Assembly: GCA_052327205.1 (NCBI GenBank) | Contig: CM126234.1 | Location: forward strand, 28,520,001-28,584,000 | Length of the DNA: 64,000 nucleotides | Direction of reading: 5' to 3' | Origin: Somniosus microcephalus | Taxonomy: Eukaryota | In this document: positions 1 through 64,000 of the stretch, one piece after another | Layout of the letters: every line of letters starts with the position of its first letter | How positions within the stretch are numbered: the stretch's first letter is position 1 | Program-made: the position numbers and the translations under genes | The notes under the pieces: model-generated | The model's input: only the letters and a program-made list of their open reading frames with translations | Told to the model about the DNA's origin: nothing | Database searches by the model: none

Positions 1-852
1 ACAATGTCATCATTTGTTTAAATAGATCAGTTCAACACCTTAAAGGAATATACTTCCAGGCAAGCCTCATAAAACTTGTGCTTGTGCACCATACTCTAGT
101 ATTGACCAGTTCCTGGGGATAAAAGTGAGCTTTAAAAATGGGCTTTCACTTTATATTTATTGAATATCAGGATAATTATGACCTTCACATCATCCCTCAA
201 TTGTTGTGTCTCCAATCCAAGAACAGAATCTTACAAAAACCATATATTGCATTCTTAGCTGTCCTTTTCAGGTGATAAGAAATATAAAAGGACCACCCAT
301 TGCTGACTTTAGGCTTATTTAGTTTATTGGTACAAACACAGGGTAGCAAAAAATAAAAATAAATCACATTTGTGCCAATATGCTTTAATGTTGTGCAATA
401 CATGAATTCACCAGCTAAAATAGTGACACACTGGTAACCTCCGGTACTTTACCCTCACGTCAAGCAGCTCAAAATGCTCTTTCCAGTTCCCAAAGTTTGG
501 CATGGCAGACTGGCACACTATTGAAATGCTGGTGACAACAATGCTGTCTCTGTTAGGAAGGTGATCAGATTTTATTTTAGGGAAACCCATCACGTCGCAC
601 TAAAATCAGGCAACTGAAGAATGTGTTCAGCATTTCCATGTCCTCTATTTAGGAATGCGCAACTCCAAAAAATGAGCATGGACACAGTTTGGTGACTGCC
701 ACTATCCTGGATATGCAGGAAGACTGGTCATTTGTAAAATATAAAATGCATTAATGCGTACTTTTCAACATTAGGAACTGGCAGACAACAGGGTAACTTT
801 GACAAATACAATTATATGTGAGCAAAAAGGCTACTCATATATAAAAATATAA

Positions 853-1408
853 GGGCCAATTTTCCTGACCCTTGTGCCTAGGAAATGAGCATTCTCGGTA
901 CACGGTCACAGGGTCTGCACCCTGTAACACTGCTTCGGCATTTCCAGAGCTTTCCTGCTGGGGCGAATCCTGGTCTGCACCTGCAGAAGGCCAGGCGGTA
1001 CACAAGGCAGGAAGGGGCGCTTACAGCCGTCGGCCTTATTTCCCGGTGGTGATGCTTGCTGGGCACCCAAGTGCAAGGGCGCCCAGAATAGGCTGATGCT
1101 GTGGCCTGCCACTGAATCCCGGAAGTTCCCGGGGCAGGCCAAAGATCTGAAGTTAGGCCTCAGTAATTTTTTGCTGTTGTTAATCTCCAACAGCAGCCAG
1201 GAGGTCCCAATCACCGAGGCCGGAGGCAGCTACAGGTCGGAGAAGCCTACAGCTGCTCTTGATTTTCCTGCCTCTGCTCTTGGACTCTCCCAAGGGCGCT
1301 CCCGGGCCATTTAAATGGCCTGGAACAGGAAGTAGGGGCGAGTCTGGGGTTAGACAGCTGTAGTGCACTTCGGGTGTGTTTAGTGCCTGAACAGAGGAAA
1401 ATCAGTTG
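853..1408. mobile_element. Degraded GC-rich non-autonomous DNA transposon (MITE-like), approximate ends
   Basis: GC/CpG-rich island in AT-rich DNA. Starts gggccaattttcct and ends near aggaaaatc (partial TIR); the terminus style resembles the elements at 13174 and 62216. Confidence 0.45.
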
Positions 1409-2635
1409 TTAAAAAAAATGCTAGTACATTTAAGCTTAATTTCAAACCTTTAGGAACTGGCAGATACCAGAGTAAAGCAGACAAATACAATTATGTGAGA
1501 TTTCCTTTTAACAGTCTAAAGATCATATTTCTAAATTCTTTTAGTGCTAAACAGCTCAGCTGAATCCTGGATAGGTTAGTTTTTGTACTGTAGCATACTA
1601 TGTACTGTTCTTAAGTGCAAGATAAAAACAGCTTAAGGAGGGCAAAGCTTTCTGTGATGCATGGCTTAAAAGCAGCAAAATAGAATATTTGGAAAAATGC
1701 ACACAATTACAGTGGAGAAACGTTTAAAATTCAAACAAAATCTGTGATGCACCCTTTTTGAAAGAATACTTCTCTCATATCATAGACAGCATGTGCTTGA
1801 TGCCGACAGTAGAAGACTGAAGCACACACAAAATTGCAATGGTTTCCAGATGCATTGAGAAGATCAAATGAGTTCTAACAAAAAGTGACACAAGGACTAT
1901 AACTGGAAAAAATCCATTATACTCCTAACAACAGTGCACTGCAGTCATGTAGATGGTAACTTTAATGGACAGCAGTGAAAGGAGGTTAATATTTGCACAA
2001 GTAAAGCAGATAATCACTTACAAGTGTGCAGATATTTATGTGCCTGCTGGCCACAACTTCTTTTAAAACATGCACTATGAAATAATCGGTTTTGTAATTT
2101 TAGTTGTTTGGTAATATTTTTGCGCTCTCAATGCAAAGGATGTCAGGGGTTGTGAAATTCACTCTTCACCAAATACTGAAATTGAGCTCTCCCAGGTCGA
2201 GTATAAAACAGCCAGATCCAGAGTAAAGCTGCCTCTGCAATCCACTTCACCTCAACTTTAGAAGAGCATGCCTCACTGCACCAGTGCAAGTCTTTTCATT
2301 GTCCACATCAGCCTGTGGACTCAGTGAGATTTGCGCAGTTTCATGCCACAGACCTGTGCCTGCTAGCCTCTGGGTTGAGACTACCCAAACAGATTTCAAA
2401 TAGGACCCGTACAGCTGGCTGAGGAGAGAGACTTTTGTCCCTGTGACCGTGTCCAGATTTCAATCCGGTTCTCAGAAGCAAAAGGCTAACGGGTAACGGG
2501 CACCAGCCTAACCTCGTATAAAATCTGTTGAAAATTGTTCTTGGGTCATCACAAGTGTGGAGTGTTTTTTTTTTATACAAGGTGGTCTAAAAAGCAAATC
2601 AAGTACAGTCACTGTAAAGCACCTCACTGCCACAT

Positions 2636-2641
2636 TTTATT
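2636..2641 (-). promoter_or_regulatory. Candidate distal polyadenylation signal AATAAA
   Basis: Minus-strand AATAAA followed about 25-45 nt downstream by a GU/U-rich tract (gtgactgtacttgatttgctttt). Confidence 0.4.
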
Positions 2642-2809
2642 TAATACTTTAAACTGATTTGAAATGCTAGCATTATTGTCAGAACAGATACACTAAGCTC
2701 AGCGGATATTCTGGGATACGGCTATTTTCCAATACAGCTTTCTAAGCTGAGCAAGGACCAGACTGGCCATTGGGAAATAAGCAAATGCTTCACTCAACTT
2801 TTATCTAAA

Positions 2810-2990
2810 GCTCTTCCTTTGAGGACAGTGAAACTTTAATTACTGGCAAAGTTAAAAAAATCCTCCAGATACACCTCTTTGACCAGGCTTTCAGTCACCC
2901 CTTCCTGACTAGGCATTCTTTTCCTTACACCCAGTTGTGAAGTACTTTGGAACGTTTCTTTATGTTAAAAGCGCTATATAAATGCAAGTT
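2810..2990 (+). mobile_element. Old L2-type LINE 3' end fragment (approximate)
   Basis: cctctttgaccaggctttcagtcacc...tgtgaagtactttggaacg...aaaagcgctatataaatgcaagtt tail, shared with other copies in the window (38860-38910, 52110-52170, 55900-55960). Confidence 0.6.
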
Positions 2991-5900
2991 AGGAGCTATT
3001 AATCCAAGACATTTTTATGTAAAATTAAAAACAGCTAAGAGTCATTGCTAAAATTTAATTTATCCTAAAAGGAATAAAGTCAATATTTGAAAATATGTAA
3101 CTTTAATTATAGAGGATGAATATTTTAAAAAGGAAATTTAGTAATAAAATAGAGTTGTTTTTGGTGTTTTAAGTGAAAAATGACAAATTCAGAGAATAAT
3201 CAACTGACAATAGAAGTGATCGATTATCAAGTTCTTAAATAATTCAGCTAAACAACCACTAATCACTGCACCAGCTATAAATATTGACAAAGTGCTTTGG
3301 AAAGCTGTTCGAAAAAGATTCAAGTTGTTAGCTCTCGAGTGCGTGACCTGCAAAAGCTTGATTACTTCAGAAATCAAACACTTTTTTTTGTATAAAACTA
3401 CATCTTTCATACAAAGACCAGTGTCCCAAGGAAACACAGGTAGAACCACAGATTTTTTTTTTGTTTTGTTAAGTTTTATGATTTACAATCAAAAGAGGGC
3501 AAAATTAAAATTGATGACTATTTAAAACTCTTTACTGCAACAAACACACACGTACGAGTGGGCGTTATTTGCGTTTTCTGCTCAATCAACATGGTTACAG
3601 TCACAGTAATACAGCATCCCTATTTTGCCCTCCTCATTCATAAACTAAATACATACATACACACATACATAGTCAGTAGATAGAAAAACAAGAAGCTTAA
3701 GAATAAAAGGAATCATTTCATTCCAGATTTAAATACTACAAATGAAAAGGCTGGGGTACTGCAAGACAGATAGATGCCTTTTTGTGTTTGTTCTGCACAG
3801 AGGAGCCTCCATGCTTGATGATATACTGCTGACTGCATTGAAGAGTGACACAACCCAATAGAATCACTTCTTTTTCCTTTTTTTGATCAAACAGCAAGGA
3901 TAGAAGGCGCAAATCCTCAGAATACGTGCTATTAAAAAGTCACTTAATCCAAACATAATCCACCCTCTACCCATAAATGGTTAAGCTGCAATAAACTGTT
4001 ACAACAGACCAGAAAGAGATATATAAATTACATAATATACTCTCTATATTATATAATTATATATACAGAATATAGTAGTCATTAGGTGACGGTAACAAAA
4101 AGATGGTCTTTCATCACTAATTCAAAACAGGCTTGACGTTTTCTGCCACATGTAAATTATTTTTGGAAATACTAGATTATGGTAAAAGGAAAAACTATGA
4201 ACATCATTATTTGCAGTTTAACTCACATTTCAGTTATCTTATTGACTATAATCAGGGATTACAGCAAAGTCTACAAGTAGCCTTTAACAATTCCTATCTT
4301 CCATTTTCTTTGATGCGCCCTTTAAACACTGTTTGTTCTTTGTTCGATTTTATGTCATTGAGTATCCTTAAGAGGGCTCCCTCTCCCCTCCTAACAAACA
4401 TACCCAGAATTTTACATTTTTTTCCTACAAAGTAAAACTGGGGGAAGTGCGGATGTATGAAAGGAAGGTAAAAGGGTTTCTTGGCTTAAACCAACATTGT
4501 AAATGCAAAAATTGCTCTCAATTTATAGTTCCAAATCAAACTGAACTACCTAAATGGATCAAGTTAACCTTCGTGCAACATTACTTGAGAGGTCGAAAAT
4601 TCCCAAGGGCCCATTCAAATTCTGATCCTAGATATAAAACGAGGCCTCCTGGCCCATAGTATGCACTAATGCATGCATTAAGACCTATAATTTGATCCAA
4701 CACATGTGCAGATCCAAGGCAAAGTATAAACAGTATATAGGTGGGATTCAGTTCAGATCCAATGTAACAATTTTGAACCAGATTATTCCCCCCCCCCCCC
4801 CCATCCCCAGTGTAAAATAGGGCACAGTGTTCAAATAATAAAAACACGGGGCTCTCTCTCCTGCAGTTCCCATTTATCAGTAGTAGGTATTTGCCCTAAA
4901 TGCTTTAAGTGGGCAGTTCTTCAAGATTATATACAAGTTAGTTCACTAATGGAGCAAGGCGCTGAAGAGCAATTTACATCATGTACCAATTTTTGGATCA
5001 AACAGCAATAAGTATAAAGGCAAAACTCTCAAGAATCATTTCAAAGAAAAGCTTTTTTTTTTGCTGTTGCTGGAAAATCTACTTGCTCCCTAGAGGAATT
5101 GACTATTTTACAAAATCACTGGCAAGCTATGGCAGTTGTTGAATATGGGAAAATTCCAGTTGTGGTAGCAACAATCACAAGATAGTTATGTACTGGTTCT
5201 TGATCTGTGGCTTTATTTACAGATTTTGCAATTTAAAAAAAGTTCCCCAATTTATGCTCCCCCCAGATTTTCTCCCCTTACTCCATTCTTGACGGCTCAT
5301 CTTTGTGGTTCCTCCCATCCCAGTTTTCACGCCATAAGCGGGTCAGAGACTGCAGACTGCTCTATAGGTTCATGTAGGAATATTAAGTGGTACAAGAACG
5401 GCATTTGCATCAGACCAGGGTCAGTCTAAACTCTTTGTCCCCCACAAGGTTGCATGTGGAGAGAGTGGGGATGAGAAGAGTTAACAGAAAATAGACTGTA
5501 TAAACAGGGCATTGAGAGATTTAAAATAACCAATGATGCCATTATTGACAATGGCATGGGTTGTTCGGACAGCAATTTAACAACCCCCAAACCACCACAG
5601 GATAATAAGGGACTTTAATACCTGAGGATTTTCAAACTAAAACTATATTTTTTGGTGCCTTGCTCAGCATATTATATAATGCTCTTTGGAAATTGTACAA
5701 AAATGTGCATGGGGGAGGGGTAGGGAAGTATATGTGTTCTCTAATGTATAATATACACTGTATGCACTACCTTCCAGCAATCAATCAGATACCAAAATAT
5801 CTCAGTACCTGTCATGTTGTACATTTTTTTTCCCACATTGCCATTACATCTGAAGACTTCTGCCATTTCCAAGTTCTCACATTTAAAAGATCAGACTAGA

Positions 5901-8900
5901 AACAAAATCACCAAAACATGACTGAGTGACAAACACTACATATAATACAACGGCTTTAATACGGAGGAGGGAAGCAAAGGCAATAAACTTTGCTGAGCTC
6001 AGAAAACAATGATAAACGATTCAAGCTTCATTCTGGTAGCTTATGCGGTCATCTGAACACCTGCTATTGTCTTGTAATTCACTCCCCAGTACCTATTACT
6101 GTACAATACATCAGAGGTCACAGCATATCAAAGAGCCTTTTCAAGGGCTGAAAGGGGGGGGGGGGGGGGAAAGATAGGGGGTATCTGTGGTTGAAAGCAA
6201 TGCTCCAAAAAAAGCCAGGGGGAGGAACTTTAAGACCACTACACAATGGATTATCACAAAAATGATTTATTAAAAAAAACTGCAATAGTTGAGGAACTCA
6301 AATGTCAAATCCCTCTAGCCACCTGAAATTTTTAGTTCAGACTGGACTTGTAAGGGTTAACTTCGAATCAACCAACCAGTATTCGAACTGTTGATCGCGA
6401 GCTACTCCCTGGTATTTTAAAGTTTTAATATTTTTCACTCTAGGACAATTGCTCAAATTATAGATGCCTTAAAGTAAAGCTACAAGGATTAAGCAGTGGA
6501 CTGCTAACTGGGGAGAACCAAGTTCACATCTTAGCCTCGACTAGTGTCCATTCTTGGACTTTCACAGTCTGAGCAGAGATGCTTGAAGTATGGTGCAGCC
6601 TTCCAAGTTTTCTAATGCACACATGCAGGTAGGATGGCCAAGGAGCTGGACTTCTTGACTGAGGCTAGTGGAGATGGGCACAGGAAGAAATAAAGAAAAC
6701 TAAAAATGGTACAAAGCAGTGCACTTCTGGGTATCCATGGCTACACAGAAGTTATATAAAAGCTGTAAATGCCCCAGAGATGCCCATCAATCTGAACAAT
6801 TTGCTTTTCCACAACTCGAGAGTGAACTGGTTGCATTAATAGTCATTTTATGGGCTGCTGTTCTTCAGGTGTATTGATACACATATCTCAACAGCACAAT
6901 AAACCTCACGGGCATACAGAAAAATTAAACACGTGCAAGCAGCTGGTGGAAATCAAAATGTCAAATCTACTAAGGAGAACCTTCAAGTAATGTTAAACAT
7001 ACATAATGAAAATATGCAAAGACACGGATGTGAAAATCCGCTTGTGCAAAATTCATTGGCACATATGATTCCATTGAAAGTTTTACCAGTGCAGATCGTT
7101 TATTTCATCAAACCAACAGCCCAATTAATGCCCAAATCTAGTGTTACTGAGCTTTTTAAAGTTTCATCCAAAGAAATCCTCAAGTGACTGCTGGAAAAAT
7201 GTAATTTTCTATATGTTTTTGATCATCTCCTTTAACTTTCAGAAACACACAAAAACACATTGCATTAAGAATTAGCCATTTTGCAAGAACATGAATGGAT
7301 CTAAGAAAGCCCATGCAACCATTAGGACATATCGTCACAACAATCCAACTACCATTATGTGCAAAGCAACATACAAGTCACTCATGAATTAAGTCTTCTG
7401 CACTCATCAAATAAGCTCTCTATCCAGAGTTCCCCAAAGATCTTCAAATTATCCCCAAAATAAGAAAGCCAACCAAGTTTTCCCCCCCCCCCCCCCAGTT
7501 TTATGGGGGTAGAGGATGTGGTGGTGATTTGAATCTCAAGGTTCCTTGAGTGAACTCTTAACAACACAAAGCAAGACAGTTGGAATTGATTTAGAAAGTA
7601 GTGGTGAGGAGGCTGCTGGAAGGTCACAGCAGTTACTACAAAGGTCAAAAAGATGAAGATAGTTTCACTACTGAAGATCAATTTATGCAGAAAAAAATGT
7701 CTATGATGAACTTTACTGAGGCCAAGATTTATCACTGTTTTGATACACTGGATACAGGGACCACTTTGCTCACAATGATTTGCGCAGCTCTGAACACTTT
7801 CAATACAGCAAAAATGAAATGGTGCTGCAGCTTAAAGCTGCAAGGCATTGGCCCACAATCCGAAATCTATTTTTTGGAAAAAAAAGTCAACCAACTCCCT
7901 TTAATTAAAGAATAGTATTGCATCTGCTCATCTCCAGTGTAGTCAGTCACACAGGTGTGACTAGGTAGGGCCATAAGCTCCAACCAGATCAACAGCTTGT
8001 GATCCTAACTCAGTCCCACTTGGGGTTGAATAATACGTCTAAAGATGACAAATACAAAACATCGTACTACGCTATCTCTATAATTAAAGGCACAGAAGGC
8101 TATTTGTTTCAAGTTATGATTATTTTGGAAAGTGCTTCAAGATTAAAAATAGGTAAATTGAGATTTAAACTTGAAAGCAAGTTTCCTTGACATGGTTTGT
8201 GGCTGTGGACAACATCCACTGGGTTACTTTATGTTGGGTGAAGACCCCTTATTAATAGGAAACAAAACCTAATTTAATCTGGTCTAAATGTACATTACCT
8301 GATTCAGACACTTACTGGACTGCTGGTTTGGTGCAGGTTTTCCTCCTTTAGATAGATCTGCTCAACACCACAATGAATAACCATTTTGGAAAGGAGACTC
8401 CTTTTAAGGTCAGGTGCAAGCAGAGCTACATTGCCTAAACAATGAGCCCAGATTCCAAACCTTCAAAACATGTTTACTGCACTCTGGCGATATTCCCACT
8501 TCGTAAATGCTCGATCTTTGTAGCCTTTTGCAGTAGGATTGCAGTTTTAGCGCAACACTTAATTTGCCAGAATACAATAGTACCGTTAAGCGACAAGTGC
8601 AAGCACAAAAAATGGCGCAAGAAAGCATGTCGGACAGATGAACTTACAGTCTCGAGCACAATCCTCCTACGCTGAACCATCATCCACCACCACTGCCCAG
8701 GATTTCCCATGGTTCAAAGCAACCTCTCAATTTCCACAAGGAACCACTTTTTCTCATTTTTCATTTTATTTAAAAGTTGGCTCAAACAACAACAACCAAA
8801 TTTAAAACTTGCTCCCTTTGCATCTAACTCAACTGTGAAAGGACAGATTAAATTCATTTCCTGGTTTCTCTGTCCCTACAGCTTAGAGGACTAGCAGTGT

Positions 8901-11671
8901 TACAGGGACTCGAGGCTCCCCTTACCAATCTGTAGCCAGTCCCGTTCCTTCAGAGACTAGAAATACAAGATTGCATCAGAGCTTGGATGTAGAAATTTCT
9001 ACTAATATAGCAGGGCTTTTTAAAGTAGGTTTTAAATAATTGTACTTTGCACAGATTAGAGACTTAAATCTTAAGAGTGCTTAAAATAACTGGGATGAGA
9101 AAAGAAGAAAGGCATTGAATTTAGATATTGGATCTACACAAGAAAGTGGCAGCTAGTTTGTGCTACCCCAACAGTGTGCAACATATTTGTGTGTTGGAAA
9201 CTAATGTGCAAAGACAATTTAAATACACAAATTCAGAACAATTCTTAGAAGTGTCAGTTCAAAACAAATTAATTAAATAACTGAAAATCTGAAAAAGGAA
9301 ACTGATTAAGAACTAGGGTTGGACAAAAAAAACTATGACCCAGTGAGCTCCCTCAAAACTCACAACCTAGAGCTTGCACTGGGGTCTTGAACTGATGATG
9401 TCACAGAGTGTCCTTCTTTATAGAAATCCATTAACTCCACAAAACCATCCTTTTGGAACAGCAGATGAAGAACCTATTAAAGATATTCCATCACGGCTGT
9501 GTGCATCAATGCAATATCCTTTATTCAAGACAAACAGATTGTAAACTCTCTTCTTCTTCCTCTCTCCCCCTAAAGAAAATCTTCCCTGGAGCGGAGTAGC
9601 TGGCAATATCCAACCCCCACAAGATGTCCCATCCAGTAATCAGACTGAGAACTGGTTACTGTTCACCATAATTGTGGCTGAAGTGGCCCAGTTCTGGGAC
9701 TTGAGCCTACAACCTCCGGAGTGTGAAGCATGTGAATTTTTACACTACAGGATTTTAAGATTATAAATATGAATGCGGACAATATTCAAAAACCTCAACA
9801 TTTGGGAAAGTCCTTTTAATAGATAAGAACACATTAATTGTTTAAAATATATTAACCCTCTCCCTGCAACCATATTTGGTCAAAAGTAAAATATTTATAT
9901 TATATGATTAAAGTTTTAAAAACTGCACATTCCTACATAACACCCAGACTTCTTCACAGCTTCCAATACAAATGCTGCTCTCCAGTGTTGATGAGCATGA
10001 ACACAGATGGCTACCTCTCCCCATAGAGCGTTAAGCACAGAAGTGTCTCAGCCAAAAACTAACGAAACTCAATATGCACATGGTAGTTAATGAATTGGGA
10101 GATTGACGTTGGAGAAGGTTTGAACTTCAGACAGTACTGCCAGGCCACAAGTCAATATTTTATGAAAACAGGGCTCTGGTGCGCTCAACCGTAGAAAGTA
10201 CTGAACAATAGAAACCATCATGCACCAATAAGTCTGAGCATTTTATTTTGTGTACACTTTCTAAGTGGTTGGCTACACTGTGACATCATCAAACAGCTAT
10301 CTTGGTGGTGAGGTGAAGGGGGAAATAGGGAAGTATTAATTACCCATGACCATTAGCCACCAATTCAAAGCCTCTCGCCACCCAAGGTTGCATCATGGTA
10401 GTTATTATATCCAACAGTGAGAACGAGGTAGTTTGGATTACCTATGACACTAATTTCAGAAATGGTCTGATTCCATTACAACAGCTCCTCGAATTCCACT
10501 CATCCTCCATGGCTTCATGACCCTGTATATTGCCAGGGCACTCCGTGGCTCAGCAGACAGGCTGGTCACTTTGCACAGGACAAGATGGGGCATCGGTTCA
10601 ACTGGGATTTGACAAAGCTCACCACATGTACAGCAGGCAAGTAAACGTGAACCATCGACAGGATTTGAATTTGTAACCACAGTGACAAAGGAGGCACATT
10701 CACTACTACATTATTGGGCATCTTCAAATTGAAGCAGTTAAAAACTTTTGTTCTTTTAAAAAGGTTACTCTTGCCAGCAAATTCCACCACCCCTCACCCC
10801 CATACTATCACAGAATCTGTCTGGACACCCTAGTTGTGTAACTGGGTAGCCAAGTCACAATACTCTGGGATTAATCCACAGTTTTTGAACTGGGACTTGC
10901 AAAAAAAAAAAATGGGCAAGTCATCTCTTGCATCATAAAAGTGTCAAAATTGCCAAGATGTTCAAATATTTTAACTCCTGGGCTCATTGTGAAAAATGGG
11001 CATTTGTAAAATCTCAAACTTTGAAGACAAATGTCACCAAGACCTAAACATAGGTAGTTCTCTTTGATACAGGTCATGTGGATAAATTACTGTTATTTAT
11101 CTAGGTTAAGAATTCATTGGACTCAAAGGGTCAGTAGTTTCCACCAGATCATTCTCTTCTAAAGTTACACGAGGTCTTTTAGGATTTAATAACAGTTGAG
11201 CACCCTACTATCTAGAAGGTTAAAACACAGTTGAAGCCCATTAATTGGGGTGCTTTGGTAGGAATGAAAATCTCATTTTCAATTCATCCCTATTAAGCAA
11301 AACCCACCTATACTGCCTTATATACATAATAACAAATAAATCAGTGCTTAAAAAAAATGTACCATAATCTGAATCTTCATTAACTGGCATCAACTGTAAA
11401 ATTGGGCCCCTAGAAATATGGATCTTTTTTCTCCATTGAAGTTCAACTAAATAGCATTTAAGGTTAGCATCTTTGTGTCAAAGATACAACAAAAAATTCC
11501 AGATGGGGAACATTTAGTTTTAATTGGAAAATGGAGCCAAATTTAACCCCAGTTTATTCTGTAGATTAATCCCTGAAAACAATTATCTTGTCCAACCCTA
11601 GTAAGAACACCTCCTTCTTTAGATGAAGTCAGTGCAAGGGGAGTAGAAAAGTATAGTCCATGTGGCCCTCT

Positions 11672-12396
11672 CTAACTCACTTTGTGCTCTCCTCGGACAA
11701 TGTGCGAGGAGAATTCGTACCGATCCTGGCTGTGGTGGCCGCAGATGTTGCACTCAAAAGGGTCTCTGAATCCATGGCAACCCATGTGTATGGTAAACAT
11801 TACGTGGTCAAGAAAGAGAACCCGGCAGTGGTTACACTTATAAGCCTTAACTTGTTCTCCATCTTCATTTAAGACTCTTAGGACCTCTTTGGCTGAGCTT
11901 TGAGCTGCTTTGGCAGATGATGGAGGCTCCTGTGCCTTTGGGTCCTCTTTGGAATAGGCCGGGCTTTGCCTTGTGGCATAGTTACTAGGGAAAGTATGGG
12001 CATTCCTGTCTTCGTGGCTGCTTTCTGTATCTGTGGAATCATGACAACCATTGCTCGGAGACACTCCAAGCTCTACCAGTTGGTTTTTTGCTCTAGAATT
12101 CAGATGTTCTGGCACGTCTTCGTGACCTTCTGCTGCCTCTCGACTTCCCTGCGCCTCAGCTCGGCTGTGGATGGGATGTACATGGGAGTAGACAGCACTG
12201 ATCACTGGCGTGATCTCTGGCATGCAACTGGTCATGGGGAGCCTTGGAGGCCTCATTGCTTCTGTTCCTAGATAGGACAGCGCACTGCCCAAATTCTGGT
12301 CCATGGGGTGAGGAGCCATCATCTCTACATCCTTCTCAAAATTGGAGTTCATCTCAAAGTGAACATCAGATAGGTTGAGGCGCATGTGTTTATCAC
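11672..12396 (-). CDS. IKZF4: IKZF4/Eos terminal coding exon (725 nt CDS) with the two C-terminal dimerisation zinc fingers, TAG stop at 11672-11674
   Basis: Acceptor tttcttttcag|GT. ORF 11672..12385: YKCNHCRVLFLDHVMFTIHMGCHGFRDPFECNICGHHSQDRYEFSSHIVRGEHKVS, plus Eos-like SPSNGCHDSTDTES and SPAYSKEDPK. Confidence 0.97.
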
Positions 12397-13173
12397 CTGA
12401 AAAGAAAGGATTAGAGTTTAAAATCAGAAAACACAGAAAATAATCGGCAAGGAAGGGAGGTTAAAGGTAATTTAATTTATAATTCTGTTGGATCAATATA
12501 TTGTAAATAAAATCAGTACCAAATTTCACAATTCTGGTTTCAGGAATGGTAACAATTGAAACCGTCTGTTTTCAAATTCTATTACAATGTCAGCAGTGCA
12601 ATAGTTAAAACGAATTAAAAGAAAGCTGCTTTGATATTCATTCAGAAACACAAATGGTCAAGGCAACATCCTCTTGGCATTATCCTGACCCTGTCAAAGT
12701 TTAGGATCAAGGAGTGCCAAACTCTGGTTGGCCTGCATGTTTCACCATCACAATGAAGACATCAGGAAAAGCAAAGCACTTTGAAATCACAAGCTTACAA
12801 AAGGAGACCTAGGCTATTTACTGACCAGTGGAATATGGACCAGCCAAACTTAATTTAGAGTGGGTCAGGAATGTAACTTTAAACTAGCGCTGGAACAAAA
12901 ATAATTTAAACTATAAATAAAACCTAAAACAACCAGGGAGATCTCTCTCACTTCTACCTGCCAGTGATAGTAAACCTCAAAAACAAACAGGATTCCTCCC
13001 AATTTAGGAAGTCTCAAAAGTTCCTAATCGATAGCATTTTGTTTGGACAGTGGATGGTTGAAATACCTTTTCATTTGGACGTTGGATATTAAAATTGGGC
13101 CCTTTCCTCAGAGGACTGAATATAAAAATCTCCAATTTAGGGGTGGAATTAATCAAGACCAATTAAATACCAT

Positions 13174-13845
13174 GGCCTAGAAATTCGGTGGCGCCCAGCT
13201 CGCCGGAAGTTCCGCCCCGGAAGGAGCTGATTGCGCCAGCGCGATATTCAGTTTCAGCGCCCCAAATGGAAGCGGGGCGCTGCTCGAGGCGCCCCGCGTC
13301 CCTCTTGGGGCGCTGAAACTGAATATCGCAGCACAACGTGCCGCAGCGCCACACGCTGCGGCACGGCAGGCCTTCCTCCCCTTCTTAAAGGGGAGGGGCC
13401 TGCACCAGCGCGATCAGAGATCGAGAGTGCCGGCAAAAGAGCCCGGCACCGAGGAGAGGTGCCGGGCTCTTGGGACACAGCCGGCACTGCCCGGGGGGCT
13501 CAGGAGGCCGGCGCGAGGAGGTGCTGGCAGGTGGCCAGCAAAAAAAATGGCCGCCCCGCACCTCCCCTTTAATTAGCGCCACTACCGCCGCAGGTCGGCC
13601 CCCCTGAACTGGTCACAGATTGCGACCAGCGTTACAGCGGGGGGGCGCGACCCAATATTGCGATTGGGGCGGTAGCGGGGCGCTGCGCACACCGATGACG
13701 TCATCGGTGGTGGCGCAGCGCTACAGGCCAACGCCGCCATTAGCGCCCCGCTAAATTTCACGGGGGGCGTGGCCAGTGGCGCTAAAGCCACTAAGTGCCC
13801 TCTTTGGGCGCTATCTGGTGGCGCAGCCCACCGAATTTCTAGGCC
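13174..13845. mobile_element. Young GC-rich MITE, 672 bp, perfect 18-bp TIRs, apparent 3-bp TSD CAT (PIF/Harbinger-like by TSD length)
   Basis: cat|ggcctagaaattcggtgg ... ccaccgaatttctaggcc|cat. CpG-rich, non-coding. Superfamily assignment is inference. Confidence 0.85.
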
Positions 13846-14334
13846 CATGTGTTTAAGCCCAACACAAGAACTTTCAAGGCTCTCTCTTAATCTGATATTA
13901 AATAAAAAATGCATAAAAAGAAAATGGAGCTCAACACCCAAACAAAAAGAAAATTCTACGACAAAAATGAAGCTTTTACTTCTTAAAAGGTTACTAAGCA
14001 TTTGCAACTTTGTTGAAAGTCCACACACACACACACCCCCCAAGAGCCAGAATTCTGCATAAAACTGTAAAGCAAAACCAAGACTTTATGCGGCCAGATC
14101 ACCATGGTGGATTATGCAGAATGCACTGGATCCAGTACAATCAACTGCATCATCCAGTTTGCTCCTTGTAGGGTTGAGTTCCCCCTTAATTTAGTTGCAA
14201 ATATAGGAAAACATTTAAATTGCCGAGGGGAAAAGCATTGGTCAGGACTAAGACATGGAAAAACACAGTTGTACAATAACCTAACCCTCCACTGTCCTTT
14301 TGGGACATTAAAAAAAAAACACAGAAGCTCTTAC

Positions 14335-14466
14335 CCACAAATTTCTGCGGAGTAGATCTTTTTCGCTTTGCAATGCTGTTAGCAAGCCTATCTATAAAAG
14401 AAGGCCTGTCAGGGGCTGGCTGAAGGATATGGTCAGGCATCACATCCATGTCACGGCTCTCCTCCC
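14335..14466 (-). CDS. IKZF4: IKZF4/Eos coding exon (132 nt; 135 nt if the upstream CAG is used) GEESRDMDVMPDHILQPAPDRPSFIDRLANSIAKRKRSTPQKFV
   Basis: Acceptor tctcatcagcag|GG, donor GTGG|gtaaga. KRKRSTPQKFVG is the Eos form (other paralogues have KRKSSMPQKF). Confidence 0.94.
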
Positions 14467-17400
14467 CTGCTGATGAGAGAAAGCACCCTAAAATCTGGTG
14501 ATCAACTGATGCACATTGTACAGGCAGCATTGGGAATAACAATGGAACTTGCTTCGAACCAGCTTTAGCGATCATTTTATACCGCACAACCGTTTAAATT
14601 CTTGTTAACCAATTCCACTTTGGCAACAAAAATAATCAGAGCTCCAATACACTTTACGAGGCATTTTGCGCATTTGCGCCACAATTAAAGAGACCGACAA
14701 ACTGTCGGCAATTCCATAGTTTTGCCAGCTCTTAATTGTAATTTTCCGGAAGGTGGCGTACAAGCAGAATGCATTTTAGTTTTTTTTTATATAAAAGAGC
14801 ACGGTGCAGTATACGAGATGTGCAGCTTGAACCCTAGCCCACATTGAGTGCACTCACAGCATTCACTCCATGTGGCGTGCATTCTCAATGCAGTTACAGG
14901 TCATCGATTTACCCTGTTTGAGCAGCGCCATGTCTTTAACTAGGTCCTATGTGAAAGGAGTTTGGACAGCCTCAACCCAGTTTCAAGTAGCCATAGGCCC
15001 ACAGCACAAAATTGCCCCTAATTCGACATTTATTGGCAATCTCAAACAGGCCATAATAATTGCTGGTGTGGAAAGTGGAAACATTCTCACAGGTGATGCT
15101 GAAGCACTAAAGGAACAGAACAGGCTTACCCGGGTGTGCTCGATACCGATACTGGGTGACTAAAGTGGAAAAAGTGCTCCACTCCCCAGCACGGACATCT
15201 TTCACCTTGATGAGAACTAAATTCATTTGAAACAGTTCAACAAAAATAAAAAGTTTATGGAGGTTGAACAAATGAGGAGAAACCTTTGTTCGCACCAAGT
15301 GTTTAAAAACAAATTTTACACAGTCACTATTGAGGACATTCAATTGCCACCAAGGTTCAAAAGGTAAAGGAAGAACATGAAAAGATTAGAACACCTGATC
15401 CCTATTGCTAACACATTAACGCTCCTTCACCACTGACCTCCCCAAGGCCTTCCCAGTTTCCTACAAAGCTGTGAATAAGACAATAGCTGCAAATTTGCAT
15501 TGGTCATTAGAATTTTGCAGTTGTAGTATTAATACCGTAGTTTGTTCCATTAAAAATACAGAGTTTGGCTCTCCCAACAGTTCAGTGATGAGCTGACTTG
15601 GGTCCCAGGCTCGATTCCTGGTTTGGAGGGGCTGTCACAGCTGGGGGTGGAAAGAGAGAAAGAGACAGCCAGGGTTCCTGCTCCTAAATCACAATCCCCG
15701 TCTTGACTCTCACAAATAGCAGCCAACTGGCCAGCACCCGTAGAAAAGTACTCCAGCAAGGAGTCAATCCCTTCAGTAGTAGTAGATTAGGGGAAAAGCA
15801 AGAAAATTGGCAGAAGGGGGGGGGGGGGGGGGGGGGGAAAACTATATTCGATACTAGATTTAAACTTCATTGTAAACCAGAAGGCCAGCTTTCAGGTAGT
15901 AAACAGATTTCTTAATTTCAGTCTTTGGCTGTTAACTTAGTACTGTGTGAACAAAACCAGTAATGTATTAAATATTAGTAATGGAAGATCTGCTCCAAAG
16001 TCTTCAACATGGTTATAGTGTAAAACATATATTTAAGACAAACACAGCTACTGGACCTAGTTAACGGCAGGTATTTTTCGATAGAGTTGCTGCGATGTTC
16101 AGTATGCTCTCCATTTTGGTACTACTGGTGGGTTGATCCCAATTTTCATTCGATTTCCCCCCTCCACCCAACCTCTCCTGAAGTCACTGACTCATGCTGG
16201 GATACGGTGGGCATCCTATGCAGGTACTGGAGGGCTTGCTCTCGCTCTTCATTAAAGAAAATATTTCATGCAGAAATCTCATGCACATTTCAAAGACAAA
16301 AACCCAGCATGTAATTCAAGTATGTTGACAAAGGCAGCCCGCCAGTACCTCAGCCAAGTGGCCATTCTTCATGCATAAGCCTAGATTGAATGTCAGTAGG
16401 GTATATGACCGTCCTCATCCTATATCCACACACAGTATTTTGTTGTCGAGACCACTGGATAGCAATCAGAAGCAGGAACCATGACTGATATTTCCGCTCC
16501 CTAAACGGGTGGCTGAGGCCAATTTTAGCAGCCAACTGCCTTTTATCTTCTATACTAGCTATCTGGTACCTGACTATCAGTAGTACTATAATCTACAACA
16601 TCACATCAGTGTATTTTATTAAATTATGTTGCGAGCTGGACTGCATTTCATAGTGAAAGATTTAAGCTGTACCATTAGGTGCAAATATTGAATTATATTT
16701 GAGAGTCAGCTGGAGCGAGACACATGCATTTTCTTTGGCTTTGTGGCTTTAGGCATACATAAAACCAAAGTTTAAAACGTACAGTGGTCAGGAGAGTGGT
16801 TAATGGTCGGCTGCAAAAGTGCCACCAGTCAGTAGGGATGTGAACCCAACCACTTGAACCCTACCTGGAAAGAAGAAAGCTTTAACACACCTACTTCTGA
16901 AAGGTCTGCAATTTTAGAGCTGGTAGACAGCAAACAAGTGGTGACCTGAATCCATGAAAACTAGCGATATAAAATTGAACTGCCTGATTGCACAGCAGTA
17001 CATAGAAACCAATCTCTAAGAGTGTACAGCAATCTCAAATTTTACATTTTTATCTGCAGAAATGGAGTTATCAATATTCTGACATCGTCATTAGTAAGGG
17101 TCAGTAGATACAAACTTCACGAAGAAAAATATACAAGAAAACTGGTGTGAACCATCAAAGTGACAGCGACAGGAATCTTGGTAAAACTCTACTCGTTCAC
17201 TATAATACGCTATTTAGCAGATTCCCAAACACCACATTATTGCGAGAGTTCACTATATTAACAGCAGAATTGAACCAGTTTACAGACTGCATTTATTAAT
17301 ACTGGAAATGAGATACTAAATCTACTGCATAAATAGTTGTGAACTTGCATTGATGGAAGCACAACAGCCCACAAATTACTGTTTGTGACATGAGCATACA

Positions 17401-17479
17401 AGACAAAATTAAATGCTTAATTTAAAAACAGCATACAAAAGGAATATCACATTAACTCATTAAGCTTTTGTATATTTAA

Positions 17480-17788
17480 AAAAAATGTGTCCTGGTGATG
17501 TTGGCAACACTGGCAAGGCAGCATTTCTTGCCCAGCCATAGAAGACATCAAGGGTCAACCATGTAATGGGGGAATGGAGTTAGGCATAGACCAGACCGGG
17601 TAGGGGTGGCAGGCCCCTCCCCGAAGGACATCAGTGAACCAGTTGGGTTTTTACAACAATCTGGTCATTTTTTTCTGGTGCCAGCTCACAATTTACGGAA
17701 TTCATTTTCACAAAATGCCATGGTGGGATTTGAAGTCATCACCTTGGTTACTCGTCAGAGCCATAACCACTACACTACCGTAACCCCC
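17480..17788 (-). mobile_element. tRNA-derived SINE with LINE-derived tail (approximate)
   Basis: Minus-strand head ggggttacggtagtgtagtggttatg (A box) ...ttcaaatcccaccatggca (B box). Tail similar to the LINE 3' end at 27240-27305. Confidence 0.65.
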
Positions 17789-19477
17789 AGATAATATTGC
17801 AAACAGTAATTTCTAGGCTGATGTATAGTATTGTTTGGTGTATTCAACCACACAGAGCATAACCTTTTATAGTTCATCAAAACAATTACTTATGCAGTGT
17901 CACACTTCGCCATTTATGGTCTCGCCTCTTCCTTGTAGCACCAGCCACGCCCCACTCCCTGATTCAGAGGGTGGTGGATAAGTTAACATGCTCCCAAGTC
18001 TCGAGAGATACAAGCGGCCCAGAGTGGCATTCATTTTTCTGTTCCTGTGAGAAATGCCTAGCCTCTTGACAGAGACTCCTCCAACATTGCTGAAATCAGG
18101 AATGCCTCAATATGGGAGTCACAGGCAAAGAAAAATGACCTACCTTGTACAGTCTTTGCAGGGTAGCATCCCTCACACACCAGAGGGACTTGTCCAATCT
18201 GGATTGGTCCTGGAAATCACACTTTCTTTGATCGTGACATCATTGAGAGCACCCCTCATGTGACATCCTGCTCCCACGCTGTGCAAAAGTTCCAGGATCT
18301 GTGCAATAACTCGGTTCTTTTTGATCTATGGTAACCTAAAAATGATTCCCCATAAAATTCCCCAACCATAAAAACAAAAATAATGGAGAGGGGATGGTGG
18401 TGTACAAGGAATGCTGTAACTCAAAGAATGATGAAGTAAGATTACCTTGTAGGGGCTTCATCATTCAGGCGCCCCTCACACACCACAGGAGTTACACAGT
18501 ACAGTACCACCAACTGAGGAGGGAGAAAGGCCCTAACTCTATGCTACAAGCTCTGCTGCCAAACAGAGTGGAGAAAAACCTGAATGTTGGCCAAATTTCA
18601 ACAGTAATGTCTGGTAAACGTGCAAGAAGTCCACATAGCTACCTTACAGACACTGTCAAAGGAAACCTGATTAAGAAAAGCCCGGGAAGTAACACTGGTT
18701 TACAATTAAGAAGCTTAAAATCATGTGTTTGAAGAAGTTTCAATAATGGGTCCATCAGCTCATTAAGGACTACTTTAACATCCCGATCAGGAACAAGGGG
18801 CAGTACTTTAGACCCAGCTCAAAACAATGCAGATATTCAGGATCATGAACCTCACGTGGTAGAGAGGATAAAACTAGCCGATTTAAACTCAATCAAATTA
18901 AATCCAACCTGGACATTCTATCCATACATACTGTGACCCATCCTCGCATTATCAGATTGGAGCCACTGCTCTGAAACACATCCCTGTTAAAATGTTGTTC
19001 TGTTCTGTGTCGGGGCCCCGGTACCTCGGATGTGCATCAGACATTGGCCACACTGCTCCCAATATGCCCCCTTGCTGACACATTCCAACAACCTTTCCAG
19101 ACAATTGTTGCGTGAATTCACGACTGGAGGATCAGGTAGCACAACGGTTTAACATGCCGTTTGTTAACTGGACTATTGGGCAGCTCCTGGACCTTTATAG
19201 AGTTTTTTTTTATTTTTTAAATATACACAGGGAGGGGTTGTCACTCGAGAGGTGACCCTGATGATGCCATTAAAAAACAAAATGATCCCCCAGAACCATT
19301 CTATAGAACCCAAATCAAGATTGGACAAGTTCCTGTGGTGTGTGAATGATACCTGAATTACAAAACACACAGTTTCAAACATTAAATACACAGCAATGTA
19401 TCGGAGTAATGGGCAGTCCCAAGGTAAAGCTCTTGCTGACCAGATAACTATGCAACACTACAATTATTATGAGGATA

Positions 19478-19600
19478 TGCCACTGCTGGTTACAGGTCTC
19501 ACTATCCTTGGCTAACTGTGGCACTGCTAGGTATAGTCCTTGCTGCCCCAGGCTAACTGTGGCACTGCTGGTTACAGACCTTGCTGAGTAGATGGCTGTG
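19478..19600. repeat. Degenerate tandem repeat, about 3 x 41 bp, overlapping the ZF4 exon donor
   Basis: Units gccactgctggttacaggtctcactatccttggctaactgtg / gcactgctaggtatagtccttgctgccccaggctaactgtg / gcactgctggttacagaccttgctgagtagatggctgtg. Confidence 0.8.
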
Positions 19601-19729
19601 GGGGCTCAGCATTCAGACTCTGCAGGTAGTTGTGACAGCGTTCCTTGTGCTCCTCCAGCGAACTCTGCTGCTTGTAACTCCGCCCACAGTAATTACATTT
19701 ATAAGGTTTGCCGACAGTGGGAGAGGAGA
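19580..19729 (-). CDS. IKZF4: IKZF4/Eos coding exon (150 nt) with zinc finger 4 ([50 protein letters not shown])
   Basis: Not in the ORF track; read by hand. Acceptor tctctttctag|TC, donor CAAG|gtctgt, phase 1-1. The VSSPT linker before ZF4 is characteristic of Eos. Confidence 0.95.
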
Positions 19730-20509
19730 CTAGAAAGAGACACAAAATTAGCAGATAAGCATTAGGTCGTGTAAGAAGTCAGATTTCAAATCTATGATGC
19801 CGCATTGAATTGGGCACAATATATGAAATGAAAACAGAAAATGCTGGAAATATGCAACAGTTCAACAGTATCGGAGAAGAGACAGATTAACATTCCAAGC
19901 AGAAACCCTTCATCATTTCCTTTTTCCCCCCAGATTTCTAGCATTTTCAGTTTTTCATCTCATCTCAGACAACATTTTCAGTTCCAGCCCATCACCCTAA
20001 TACAGCCCCCTCAAGTCACAAGATTCAGATATGCACATCACAGGAATAGAAAAGGTGCCAGCTTCTTTCTTCACGGCGCTGACATTTCACAGGCTACTAA
20101 TGAGCAGCGTGTCAGAACAATTGATATTTTATAGAATTGTAATGCATGCGCATGGAAAACCACGTAGGAGCACCAAAGTAATTCAATGTGAAAAGCTGCA
20201 TCTCTGCAAATTAAAGTGACTTTTAATCCCTGTGCACAGTAACACAATGGACACCCCCTAAGATTCAAAATACACAAGGCTCTGATCTCGAGAAGTGTTT
20301 GCAATAAGTGGGAACAGACATGGGTTTGACAGCATCCTTTCCAAGACTGAAACAGGCAATGGTGAAATGGAACAGAATCTGGGGGCAACAGTATATTCAA
20401 CACTTAACATGTCAAAATACTGTCGAGCAGCAAAAAGTAGGTAGAATACATAATTATGTTACTAGGTCAGTTGAGTACAAGGCAGAAGACGTTATATCTT
20501 CAGAGAGAT

Positions 20510-21200
20510 CGAGGAGGACGAGGAGAGATAATGCACCATGGTCACAGTCACAGAGGATATTATTTGGGACTTTGATTAGGGCTGTTTCAGTGCTGTGGCA
20601 AGGGCAGAAACCGGATTGAGAAATTCAAACATGGAGTTGTGAGAAAGATGGGCACGAATTTGGGAGGAGACATCACGTACAAGAACTTAAGAGGATAGGG
20701 AGGTTGGAGATTGAGCGGTAGTTTGCAAGGACTGAGGCAGTCAAGGGTAGGTGAGGGGGGGGGGGCGGTGGTGATGACAGCGATTTTGAAAGGGAGAGAA
20801 ACAGAGTACCTGAAAAAAAGGGAACCATTTAAATGTCAGCTAGCAGGGGAGCCAGGAAGGGAAGTTGAGCATCAGCAATTTAGTGGCAATGGGGTTAAGG
20901 GAGCAGGAGGTTGGTCTTATGGACAAGTTAGGCTTGGAGAGGTCATGAGAGGAGTTAGGAAAGAAACTAAAGAAGGATGCAGGATCGGGGCTAGGGTTTG
21001 GCTTGGTAGGGAAGGGGAAGCAGCAGAGGCAGCTGCACAGATGGTCTCAATCTAAGTGGCAAAGATGTCAATGAGTTCCTTGCACTTGTTGGAGGTGAGG
21101 GGTGAAGAGTTTAAGGAGATGGGTGGTAGTGGAGAAGAGAAGCCGTAGATTAGCCCGGATGATCCTGGAGTAGTGGGCGATTGATGTGGTCCAGCTAGAT
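20510..21200 (-). mobile_element. Old L2-type LINE internal fragment (approximate)
   Basis: Purine-rich plus strand with motifs typical of reverse-complemented L2 ORF2; no intact frame. Confidence 0.5.
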
Positions 21201-24200
21201 AAATGATGGATGGCTAAACTGTTTTTTCACCAGATACCGACAGGTTCATATCAGACTGGTCAACTTTTTCCTACCCACAGAAGCTGTGTTAATCATTGTA
21301 TGGCTTATCCATCATTGCCACTATCCTTTGATGCCAATTTTTTAACAAATTGATGTTAACCTTTCAGTCATTGAAAGCAGCAGCTCATATCAAAATGAAA
21401 AGTTAAGTAGAAAAACATGTGAGGCACAAACATTATTTAAGGAGATGCTTGCCATTTGTACACCTGCCGTGCAAGGTGCACCATACCCAATATATTTCCA
21501 AAGGAACACCAATCCCTCGGTTACTAACAGCCAACCTGCTTTCAATAACCACCAAAACTACTCTTCCTACCTTCAAATATTGGTTCAATTGCTGTGGTAG
21601 GTAAACTGCTTACCTCACACCAACACAAAAAGAAACATGTACACTAACCATCCATCGATAGCTGCATCTGAGCTACAGCAAGCAGATAAAAGTTATTTCT
21701 TTTTGCTATTCCCTGTATAATTATGTTGCCTTCAATTTCCCGAATCCTTACGCACCAGTTTGATTTACCACTGTATACCACAAATGTCCCAATTCTTCCC
21801 ACTGCACACACCTACTATCCAATCAAGAGCACTGTAGCACAAAGAGGAATCAATAGGATATGGTTAAAATGTTGATGCACTTCCATCCAAAACGGCTGAG
21901 CAACCCACTGAAAGCTGCTGATTCCCCCTCCCCCCCCCCCCTTATATTACAGGGTTATCTCCGACAGCAAAAAGTGCCATTGAAGACAACCTCATGCTCT
22001 CACTGTAACATCATAATCTTCTGAGAACAGTAGTTTTTCATTTGGTGCCTCCAACCACTGGATGCTGGCAAATGCAAACAAACAGCCACCAGCAGCACCG
22101 AGGTTGACTGTGGCTGTGGGAAGGCCAGCTTCTCAGGATGTTCACTGAAGCCAGCTTTGCAGTTTCCACTATCTGGTTGGTACAAGTCTTCCCAACATCA
22201 GGGATGGACTGGCAAAATCATGATTGTGAATTTGCAGCAACTGCACATGCACCGTGAACAAATACTATAACTGGAAAAGGTTCAGCAATATAAAAGGTGG
22301 CGTGGGAGCTACTGGCTGCTCTGGTTCAATCACATTCTCGTATCTTCTACAATAATTGTTCTTTTTCAATTAAGAATCAGGGAGTGCCCAGTTGTGCAGT
22401 CAAGGGAAACTGCCGAGTAAAAGCCGACAGCGTCGGGGAGAGTTGCAGTGTAATATCGGCTGCGCGAGATTATTTTTAAAACAAAGAGTCATTGTGGGGC
22501 TCGCACACCTCGCTCTTGGCTAGAGAATTTTAAACTCCTGCCTCACAGCTAACTTATGCTGCATGTACATTGTTGATCCACTTCAGGGAATGCTTCTATA
22601 ATGCAGTTGCCGTTCCTGGTGATGTAGATACTGTGAAATATATATTTCAGGCCAGTTTCTACAGTGTTAGATCCAGATTTAAACAACCACATAGGCACTC
22701 ATTTTAAAGTTTTAATCTCAACAAGCTTTGTCTTTTGGGGGGCGGGGAGGGAGTTGGGAAGAGAAGTTAACAACTTTAATGAGCACAGTTGTTCATCTTT
22801 CTTCTGCTTGATCGCTAAGGTTTGTCACTGTTCATGTGGGCTCTGTCACAACCCGCTCAAAGGCACCCATTCAAAATAGAACGCCAATTTTTGGGAAGTG
22901 GTTAATTTTTGTGTTTTTTAAAAAATTCTTCTATTCAGAGCAGAAATTCTTTGGACAATTCACTCTTGCACGCTATCTTGCCTGTGTTTTTAAAATCATG
23001 CTCCCGACCCAACCACGGTTTTCACTTCAAGTTTATACTTTGTTTCCCTAGGTAAGTTCCAGTTTAGATTTGCAGTCTCCTGCAATTATCCTTATCTTAG
23101 CGAGAGAAACAAAACTCAATTACATACACGTACGACAGACTGAACAGATAGTAAATCCAGATGTGTTTAGAAACACAACCTTCCCCTCCCCCAATGTGGT
23201 GCAGCATGTTCAGCCTCCAAGCAATATATACTAGTCCAATTCGTTCATCCCATTGAGTCTCCAGTCTCGGAGACATCAAGCTGGACTAGGACGAAAGTAG
23301 AGGGATTTATTCCTCTTTCTCTCTCCACTTCCCTTCCCTCCATGGAGCAGAAACAATGCTGGAAATACATCAGGTCCATCAGTCTCTGAAAAAAGAGCCG
23401 AGCTAGATAATGCCTTTCCACTGTAGGCCCCTTTGTCAGTTGTGTACCCCAGCATTTTGGGTGTTTATTTCAGATTTCCAGCATTTGGATTTCCCCCCCT
23501 ATAATGAGCAAACTTTTAATTGTCATAAAGCAATTCAATTAAATTTTAACATGGGGATTACTGTGCAAGTTGATTACCGGTGAAAAGGAATGACTATTTT
23601 CAAACCAGATCATATGAAGTGACATCCATAAAAAGATTATGACATTTTTAATGTGGATTCCAAAAGAGAGATAAATTTGTAAAATGACAGATCATTTAAC
23701 TTGTAGTACTTTCTTGTTTTGACACTGTACAGTACTCCTACCACAGCCCACAGAAGGGTACAGGCATGTCTGCAAAGTGCTAGTTTCTTGACGTGTTCCA
23801 AGTGGTCAAAAAGACTAAAGTCAGGATTTAAAGGCATTTTCAGTTCAGTCCAGAAGACTGACATTTCATTGAAGTGAAGTGAAGTCGATGCATTGTGGAA
23901 ATTTCAGCCAAAAGATTCCGCGTGGAGCTCATCTGCCACCTGGCATTCACAAAATAGCGGTTTAGTTTCCAAATTCCCTGATCTAGCTGGCTCAAACTCC
24001 TGCCCACCATTCTCTCTCTGGGTCAGTTGGAATGACTGGCACAAGACTCTTCACACGGTGCCCGAGAAATGGGCCAGTCTGTTGGTGGGTGAGAACATGT
24101 AGCTGCTGCCTGTTCAGCCCATCCACATCCAGACAGTGGTCCTAGCAGAGTGGCAGGAATGGCACTTCATCAGTTTTATTTAGAAAATGTTATTTCAATA

Positions 24201-24453
24201 CTACTGGCTCGATCAAATCAAGAAATCTAGCACCTCTTAAAGAAAAACACACTTTGCATTCCATGCTGTATCAACACTGAATTTAACTTTTAGATCTTCC
24301 AATACAATGTACATTAAGTCACTCTCCTGATGAGTTTATCCAGTGAGTAACAACCAGACAAAGCAGGAAGGTCCAAAGTCCGGTTCCCAGTCTGTTAAAT
24401 TAGCTGCTCTCAACCGGTAGGGGCACTACAGTTGGCCTCAATATACCTGGATA

Positions 24454-24799
24454 CAGGAAACTTTGGTTTATCCGGAGGTTGCATGTCCGGAAACCTCGAT
24501 CTAACGGCAGAAATCAGCAGCCGTTTTGGTTAGGTTTTTTTTCTTCTCCTAGCATTTTTTTTTTTTTTATAAAAACAGTCAGGCTCTGGAAAGCGTCTCT
24601 GTAGCTTAGCAACAGCTTCAGAGACGCTTCCAAGGTACGGGCCGAGTGTTTACAAGCTGTTGCTAAGCAACAGTGTTTGTTGTCAGATACGGAGATGAAA
24701 ACCTCCGTATCCTTCAACATTAGCGCTGGTCTATCCGGAAGTTTTGATAGATCGGCAGCAGCTCGGTCCCGTCGGTGCCAGATATCGCGAAGTTTCCTG
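24454..24799. mobile_element. Tc1/mariner (Tigger/pogo-like) MITE
   Basis: ta|caggaaactttggtttatccgg ... ccagatatcgcgaagtttcctg|ca. Imperfect TIRs beginning CAG, TA target (right copy reads CA), internal inverted repeats. Confidence 0.75.
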
Positions 24800-25679
24800 C
24801 ATATGGCTCAGCTAATCATTGCCTTTACCAGACAAACCATTCCAACAAAATGATAAGTCATCTCCAGGATGAGCATACCTGAACCCATCTTCCAGTGCAA
24901 CCACAAAATTCAGTCTTCATACACCATCGCTGTAAATCAAATCACCCGTCCACAACGACTCTGCATCAGCTCTCAACTCGTTGGAAGATATTCCAGTTTA
25001 ACTTTTGTCTGAATCTTCCGGTTTACACTCCTGAGCTTTCCAGCATTAAGGAGTTTCAACAGCATGCGTGTTCGCAACTTCTTGTTCTTCCAGGAGAACT
25101 GGTTACACTCATTGGGGCTGTTGCTATACACTCATTTTTAAGTGTATACATGCTACAGTTTCACATCAGCCACAGCAGATACAGCTGTAACCGCTCCATC
25201 ATGCTACAACAGTACAACAAGATTTCAATAGCTTGCGGTAGAAGCTGCTCTTTGCTTATTAAAATATAAGCTATACATACAGTAGAGCTCATTTTAATAA
25301 GCAAAGAACATATAAAAACTAGAGACCAATTTCTCCAATCCAGTGGCGTTAGGTTAGAGATGAGCAGAAATGCACAGCTGCAGCCTGCTCAGTCCATTCA
25401 CAGAAAACCTGCAGCAACAGTGTCACTTTACTTTGGGAGAAATTCTATCACAACACGAAACCGCTTCTTTGAAAGGACATTTTGGGAAAAGCTTTTGCAA
25501 AAGTTGTATTGCCTGCAAAGAATGGGAAATACACTCTGCAAATTACGATCTGGATCAAATCATTTGATGTTTCCAGGAGCTATCGCAAACTGTGAGGATA
25601 TTTGTCCCAAAAAAAGCAATGCTGCAGATCGACAAATTAGCGATGTTATGGGAGTAATCCCTGAAATCCACAACCAGAT

Positions 25680-26340
25680 TCCCCTCCCCTCTCCCCCTGT
25701 TGCAGTGGTGTGGCGAGAAAGAGAACAGGTTACTTAAGTGACCTCGGAAAACCTCAAGAAACCCAAATCCCTTTTTCCCCAGGCCAGGGCCACGTCTTCT
25801 CTGCCCCCCCTTCTACTGCGACCTTACTCTTCCTGCCCAGTGAGCCCATACCTTCTGCCATTCCTCCTGCCAGTCCTCACTGCTCCCACTCCCGTGTCAA
25901 GGATGCATACCCCCACCATTGCTGACCTAAGAAAACTCCCATTACTGCACTTTGGTCACTAGCACCCCACCGATGCTCTCCCACACCCTGCCACTGCCAT
26001 CCCAGTGCTCCCACACCCCAAGCCCCCGTCCCCTCCCAGGAGACACCGACATCCCAGAGCCCTTTTCTCCCACACACCAGGACGCCACCCAGTGCTGCCA
26101 TATCACAACACAGCTCTCCCACTCCCTGGTATCCCCTTCCCAGTGCCCCTAAATCCCATGACTGCCCTTCCCTGCGCTCCCACATCCTGCAAAACCTTTG
26201 CCAGTTTACCAAGACCCTTGTCAATGCTCCCACATCCCATCACCCACTCCAAAACCCCAGGATCACCCTTCCAAGACTACCAACCAACCCCATGTCTGCC
26301 ACAGGCAATTCCTACAACCGACCTCCAGTGACCAGCAACA
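25680..26340. repeat. C-rich low-complexity tract (G-rich on the IKZF4 sense strand)
   Basis: Dense CCC/CCCA/CTCCC runs over about 650 bp; the overlapping Pro-rich or Gly-rich ORFs are compositional. Confidence 0.65.
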
Positions 26341-26738
26341 TCCTTCCTGCCATTTTTCTCAGCATCCTGGCCTTTCCTTTTTAAAAAAAAATAAAATTAA
26401 CTACATTGCTAAATGAACTTTTAATAATAATCAAGGTAACTGATTTAGTTTCCACACAAATAAGCACAATCATGTAATTGGAGCCAAACCCCCCCCCCCC
26501 CCAATAAAAACACAACTTAATTTCTTGTCATGTTAGTTTACATAAAACAATGTATTCTGACGCACTGTGAGCAATGCCACAGGCGAGCCACCAGTAGATT
26601 TAATCAAATACTTTGAAGGTGATTGACAATGCAGATCTGAATGTGGACGAGCACACACTCTTAATCGTCTATGAAGTACACACGGCAGGAAAATTGTTAG
26701 TTTTAAATTTCAGCACACAAACGGGATTGGAAGGTGCA

Positions 26739-26850
26739 GTGGATTGGACACTGGCCTTTCACCACTGGGATCTGGAGTGGATTAGACACTGGCCTTCACC
26801 ACTGGGATCTGGAGTGGATTAGACACTGGCCTTCACCACTGGGATCTGGA
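26739..26850 (+). repeat. Tandem repeat 3 x 37 bp inside a tRNA-like SINE head
   Basis: Unit gtggattagacactggccttcaccactgggatctgga, between an A-box-like ggtgcagtgg and a B-box-like gatttaaatc. Confidence 0.9.
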
Positions 26851-27024
26851 TTTAAATCTAACCCAGACTGACAGGAGCAACATCTCCTTGTCTGCTGGGT
26901 GAGCAGTCCAATATGATAAGGGTTCGGCCAGTCTCGGTCCAGGTCCTAGAGGTTGTCTCCTTGACATGGTTTTCAAAACTGGGATGTCTACCAGTAGCTT
27001 GAGCGCAGGTGCTCTCAAACCCGC

Positions 27025-27306
27025 GACCTCTACCACCTAGAAGGACAAGGGCAGCAGGCGCATGGGAACACCACCACCTCCAAGTCATATACCATTCTGA
27101 CTTGGAAATATATCACCGTTCCTTCATCGTCACTGGGTCAAAATCCTGGAACTCCCTCCCTAACAGCACTGTGGGAGTATCTTCACCACACGGACTGCAG
27201 CGGTTCAAGGAGGCGGCTCACCACCACCTTCGAGGGCAATTAGGGATGGGAACTAAATGCTGGCCTTACCAGCGACGCCCAGATCCCAGGAACGAATAAA
27301 TAAAAA
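27025..27306 (+). mobile_element. CR1/L2-clade LINE 3' end fragment
   Basis: Encodes ...GSKSWNSLPNSTVG...LQRFKEAAHHHL (the WNSLP motif of the ORF2 C-terminus) and ends in an A-rich tail. Confidence 0.75.
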
Positions 27307-30300
27307 ATTACTCTGTATAGTTTAGAATCCTGCCTGATGTGGGTATAGAAATGCTACACAATGATGGAAAACACTTGGAAGAGCTGCTTAAACGAACTCT
27401 AGGTTTTCTATCCTGCACAGAATGTCTGGAATTTAGATGAAACTGGATATTTTCTTTTAATGCTTTGTTCACAAAGACCTTGTAGAAGATGAGTGAGGAG
27501 CTAAAAGGCTGTATAATGTCAAAAGAGATTAGCATTTGTTTTGAATAAGTGATACATATGAAATATAGAAGCCTTTAGTTACCAGCAAAGCTGGAAGCCA
27601 TCCTGCTTGAGAAATGAGAGGAAAGGTATTCCCCTCATTGCAAATAACTACAGGAATTCATGGCGACATTAGAAGTTAAAAGGTTGTATTTAACTAAAGC
27701 TAAAAGGGGGGGGGGGGGGGGGGGGAAAGAGAAAGAGGATTAAGGGGAAAAACTCCAAAGATGCCAGTGTCCTTGGATAATGCTCCTAGCTATTCAAATA
27801 TTGAACTGAAACACAATCCTGGAAATCAGACATCATGGCTTCAAATACTGGAGGTGGGAGCGATCGGGTCTTTTGTAGCCCAGAACAGCCAGTGATACCT
27901 TGTGTTTTTGTCGAGATTGACAAAGCTCAAAATATCTCAGAGCTGGTGAATAAAATGGAAAGTCTAAGATACCCGAATAGAAGACGGCATACACCTGAAA
28001 TAAGGCGACTAACAATCACAGAGTTCTCTGTATGTTGTAGATTCAAAGCTGAAAGCAGCAAACGTTCAGAATCAGAAACAAATGTGAATGAAAAGGAGCC
28101 ATTTGAAGCACTCAATAGATGGCTTTGGCTATCATTTTTACATGACTGGTGACTGCAGAGCGCGAAATAAAAAGTCTACCTCTAAAAATTGTTGATAAAG
28201 AGCTCTCTTTTAAAAAAAAGATACATTTTAGGAATGCCTACTGGTTTTCAGAGACTCTGAGCATATTAAAGCACATTTTTACGATGGAAAATGTACACGA
28301 TGCAAGCAATGCAATTTTGCACCTGCAAAATTATTTGCAATCCTATTTAACATTGGCACATGAATTCTAATATAACCAAGATCTTGCTCCCAAAGAACTG
28401 TTTTTTTTTTTTTATAAACATCCCCGTTTAAAGTGGTGCGATAGCTTGAGCATCAATGAACCACACCATGGAGTAGCTGGGCAAAGGTTCTTATTGTCAT
28501 CCCCTACAGAGTGAGCCTCAAACTCAACCATGGAGGGATGCTCAGTGTAGGCCAGGCACTTCCCCACAGGATGCACACAATCTCACCACCTCTTTAAAGT
28601 GAGGCACAGCTAAAACCACGTCGCATTGTGCAATCGGGACACAGCCGGTTTTAAACGCTTCAAAAACAAAATGGTAATGTGTGGGAAGCACAGTAGCTGC
28701 ATTTGCCATAATATCCAGCTAATGATCTGATACATACTGTCAAACCACTCTCTTACTAACCATCCCCACCCTGGACTGTTGATCAGTCTTTGTTAGCAAT
28801 AGGTTTCCTTTTTAAAGATTACAGCACTTCTGAACACAACCACCAAATTATGGCAGAAGAATATTTTGCCCATTCTGTAGTTTAATCCCTTCAGCAGCAC
28901 ACAGTTTATTTACACTGAAGTACTTATTAAAAAGGCACATATGGTACAAGTGTATCCTTAAAGGCTTTAACTGAAAGAAATTCTAAAAGACTTGACCAGC
29001 GGCAGTTTAAAAAGAAAAACTTAAAATATATGACGGCAATAACGCAACAAATGTAGATTGAGATAGCACGGTTGCTTCATAGAATGCTCCAGCATCGAAA
29101 CAGACCGTTGGGTCCATCAAGTCTGTGCCAGTGATTCTGGCAATTTACATAAATTATAAACTGGTTTGCTGTGTGAATGCTACAATTCTATAAAGTTTCA
29201 TGTTGTTTGAAGAAGCTCCAATCTCCTCTCTGCCAAATTCCTAGGAGATTTGGTCTCGCTGGAGTTGGTTAAAAATTTGTTATTGTGGCAGTGGGAGCAC
29301 AATTGGCCTCTGTCTCTAGTGAAAGGAAGAAGGAAAATAACAGCCACGGCCTCGATCACTGATTACTATCCAGTAAGCCCCACTGAAAACGTGCATGTTG
29401 ACATCTGCGAAGGGCAGGATCAGGCTCAGCTGTGATGCCACTCTGCTAAAACTCACTGTCCAATCTCACGTGAAGAATAGTCACTTGGGCAAGATACCAG
29501 AGAGGTGCCAGCCAGCTCTCAAGGATGTAAACCAGCATGAATCACCATCTTCAGGAAAGTAAGGGGAAAGAACTGGGAAGGAAGGGTGGAAGAAAGTAAA
29601 GAACCTTGAAATAAACAGTTTAAAAGTAATTTAACAATTTCAAATTTATAATCTTAAACCAGGAGTTCCCAAAAGCCACAAATGACCAAACTAAGGGGGT
29701 GAGCAAGAGATGCTGACAAAACATCTTCAATTAGTAGATACAACAGGTCTAGTTACCAGTGAATGAGTACAAGGAATCCTAATACTGATCAGAACATAAC
29801 TTACAATCTTGTAGTCACAGTGAAAGAGCATTCCTCCAAGATGAATAGATTACAGAGTCTTTCTGAATTTTCAGCACCTTCTGACACTGTGATCTTTGGA
29901 GCATCTACTGCGTGCTGTGAAACTGGTATTACAGTCAGGCAATGGTTTACAGACAGTCGGCCAGACACGTAGCACAGCACACAAAAGGCAGAAAGTAGGA
30001 TGTAGTAAAAAAAACACAAATTTTACCAGTTAAGGTTTCATGATCACAAACTCGCTTCAGCAACATCTGCAGGACACGTTAGTCTTGTTTAGTTTTCCTC
30101 TCGATTGCTAACCTTTCACTAGTATTGCTTCCCCTATCGGTAAACCAGCTTTATACCACAAGTTAGCCATGGAAAAAAATATGCTTACCTCACATGTAGA
30201 AAAAAAAACGAATCCACTGTCGCATTTGCATATTGTGTTGCGACTGGAAACAGTGACATCACCCATTCCACCTGTCTGCCATATTGGTTCTAAACAGTTT

Positions 30301-30723
30301 AAACATGAAAACGCATGCTTGTGGTGCGAATGGCACATTGAATAGGGTCCGATATGGGTTTAGGTGAGAACAGTTGTGGAGAAAGCGGATATAATTAACT
30401 CATAAGTTAGATCTGTCAGGTCTTGCTCAGTCATATGCCGATTTAAAACGGTAACCTATTTTAATGCATCTCACTTTGAAAAATAATCATTCCATATATT
30501 TAAGCAAGTTTGCAACTGATCTCTCTCTATTAGCAGCCCACTCCTTACGTTTTCCCCAATACCAGCAGGTCTTCATACATATTAGAACAATGGACACTGG
30601 TGAGTCACTTTAAATTACAGCCTTCTAATCAAGTTCATCTATTATAAGGTACAAGAGAGAAGCTAAAAGTAATTTGCACCAGTCACTAAAGAGTGCGGCC
30701 TTGACATTACTTACAAGGTACCA

Positions 30724-30870
30724 GTGCCAATAGTTTCCTTTGTGCTTTAATTTTAATGAATTTGTAGACATATCTACAAACACTGCATTTATGGATTTGT
30801 TAAGAGTAATGCAGAGTGGAAAATACCTTCATAGACCTTTTTATGCTTCGGCCATGGTCTATATAGAAAC
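30724..30870 (+). repeat. Left copy of a 147-bp direct duplication flanking the hAT element
   Basis: gtgccaatagtttcc...tctatatagaaac, about 95% identical to 35618-35763. Confidence 0.95.
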
Positions 30871-31301
30871 TCGGGTTGCGAAGGGGTGGAAAGTTTCCGG
30901 TAAATTTCCCACGGGAAGTTTAGCCCAAAAAAGCACATGCTAGCATAATATTGTTTTTTTTTTTGTATTTCTTTCATTTTTTTTCCTCCCACAGGTCATC
31001 TCTTAAAATTACTAAGAGATGGAATCTTAATTATTAAGGAATTTCTTAATCAATATATGTTTCTCTTCTTGGCTTGTTTTAATAATTACAAGTTTTGTGT
31101 GACTGTAAACAAATGTGTCCTGATTGGTTGGATGAGTGGGTGAGCGATTAGCTCCCTCTATTGGTGATGTAGTGTCGTGTGTGCACAGGTCATGCTTCCA
31201 TCACATGGAGCATCAGGAAAAATGTACTCGCCCTGTTGCAATCGTGCTGATCGACCGCAGTTCGACACAGACGAATGCCCTTTATTTCTTTGCATAGAAC
31301 A

Positions 31302-34300
31302 ATGCCACGTTTACTGTCGGATGTGTGGAAGCATTTTACCGCAGGCATTAAAAATGGAAAGACTGTGTACATGTGCAAACACTGTACAAAGCCATATGTA
31401 AAGAATGCCACAAAGATGCAACAACTTCACTCAAAGCTCACAGCAGTCAGCCCAGAGTTCCTCTGCTTCCATTCAAGAAGATGATGGTTCACATCGGGGG
31501 AAGGCCGATTTTAATATGATAAGGCAGGATCTGGCCAAAGTGGACTGGGAGCAGCTACTTATAGGAAAATCCACATCAAAACAGTGGGAGACTTTCAGAA
31601 GGGAAATAGAGAGAGTACAACGCCAACATGTTCCTGTAAAGGTCAAGGGTGGGACCAACAAGCAAAGGGAACCTTGGATGACAAGGGATATACAAAAATG
31701 CATTAGGAATAAAAGGGGGGCTTTTGGCAGTTACAAAAGACTAAAGACGGAAGAAGCCCTAGAGGAGTATAAAAAGTGCAGGGGCGTACTTAAAAAAGAA
31801 ATTAGGAGGGCGAGGAGGGGCCATGAAATAACACTGGCGAGCAAAATAAAGGAAAATCCTAAGATGTTTTATAAGTATATTAAGGGCAAAAAAATAACCA
31901 GGGAAAGGGTAGGGCCCATTAGGGACCAAAGTGGCAATCTGTGTGTAGAGCCAGATGAGGTAGGTGGGGTTTTAAATGAATTTTTTGCATCTGTGTTCAC
32001 TATGGAGAAAGAAGATGCAGACATAGAAATCGGGCAAGGGGACTGTGACATACTTGAACATATTAGCATCGAGAGGGAGGAGGTGCTAGCGGTTTTAGCA
32101 GGCCAAAAAGTGGATAAATCCCCAGGCCCGGACGAGATGTATCCCAGGCTGCTGTGGGAGGCAAAGGAGGAGGTTGCAGGGGCTCTGACACAAATTTTCA
32201 GAACCTCTCTGGCCACAGGGGATGTACCAGAGGACTGGAGAACAGCTAACGTAGTACCATTATTCAAGAAGGGTAGCAGGGATAAACCAGGGAATTACAG
32301 GCCAGTGAGCCTAACATCTGTGGTAGGGAAATTATTGGAAAAAATTCTGAGGGACAAAATTAGTCTCCACTTGGAGAGGCAAGGATTAATCGGGGATAGT
32401 CAGCATGGCTTTGTCAAGGGTAAATCATGTCTGACAAATCTGATTGAATTTTTCGAGGGGGTGACTAGGGGGGTGGATGAGGGAAATGCTGTGGATGTGG
32501 TTTACATGGACTTCAGTAAAGCTTTTGACAAAGTCCCGCATAGGAGACTGGTCAAGAAGGTAAGAGCCCATGGGATCCAGGGTGCCTTGGCGCGTTGGAT
32601 CCTAAACTGGCTGAGTGGCAGGAGGCAGAGGGTGATGGTCGAAGGTTGCTTTTGTGACTGGAAGCCTGTGTCCAGTGGGGTACCTCACGGTGCTGGGTCC
32701 CTTGTTGTTTGTGATCTACATAAATGATTTGGATGAGAATGTAAAAGGTATGATCAGTAAGTTCGCAGATGACACGAAAATTGGTGGGGTGGTAAATTGC
32801 GAGGAGGAAAGCCTCAGGCTACAGGACGATATAAACGGGTTGGTCAGATGGGCGGAAAAGTGGCAAATGGAATTTAACCCTGAAAAGTGCGAGGTGATGC
32901 ATTTTGGACGGACAAATAAGGCAAGGGAATACACAATGAGTGGTAGGACCCTAGGAAGTACAGAGGGTCAGAGGGACCTTGGTGTACATGTACATAGATC
33001 CCTGAAGGCAGCGGAACAGGTAGATAAGGTGGTTAAAAAGGCATATGGGATACTTGCCTTCATTAGCCGAGGCATAGAATATAAGAGCAGGGAGGTTAGG
33101 ATGGAGCTGTACAAAACGCTGGTGAGGCCACAGCTGGAGTACTGTGTGCAGTTCTGGTCGCCTCACTATAGGAAGGATGTGATTGCTTTGGAGAGGGTGC
33201 AGAGAAGATTCACCAGGATGTTACCTGGGATGGAGCGCCTCAGCTATGAAGAGAGGCTGGACAGGCTGGGGTTGTTTTCCTTGGAGCAAAGAAGGCTGAG
33301 GGGGGACCTGATTGAGGTGTACAAAATGATGAGGGGCATAGATAGGGTAGATAAAGAGGAACTTTTCCCCTTAGTAGGGGGGTCAATAACAAGGGGGCAT
33401 AGATTCAGGGCAAGGGGCAGGAGATTTAGAGGGGATTTGAGGAGGAACTTCTTCACCCAGAGGGTGGTTGGAATGTGGAACTCAATGCCTGAAAGGGTGG
33501 TAGAGGCAGGAACCCTCACAACATTCAAGAAGCATTTGGATGAGCACTTGAAATGCCATTGCATACAAGGCTATGGACCAAATGCTGGAAAATGGGATTA
33601 GACTGGACAGGGATGGATGGGCGGCGCAGACACGATGGGCCGAAGGGCCTCTTTCTGTGCTGTAAAACTCTATGACTCCTCTATGACACATTCAGCATCA
33701 GGCTCCTTATCATCAGCAACTCCTGGCCCACTTGGAAGGTTCTTTGATACGATGGATAACCATAGCCAGAAGAATGCAGATGAGTGCCTTGCTCGAGCTG
33801 TATATGCGACAGGCTCACCCCTCATGCTCACAGCCAATGTGTACTGGAAGAGATTTTTCAATGTTATTCGCCCTGCATACTGTCCTCCCACCAGACATGC
33901 TTGGTCTACTTATTTGCTGGAGACCGAGTATAACAGAGTCCAAGGAAACGATAGAGATGGCAGACTGTGTTGCAGTTATCTCAGATGGGTGGTCAAATGT
34001 ACGAGGGGAGGGCATCATAAACTACATCGTCTCCACTCCTCTCCCAGTGTTCTTCAAGAGCACAGACACGAAGGACAACAGACACACAGGCACATACATT
34101 GCTGATGAGCTGAAAGCGGTCGTCAACGATCTTGGATCACAAAAGGTCTTTGCAGTAGTTACTGACAATGCTGCGAATATGAAGGCTGCTTGGGCTCAAG
34201 TGGAGGAGGCGTACCCTCATTGGGTCTATTGGGTGCGCAGCTCATGGGCTCAACCTGCTCCTCAAGGACATCATGGGTTTGAGAACCATGGAAACACTGT

Positions 34301-35279
34301 ACAAGAGAGCCAAGCAAGTTGTTAAGTATGTCAGCGGAAAACAGGTAGTTGCAGCAACCTATAACTCCAAGCAAATGACAAAGAACAAGAACACCACACT
34401 GAAGCTGCCCAGCAACACTAGATGGGGTGGCAGTGTCATAACGTACAACAGCCTTCTGGAGGGTAAGGAGTCGCTGCAAGAAATGGCAATATCCCAGTCT
34501 GGGGATATGGAAACCACCATCAAGAAAATACTGCTGAATGATGTGTTTTGGGAGAGAGTGGTTAGCAGCCTTAAACTACTCTCACCAGTAGCATCTGCAA
34601 TTGCTCAGATTGAAGGAGATGACGCTGTCTCGTCAGATGTTCTCAGGCTTTTTGCTGATTTAAAAGAACAATTCAGCATTGCCCTACCCACATCCCTGCT
34701 GCTCAAAGCAGAGGAGAAGGCAATTGTTCAATTCATACAGACGTGTCAAGAATTTTGTGTCAAGCCGATTCATGCTGCAGCATACATGCTGGACCCAAAG
34801 CATGTTGGGAGACCAATACTTTCCGGAGAACAGATCAACAGCGCTTACAGTGTGATTCTACCCTCTCACACCATCTCAATCTGGATGTGGGCAAAGTTCT
34901 GGGAAGTCTGGCAAAGTTCTCTACCAAGCAAGGTCTTTGGAATGGGGATGGGATATGGGAATCATGCAAGCATATCAGTGCACATACCTGGTGGAAGGGA
35001 CTTTGTGCATCTGAGGCCCTGTCACCTATTGCATCGGTGATGCTCCAAATCCCACCTTCATCAGCGGCCTCTGAACGAAACTGGTCACTTTTTGGGAATA
35101 CGCATACAAAGGTGCGCAACAGGCTGACTAACAAGAGAGTGGAGAAACTGGTGGCTATCCGGGCGAACCTACAACTTATTGAGCCAGATACAGAAGTGTC
35201 CACCACACAGCTAGACAGTGACACAGAGGAGGAAATGGACACGTCAGAGCCAGAGTCAGAGAATCAGGAGGAGCAATGA
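31302..35279 (+). pseudogene. hAT transposase pseudogene, split by the CR1 insertion and several frameshifts
   Basis: MPRLLSDVWKHF...CKHCTKPYVKNATKM (BED finger); ISDGWSN, VVTDNAANM, GCAAH, NTRW, HAAAYMLDPK, WW, PPSSAASERNWS...RNRL spread over ORFs 31275, 33617, 33732, 34273 and 34743. Confidence 0.92.
31495..33686 (+). mobile_element. 5'-truncated CR1 LINE (2.2 kb of ORF2: RT domain and C-terminus, plus 3'UTR) nested in the hAT transposase
   Basis: ORFs 31405..32727 and 32654..33601: KSPGPD, PGNYRPVSLTS, QHGF, DFSKAFD, FADD, RPQLEYCVQFW, WNSMP. One frameshift in the GVPQG motif near 32688; ctctatga tail; cacat duplicated at 31490-31494 and 33687-33691. Confidence 0.96.
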
Positions 35280-35617
35280 TGAGTAGAAGACTCCGAAGAC
35301 TCATGAGTAGAAGACTCAAAAGTAGAAGACTCAAAAGGGACAAAATACAGGCTAAATAAGCTGACGCTCTTTTTATTTTATTTTAGATGGGTCTTTTTTG
35401 TGGGGGTTCAATAAAGTTCAAAGTTATAACCTAAATAAAGTTTTGAAAGCCTGTTTTTATTTGTATGGAACAGTATGTCTATTTTGATGACAAAGATAAT
35501 ATAAGGGTCAGAGACAAAAACCATCAGTGTGCAAAACAACTCAAAATTCCCATAAATTTCCGAAAATTCCCATGGAAAGTTTCCTCTTTTAAAAATTCCC
35601 GGAATTTTGCAACCCTA

Positions 35618-35763
35618 GTGCCAATAGTTTCCTTTGTGCTTTAATTTTAATGAATTTGTAGACATATCGACAAACACTGCATTTATGGATTTGTTAAGAA
35701 TAATGCAGAGTGGAAAATAACTCGATAGACCTTTTATGCTTTGGCCATGGTCTATATAGAAAC
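35618..35763 (+). repeat. Right copy of the 147-bp direct duplication flanking the hAT element
   Basis: Begins immediately after the right TIR and matches 30724-30870. Confidence 0.95.
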
Positions 35764-35831
35764 CATGTGCAATGGCAAATTGGGGACATTTCAGACTTGG
35801 AACTTTTAAGTGCATAGTTACAGTTTATGTT

Positions 35832-36622
35832 TGATAGAAACATAGAAGATAGGAGCAGGAGTAGGCCATTCGGCCCCTCGAGCCTGCTCCGCCATTCAAT
35901 GCGATCATGGCTGATCATCCAAATACAGTACCCGGTACCTGCTTTCTCCCCATACCCCTTGATCCCTTTAGCCTTACGAAATATATCCAACTCCTTCTCA
36001 AATATATTTAATGAATTGGCCTCTACTGCCTTCTGTGGTAGAGAATTCCACAGGTTCACCACTCTCTAGGTGAAGAAATTCCTCCTCATTTCTGTCCTAA
36101 ATGGCTTACCCCTTATCCTTAGACTGTGACCCCTGGTTCTGGACTCCCCAACCATCGGGAACATCCTTCCTGCATCTAGTCTGTCCAGTCCTGTCAGAAT
36201 TTTATAAGTTTCAATAAGATCCCCTCTCATTCTTCTAAACTCCAGTGAGTACAAGCCCAATCGTCCCAATCTCTCCTCATACGTCATTCCTGCCATCCCA
36301 GATATCAGCCTGGTGAATCTTCGTTGAACTCCTTCCATGGCAAGAACATCCTTCCTCAGATAAAGCGACCAAAACTGCACACAATACTCAAGATGTGGTC
36401 TCACCAAGGCCCTGTACAACTGCAGCAAGACATCCTTGTTTCTGTACTCAAACCCTCTCGCTACGAAGGCCAACATACCATTTGCCTTCTTAACCACCTG
36501 CTGCACCTGCATGCTTACCTTCAGCGACTGGTGCACAAGGACACCTAGGTCTCGTTGCACTTCCCCTTCTCCCAATCTATTGCCATTCAGATAATAATCT
36601 GCCTTCCTGTTTTTGCCACCAA
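35832..36622 (-). mobile_element. CR1 LINE 3' fragment (a different subfamily from the nested copy)
   Basis: ORFs 36066..36575 and 35694..36062 (RDLGVLV, RPHLEYCVQFW, LWNSLP); 3'UTR ggctcgaagggccgaatggcctactcctgctcct with a ctatgttt tail. Confidence 0.93.
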
Positions 36623-37740
36623 TGATGAAAGTACCTCTCTGTTTAATGGCAATATATAATACAAGAGGGCGGACTGAAGCTGGATTTTTTTTTTTAATAG
36701 TAGTGTAGTCAATGGCTTCTGCAGTCTACTGACAGCAGCGCAGAAAGATATTTGCAGGAGGGAATAAAAAGGCATTTGTGGCATTACTGCAGGTTTACAG
36801 AGAAATAATTTTGAATGCAAGTGAATCATAGATGGAACAAATTCTTTTTGTAACCTTTGCTTCATTGCAGGAAAATAACTAAGTGGCTGTTACAGTTTTA
36901 GTCTTCTCTCATACTCTAGAGCAAAGGCCTCTATCTCTACAAACTCTATGACTTTATATACCCAATACCTGATAATTTAACATGACCCAAAGGTCAAACA
37001 GAAACACTTGTTGCTGTAATTAGGTCACTGGATTGTTACAGACCTTCTTGTGTTCTTTTAGCCTTTGGATAGTGAAAGAACAAACACTCTATCAAGACTG
37101 TGGGACTTAATCTATAAAGTATACAAAAGAGATTTATTCGAAGTACAAAGTAGCAGAGCCAAAACAGAAGATTACACTTGATTACAGAACTTTTACCCTC
37201 TACCTCCTTGGGTACAGAAATAATGAGATGTGACCCTTCACGTCACTTTCTTACTGCAACTACACCTGGACCAACACCTATGACAATTTATACTTGAGGT
37301 TTTGTCTTAAGCACTGAGTATTTCAGTATTTGTCCTTCTCGCCCAACGAATGCAGAACTAAAAAACCGGCAGCATGCTGCTTGAGATATACCTCTTGTTT
37401 AAAATTAGTATACAGGAATTCAAATGAGGTTATCTCCCAGTAAGAGTAACCAAATTTAAAGCAATAAGCCATAACTCAATCAAAAATATATAAACTTGAT
37501 TTGAATTGATAGAACTCCTCTCACTATTAAAAAATTGTTTTAAAGCAAAAGGAAAAATTTAATTCAAACAATTGACCAAACACCACAATGGTCTAATATT
37601 ATCTTGTGATCAAACTTACACAGTTCAAGAGTTAAATATAATGCACAAATCAAATCTCCAGAGATAAAATAGTGAACGCTGTGTAAAATGTTACCATCTG
37701 GATAGAGGAATTTACAGTTGAAGTGTTGCAGTACCAAATC

Positions 37741-38210
37741 ATAGAAAAAAAAATAGGAGCAGGAGTAGGCCATTCGGCCCCTCGAGCCTGCTCCGCCATT
37801 TAATGAGATCATGGCTGATCATCCAAATTCATTCCCGTCATCCCAGGCATCAGTCTGGTGAATCTTCACTGCACTCCCTCCATGGCAAGAACATCCTTCC
37901 TCAGATAAGGCGACCAAAACTGCACACAATACTCGAGGTGTGGTTTCACCAAGGCCCTGTACAACTGCAGCAAGACATCCTTGCTCCTGTACTCTAATCC
38001 TCTCGCTATGAAGGCCAACATACCATTTGCCTTCTTAACCGCCTGCTGCACCTGCGTGCTTACCTTCAGCGACTGGTGCACAAGGACACCCAGGTTTCGT
38101 TGCACTTCCCCTTCTCCCAATCTATTGCCGTTCAGATAATAAGCTGCCTTCCTGTTTTTACCACCAAAGTGGATAACCTCGCATTTATCCACATTATACT
38201 GCATCTGCCC
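37741..38210 (-). mobile_element. CR1 LINE 3' fragment with internal deletion
   Basis: ORF 37866..38216 (MQYNVDKCEVIHFG...KPHLEYCVQFW) joined almost directly to the 3'UTR; same family as 35832-36622. Confidence 0.9.
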
Positions 38211-40894
38211 AATCACCTTTTAGACAGCTACTGAGACTTTTTCAGTTTCTATTCAATTACAATGGACGTACACAAAATAAAGCCTATTTTCTGAAATTGC
38301 CATTTATATTCAGAAGCATCAGCTCAACACTGGTCTCCACAAAACAATTACATAACCCAGGCTACAAGAAACCTTTACTGATTATTTTTACATCAGTACT
38401 ACTAAAATTATTCATTAAAATAAATGGCACTCATCTTGCTCGCAACAGTGCAAAGTGACGTTAGCCTGATCACAATGGTACTTGAATAGGACAGGCACAG
38501 GACTTGCATGTACACTTGCGCGCTCATTATTTTCAATTAGGGAAGACAGACCCAGTACAAGCCAACAGCTCAAACTAATCTCCTGAATAAGCCTCCTTCC
38601 CCCAATAAATTCAAAATATTCACAAAGCATTTCCCTCACTAGTCATTCATCAGGATGAGTTACACAACTGTGAATGGAATTATAATATTTTAGGATCTCG
38701 GGTGGATTGCAGGAAGACGTCGAGTAATTGTATCCCAAAATTACTTTCCGGTCAAGAAATAATTTAATAAAGCGAAGCACATAATAAAGTAACATTGAAA
38801 ACCCCTTGCAAGATTCTCTGATCATTTGCACAAGCATTGTACGTTCAACCCCATTGGCTGTGAAGCGCTGTAGGACGTCCTGAGGCAGTAAAAGGCGCTA
38901 TATAATTAACATAAGTTCTCTCTTAATATAAAAGGAGGGGACTTTCCAGTCCCCAAGGTGGAAGAAGTTATGCGCTGCTGAATTCAAAGAAGTTTTTGTT
39001 TTAACCGAAATAAAAGATGGGTTTTCCATCATTCTGCGCATTATTAACAACTCCCCATCCACATTAAATATTCAATATTCAGGATCAAGGTAGCCCTTAG
39101 GCTCGAGGCTGAAATGCACTTTTACTTAATTAAAAAAAAATAAAGCATGTATTTGCAACCCAGTTGATTTTATCTTGTGAATTGCTAGCCAGCATGGCTG
39201 CGTTAGGTAAAGTCAGACTTTTTTTTTATTTTTTAAATAGGGGATTTTTTCCCCCCCTCTCTCGGCATCTGTTTCAACAGAAAATGCGGCACCTGCTCGA
39301 TTGGCAAGAATGAAAATACCACAGTGATCTCTATTTGAGAACTGCAAAACACAACCAACTAGCACAAATGATTTCAGTTAGCGCCCGAGGGCATGTTTAC
39401 GTCACGGAACCTTGTAAAAAGATTCCAACTGGAAAATGTTCTTTAGGTAGTTTTCTCGCTTTAAAAAACAGTTACATACAATAACTAAACTGTGTGTCTG
39501 CACTTAGAGCAAAATATTTGGAAGAACAGCCACTTAGCCATCAAGCTGTTCTTTCAACAGATCACATATTAATTGGTATTCTTATAGATTCTACTTCATT
39601 TCCCTGGGGAAATGGGAAACCACAGATAAGAGTTTCCAAGATAAAACACATATCTCCTGGATTGTCAATGGTAATCTTGCAAAACTCCAGGATATCAAAC
39701 CAACATTACAACCCGCACCACTCAATTCTAGCTAGTTGCATTTCACGAGGATATTTCCATGGTGCTAGCAGTACAAGAACCATTATGTTCCATCCAGTAA
39801 TTACCCAGCTCATTTTGCTCATATCCTGATAACCCTTCAGTCTAGTTCTTAACTAGATATTTAACCAAGCTCTTTTACAGTGAATACATACTATTAACTG
39901 CCTTTGCCAAGTCTACTCCACTTATCTACGACTCTACATGGGGGAAAAACTTCTCATCTATAGCTTTGCTCGAGACTCAGTTTTATGTTCAAAACTTTGA
40001 GTTTTGCATTTACAGGTTTTCAAGACCCAAGCTTTGGGGGGGTCACCTAACCGCTTCATACCAATCTAGCTCGCCTTCTCTCCTGCAAGCATCGGTGATT
40101 ATTGAGTCATGTCCCCTGCAAGATGAGATGACCACTGATTTCCCCCACCCCACAACCAAATATGCGCTGAAGGCAACAGCTCTTGCTGGGGTATAGTTAC
40201 AGAAGTGTTGGCATGTGTGAGCTACAATGCTGAACATCAGCAGGCGACTTGACCATGACCATGGACAGTGTCGCAGCCAAGCCGGATTCTGTCCTCACTT
40301 GGCATGCATACATATGCAATTTCCAGTAAGGGGGGGGGGGTCACTGGATAACGATAGGAGCAGGAACTCGGAGCAATTTGCCCCTCCCTATCCCGAGGAA
40401 GCGGAGGTCAATTGGAGACACGCTGACAGAGATCAGCTATAACACCGCCACCCAGGAATCAAAACTGGCATCTTCCTGATCTGTATGGATCAGTAGCAAA
40501 CAAGTCAGTGCATATACCCACAGAACCATCAGAGAGCCTCAAACAGATGACCTTTAAGAGAACACTACTAAAGAAGCATACTGCAATTAACGGCATGTCA
40601 TACATTTTCTTCAATTTTAAAAAAAATCTCAAATACGCCCTGGTTACATTGATTTTTTTAAAATAACCTTTGCAGCAAGCTATGGTCACAGAACAGAAGT
40701 GGAGACCTAGAGTAAGCTGATTCCTGCACCTTACCCCTCCCCTAAACATAATTCCATTGTCCTCAAAGTCTATTTACTCAATTTCTTCTTTAATCTTTGA
40801 AACAGCTGTTGTGCAAGAGACGGTTAAGATATTTTAAAAAAAAATAAAAGTTCACTTTTCTCTCCATGCTCCTTGCAAGATTCCACCCACCAAC

Positions 40895-41062
40895 CTGCAT
40901 GTGTTCGGAGGTGTCCGCTGAGTGCATCCCTTCTCCGACAGGCATAATTACAGAACGGACATTTAAACGGCTTCTCCCCAGAGTGTAATTTGATGTGCCG
41001 CAGGAGGTTTCCCTTCTGTGTGAACGAGGCTCCACACTGGTTACAATGGAAGGGGCGTTCAC
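40895..41062 (-). CDS. IKZF4: IKZF4/Eos coding exon (168 nt) with zinc fingers 2 and 3 ([56 protein letters not shown])
   Basis: Acceptor tcttcctcag|GT, donor GCAG|gttggt. Translated by hand (the ORF track shows another frame). Near-invariant Ikaros-family ZF2-ZF3. Confidence 0.97.
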
Positions 41063-41314
41063 CTGAGGAAGAAAGATAGGCAGAAAGGTCAAAGCGCGAG
41101 GAAGAGAAAAAAAAAAATAGACTTTAAAAAAAAAAATCAGCTTTTCGACATAACATCTTTGTGTTCATTAAGATGAAGGATGACCATGCTGGAAAACAAA
41201 GGATTTTCCAATTTCTGGAATTCAAAGTGATGTACAGGTCATACTTCATTTGGAACGCAACTGACGGTTTGAAACTTGTTCATTTGAACAAGTAACGATA
41301 GTAAACAAAATAAA

Positions 41315-41750
41315 TCATTTGCATTCATATAATGCTTTATGATGTCGCTCAGGACATTCCAAAGCGCTTCACATACAATGAATTGCTTTGAAGTACAGAC
41401 ACGTGTAGGCGAATGCAGCCATTTTACGCACAGCAAGGACCCCCAAACAGTAAATGAGATGAATGACCAGTTAATATTTTTGGCGGTGTCGAGGAACAGA
41501 AGTTAGCCAGGACGCTTGGTAAACTCCCTGCTCTTCTTTAAATAGTGCCACTGGATTCAACATCCACCTGTACCACTGGAATAGGCAGATGGAGCCTTGG
41601 TTTATTGTCTCAACCAATAAACCGCACCTCTGACTATGCAGCACCCGCTTTGTGCTGCAGCCTAGATTTTGTGCTCAAGTCCTGGAATGGGTTCAAATCC
41701 AGAACCTGCTGAGGCACGAATTCTGCCAAACAGAGCCAGGCTGACACTGT
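41315..41750 (-). mobile_element. Deu-domain SINE (SacSINE/AmnSINE-like), approximate
   Basis: Reverse complement resembles the copies at 49700-50060 and 51850-52170 (gacttgagcac...tgcatagtcagaggtg...aaaccaaggctcc) with an L2-like tail. Confidence 0.6.
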
Positions 41751-43086
41751 ATCAAAAAAAAAGTGAAGGTGTTTGAATCTGACACACTACCAACCCCAAC
41801 CTTCAGACCGCCCATCGGTCAAAATTGGTTATCGTATAGATCGCCAAATTTAAAATTGCTTTGGAAGGATCCAATAAGTCTATTACCAATATGATTAGCT
41901 GCGTACTCAGTTTAGTGTCATGCTGAATAGTTGATCAGGTTGTCAAGCCTAACCTGGAAGAAGCTACCAGGATGACCCATCTCAGATACAGTATGGTCCT
42001 AGCAGCATTTACTAAATGTACTAAATACAACAGAAAACAGACAAAAGGTATCATAATTACTATTTGAGCATTCAAGATCTTAAGGGTTTGAGCACCAGCA
42101 TCAGGTATCCTGACCTGCAAAGATATGATTACGAATCCACGAGCTGCTCAATTCTAGCCAGTTCAAGTTGCAGTTAGATGTGCCCAGAAAAAAGAACCAG
42201 AGGAAAAATTAGCAAGTAAGAAAACAAAAAGGAGAGAGAAAAAAAAAATCTAACCCTCTTGAGCACTGAAAGGCCCTCTCCGCTTTCTTGCCACACATCG
42301 GTCAAAAATTAATAGAAATCAAATTTCATTAAACATACATTCTGTAAACACAGCATTCTGGTAATAAGCAAACAAACCATTGTAATTGTTTCTAATAAAT
42401 GTTGTGCTCTTGCTGAGGGACATCAATACTGGGAAAAGGATTTTTTATTTTTTTGAAATTTTTTATTTTTTATAAAAAGACTTGTATCTGCCACCCCCAG
42501 GTCTGATATAGCGCAGGTCTGCTGCAGGATAAAGCTCGCTCTGCCTCAATGCACTTTAACTCCAACCGTAGGAGAACCACCCCAGCTGCATCAGTGCAAT
42601 ATTTCCATTTCCCACGCGAGCCATCCATGGGGCTTCACTGAATTTAGTGGTAACTTAGCGCCGTGGGACTCACTTGAAGCTAAATTGTGCCCAAGCTGGT
42701 TACATTTTTGATTTTGCACAGATATGTTGCTGTAGTCCTCAAATGGATTGAGAGGAGAAGAAAAAAAAAGTGCAAATGGCAAATGCAAAAGCAGAACCCC
42801 AAAAAAAAGATGCTCCAAGAATATTTGCTAAATGTTTTTGAAGGACTCCTCAAATATATGCAAGCTGAGCTCTATAGTCCTCAAAATGTTCAGCTGCCAG
42901 AGTGGTGTGGACACGACAGTTCCATTTGTCTGCTCCTTTAACCGGAGGCTCCCAGGGACAGAAATAACTGGCCAAACTTCACGGGCAAATAAATCACAAG
43001 TGAGTTCAAACAACTGCCACCACAGATAGAGACTTTAAGCCCCACTACATGCCACTCCATTTCCTTACTTGTGTAAACATACTTAC

Positions 43087-43347
43087 CAGTGTGGCTCCTC
43101 TTATGTACCATAAGAACATTCGGTCCGATGCAGACCATTCCGCATAGATCACACTTCAGTTTTCCATTAGGAAGGCGAATCCCTCCAGGAGAATGAGGTC
43201 CCTGCCCCGTGCCCTCACAGAATCCTAGCGGGTCCGACAAAGACTCATCCGCAATGACTGCTTCATCTTTATCACTAGCGCCATCCTCCTGTGCCAGAAG
43301 CCTCCCTGCCTCTTCATCGCTGTACATCTCAACCTTGATGGAGTTGG
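43087..43347 (-). CDS. IKZF4: IKZF4/Eos coding exon (261 nt) with zinc finger 1 ([13 protein letters not shown]...[33 protein letters not shown])
   Basis: Acceptor atttgcag|CC, donor ACTG|gtaagt, phase 1-1. Contained in ORF 42938..43327. Canonical Ikaros-family ZF1. Confidence 0.97.
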
Positions 43348-44156
43348 CTGCAAATGAACATCAGAAATGTCAGATGGAGCCATAAGACGACAGGGCTAGA
43401 CACCAGGTACGGGCGCTGTTCAAGACGGGCCAGCTGGCAACTAGTGTGCAGCAACCAAATTTTGTGAACCCTCATGGAGTACCCTTAGCCAAACATTTGT
43501 AAGTTTGAAGCAAGAGAGGAGCCAGCATTAGAGGACCTGTGCCAAACCTCAACTGGGAGATTATTGCGTACAGAAAAGGTGGGGGGGGGGGGGGGGGAAT
43601 CCAATTCTACAGCACTGTTGTCCTTCAGCTTATGAGCACACAATGAACATACATATATAAATAAAAACACAAGCACACAAAAACACACACACGCCATTTT
43701 ATTCATCCATGTAACTGCAAATAAGTAATTCTTCGGCAACATTTGATGATACGATAGCAGAGCTAGAAGACGTCTCCCTAGAATGAAGCAATAATTGGGA
43801 TAAAAGGGAGGTGAAAGCTCCACTCAAAGAACACAGTTTGGAAATAGACAGAATTGGACTCTTAAGTAATGAACAAGAACTATCAAAGGTAAATGATAGG
43901 ATGATAATGACTTGGAGTAGCAGACAAAAAAAAACTGTGGCATGGCTAAGGCAGCAGAAGCATTTGGAAAGGAAGAGAGCACTCGCTGAGATAAAGAGAA
44001 GACTTGGTATAAGTGACAGGACAAAGAAAAATATACACTACAGTTAAAATGGAGCCTCCTGTAACCACTGTGAAACAACCCACCCAACAGCTTACCAGTG
44101 AACACGGAGCATGAATTTTTCCACAACCACAATCGATAATGAGTGAATGTAACAGG

Positions 44157-44404
44157 TAGGGTTGCAAAGGGGTGGAAAGTTTCCGGTAAATTTCCGGACA
44201 TTTTCCACGGGAAGTTTAGCTTGGGAATTTTGCCCAAAAAAGCACATGCTAGCATAATATTGTTTTTTTTGTATTTCTTTCTTTTTTTTTTTTCCCCACA
44301 GGTCCTCTCTTAAAATTACTAACAGAGATGGAATCTTAATTATTAAGGAATTTCTTAATCAATATATGTTTATCTTCTTACTTGGCTTGTTTTAATAATT
44401 ACAA
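44157..44404 (+). mobile_element. Isolated left end (248 bp) of the same hAT family
   Basis: tagggttgcaaaggggtggaaagtttccgg...tttaataattacaa aligns to 30871-31091; preceded by the 8-mer gtaacagg (44149-44156). Confidence 0.95.
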
Positions 44405-44637
44405 AACTATAAATAGTACTGTACTGAAAATGTAGAAATTAGACAAAATACTTTGAACGCTGGAAGGTAGCAAACCTTGTGTGACTCTCCTCTCCCTTTT
44501 AAATTACATTACCTGTTACTAACAGGTAATGTAATTTAAAAGGGAGAGGAGAGTCACACAAGGTTTGCTACCTTCCAGCGTTCAAAGTATTTTGTCTAAT
44601 TTCTACATTTTCAGTACAGTACTATTTATAGTTTTGT
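44401..44637. repeat. Perfect palindrome: 118-bp arms, single-base centre (C44519)
   Basis: 44401-44518 is the exact reverse complement of 44520-44637, checked base by base. Confidence 0.98.
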
Positions 44638-45104
44638 GCTGGCCAAAGTAATACACATCAGTGCTGGAAAATGAAACACTTTTCTACTTTTGTTACCCGT
44701 GTCGGCATCCAGCACTCACGTCGTATACAGTATAGACAAATGCAATTTTACGGTCCCTGTATGCTGCCCCAAATAAGCACCAAGGTGAAATGTCCATACA
44801 GCCAAGTCTGTTCGCAGAGTTGGGAGCACTTTTGTGCTACGGACCTATCCCTTCCAGGAAATGGTCGACACTGTTCAAAACCATTTCATGCAGGAGAGAC
44901 ATTCACTCCTGCAGTTTGGACTGTGTGGAAATCCAGATCCTAGAGGTGACAGTAACAAGCCATCTACAAGTGCTATTCGAGACATAAGCCATTAGAATAA
45001 TCCAAAAGTCTGGAAGTACACCATTAAAGATCAAATTGTTCAGGAGAACTAGGCTCCCCCACAGTTGCCATCCATCAATTTTTTTTCCTCTCTCCCACAC
45101 GGTA

Positions 45105-45468
45105 GCTGTCTTTCATTCTGCCAGTGCCATTTACACTTCATCTAGAGCCATCCTTTGTTTCTTAACTTGTCCCATTACCATCTCCTTTTGCCTTGCACCA
45201 TCGTCCATTTTTTGTCTCTTAATCTCTCCTGCTTTCCATCCTATCACAGACCTTCCCTTTTGTTCTTTTCCCCTCCCCCCTTTCCCTGCCCCTTCACTTG
45301 CTTAAAAACCTGTTCCATCTCCAGCTTTTTCCAGTTCTGACGAAGGGTCATCGACCTGAAACGTTAACTCTGTTTCTCTCTCCACAGATGCTGCCCGACT
45401 TGCTGAGTATTTCCAGCATTGTCTGTTTTTATTTCAGATTTCCAGCATCTGCAGTATTTTGCTTTTAC
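45105..45468 (+). mobile_element. Penelope-like element terminal fragment containing a minimal hammerhead motif
   Basis: Pyrimidine-rich tract, then ttctgacgaagggtcatcgacctgaaacgttaactctgtttctctctccacagatgctgcc...ttccagcat. Related remnants near 19830, 23350 and 51226. Confidence 0.7.
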
Positions 45469-45853
45469 CATCTATCAATGTTCATCTTTCAGCCAGGAAA
45501 TTGGCCAGTTTGGACTATTGCCTTCTCCACAGCAGCCATCAATACCACTTCTATCTGGTCAGCAGAAAGCATGGTTTTGCAGAAAAGCCCCATTCCCATT
45601 TCTTTCCCACAACCAGTCACAGAACACTCATTGTGGGCATTAGAACAGTCAAGACTGGGATTGTAATTCATGCCCTCTGGATGCAAGTCCAGCAACTACT
45701 ACATAGAATCAGTCTCGAGAGTGACCACGTGATACAATCCGTGCTGTATTCTGGACCACTATAAAATTTGATAGTATAAAAAGGCTTCTTTAAACTTCAC
45801 TTTGGTAGCGAGCAGTTAACAACAAAAAAATTAAAATTAAGAGCAAGCAAAAT

Positions 45854-46283
45854 AGGCTTATACTCGCTGGAGTTTAGAAGAATGAGAGGGGATCTCATTG
45901 AAACGTATAAAATTCTAACAGGACTAGACAGACTAGATGCAGGAAGGATGTTCCCGATGGCGGGGGAGTCCAGAACCGGGGGTCACAGTCTAAGGATAAG
46001 GGGTAAGCCATTTAGGACAGAGAGGAGGAGGAATTTCTTCACCCAGAGAGTGGTGAACCTGTGGAATTCTCTACCACAGAAGGCAGCTGAGGCCAATTCA
46101 TTAAATATATTCAAGAAGGGGTTAGATATATTTCTTGAGGCTAAAGGGATCAAGGGATATGGGGAGAAAGCAGGGACAGGGTACTGAATTTGGATGATCA
46201 GCCATGAATCTCATTGAATGGCGGAGCAGGCTCGAGGGGCCGAATGGCCTACTCCTGCTCCTATCTTCTATGTTTCTATGTTT
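45854..46283 (+). mobile_element. CR1 LINE 3' fragment
   Basis: ORF 45882..46187 (MRGDLIETYKIL...LWNSLP), then 3'UTR and a ttctatgtttctatgttt tail. Confidence 0.93.
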
Positions 46284-47374
46284 CAATAACCTGGTTTTTT
46301 AAAATAAATTAACTCCGACTTGAAATTTATTTTTCCTTAAAAGATTCATTATTAGACACTACAAGCGGTGCGAGGGCCAATGGGATTACAGAGGATTACA
46401 ATTAGAACAGGGCCAAATTTGTAACAAAAACCCCCCAAAATGCAGTTTCTCAGAATTCACATCTCTTTCCATCTGCCTAGGAGAGTTTTTCGATTTAAAT
46501 TCACATATACATTCAGTTTAAAAGAAAACGGCACAACACAGCAGATTCAATCCCAAAATTAAATATCACCGTGGATGAAATGTATCCATGCAATTTGTCA
46601 TTGTATTAGAAGTCCCAAGTCATACAGGATACCAACTGACAAAAATCAACAAACCATTCCCGCAGTGCAATTCCCACAATCCTTGGCCTTTCAGTTCTAT
46701 GAATGCAAAATTAGTCCGAATAATAAAAAAAGACTGTCTACTTTGTGTATTAAAATATCCAATTCAAAAACTGTCATGGCAACCAGTGCATTTGCCATGG
46801 TAGCAGACCACTAATACTGTAATAAATGCCTGCTGAGAACCAACTGGAACTCTCCAAAATAAGGAGCAAAAAATAAATAAATAACCTGCCATTTAAAATG
46901 CAGGTCATCTTTTCCAGCTCCATTTCTTTCTACCTATTTGCTTCTTTCCCATTTTCTCCTCTTGTGAAGATGCCGGTATTGGCTGCGATATGGTTCCACA
47001 GTTGCTGGCAGTGCCTTGTTCAAGTGGCTATTCATGTGTGGGCTTTGACAGAGAGTGCTAACAGCTCATTTGATCTTTTTTTTTTTAAAAAGGCGGATTC
47101 GGGGAGAGGATGAAGGGAAGAACTAAAGGGGGGTGGGGGGTAAAATGAATATCACACCGGAGCTCACTCCTGCACTCACCATATAGGAGCGTCTGGAGCA
47201 GGAATCATGGCTGGTTTTATTCCCTGCCCAGCCCAGGAGCTCTGAGGCTCGCATGCCTACTGCCAAGTTCGCCTAATGGGGCACAGACTGGGAGTCAAAC
47301 CTGGAACCTTCGGGTTTGTGTGGCTTTGTGTTACACCAAGCTGTGTCCATATCCACTACTAAGTCAGTCATCTC

Positions 47375-47590
47375 ATAAGACCATTCGGCCCCTCGAGCCT
47401 GCTCCGCCATTCAATAAGATCACGGCTGATCTTCTACCTCAGCTCCACCTCCCCCCGTATCCCTTGGTTCCCTTAATATCCAAAAATCTCTCGATCTCGG
47501 TCTTGAATATACTCAACGACTGAGCCTCCACAGCCCTCTGGGGTAGAGAATTCCAAAGATTCACCACCCTCTGAGTGAAGAAATTTCTCT
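47375..47590 (-). mobile_element. Short CR1 3' fragment (approximate)
   Basis: ccattcggcccctcgagcctgctccgccattc...ggtagagaattcc...ctctgagtgaagaaatt. Confidence 0.8.
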
Positions 47591-48410
47591 CCCATTTTTA
47601 ATCTTTCTCACATTCCTTCCACTGCACACATCATTTTGAGGGCCAAAAGGCAACTATGTGACATGTTCCCTGGCTTTAACAATACTGCTTTTAAGACGGG
47701 AAGAACTCCAAGATCATCCTGGGGTGACTCAGCTGCCTATTTCCTTTACGCTCCCTCTTCAGAACCTTCCAACAGTACAGAACGCACTGTGCATTTGAAC
47801 CTCAAACACTCCCCCTCCCTTCATGACACAGCACATTGCTCCGCTCATACGATACTGACCAATAATTTTGCTACACGTTAGTAAATTGGAAAATATTACA
47901 GAAACTTAACTTGAAATGATCAATTTGGATTTCTGTGCTCCTCACACTTAACCATAAAAATTTAACATCTCAAACTGTACCTTGTATTTGAACTGCCTGA
48001 GCAAAGAAACCAACTTTAATTTTATACAAAACAGACTTATTGGAAAGTTTACACAGTACAGTGCACATTTTCACTGTTCTTTTTAATAAAATGAGCATAT
48101 AGACCTAGACAGCTTTCAACAAATTAGCACAGAATGTTGCTGTACTTGACACAAGGTTAGAACTCTGAAGTGGTAGAAAAAACATTCCTGCCACAATTCC
48201 GAGAGCAAGTATTAAAGGCCCCAACTTAATTGGTTTTAAAATCACAAGGTCATTACAGATGAGGAAAAACTTTCAGCCCATCTCAGCTTACCCATCCAGA
48301 ATGGCCCGAACGTGTCCTGATTATGGCATCCAATTGGGTCTTAAATTATTCTTCCCTCCACTACTGTATCCGGGATTCCATTCCACATATTCATCACTGA
48401 AGAACTTCCG

Positions 48411-48540
48411 AACATAGAAGATAGGCGCAGGAGTAGGCCATTTGGCCCCTCAAGCCCGCTCCGCCATTCAATGAGATCATGGCTGATCATCCAAATTCAG
48501 TACCCTGTCCCTGCCTTCTCCCCATATCCCTTTAGCCTTA
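48411..48540 (-). mobile_element. Short CR1 3'UTR fragment
   Basis: aacatagaagataggcgcaggagtaggccatt..., nearly identical to 35839-35975. Confidence 0.85.
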
Positions 48541-48783
48541 AACATCAGTCCTAAACTTGCCTTGTACTAGTATGAACCCGTGTCCCCTTGTCCTCTCAAT
48601 TTAATTTGATGTAATTTTCCGGTTTTTCCTTTTTCATACCGTTTACTATCGCATGTGCCTCTAAGATCACCTCTCAATAAGTCCCTCATCAAGACTGAAA
48701 AGCCCAAGTTTCTCCTTTCTTTGCTCACAAGTCAGACCACTAACCCTGGAGACCAGCCTTACAGCTCTTCTTTAAACACAATG

Positions 48784-48822
48784 GAGAGAGAGAAAAAAGA
48801 GAGAGAGAGAGAGAGAGAGAGG
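48784..48822. repeat. (GA)n microsatellite
   Basis: Interrupted GA dinucleotide run. Confidence 0.9.
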
Positions 48823-49602
48823 GAGGAAGGAATTCCATCAAGTTATACTCCATATCTGTGGTCTTAATTTAAGACTGACCAAGGCACGCCAACTAAAACT
48901 GCTTTAACAAAATTTATAGATATATATGGGCAGCCACAGAAGTCAGCTAAATTTTGCAGGGAAAAATTTGCAACCAACAAATAAAATAAACTCGCCATAT
49001 ATGGAGCAAATACTGTGACATCAAGTAACCAATGGTAATGTGCGCTTTTAAGTAAACCTTTTTAAAATAAAGAACACCATTAGTTCATATTGTATTAGTT
49101 GTATCAAATCTTGGCTGCTTTATGTCTTGATATAACAGTGTAAACTATTTCACTATAAGGTGGTCTCACCAATCTTAATTTTGTCTCAACTTATTAGGCT
49201 ATAGCCATTTGTCATTTAACTGCCTGTATGTCTTTTAAATGATCAAAAATTCCACACTTCTCTCTTTTCTTTTAGGATAGGCATTGCACATTTGCTAATT
49301 CCATGACTGGGAGGAGGGGAGCCGGGAATGGTGGCCAGAGGGTGAGTGGGAGAAGCAGGCCACCGCACGTGGAGCCGAGCCGACAACAGTGAGGAGGAGG
49401 CCGCGGTGACGAGGAGGACGGAGCGGCTGAGGGACATCGTGCTCCCACTGCCACTGGATGCCAAAGAATTGACTTTCTGAACACGGCGCTGTAAAAATAG
49501 CTGACGTGTCTCTGTGAGCTCCCACAGCTTTATTGTGGGAGTGATTGGGGAGTAAGCATTCCATTGTACTAGTTACATATGGCAAATAAAGAATCTTGAA
49601 TC

Positions 49603-50065
49603 GGGGTACGGTAGCATAGCGGTTATGTTACTGGACTAGTAATCCAGAGGCCTGGACTAATGATCCGGAGACGCAAGTTCAAATCCCACCACGGCAGCTG
49701 TGGGTTTAAGCCCGCTGCGGGACTTGAGCACACGAGCTAGGACGACACTTCAGTGCAGTACGAAGGCGCTGCTGCGCGGTCAGAGGTGATATCCTTTGGA
49801 CGAAATGTTGAACTGAAGCTCCATGTGCCTGCTCTGGTGGACATTAAAGATTCCATGTTATTGTTTGAAAAACACCAAGTTTGGCAGGTGTCCCAGTTAA
49901 CATTGCTTGCTCAACCACAACACAGATTAATTGGTCATTTGTTTCATTGCCGCTCGTCAGCTCTTGCTTTGCACAACTCGCTGCATCAGTTGCCGACAAA
50001 CAGTCACTGCACTTCAAAGTGATTCTTTGTATGTGAAGCACTTAGAGATATTTCCGAGAAACATT
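49603..50065 (+). mobile_element. tRNA-head, Deu-domain SINE (SacSINE1-like)
   Basis: Head ggggtacggtagcatagcggtt (A box)...agttcaaatccc (B box), then gacttgagcacac...cagtgcagtacgaagg...gtcagaggtg...gtggacattaaagattccatg. Confidence 0.75.
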
Positions 50066-50347
50066 ACACGATTGCAAGCCTTTTGTTTTTTTTTCTTTTT
50101 CCTTGGCTTGTATTGTTACGCTGTTGCTTGGGGTGTTCCAGAGTATGAGCATGCACTAAGCACTGTTTGGGAGCCATTTCTCCCTGAATCGGACAAGAAT
50201 TTTTAGGACAGCATCTCAAAAATGCAAGCCCCACTGGCAACCAAAGTAATGGTGAAATGGAGGCCTCGGCAAATATTAAAAACCCAATTGTTATAAAACT
50301 CTCCACGTGCAAAACGGATTTGTAGCCCTCTCCCTAAGGCTACAGTG

Positions 50348-50930
50348 TAAACAACTTGCCATTAACGTAGAGAAATATCCCAAGGCACTTCACAGAAGCA
50401 CAATCAAACCAAGAAAAACAAAGGAGGAGATATTAGAAGTGGCTTTAAGCTTGGTCAGGTTTTTTTTTTTTTTTTTTGAGGGTCTTAAAGGAAGAGAGGG
50501 AGGTGGAGCGACAGAGGGGTTTAGGAAGGGTATTACAGAACGTGGGGCCTAGGCGGCTGAAGGCACGGCCGCCAGTGGTGGGGCGAAGGGAGTGGGGGAT
50601 GCACAAGAGGCCAGAGTTGGAGGAACGCAGAGGGCTGGAGATGGTTACAGAGATGAAGAGCAGAGAGGCGCTGAAGGGATGTAACACTAGGCGTTGGCAG
50701 GCCAGGAGCCAATGAGCACTGGGGTGATGCATGAGCGGGACTTCGTGTGGGATAAAATTCTGGCAGCAGAGTTTTGGATGAGCTTAAGTTTATGAAGGGT
50801 GGAAGATGAGAGGCCAGTGGGAGAGCAGTGCAACAGTCGAGTCCGGAGGAGACAAATTCGCAGACGAGGGTTTCAGCAGATGGGCTGAGGCAGGAACAGA
50901 GCTGAGCAATGTTACGATAGTGGGCAGTTA
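50348..50930 (-). mobile_element. L2 LINE 3' fragment (approximate)
   Basis: ORF 50445..50732: LRSSNSGLLCIP...GGRAFSRLGPTFCNTLP...SLSSFK, the L2 ORF2 C-terminal motif, followed by an L2 tail. Confidence 0.8.
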
Positions 50931-51225
50931 CAGAGGTGGAAGTGGACTGCAGGGTAACTCATGAAAAACAGTGTACACGATTCTGCCAACAGGATAAAGG
51001 AGCATGGTTGAGTAGCGTAAGCACCAAGAGTCAGCTCAAAGATGCTGGTCTTTTGGAATCCAAACTAAATGAGCAAGTTCTATGGATTTGAACAGGAAAA
51101 TTTTAACTTGAGTGAAGTCCACTTTCGTAATTTCCTTTTCTAAACAAACCTGGGAAGCCTCTTGTACTACCATACTACCTCATGTCAGCAAATGTCAAAT
51201 TAGTAGAAAACAGTATAGTACAGGA

Positions 51226-51320
51226 ACAGCAGAAAATGCTGGAAACACTCAGCAGGCCAGGCAGCATTGTGGAGAGAGAAACAGAGTTAACGTTTCAGGT
51301 CGATGACTCTTCATCAGAAC
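51226..51320 (-). mobile_element. Penelope-like terminal fragment with hammerhead motif, sense to IKZF4
   Basis: Reverse complement reads gttctgatgaagagtcatcgacctgaaacgttaactctgtttctctctccaca..., homologous to 45335-45425. Confidence 0.7.
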
Positions 51321-51849
51321 GCTGTATAGTACAGGAGCCTGGTGAAGCACACTCGAGGTAGCCATTTGAGCACACACTTGTGGATCCCTCCCCAGCTCCT
51401 CTATAATGGGATGAATGGGTTGTTTAATACATGTGCCTTGCACTCAGCCCTGCATGAATGCTGCCTGGTACTGTACCCACAAGTGCAGCAGAATGACAAC
51501 TTTGATTTAATTGCACCAGTGTGCAGAATAACCGTCAAAACTTTTCAGTTTACTCAGCAGCGAAAACCGCTTTACAAACTCTCATTTAAAAAGCCATTTA
51601 CAGCGTCCCCACGTACTTTAGTAAACAGCAGCCAGCAATGCACCAATCAGCGACGACCTCTCCACACAGTAAATGGCTCTCAGTAAGTGGAACATCTTCA
51701 CCATAAAAGTTTTCTGCCGCCGATAGAGGTCAGACAAACAGTTATTCAAACTGAAGAGGACTTGAAACAAGACGCTACATTTTGAGCACCCAACTGTTGA
51801 GTCTTGGGTTCCCAAGCAATTTTTTTCTGATGCCATTACCAATTAAACT

Positions 51850-52172
51850 TTTCGTCTTTCTAAGATGTTAAACCGAGGCCCCGTCTGCCCGCTCAGGTGG
51901 ACATAAAACATCGCACTGCACCATTTTCAAGAACAGGGGAGTTATCCCCGGTGTCCTAGCCAAACATTTATCTCTCAATTAACATCACTAAACAACAGAT
52001 TATCTGGTGATCATTACATTGCCGTTTGTGGGAGCTTGCTGTGTGTAAATTAGCTGCCGCATTTCCTACATCAGAACACTGACTACACTTCAAAAAGTAC
52101 TTCACTGGCTGTGAACCTCTTTGGGGCATCTGGTGGTCATGAAAAGCGCTTTATAAATGCAAGTCTTTCTTT
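51850..52172 (+). mobile_element. 5'-truncated Deu-domain SINE with L2-like tail
   Basis: gatgttaaaccgaggccccgtctgcccgctcaggtggacataaaa...tataaatgcaagtctttct. Confidence 0.75.
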
Positions 52173-52529
52173 AAATTTTCTGATCAAAATGTGACAATTT
52201 GTGAGCATCCTCGAATGCTTCTGGGTATTTGCACCATGTTGCATAGTAAAGTCAAACAAACTGAGAAGGTGCCAAGGTTCAATCCCTGGTCAGTAGTCGG
52301 ACCACTATAACCAGCCCGAGTATCTCCGGGCTTTTCGGAGGAGGCTGGAAAGTACATGCGTTTGTACATTAAGGTAAGGACAGGATTGGGCTCATGTGTG
52401 AAACCCCACATGGTGTCCCGACGCTCACTGTCCCAGCTTACACATGTAGAATGGCTATTTATGGAAATGTAAAAGGCAGCATATTGCAATGTACTGGTGC
52501 TCCAATGCAATGCGCCACAGAGTGGCAAG

Positions 52530-52965
52530 AGCATAGGAACAGAGTAGGTCATTCGGCCCATCGAGCCTACTCACTATTTTGTTAACCGTGCCAGCTCTCG
52601 CATTAATCTGAATTTCCTGTCCGGTCCATATACCTCAAAACCCGTTCTTCTGAAGTATCTCAATTGATGCTGCATCTATATCTGACTGGGCTAGTGCGTT
52701 CCAAATTCTCTCAACCTACCACGTGAAGACCTTTCTCCTGCATTCACTTTTAAATGGCTGAATTCTAATTTAAAGATGATGTCCCCTTGCTCTGGATTCC
52801 TGTGCTAGAAGGAAAAGTCTTCCCCTATACATATCAATTCCCTTATTGTTAACACCTCAATTAGATCATCCCGTAATCTGCATCATTAAGGAATACAACC
52901 CAATTTTACCCAGTCTCTCATCGTAACGATGCCTCTTCATTCCAGGTATTAACCTGGTGAATCAT
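52530..52965 (-). mobile_element. Old CR1 3' fragment (approximate)
   Basis: cataggaacagagtaggtcattcggcccatcgagcct...tctctcatcgtaac...aacctggtgaatc. Confidence 0.7.
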
Positions 52966-55339
52966 GGGTCTGGTAAAGACCAGGTTCATGCATGGAAATC
53001 CCTTAATGTCAAGGTCTTAATCTTGCTGTGCAATTAAGAGAAGCCATCAAGTAGAGGTCAACCCCAGAAGCTTCTCTAAAGAGAAGCGAAAAAAAGGCAC
53101 GAGTCGCCATAGGGCACCACAGCACAAAACTGCAGAGACTTGCAATTTGCTGGGCTGTGCTGTGCTCCCAGAGAAGGGTACATAGTGATGAAAAAGAATT
53201 AAAAATTCTTACTAAGTTAATGGGCATCTCTGATGGCTCCAGTTTATCCTGTGAATAGCTAAGCCAAACCGATCAGCAACATCACAGGTTCGGTAGCTGG
53301 TCTGTGCTTAGTTAACTCACTGCAGGGTACTACAATTGGCTGGGCTGGGGTTTGGGGGGGGGGGGGGGGGAGAAACGAGGTTGTTGCTCCTAATTCCCAT
53401 CTTGATCATCCCTGCTGGAAGTGTACATGAACATCAGGGGAGGACTCAATCAGGAAGAGACATACAGGACATGTCCCCCGTGGTTGAATTGCCTGCCAAC
53501 ACACGTCATCAAGGCTTAAACTAAATGGCTACTTCGATCAGGTACTGGAGGGCGATCAGTGCCAAAGGAACTGCACCGCAACAAGAAGCCAACACTTTCA
53601 GGAGAGGCAGGGAGAAAATGAGCAAGAGGAAAAAGGAATCTAGCAGCACCATTTGGTCACACGAAGACATGCCCTGTAGGTTTTTCCTTTCCAACCCCAG
53701 AAGCAAGCTACTAACGTATAGGCAGAATCTACGCAATAAACATACAACTCTAAAATGACCTACATAAGCATCAACACCACACAAAAGTAAAACTTCCTTT
53801 TAAAGAAAGAAATTCCATAGAGAACACAAAGTATTCCACAAATGGGCTGACCAAAGGAGAGGAATAAATCTTCCAGCGGATTACACTGTATTTAATAACA
53901 ATCCTTTTAATCAGTGAGAAAGAAGTCAGATTTGAAATTCTTGTGGTTTGCTCGGACATTTCTCAGTAATACCCCAGCACTTAAACCTAAATGTTTTATA
54001 AAATACAATAATAGGGACCATTTATCAGGAGATTTTAATATCAAAGCAGAGGTGGAGACGTAACTAGGGTGGCATGACAATCCCTTTAGTCCCACAACAA
54101 ACATTCCTCCTACCAACCAGTCACACAGTGACATTTGTAGTAGCGATGGAGAGGATATCTGAACCAGGCCGTTTACAAAGAAGTGCAGATCAATTACCTC
54201 CCACCTCTCTGGTGTCACCCTTTCAGATCCTTTATGAAGGGTCGCTTTCACAAAATGTGTTAATGCTGATAAGCAGATCAGAAATGGCTAATGCATCGCG
54301 TTGTGTGTGTAGGGGGGCGGGGGGGGGGGGGAAAAGAGGAGGAAGGAGGAAAGAGAAAATATCAATAAGAGTGGCTACATAGCAATACAATCCCTCGTAC
54401 CTGCATTTGGGGACAGAACAGATGACATTGGAGCAGAAAGGTACCTGCAGTTCCCCTCAAGGTCCTCCATCATAGCTGGATCATCTCAGGAAGGAACCGA
54501 GTGGAGGCCACCAGCTTCAATTCAAGCACATCACCTCAAGACTGCTTTTGTGCAGCTCCCAGCAACCAATTCTAAAGCTCAGAAATAGGGAGGCTGCCTA
54601 CTGTCTGATAGAGTGACTACAGCGCACAATTCAATTCAATCTGGGTAGATTAGGGTTTCTGCTGAAGCACAATTTGCCTACAGTAATCAAAAAGAGGGAC
54701 ACAGATTTAGGTGCCGGAACCTTCTAACCCCACTTAAACAAAAAACAGGAATCAGAGTGGTCTGGATTTGAACAGGTTGGGAGTTGAAGCAAACCCACAC
54801 CCATTTACATCACAGAATATGTGCCAGCTTCCTTGCTGTTGAATCTGCCGTTTATACTGCGCCACAGATTTAACAAATAACTGCACACGTATGAGATTTG
54901 CCATGCTTTGGCCATGACTATTCCATCCTCAAGGTGGGTAACCTGCTCAAAGACTTCAACCAATGCTGTTCAAAAAAATGGCCACAATACGTGGACACAT
55001 CAAAGGCCGACTGTCGCTCCAATTGTGTTTTCCTCACGGTGGCACTGCACCCTGCCCCCAAGGTAGGCAGCATGATGGAGACAAGGAACTCAATGTGGGA
55101 AGGGGGGAGGAAAAGGGTAGGAGCATGGACCAGCATCATACCCTCCATACTAGACACACTTGGGTTCCAACATACCACACTACCTCCCCTCGATACTCGC
55201 ATCCGACTTTCTTATTCCAGTACGCTATGCAAACTAGTTACTTTAGTTAACCAAGATTAACCCTTAATACCTTTAAAGTAAAGGAGCAACACTTTCTCCA
55301 AAAGGATGCACAAAGACAACGACTACAGCACACTGGTTT

Positions 55340-55826
55340 ACAAGTAAGTGGTGAATTAATTAAAATTAAAACATTTTTTCCACAGGTTTATTATTTTTAA
55401 ATACTTTAAAGCAAGGTAAGTTTATTTTTAGCCCCGTTAGAAAATAAAATTATTTTTTTCAAAAATTTAAATTATTGTTTAAAAGTTATTTCATGTAATT
55501 TATAGTTTATTTAAAAAATGTGATTTAAAAAAAAATTTATTTGAAGATTTAGTGCTATTTTGGGGCCGTAGTATTTATAAGTCTTGACAGCACTTCCTGT
55601 CAGACTTATGAATGGAGCATTCCCTGCTCCGATTGGCTCCCCATGATCCCAGGGGTCGCATCGAACTAACTGCGCCCCTGGGATACGCAAGCACTGCACG
55701 CCGGCAGCTGGAACAGGCCCCGGATCGGAATTCCACGGGGGCCCACAGCTCAACGGCCGGTGTGCAAGGTAAGTGCAGATCGGGGGCTGGCACCCGCGGG
55801 AAGCCCCCGACCCAAATATCTGGGCC
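55340..55826. mobile_element. Probable non-autonomous DNA transposon remnant (AT-rich core, GC-rich end); left end uncertain
   Basis: Ends aaatatctgggccc, similar in style to the termini at 13845 and 62944. Confidence 0.45.
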
Positions 55827-58800
55827 CATAACTCGTAGCAGACGAAGCAGCTGCTCAAAGTTACTCCACCACTACGGCAGGAAAACTGGCGATTCCCAAC
55901 TATAAACAACTTGCATTTAGCTAGCGCCTTTAACGTAGAAAAACGTCCCAAGGTGCTTCACAGGAGCGTTCTCAGACAAAATTTGACAACATTAAAGCAG
56001 TGGGAAAAGTGATTTAATAAAGACTTTTAGCTGGAGCAGGGGCATGTGTATGTAGTGAACGACGGCTACAATAAAATGGTTACTGACCAGTTTGCCTTTT
56101 CTATGGCAGGTACACAATTTATTTGGGAGATGGAAATTAGCACAAAGGTCCTGCATGGCAATTAAATCCATTCATTCACGGCAGTCAAGTGTCCCTCTTT
56201 TCTCATTAGCTGAAATTTAAAAAAACTTATGCCGATTTCGGAAATGCAGATCTCACAGAAATGCAACCCTTTTGAAAGGCTACTATTTTAACCAATCACT
56301 TCACTGAACTCCGTTTCTCGAGATGATACCAGCTGTCGTTTTAATTTCTGACCCAGCTGACTATAACAGAAATATTTTAAATTCCTCCTAAAATGGTGAA
56401 AGTTATCAATACAGAGTTCTGTATGGTATTGCACATTCTAACACTATTGCTTCTTTGCAAAAAAAAGTGCTAATGTTTTTTCCTTTGCTGCAACTTCATC
56501 TTTTCTTCACCTGGCCTTCCTCTTTCGTGCATGTACAGCCTGGGCTCTATTCTCTGCACATTTGCGATCTTTCAGAGGCACTTCAATTTTGCTGCTTTCC
56601 TCCCGGCCTATCCAGAGTTTCCCCCTCAAAGGGTTGGACTTTTCCCCTCCCACTACCAGGATCACTCCCCGCTACTGCCAAAAAAGAACAGGGCCACTCA
56701 GGAAACAGACCTAAAAAAACGTCACCACGCCTCATACTGCATGTAGGGAAAGCAAGGCGACTTCAGCTACAAACACAAAAGGCAGCGCAGAAAAGGACAA
56801 GCCAAAACTAAAAACACAGATGAACTGCAGTGCAAACTACAAGAATTAAAAACTGGAGAGAAGGTGATGTAATAAAACTCACTACGCACTTGGTTTGAGT
56901 ATAAAGCAAGGCTTTAATCAACTTGTTTCAGAACATGGAGGTCTAGTTGTACTTCACTAGTTCCTCGTCTTACAAAATGTCCCTGGAAAGCTGGGCCCAC
57001 GCCAGAGTATTTATTCTCCTTGGATGGTGCCACCAGCTGGCCGTCCAGCATTATTTCATGAGTAGTTTCTTGATGATGATGAGATTTATAACAGAAGGTA
57101 AATAGAAAATGCAAGTAGGAGAACATCAGGAAAGATGAGAAGAAAGGAAAGTTGAGTAGAAGGAGAAAGAGGGCAGTCGGGGGAAACGATCTCTGGTGAT
57201 TAATTGGGGCAGGAAGCCCCCGACTTCCAATGCCAGGTCCATACTCGCCACTGATGCTGCAAGCCTGGCCCGAACTGGCATGCTCAGAAGTGCCACAATT
57301 TAGACTGTATCCATTTCTCAAAACAACACAATCAGAACTGCCCATAGCCCATGCGCCCATCAAGATGAATAAGGCAAGACGCACACTCCCAGCATATCCT
57401 CCAAATCAACATGACTAATGCAATGGGGAATGTGCTAGTTATAAAATATACACCGTGCATCATTTGTGAACATAAATGTATTACACAAAAACCATTATGA
57501 CCAGAATTTCATTAGTACTCAAGGGATTCAGGTAAAGCCTGCTACAGAGAGGCATGGCTATTCCACATGGATCAATGTTTCTCCCTTCCCCTGTTACCCC
57601 CACCGTAAACCATTCCAGTGTTGCCCATGCCTCGCAGAGATGCTCCTGACAGAACGCATCATTCCAACTCTAGCAAGATCTCGCCATTAAAACTTGGGCT
57701 CCCCCCCCACCCCCAAACATGTAACAGCTCGCGTCTAAGCTTAGGACTGATTGCAGTTTAACTGTTTTTAAGCTTCCCTCCTTCCTTTTTCAGGGTTAGA
57801 TTTGCAATGGACAAATAGTAAGGAATGACTGTTGCCCCAGTCTGCCTTGCTGGGACCTGATGGCGCTTGTAATGCCCCACAGTCCTGGGAAGACTTCTTA
57901 CAAGGACTTTTTTCAACTGTTTTATGCATGCTGAATCAAGCTTCGTACTGTACTCACAGGTGTTCCAATAGGTCATTGCTTAGAGTGATAAGTCATTCTA
58001 TTTGTACCTTGAAGGCATGTCCTGCTCATTAATAAAACACCGAGCTCGGCAGTGATGATAAAAAAAAATTCACAAAAAGCAACAAAGACTTGAAAATCCC
58101 AAGTGGCCACTTCTGACATGAAAAACCCCAGTGCATATTAAACCTGCAATAGCAAATGCACATGTGGATGTAAATGTGACAATATTAGATGCAAAAGGCA
58201 TCAAAGACCCCAAAACTCCCAAGGGGCAGAAAGGCTCAATGGGAAGGCGGTGGCCCCAGTGTATGCAAGACTGGTCCAAAGTTTTTATTTTTAGCAAGCT
58301 GGCCAATAATAGTTTACTAACATTTTGGTGCAAAGTTGCTGTATTAACACTGAAAATAGCAGATGGCAATCAAACATCCAGCACCAGAGCTCCATTCAAT
58401 CCAGCTGCTCTCGGCTCCCTCCCTCCCTCCCTTTAGAAGTCCTGTCAAGATCCAAAAGTCAGATTAACAGCAGCACACACTTTCAAAAAAATGACAAGCC
58501 CTGGGATATTTGGTTCTGGAATTCTCCTAGCACCAGTCAACCTTCAATTTGGCAGCCACACTGGTATAGGTGCTCACACTTTACTGTGCATCAAAACCTC
58601 TATTATGAGACATGGGACTTTTAAATTAAGCCATTTGAAACCAGATCTTGTGTTGGGATACACAGTTATGGCAGATGCCTTTTGCAATTTGTTTTCCGGC
58701 ATTGGCTTTTAACCAGTGTTTACATTTTACAAACTTATATTGAGAATATAAAACTTACTGAGAATATAAAAAGGTAGAACGTTTGTCAGTAATAGTTAAC

Positions 58801-58936
58801 CACCACAGCCTGATATTATAAGCTGGTGGCTCTACCATGCATTTTACACAGGCAAACATTTAAAGAGAGAGAAAAATTGGGTTTTTTTGTGCATCAAATT
58901 CCCCTGCCCTCCAGAGGCCATTCACTCCTGCTAGAT

Positions 58937-59298
58937 ACAGAAATCACAGAAATCACAGAAACCCCACAGTGCAGATAGAGGCCATTTCGGCCCATCGAGC
59001 CTGCACCGACACATATCCCACCCGATCCCCGTAACCCCTACACCAACACATATCCCACCCTATCCCCGTAACCCCACGCATTTAATCCCCCTAACACTAA
59101 GGGTCAATTTATCATAGCCAATCAACCTAACCCGCACATCTTTGGACTGTGGGAGGAAACCGGAGCACCCGGAGGAAACCCACGCAAACACGGGGAGAAT
59201 GTGCAAACTCCACACAGAGAGTCACCCGAGGCCGGATTCGAACCCGGGTCTCTGGCGCTGTGAGGCAACTGTGCTAACCACTATGCCACCGTGCTACC
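58937..59298 (-). mobile_element. V-SINE (HE1-like elasmobranch SINE) with CR1-type tail
   Basis: tRNA head ggtagcacggtggcatagtggttagc...gggttcgaatcc; V-domain tgtgtggagtttgcacattctccccgtgtttgcgtgggtttcctccgggtgctccggtttcctcccac; tail gatgggccgaaatggcct...(tttctgtga)n; ~37-bp internal duplication at 59009-59075. Confidence 0.9.
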
Positions 59299-59299
59299 T

Positions 59300-59505
59300 C
59301 CTTCTTCTTCTTATGCAGTCCCTCGGAACCGAGGATGACTTGCTTCCACACTAAAAATGAGTTCTCAGGTGACTGCTGAGTCCAATGCAGGACCTACAGT
59401 CTCTGTCACAGGTGGGGCAGACGGTGGTTGAAGGGGCGGGTGGGTGGGGTGCTTGGGTTGACGTGCGCTCCCTCTGCTGTTTGCGCTTGCTCCCGGCGAA
59501 GAGAC
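59300..59505 (-). mobile_element. RTE-clade LINE 3' fragment
   Basis: ORF 59351..59545 ends CPTCDRDCRSCIGLSSHLRTHF*, the RTE C-terminal zinc-finger-like motif, followed by a short 3'UTR and (GAA)n tail. Confidence 0.75.
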
Positions 59506-60594
59506 TAGATACCCTGCTAGATAGCATTCTATGGATGGCAGTCACCCTCTGCTACCTTTGTAGAAGTGCTAATTCCTCATGTGTGAGCCTGAACAATGGG
59601 TGTTGGCAGGCTAATCACTCACAGCCAAGCCCAATTCGGTCTTCAACTGACCATACGCATACAAACACTTCCCAACAGAGGTCACTGTATAGCAATCTGG
59701 GGTAAGAACCCTGGCTGATTTTTGTTCCTCTACGTGGCCAAGAGGTTGCAGTCACCAATTGTAGGACATCTACTGCCAACCCAACTGTGATCAGTTAACG
59801 CTGTAAAGACTGAGAATTAAATTCTGGAATCCACAGAAAACATGGTTCTAAACCGTAGAAATTGTAATAATTGATGGCAGCTGAAATAGATTACTCATAA
59901 TCCAAACTATTAAAAAGGTGAAAGAAAGGCAATATGGCAAATATATTGCCAGAAAAAGAGCTAGCACAGCCGAGAGACAAAAGAGCATTCCAATACCAGG
60001 AGCAGCAATGAAGTGCAATGTGCAAAATGGGAGCAGATAAAAGTCAGGGTCAGCACAAGTTGGAAATGTACAAACTGGAGGTAGAAGAGAATCACCCGAG
60101 GCGCTCAAAAGCTAAGAAATCTCAAACTTTTCCTAAACCTTCAACAGATTGACCATGACATTTTACGGCTCGTGTTAATGGAATGATGATGTAGAACAGT
60201 TGCAGCCTTGAGTAGGGCAGCCACCCATCAGTTTTCCAAGCTGCTTTAATGAAACTGTGCACATGCAGCCCGTTTCATGTCCAAAGCATTTCCAAGTACA
60301 GCCCCGTCCCTATCCAAGTTTTGGACAGTCAAAAGATAGCTGGGAAAGATGGTCGAGAAGAGAGTGAAATTTACCTCTCGGACATATCGCTGATTATTGT
60401 AGACAACAGTCTCTTGCAATAAATCATAATATTTGCTCTAGGTTCTGTTATCAAGAAGTTTAGTGCTTCTGCTAGGAAATCAGTTACGCCTCCATTACTG
60501 TAGGACTGGGAAAACACTGCACTGGATGTCAATCTGTAGCGTTCAAAACCACAAGGAAATTAGGTCAATTTCTCCCTAATCCTCCTCCATCACC

Positions 60595-61020
60595 CTAGAA
60601 CCAGAGGCCATTTGGCCCACTGTGTTTGTGCTAGCTCTTTGCTAGAGCAATCAAAATGTAATCCCAAAGTCCTATCCTCTCCCCATGGCCTTGCATCTTC
60701 TTTTACTTCAAGTATTTATCCAATTTTCCCCTAAAAGATACAATGGTTCTACCACAGCCACTCCCTGTGGCAAAGCATTTCTTGCTTCAGCAGCCCTCGA
60801 CGAGAAGAAATTTCTCCTAACCTCTCTCTTCTCTTCGTAATGATTTTAAATTGATGACGGTTTTCGAACCATGTATTCTGTGGATTCCAGAATTTAATTC
60901 TCAGTCTTTACAGAGTTCACTCCGACTCCCCAACCAGCGGAAATAGTCTTTTCCTATTCACTATCGTAATTTTAGAAATCTCTATTAAATTTCCTCTTGG
61001 CTTTCTCCGATCCAGTGGAA
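60595..61020 (-). mobile_element. Old CR1 3' fragment interrupted by a 64-bp foreign insert (approximate)
   Basis: gaggccatttggcccac...gagaagaaatttctcct...attttagaaatctctattaaat; insert at 60857-60920. Confidence 0.65.
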
Positions 61021-62215
61021 ATACTCACGACATGTCCAGGCATTCCTCAGAAATTTGAGATCTTTACAACCAAGGAAAGGAGTGCAGTTACCAACAAGAT
61101 ATGGTTACCACACGCACATACACACACAGAAAGGAGAGAAAGAAACAAGCCATGATTACAGATCAGGCCTCAGATGCCACAAGAACTCCTGCAATTATTT
61201 GCCATAAAAGTCAGTTGCCCCATTATTAATGATTTAATGCAGCATTATGGCTTTCAAGAATTGAAATTAATTGAGTTTCAATCTAGTATGTCCTCCCACA
61301 CTTCTCAATCAGATAAATTAACAGGTTATTGTCTTTTGATAGTTCAACTATGTCATTAAAATACGGTAAGATGTTAATCCATCTAATTGCAAAAAGTGTG
61401 AAAAGACACAAAGCATTTCAGACTTGCTTTATCCCCCAGCTCCTGTCATTCCAAAAAGGAGTCTTAGGACTAACAATTTGGAGTACATATTGAAACTCCC
61501 GAAGCACAACAGATCAAAATTCACCTGGAACACTTGGGCTGTATGCTACAGTAGTTAGGTTTCAGAGTGTGTTGTACAGTTCTTGTTTTTCATTATTATG
61601 CAAAAGATTCAATAGTTAGTGGTGATACTGCAGCAACTTTTGGCACTTTTACACTGGTGCTTATTTAGATCAGATCATCAAAGGTCAGCACTCCATCTGC
61701 CAGTTTCTCACAATTAAACTGCCAAATCTGCCTCTCTATTCCATAGTAAATCTATTTCTTCATGGGTCTACAACTCTACCACCAGAAAAGAGGCAGATTT
61801 AGTGTTGCAAATGCAGGAAGCCAGTGCATGGGCACACTCTGCTGTGATCTGAACTAAATAAGCCCCACGTGTAAAAGTGTCAACGCTGACATTCAGAAAG
61901 GTGTTGTACAGAGGCTGGATATTCAATACAGCACTGGAGAAATTAGAAAATGGGGCTCATAAAAGTACAGCAGAATAAATAATAACATGAAAAATAAGCA
62001 CTAAATTTGCCTATTCTTCAATTATTCAGGCACGGAACACCCAGCACCACCTTGTAGAGGCTGTGTTCTAAAATGCAGGCAAGGCAAACTTGTCTGCCGA
62101 GTTCCAGAAGGCTTTGCATCACTGTAAAGAACACAGGCACGCAAGTAAATTAAATTATTCCAATTGATTCCTTTACAGAAATGCAATGTTTCTGTTAAAC
62201 TGCATTAAACACATT

Positions 62216-62944
62216 GGCCCAGAATTTACTAGGAAAATAAGGACGAGTTAAATGCACACGCTGTTGTGTGCGCGCAAAAAAAAAAAACTAATTTGCGGCG
62301 TGAATTGCGAATCATCACAAATTGCTGGATGATTTGCGATACTCCACCGTTTAGCTTTGTTCAAACCAGAGCTCACAGTCAACCGCCCCGTGAGTTTCAA
62401 GAAATTGCTGCATTTGTGCCGTAAATATGAATAAAACTCACCGCAGAAAGTTAGGGCTAATATTTAATGACGTATGGGCCCTTTTAATGACAAGATTTAT
62501 GCCCCTGCAATGCCACTCAAGCTTTCCGGCTCAGGAAGGGAACAATTGAAACAGTGGAGTCTCACTCCTGCACATAGTAAATTGTCCATAGAGTTTTTAA
62601 AAATGTATTGTTTTCCTGTGTCTCTTGTATTTCTCTCTCTCGAAACAATCTTTCTTTCCCTCTCCATTTCTCTTTCTGTATCTAATTTCACTCCAATTCC
62701 TATTTCCTTCTCCTTCATTCCTCTGTCCCTCTCTCTATCCTTAAATTTAATTGGTTAAGGAGATAGACTGTTGGTCTTGTCGTTCACCGTGATACCAGGA
62801 TCTCAAGGTCCCAACTTCCGCAACTGCCAACTTGTACTTCCAGCGATGTGCGGCGCTAAATTGTTTTTCGAGCTGAAGGGCGAGGGAAAAAACACAACTT
62901 GCGGGGCACGCCTTAAGATTCTCCACTCCAGCAAATTCTGGCCC
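62216..62944. mobile_element. Non-autonomous DNA transposon (MITE-like), imperfect TIRs
   Basis: ggcccagaatttact ... agcaaattctggccc; CpG-richer ends, CT-rich interior. Confidence 0.65.
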
Positions 62945-63520
62945 ACGATTTCCTTTAAGAGGACCGGTACGAATAGCAAATGACTTCCACACAGTCTCAG
63001 ATAAAAAATGAGTTAATCTTTCATTAAAGAAAACAACCAAGACAAGTTTTAATGTCTTGCTTCAGGGCATTTGAGACAGATCCTAACTTCTCATCCAGTT
63101 AGAAGAGTGATACTTTCAACAGAGTAATGTCTTTCCCACCAAAAAAAATTTAAACTTGATCTAGAAAACGTTCGGAAAACCGAAGATGTATGCCAAGAAT
63201 TGCAGATTTTGGTACAGCTACTGAAAATGCCAAGGATTGTATGAACACAAACTACCTCCTGTTAGAATTAAATATTTCAGTGGAGAATTTCCTTAAACAC
63301 TTGCAAAGTAGACAGGTTTTCTACCAAATCAATACTGCAAAAATGTTTCCGAAATGTGTTTATGTTGAAGGTTAGAAAATATAAACTAGAACCAGTTTCT
63401 CTATAGTCATTCTTAGCTAATCAATTCTGGCTTGTATTCAGATTAATTGGTCCGAAAAATAACAGGGTTAAATGAGTCAAACCAGTGCACAGTTTTTACA
63501 AAAGGAAAATAGAGACATAC

Positions 63521-63625
63521 CACTCAGAGAACGGCTGGGTGAAGAGTGCTGACTGTTGGGTGTGCTCACCGTGGGACCCACCATCGCCCCAGAGAACTCT
63601 TTGTCCATTGAAGAGTCACCGCTCC
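63521..63625 (-). CDS. IKZF4: IKZF4/Eos coding exon (105 nt), N-terminal region GSGDSSMDKEFSGAMVGPTVSTPNSQHSSPSRSLS; upstream exon(s) outside the window
   Basis: Acceptor ttttcgtacag|GG, donor AGTG|gtatgt, phase 1-1. The peptide closely matches the Eos N-terminal SGDSSLEKEF...VSTPNSQHSSPSRSLS as I recall it. Confidence 0.93.
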
Positions 63626-64000
63626 CTGTACGAAAAGAAAAACGATTTTTCTGTTTGAAAAGACGGTAATTTATCGCTGGAAACACAATTCACCTTTTCG
63701 ATTTAGGACTGTGGAAGAGACTTTTAAAAAAAAAATTAACAAGGATGGAAATGACTGGCATTCTCACAGCAATTTGCAACACAAAATCAACAGTATGAAT
63801 TTTCAAAAACTTAAAAGTTCAAATCAAGTTCAGATCCCGAGGACTCTACAGCACGTCAGATAGAGACACAAATACACAGTACAACTGCAATACATTTTCA
63901 AAATTATACAGCAGTTCTTGATATTTAGTCAATGCCATCCCTGCAAAAGCCTGTACTGTACAGTTAATTTCAGATAATCCATGTACCAAACACTTCCCAG

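Follow-up and report, generated by a model that had tools for sequence, protein, structure and literature searches.

The hAT Element and Its Flanking Duplication

How did a hAT transposon come to lie between two direct copies of a 147-bp host segment instead of between two matching 8-mers? This question is raised by one locus of the 64,000-nucleotide stretch of Somniosus microcephalus DNA analyzed here (the window). The features of the locus are the following:

30724..30870, forward strand: copy 1 of the host duplication, 147 bp in length, adjoining the left TIR
30724..30731, forward strand: target 8-mer A, gtgccaat, in the empty state
30863..30870, forward strand: target 8-mer B, atagaaac, at the left junction; the same letters form the octamer of a CR1 tail at 35834
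30871..35617, forward strand: decayed hAT element, 4747 bp (2550 bp without the CR1), TIR TAGGGTTGCAAA
31302..35237, forward strand: transposase gene located by Pfam and tblastn, broken by the CR1 and by frameshifts near 33940, 34220, and 34857
31490..33686, forward strand: 5'-truncated CR1-type LINE with RVT_1 inside the hAT element, with the five bases cacat on each side
35618..35763, forward strand: copy 2 of the host duplication, 146 bp in length, adjoining the right TIR and continuing into the ancestral right flank

The 147-bp direct duplication flanking the transposon is confirmed. The two copies differ in 7 of 147 columns (six substitutions and one one-base indel), and their identity of 95.2% (140/147) agrees with the value of about 95% given in the preliminary description. 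The element is flush with both copies without a spacer, its left end beginning at 30871 and its right TIR stopping at 35617; a single ambiguous base, a (30723/35617), can be assigned to either side of the junction. Neither junction shows terminal loss, filler, or, beyond this base, microhomology; at the left junction this includes microhomology with the downstream flank. The window contains exactly two copies of the unit and one element at this locus, and a search of the window for the unit returned these two copies only. Neither an element nor a footprint is visible at the outer edges of the duplication (30723/30724 and 35763/35764). The single-strand fold of copy 2 with its flank is ordinary overall (z −0.57).

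The 8-bp duplication of the target site (TSD) of the hAT superfamily is missing from this copy: the left (atagaaac) and right (gtgccaat) 8-mers match at three of eight positions, and no common 3–11-mer was found at the two junctions when these were shifted by up to three bases. As had been pointed out earlier, both 8-mers fit nTnnnnAn, which is the target preference of Hermes (PMC10368747). This pattern is fitted by 8.3% of the 8-mers in the window, and two fits would occur by chance in 0.7% of cases (a post hoc estimate). Judging by this consensus, to which two of the three junction 8-mers of the family in the window conform fully and the third by half, both junctions of the element are putatively transposase-made.

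The 12-bp TIRs are short, as in other hAT elements. The right one is exact, as is that of a second family member at 44157, while the left one matches both at 10 of 12 positions and is mutated at base 2. The left end also has subterminal gaps of 10 and 13 bp compared with the copy at 44 kb (23 bases missing), and a comparison of the two copies over 218 positions of their 5' ends shows 7 differences. Pfam detected DUF659 (E 4.6e-20), Dimer_Tnp_hAT (E 2.4e-9), and zf-BED (E 0.0018, under its cut-off), and tblastn indicated that the transposase domains are collinear with those of full-length relatives, as expected of a hAT protein. The domain order is the same as in teleost BED/DUF659 hAT transposases (e.g., P0003, P0005 of Labeo rohita, P0006 of Salmo salar, and P0007); the identity with teleost and unnamed proteins is 67–72% over a 206-aa query, and a PDB search with the transposase fragment gave no match. 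Other copies of the family lack the CR1, the joint 31489>33687 being present in four of four runs; the element gained the CR1 and the frameshifts later and is now dead.

The summed contig depth on the transposase is 150,000–250,000 compared with about 21 in the flanks (run X7); this is not a copy number and only roughly suggests that the family has very many copies. Searches by TIR pattern for further copies with their flanks gave either no matches or single pattern-only matches at chance level (L003, L004). Protein-based locus searches found none among 14 candidates in viral contigs or 29 in prokaryote genomes, and 2 of the 214 metagenomic candidates, both 42% identical and both without the TIR motif.

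The Orthologous Site

Contigs from 4 of 11 runs were compared, and the joints and loose ends reported below are among those listed. A single 4058-nt contig of organism A aligns with 28500–30849 and 36640–37426, with 85 letters between these segments. One copy of the unit would require at most 108 letters at this place, and two copies 247–255. Organism A thus lacks the element, has space for one copy only, and carries the empty single-copy orthologue that the preliminary description predicted. That description also considered that the duplication might exist in species lacking the insertion; organism A has neither, and the duplication arose in the lineage in which the element, too, is found. 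The contig of organism E is compatible with a single-copy empty site as far as 30849, where its alignment stops. Single-depth contigs traverse the unit in organisms A, D, and E (in A and E up to 30849). The copies differ by 4.1% (CI 1.5–8.7), at the upper end of what the 2.8% permitted since the split from organism A allows (P = 0.23).

A short-read contig of organism C (run X7, possibly not independent of the assembly) corresponds to 30723–30902 with 0 differences and contains the exact left junction. The neighboring contig stops at 30752, a break to be expected if the start of the unit has two different predecessors. The right junction is absent among the X7 pieces listed. In run X9 (organism D), a contig corresponds to 28944–30841 with six substitutions and 23 unaligned letters and fits the left flank followed by a unit of the copy 2 type; it is indistinguishable from a graph path via the common first 51 bp and was therefore left out as evidence. 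Neither a precursor allele, in which an ordinary TSD would surround the element at A or at B, nor a reciprocal deletion was found among the matches listed for the four runs.

The Second Family Member and the Palindrome

Another member of the family is located about 13 kb away:

44157..44404, forward strand: 248-bp left end alone, following the 8-mer gtaacagg (44149–44156)
44401..44637, no strand: perfect palindrome (118+1+118), an inverted copy of the right flank

The 147-bp unit is absent beside this copy. Its 8-mer fits the T of nTnnnnAn, but not the A, and recurs inverted at the center of the palindrome, which implies an 8-bp TSD for the family. The central base (44519) is complementary to base 1 of the TSD, and the palindrome is joined to the stub of the element by the 4-base microhomology acaa. 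hAT excision forms a hairpin on the flanking DNA, centered on the first flank base, and Ac/Ds excision footprints with P-nucleotides are likewise centered on the complement of the base beside the transposon end and joined by microhomology (PMC5873905). The palindrome thus appears, at this one site, to bear the signature of a hAT flank hairpin, though with unusually long arms: 118 bp, compared with the maxima of 20 nt in yeast and 3 nt in Candida cited there. Unlike in the Ac/Ds footprints described, the left end of the element remained in place. We infer that one end was cut while the other stayed put, which would be the same root fault as in the duplication.

Both structures are intronic in an Ikaros-family gene and flank two exons, one on each side (exons at 43.1 kb and 40.9 kb). 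They may differ in age: there are 0/118 differences in the palindrome versus 6/146 in the duplication (Fisher p 0.035; counting three clustered changes as a single event gives 0.13). If the family does have very many copies, it is less remarkable than it seems that two aberrant ones should lie 13 kb from each other.

Probable Hybrid-Element Transposition

Hybrid-element (alternative) transposition is the best explanation of the duplication and, on balance, we consider it probable. The two ends of the element would have been joined to the chromosome by separate transposase reactions at targets A and B, 139 bp apart. The process most likely started with an ordinary insertion that produced an 8-bp TSD. 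After replication, the transposase would have brought together ends from the two sister chromatids, a left end from one and a right end from the other, as a hybrid element. It would have cut these two ends and no others and inserted them at the nearby second 8-mer, either in the homologue or in the sister arm left empty. Such an insertion would yield a single element flanked on each side by the 147 bp that begin with A and finish with B; the reciprocal product, an element with a deletion, would have been lost. The hybrid-element step and the target chromatid are deduced from the final structure.

P hybrid element insertion reportedly duplicates or deletes DNA beside the element (Gray et al. 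1996; Preston, Sved and Engels 1996). The locus and the P product are alike in having one element between direct host copies, flush ends, and different 8-mers, and the ancestral site here is single-copy and empty. They differ in that the P insertion is a laboratory product of the P superfamily, whereas the present locus is a natural, old, and apparently fixed vertebrate allele of a hAT element; the reciprocal deletion and the exchange of flanking markers belong to the P system and are not visible here. Alternative transposition using ends that belong to two sister copies is an established reaction of both P and Ac/Ds (PMC3744419, PMC2775673). Also in favor of the model are the middle elements with one non-matching 8-mer in two of three maize cases, described below, and the one-ended cutting at the 44-kb copy.

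Several points count against hybrid-element transposition. The third 8-mer of the family fits the consensus by half, no precursor allele or reciprocal deletion is among the matches listed, and the divergence of the copies is at the upper limit given above. With the sister arm as target, repair would have had to leave one clean 8-mer at the donor site. If the defect of the left end is older than the event, this end was perhaps not joined by the transposase. Finally, the model does not by itself yield an inverted stretch found at site B:

30850..30862, forward strand: apparently derived 13 bp, present in both copies; the contigs of organisms A and E both stop aligning at 30849

Judging from where the contig alignments end, the last 13–21 bp of the unit are apparently derived relative to organisms A and E. 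They contain an inverted copy, with two small gaps, of the left 8-mer and the bases following copy 2, centered exactly at the edge of that 8-mer. The palindrome criterion, chosen post hoc, is satisfied by 3 of 63,940 window positions. The center is even, unlike the odd center of hAT footprints (PMC5873905). A footprint of the latter kind was rejected for site B, where no odd palindrome fits, and a footprint was likewise rejected for site A, where none is visible. Since the stretch is common to both copies, it arose before the duplication, which hints that B may be the earlier junction and A the second target.

Alternative Explanations

One-ended, or uncoupled, integration is unlikely, even when taken together with its variant. 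An excised element would have attacked A with its intact right end alone, and replication and host repair would have completed the insertion; in the variant, the ends would have attacked opposite strands 147 nt apart instead of 8, producing a true 147-bp TSD in one event. This would agree with a perfect right TIR opposite a left one that has a faulty base 2 and lacks part of the subterminal repeats, with the derived, inverted, repair-like sequence that stops at the junction at B, and with the one-ended cutting seen in the family at the 44-kb copy. However, the left junction is flush, without terminal loss or microhomology to the downstream flank, and the inner consensus positions, A7 of site A and T2 of site B, also match, which one-ended integration does not predict. 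The TIR changes can equally be explained by later decay, given the divergence of the 5' ends noted above, and the inverted stretch, being in both copies, is not a product of the joining step unless it was copied. One-ended retroviral integration can leave large host duplications; a literature search for such cases found no paper.

Quite unlikely is unequal exchange (NAHR), in which two haplotypes, one bearing the element at A and one at B, as a local hop to the homologue could bring about, recombined inside the element. The resulting structure would be identical, both junctions being complete and made by the transposase, and the outcomes of hybrid insertion and ectopic recombination are described as nearly equal and told apart by element chimerism (PMC2775673). 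But two segregating insertions 139 bp apart are required, with the other site empty and free of a footprint each time, and the lack of a precursor allele among the matches listed is a weak further objection. Exchange between chromatids bearing both insertions would also put elements at the outer ends (PMC3744419), and these are absent here. Of the two routes by which the preliminary description derived junctions 139 bp apart, alternative transposition stands as the best reading, while a local hop with unequal exchange is less economical, needing two footprint-free haplotypes with one insertion each.

A tandem direct duplication of the maize type, with two elements of which the outer one was later cleanly excised, is highly improbable. 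In maize, there are three duplication cases among 7611 hAT insertions, two of the three with a middle element and one non-matching 8-mer between the repeats. These cases resemble the present locus in being hAT products with a short duplication (147/148 bp in dhAT-Zm1); the maize copies are 93–99% identical. The middle elements of dhAT-Zm1 and Zm13 show the same unit–element–unit order, flanked by the end and the start of the unit with one non-matching 8-mer. However, every maize repeat starts with a separate element, of which the first has a full TSD, whereas there is one element here, so that a reversed-ends tandem duplication is not indicated; with the outer edges bare, an extra precise excision would be required.

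It is very unlikely that one macro-transposition event lies behind both the duplication and the palindrome, since extra steps are required and the ages of the two products may differ. An origin without the transposase has a negligible probability: insertion into an older tandem duplication would leave matching 8-mers; an LTR-like or dispersed repeat, the possibility raised in the preliminary description, is contradicted by a unit that is confined to this locus in the window, absent at the 44-kb copy, and single in organism A; and the seven copy differences together with the exact short-read contig over the left junction argue against an assembly artefact.

Implications

A more general reading, which we find very doubtful, is that the family habitually uses its ends uncoupled, the second strand transfer being steered by chromatin to a place one nucleosome away, or by a transpososome at the entry/exit linkers of the nucleosome, so that TSDs of nucleosome length would result. 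Its basis is one site (147 bp), one anecdotal maize parallel (147/148 bp, one of three cases), and the length of the nucleosome core. If it were true, the duplication lengths would peak near 150–200 bp and multiples of this, and many-copy genomes would preserve a natural archive of such events, as well as of flank hairpins opened more than 100 bp from the tip. A literature search for a test of nucleosome-steered transfer found no paper.

The kind of event is already known from flies and maize; the vertebrate example is a new instance. A literature search for host duplications made by transposons, with subscription papers mostly outside its coverage, returned cases in fly, plant, and yeast and none in a vertebrate. 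The locus is of little consequence by itself, and an effect on the Ikaros-family gene is only conjectural. It provides a clean natural case in which a cut-and-paste transposon has duplicated host DNA in a vertebrate germ line and the empty orthologue of the site is available. Annotation pipelines requiring a short TSD miss copies of this kind. If the family comprises thousands of copies, one could measure directly how often alternative transposition occurs in vertebrates and what sizes it produces, for which the basis in maize was the 3 cases in 7611 insertions.

Host Gene and Neighbouring Repeats

The host is a jawed-vertebrate Ikaros-family zinc-finger gene on the minus strand, and the hAT element sits in the intron between its 40.9-kb and 19.6-kb exons. 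The exons are as follows:

about 43090–43200 (near 43.1 kb), minus strand, Ikaros-family exon
40896–41063, minus strand, Ikaros-family exon
19580–19730 (19.6 kb), minus strand, Ikaros-family exon
11675–12400 (11.7–12.4 kb), minus strand, Ikaros-family exon(s)

Helios is the best single-stretch PDB match, and the wording of the next exon is presumably Eos-like. The repeat landscape of the window is one that we take to resemble that of cartilaginous fish. Inverted repeats of 60 bp (93%), 1009 bp apart, are located at 59793–60921 and are possibly a non-autonomous DNA transposon; short tandem arrays of 37-bp units were found at 26720–26868 and 59000–59073.

The hAT Element and the Duplicated Unit

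The insertion and its surroundings comprise the following features:

30724–30870, copy 1 of the duplicated unit
30871–35617, hAT element with 12-bp terminal inverted repeats (TIRs)
35618–35763, copy 2 of the unit
35834–36622, minus strand, CR1 3′ fragment bounded by a 4-base repeat (tgat), 70 bp away from copy 2
30850–30870 and 35743–35767, apparently derived inverted stretch, where organisms A and E (relatives sampled by public sequencing runs) diverge from its start

The transposase gene shows BED, DUF659, and hAT dimerisation matches. It is disrupted by frameshifts near 33940, 34220, and 34857 and is also interrupted by a 2.2-kb CR1-type LINE that has the same five bases at either end; all four runs compared contain family members that lack this CR1. 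The nearest proteins are 67–72% identical and belong mostly to teleost fishes (80 matches among 2693 candidates). Organism A shows about one-tenth of the summed transposase depth of organisms C, D, and E, although its flanks are more similar to the window than those of E; because only 55% of A's run was read, the shortfall may be artefactual or reflect uneven amplification.

Many percomorph fishes have a 40–47% identical protein of near-constant length (~597 aa; P0030–P0062 and others among the homologues listed), which, judging by this list, seems to be a gene domesticated from the same hAT lineage. A contig from a metagenome collection (L001, 845–2600) codes for a protein distantly related to the transposase (42% to the query); the TIR motif searched for is absent from this contig. 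A short tandem array of 15-bp units is located in the 3′ region of the hAT element (35295–35337).

The two unit copies align over 147 columns with six substitutions, three of them clustered within 5 bases, and one single-base gap; both are flush against the element ends, with no spacer. The junction 8-mers, atagaaac on the left (site B) and gtgccaat on the right (site A), match at 3 of 8 bases, and no common word of 3–11 bases was found at the junctions with shifts of up to 3; therefore, there is no ordinary target-site duplication (TSD). Within the window, the unit has no third match. The preliminary description had reported a duplication of about 95% identity abutting both TIRs with differing 8-mers, and the alignment bears this out. 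The duplication is real and transposon-made.

The Orthologous Site in Relatives

Part of the left flank is present in eleven public runs, four of which were compared over 28500–37700. Organism A differs from the window flank by 66 substitutions in 2350 bases (2.8%). Its single 4058-nt contig aligns with 28500–30849 and 36640–37426, leaving 85 letters between them. One unit copy without the hAT element and the CR1 fragment would give 108 letters, and two copies would give 247–255; thus, organism A has neither the hAT element nor the duplication. The CR1 fragment is also missing from this bridging contig. The orthologous empty site, predicted earlier to hold a single copy, has room for one only, and a duplication in a species lacking the insertion, one of the observations named as contrary to the proposal, is absent from organism A.

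In the 2338-nt contig of organism E (4.7%), the alignment likewise ends at 30849, with a further 238 letters beyond; this contig is compatible with an empty site and does not bridge it. Among the best-supported flank differences of A that were listed, 17 of 34 are shared with E, which fits E being the outgroup and a change of about 1.4% on the branch of the window. The unit copies diverge by 4.1%, which allows for an early origin on this branch (P = 0.23). In organism C, one contig is identical to copy 1 and the left TIR (0 differences), and the contig of the flank ends at 30752, as would happen if the start of the unit could be reached from two sides. Among the contig pieces listed for the four runs, the right junction did not appear. 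A contig of organism D (run X9; 28944–30841) resembles the left flank with a copy-2-type unit; it represents a path in the assembly graph or else an allele whose element popped out between the repeats.

Origin of the Duplication

The flush ends, the two different 8-mers, and the single-copy ancestor mean that 139 bp separate the targets to which the two ends of the element were joined. This part of the earlier two-junction proposal stands, whereas its unequal exchange is less favoured. We lean towards insertion of a hybrid element, which would lead from a single prior insertion to an element between duplicated units in one step; ends from sister copies act together for P and Ac/Ds, according to the accessible text of PMC3744419 and PMC2775673. 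One-ended or uncoupled integration with subsequent host repair, in line with which the left TIR is damaged, is rather unlikely. Unequal exchange between insertions yields the same structure but requires two separate insertions on different haplotypes, and seems less probable still. In the maize genomic cases (3 of 7611 hAT insertions, in the accessible part of the source), the middle element is alike, but a second element lies at the outer edge; its absence here rules out the reversed-ends type.

The Hermes target rule is nTnnnnAn (accessible text of PMC10368747). Both junction 8-mers fit it, as claimed earlier (chance 0.7% for two sites), whereas the family's third site in the window fits only half, and the argument from this rule is modest.

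In organisms A and E alike, alignment is lost precisely at 30849, which leaves 21 bases up to the left junction. The next 13 bases repeat, in inverted orientation and with two small gaps, the left 8-mer together with the bases after copy 2; the centre of symmetry coincides exactly with the left edge of that 8-mer. The same palindrome criterion, set post hoc, holds at 3 of 63,940 window positions. The inverted stretch is identical in both unit copies and therefore predates the duplication; the left 8-mer equals the CR1 tail octamer. Two readings fit the 85 letters of A. In the first, the whole 21-base stretch is new, including the added 8-mer, and the count comes to exactly 85; in the second, the 8-mer is ancestral and the 13 bases were templated when an earlier insertion or excision was repaired, other small indels completing the count. 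The centre is even, unlike that of Ac footprints in the accessible part of PMC5873905. The stretch suggests that site B was the older, processed junction.

The 44-kb Copy

A second member of the family was found in the assembly sequence alone:

44149–44637, left-end stub of the same hAT (248 bp) after the 8-mer gtaacagg, then a palindrome

The palindrome consists of 118 bases, one base, and the exact inverse, and joins the stub with 4 shared bases. The right arm corresponds to the original right flank without its first base, and the centre is the complement of that base (the first TSD base). Such a centre is the rule of Ac/Ds hairpin footprints (accessible text of PMC5873905); it is not what one would expect of a fold-back made in assembly. 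The palindrome is probably the trace of a hairpin formed on the hAT flank, its arm being unusually long: the right end would have been cut by itself, opening or copying of the hairpin would have taken place at 118 bases from the tip, and most of the element would have been lost. For yeast, the same accessible text cites 20 nt, a much shorter distance. The arms differ at 0 of 118 positions versus 6 of 146 for the unit copies (p 0.035, or 0.13 with the cluster counted once), and the palindrome is either younger than the duplication or homogenised.

Element-made flanking duplication is a kind already known. A literature search, with most subscription papers outside its reach, found neither a natural vertebrate example nor a test of nucleosome-sized transposon duplications. 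Frequent, nucleosome-spaced events of this family genome-wide are improbable. Both oddities, two cases picked as odd from a family of very many copies, are consistent with a transposase that at times acts on one end of the element independently of the other.

Follow-up and report, generated by a model that had tools for sequence, protein, structure and literature searches.

A 237-bp perfect palindrome in an IKZF4/Eos intron of Somniosus microcephalus: a probable scar of a hAT flank hairpin retained whole

Introduction

Evidence for hairpin intermediates of hAT transposition comes from biochemistry and from the short footprints that laboratory assays yield. The nearest precedent for the locus described here is probably Antirrhinum niv-525, in which Tam3 excision reportedly produced an inverted duplication of about 200 bp of flank, centered on the excision site and explained with a hairpin model. 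There, the donor site is said to be empty; it reportedly lies within a plant promoter and gives a dominant phenotype.

In plants, there is precedent for long inverted repeats next to hAT ends. Arabidopsis ET500 is described as carrying a 598-bp inverted repeat, attributed to a hairpin and abutting hAT sequence, that originated in the donor T-DNA and travelled to its new site, where it lies between the TIR and a target copy (PMC1978519). Shorter products are better documented for Ac/Ds in maize, Arabidopsis, yeast, and Candida. These P-nucleotide footprints are reported as palindromes centered on the complement of the element's neighboring base, mostly joined with microhomology, with arms that reach no more than 3 nt in C. 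albicans and 20 nt in S. cerevisiae (PMC5873905). Kat1 is reported to cut mostly 1 nt from the TIR (PMC4763223).

Related chemistry occurs outside the hAT superfamily. The P nucleotides at V(D)J coding ends, made by RAG and Artemis, share the flank hairpin (PMC6900584, PMC5499845), and RAG is described as cleaving precisely at the RSS–flank boundary (PMC6900584). Artemis and Pso2 are reported to open hairpins 2 nt 3′ of the apex, and removal of a hairpin from a distal nick is described for MRX/Sae2 (PMC3299998). Fold-back inversions at double-strand breaks, in yeast sae2/mre11 and in cancers, are likewise inverted duplications from a hairpin-capped end; those in yeast are reported to be primed by pre-existing inverted repeats, with loops of at least 3 nt in the sae2 and tel1 lists (PMC7467729). 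A comparison of rice genomes gives excision fillers of 1–123 bp, and its account of them does not invoke hairpins (PMC4423477). In open-licence papers, we found no vertebrate genomic example of the structure reported below.

Here, we analyze a window of 64,000 nt from Somniosus microcephalus (contig CM126234.1, positions 28,520,001 to 28,584,000). An original prediction, made from the letters alone, had proposed that a palindrome in this window records a hAT flank hairpin that, after resolution far from the tip, became joined to the element's left end. This core reading survives the tests available within the window: family identity, target-site pattern, position of the arm outside the element, microhomology, and center base.

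Results

The palindrome is mismatch-free, as had been claimed. Its arms (44401–44518 and 44520–44637) are complementary at 118 of 118 positions (100%) around a single C at 44519, giving 237 bp in total. The window is free of N, and among its 13 perfect inverted repeats (arm at least 9 nt, spacer at most 10 nt) the runner-up has arms of 14 bp. The arm sequence has no further copy in the window, and the outer flanks run on as unique sequence on both sides. Coordinates are collected in Table 1.

Table 1. Features of the palindrome, the hAT family, and the host gene (positions within the 64,000-nt window)
Feature	Position	Strand	Remarks
Left target-site copy, 8 bp, GTAACAGG, intact against the TIR	44149–44156	+	T at position 2, shared with the two further target 8-mers of the family
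Solo left end (248 nt) of a fish-type hAT; 12-bp TIR TAGGGTTGCAAA, subterminal TTTCC/GGAAA repeats	44157–44404	+	aligns to 30871–31091
4-nt microhomology ACAA, common to element and inverted arm	44401–44404	+	family copy ACAA-G; arm ACAA-A; outer base unmatched
Added arm: the right flank's first 118 nt, inverted (putative giant P-nucleotide tract)	44401–44518	−	absent from family copy
Palindrome center C, complement of the G expected beside the lost right end; putative hairpin tip	44519	.	rule as given in PMC5873905
Right arm, presumed original right flank; opens with 7/8 target bases, TAACAGG (44520–44526)	44520–44637	+	
AGTTTTGTG at arm end	44630–44638	+	identical, in direct orientation, to the element from the junction (31091–31099 in family copy)
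Second hAT family copy, decayed and nearly full-length; used as reference for ends and transposase	30871–35617	+	
Left copy of 147-bp direct duplication, in place of an 8-bp TSD	30724–30870	+	right copy 35618–35763
Host intron of IKZF4/Eos, about 20 kb, upper border approximate	43348–63515	−	exons at 63623–63510 and 43347–43085
Eos coding exons	63623–63510, 43347–43085, 41072–40896, 19730–19578, 14452–14309, 12403–11675	−	

The center reads CCTGTTA-C-TAACAGG. As the original prediction had it, the seven target bases are followed inward by the complement of the G, at 44519, and the target GTAACAGG stands directly before a hAT terminus, with TAGGGTTGCAAA starting at 44157. Seven of the eight target bases recur at the center, and the right end of the 44157 copy is missing. 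That 8 specified bases should occupy one particular place by chance has a probability of 1.6e-5. Because that right end is gone, the assignment of 44149–44156 as a TSD is made from one end. Neither a right end nor internal sequence of the element occurs to the right of the palindrome within the window. We infer that the right arm is the original flank; a search of the window for old repeats in the flanks that could reveal the empty site gave only a 73-nt match at 70% identity, away from the junction.

A search of the window against itself revealed a second copy of the family (30871–35617), which the original prediction had missed. The TIR at 44157 is the reverse complement of the right TIR that ends at 35617 (12 of 12 nt identical); as in hAT elements, these TIRs are short, begin with YAG, and match at both ends. 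Four subterminal motifs lie within 80 nt of the left end at 44157, versus 0.34 expected. The two left ends (44159–44404 and 30873–31091) align with 210 matches, 6 mismatches, and 6 gaps. Their similarity ends at ACAA (44404 and 31091, respectively) and then gives way to divergence, which bears out the predicted 4-nt joint at 44401–44404. The 44157–44404 fragment contains no coding sequence. The original prediction had itself raised the possibility that the palindrome belongs to the family consensus. We ruled out that it is part of the element: the family copy differs after ACAA and holds no arm sequence, this copy being the one reference. In the left end, a long pyrimidine tract ending in CACAG (44262–44301 and 30950–30994) resembles a splice acceptor; some 140 nt separate it from the terminus, and its strand is the one opposite to that of the host gene.

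We examined the coding capacity of the second copy. Its transposase gene is frameshifted, with DUF659 and Dimer_Tnp_hAT above cut-off in two of the eight frames scanned; two further frames gave reverse transcriptase, from an inserted retroelement, and four gave nothing. For one transposase frame, 68 homologues were found among 2276 candidates, the top ones 62–71% identical, and the best named homologues are teleost proteins (62–69%). A named homologue of 615 aa maps onto the copy in five pieces over residues 1–45 and 62–591. The motifs SDGW, TDNAAN, CAAH, TRW, and ASER are present. A profile built from 23 named homologues among the 68 retrieves the Hermes transposase as the three best of 12 PDB matches; the match is weak (E about 1e-3), and the motifs TD, CxxH, and SER line up in it. 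The frameshifted copy therefore retains what characterizes a hAT enzyme, a DDE transposase with CxxH, a conserved W, and a C-terminal dimerization region. Since this family copy encodes a hAT transposase with the same TIR, 44157–44404 is, by homology, a hAT left end, in agreement with the original prediction. The inserted retroelement is 5′-truncated and carries a reverse transcriptase (about 31490–33660); it sits inside the transposase gene between about residues 45 and 62 and is presumably CR1-like. Contamination by stray family copies was considered in a prokaryotic genome collection, where the TIR pattern had 0 matches and the transposase profile gave 13 pattern matches, 0 of them confirmed.

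The three target 8-mers of the family in the window, GTAACAGG, ATAGAAAC, and GTGCCAAT, have T at position 2 in 3/3 cases and A at position 7 in 2/3, GTAACAGG having G there. The central TA is found in 0/3, with three sites only. The target of Hermes is given as nTnnnnAn (PMC6900584) and that of Buster as nnnTAnnn (PMC3499496). As far as three sites can suggest, the family appears to resemble Hermes and to be unlike Buster.

Next to the ACAA joint, we noticed a longer match. From the junction, the family copy reads ACA-AGTTTTGTG-TG, and the flank at the arm end reads TAT-AGTTTTGTG-CT. When the element, leaving out the retroelement, is compared with 400 nt of flank, four direct matches of at least 9 nt appear, and one of them is at the junction. 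Among random position pairs, 10/20000 are as good as this in-register match; among junctions with a 4-nt inverted microhomology, the figure is 6/4594. Both values refer to a match noticed post hoc and to a family copy, 3% diverged, that serves as proxy for the lost sequence. If real, the in-register 9-nt match suggests that capture of an unopened hairpin through microhomology, and not a nuclease, may have determined how long the arm is.

We simulated the nick geometry by combining first nicks 0–3 nt into the flank with opening of either strand, which gives eight geometries. The simulated right flank consisted of the left 8-mer plus the sequence after the matching bases. Because this flank is itself taken from the right arm, the simulation is informative for the center only. 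Just one of the eight geometries rebuilds 44405–44700, namely, an offset of 1 with the bottom strand extended (3′ overhang). The original prediction had held that hAT footprints center on the complement of the adjacent base. This, the known footprint rule of Ac and Tam3, is what is found at 44519, and in the simulation the complement takes the central place only when resolution of the hairpin leaves a 3′ overhang.

The simulation also bears on RAG. The original prediction had likened the nick 1 nt outside the hAT end to that of RAG1/2; the hAT part of this statement stands, but the comparison fails, as RAG is described as cutting at the RSS border (PMC6900584), and the 1-nt offset is therefore a hAT trait not common to RAG. 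A RAG border cut would give an even palindrome, whereas the one observed here is odd, with a 1-nt center. Offset 0 did not reproduce the center in the simulation. There is no RSS heptamer at the center; the sole one in 43900–44900 is 83 nt to the left of the TSD. With offset 0 failing and no heptamer at the center, RAG involvement is ruled out.

The identity of the parts, the center base, and the microhomology can be read directly from the DNA. In this respect the locus resembles Ac/Ds footprints (PMC5873905): it has the same complement-centered palindrome (C at 44519), an arm that is flank and not element (judged on one reference copy), and a joint with microhomology (ACAA). However, Ac/Ds footprints have short arms and empty donor sites, whereas this locus has a 118-nt arm and retains 248 nt of the left end. 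It is therefore a variant and no ordinary footprint.

The arms show no divergence (0/118 mismatches in 44401–44637), compared with 6/147 in the neighboring family duplication (Fisher p 0.035) and 7/218 between the left ends (p 0.10). At the 95% level, the arms have diverged by no more than 2.5%. Perfect arms beside diverged neighbors imply that the event is younger, that the arms were homogenized, or that they are an artefact.

The second copy records a further irregularity. The 147-bp direct repeats around it align with 141 matches, 6 mismatches, and 1 gap, and the breakpoints fall at both termini of the copy. The duplication is a second aberrant event of this hAT family, 13 kb from the palindrome. 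Alternative transposition of the P element and Ac is reported to yield such products, and three hAT-associated duplications are given among 7611 hAT insertions in maize B73 (PMC3744419). Breakpoints at the termini are likewise found in P hybrid element insertion, in Ac SCT/RET, and in B73. In B73, an element starts each repeat, whereas here a single element stands between the repeats, with a possible footprint to the left of the first. The ends of two sister chromatids may have paired and inserted 147 bp away (hybrid-end type), or a local hop may have been followed by unequal crossover; both routes predict the 147-bp duplication as well as a footprint left of the first repeat. GTACCA (30718–30723), which precedes GTGCCAAT with five of six bases matching, could be such an excision footprint. 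This is suggestive only, with matches of this type at 842/63960 positions in this register and at 2085/63960 in any of nine.

The palindrome structure lies 0.8–1.3 kb from the 3′ end (acceptor) of the host intron. Among the best 120 of 1177 matches to the last exon (proteins of 144–459 aa), the best named ones are IKZF4/Eos at 59–68%, ahead of Helios at about 54%; no named cartilaginous fish occurs among these 120. The original prediction had placed the event in a lymphoid gene. The gene is IKZF4/Eos, but nothing points to a link between the event and RAG or lymphoid biology, and the lymphoid host gene is incidental to it.

Several other repeats were observed in the window. An inverted pair of retroelement sequences (35834–36257 and 45855–46279, 94% identical over 425 nt, 9.6 kb apart) brackets two Eos exons and the palindrome. 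A GC-rich stretch at 13163–13856 has 29-bp inverted arms (13163–13191 and 13828–13856, 86%) and internal perfect inverted repeats of 14, 12, 10, and 9 bp; it may be another non-autonomous DNA element. A 65-nt inverted pair (59793–59856 and 60857–60921, 92% identity, about 1 kb apart) could represent the TIRs of another DNA transposon. Isolated C2H2-like zinc-finger remnants of the CPTCDRDC..HLRTH type, at 16059–15997 and about 59419–59357 (both minus strand), lie outside the mapped Eos exons and are probably the ends of retroelement ORFs.

Discussion

The palindrome is very probably the scar of a hAT cut in which the flank hairpin was retained whole and joined to the left end. A hAT element would have entered the Eos intron at GTAACAGG. 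Later, transposase would have cleaved at the right end by a nick in the bottom strand, 1 nt inside the flank; the flank would have been sealed as a hairpin with G at the tip, whose apex was then not opened. The bottom strand would have kept the 118-bp stem entire, and ACAA/TTGT would have served as the joint to element DNA lying 248 nt from the left end. Copying of the bottom strand would have put C at the center and so produced the palindrome, with the rest of the element lost. The left end would either have stayed uncut throughout or have been restored by an abortive gap repair that copied it again. The hairpin, the order of these events, and transmission through the germline are what we infer from the junctions.

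Artemis and Pso2 are described as opening hairpins 2 nt from the apex (PMC3299998), and the route taken by the palindrome was therefore not the normal one. The original prediction had the hairpin opened about 118 nt from the tip. We regard this as one of three routes, and the 9-nt match favors another, microhomology capture. By that route, the 3′ tail of the element would pair with the bottom strand of the flank at AGTTTTGTG and displace the top strand. The displaced TTGT end would prime on the neighboring ACAA, and the hairpin would therefore be captured unopened, with the bottom strand carrying it whole as a loop-out; replication of the looped-out hairpin would give the observed allele. We hold capture at the 9-nt match to be nearly an even call. 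A top-strand nick 118 nt from the tip, with flip-out and 4-nt end joining, is possible, and replication through the hairpin combined with breakage is doubtful.

That every junction base fits a hairpin, as the original prediction stated, is correct, but a double template switch during replication, with no covalent hairpin, yields identical letters. At ACAA, the nascent top strand would switch to the opposite strand at a point 118 nt inside the flank. Copying backward from there, it would pass the target G, which yields C, and the terminal TA of the right TIR, before re-entering the flank at G-TA. Since TA closes the right TIR and the target opens with G-TA, this path writes the same sequence as the hairpin, with microhomology at both jumps (4 nt and 2 nt), and it would lose the rest of the element in one step. 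It leaves unexplained, however, why the strand turned round at the element border. A 2-bp repeat like TA-G-TA (arm 2) is available at 80/995 nearby positions, so that a hit on the border would be a coincidence, and the path requires a jump over the entire element, whereas a transposase cut predicts the position directly. We consider template switching improbable. Intrastrand fold-back priming is ruled out: the loop would have to measure about 3 nt or longer, and the center is 1 nt. One-ended integration, by our reasoning, would give no odd-centered palindrome.

A fold-back artefact of library preparation or assembly might be suspected from arms that are perfect (0/118) next to duplicated sequence that is 3–4% diverged. 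Such an artefact has no means of centering on a target base, keeping an odd 1-nt center, or terminating in element matches of 4 nt and 9 nt; the putative empty site has no inverted repeat to pivot on, and both outer flanks are unique sequence. We judge it very improbable. Least credible of all is that the palindrome is an independent foldback element, a piece of donor site carried along with the transposon, or a selected RNA hairpin gene. Carriage has its parallel in ET500, where the 598-bp inverted repeat is described as having moved with Ds (PMC1978519), but there the second target copy lies outside the repeat, whereas here it is at the center and the outer flank, GCTGGCC, shows no TSD. The outer ends without a TSD and an arm that occurs in a single copy in the window rule out an independent MITE or foldback element. 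An RNA gene could be read from the predicted fold of the palindrome RNA (−206 kcal/mol, z −33) and from Rfam, in which five of the six matches at E ≤ 0.1 are miRNA models. The hairpin is so stable because the sequence is a palindrome, and all matches are below the gathering score, as expected for any perfect hairpin; with 0/6 reaching that score, an RNA gene is ruled out. The palindrome is most likely functionless, transcribed as intron only, and as a single intronic scar it is probably neutral.

Like ET500, this locus has a long, hairpin-attributed inverted repeat abutting hAT sequence. In contrast to ET500, the repeat here consists of local flank, is centered on the target copy, and has lost the cut end, and the setting is a natural vertebrate locus rather than a laboratory transgene. 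The yeast fold-backs differ in having loops of at least 3 nt in the listed cases, compared with a 1-nt center at a transposon border. The palindrome may be regarded as an unusually long and clean case of a known repair error, possibly with a new capture route.

Overall, the palindrome supports the established hairpin model and overturns none. With its TSD, 1-nt offset, 118-bp stem, and both microhomologies, the locus is a rare complete record of failed tip opening. It also provides a searchable signature, a TIR and TSD on one side and a palindrome centered on the TSD-adjacent base. A survey for this signature could measure the distance from the tip and the strand at which germline hairpins are resolved, as well as the share of long perfect palindromes owed to DNA transposons. 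More speculatively, and in our view rather unlikely, hAT flank hairpins in the vertebrate germline can escape apex opening and be captured whole, the family may hold a genome-wide, self-dating record of such events, and in fish-like vertebrates hAT excision may be a general, overlooked origin of long perfect palindromes and of dsRNA from introns.
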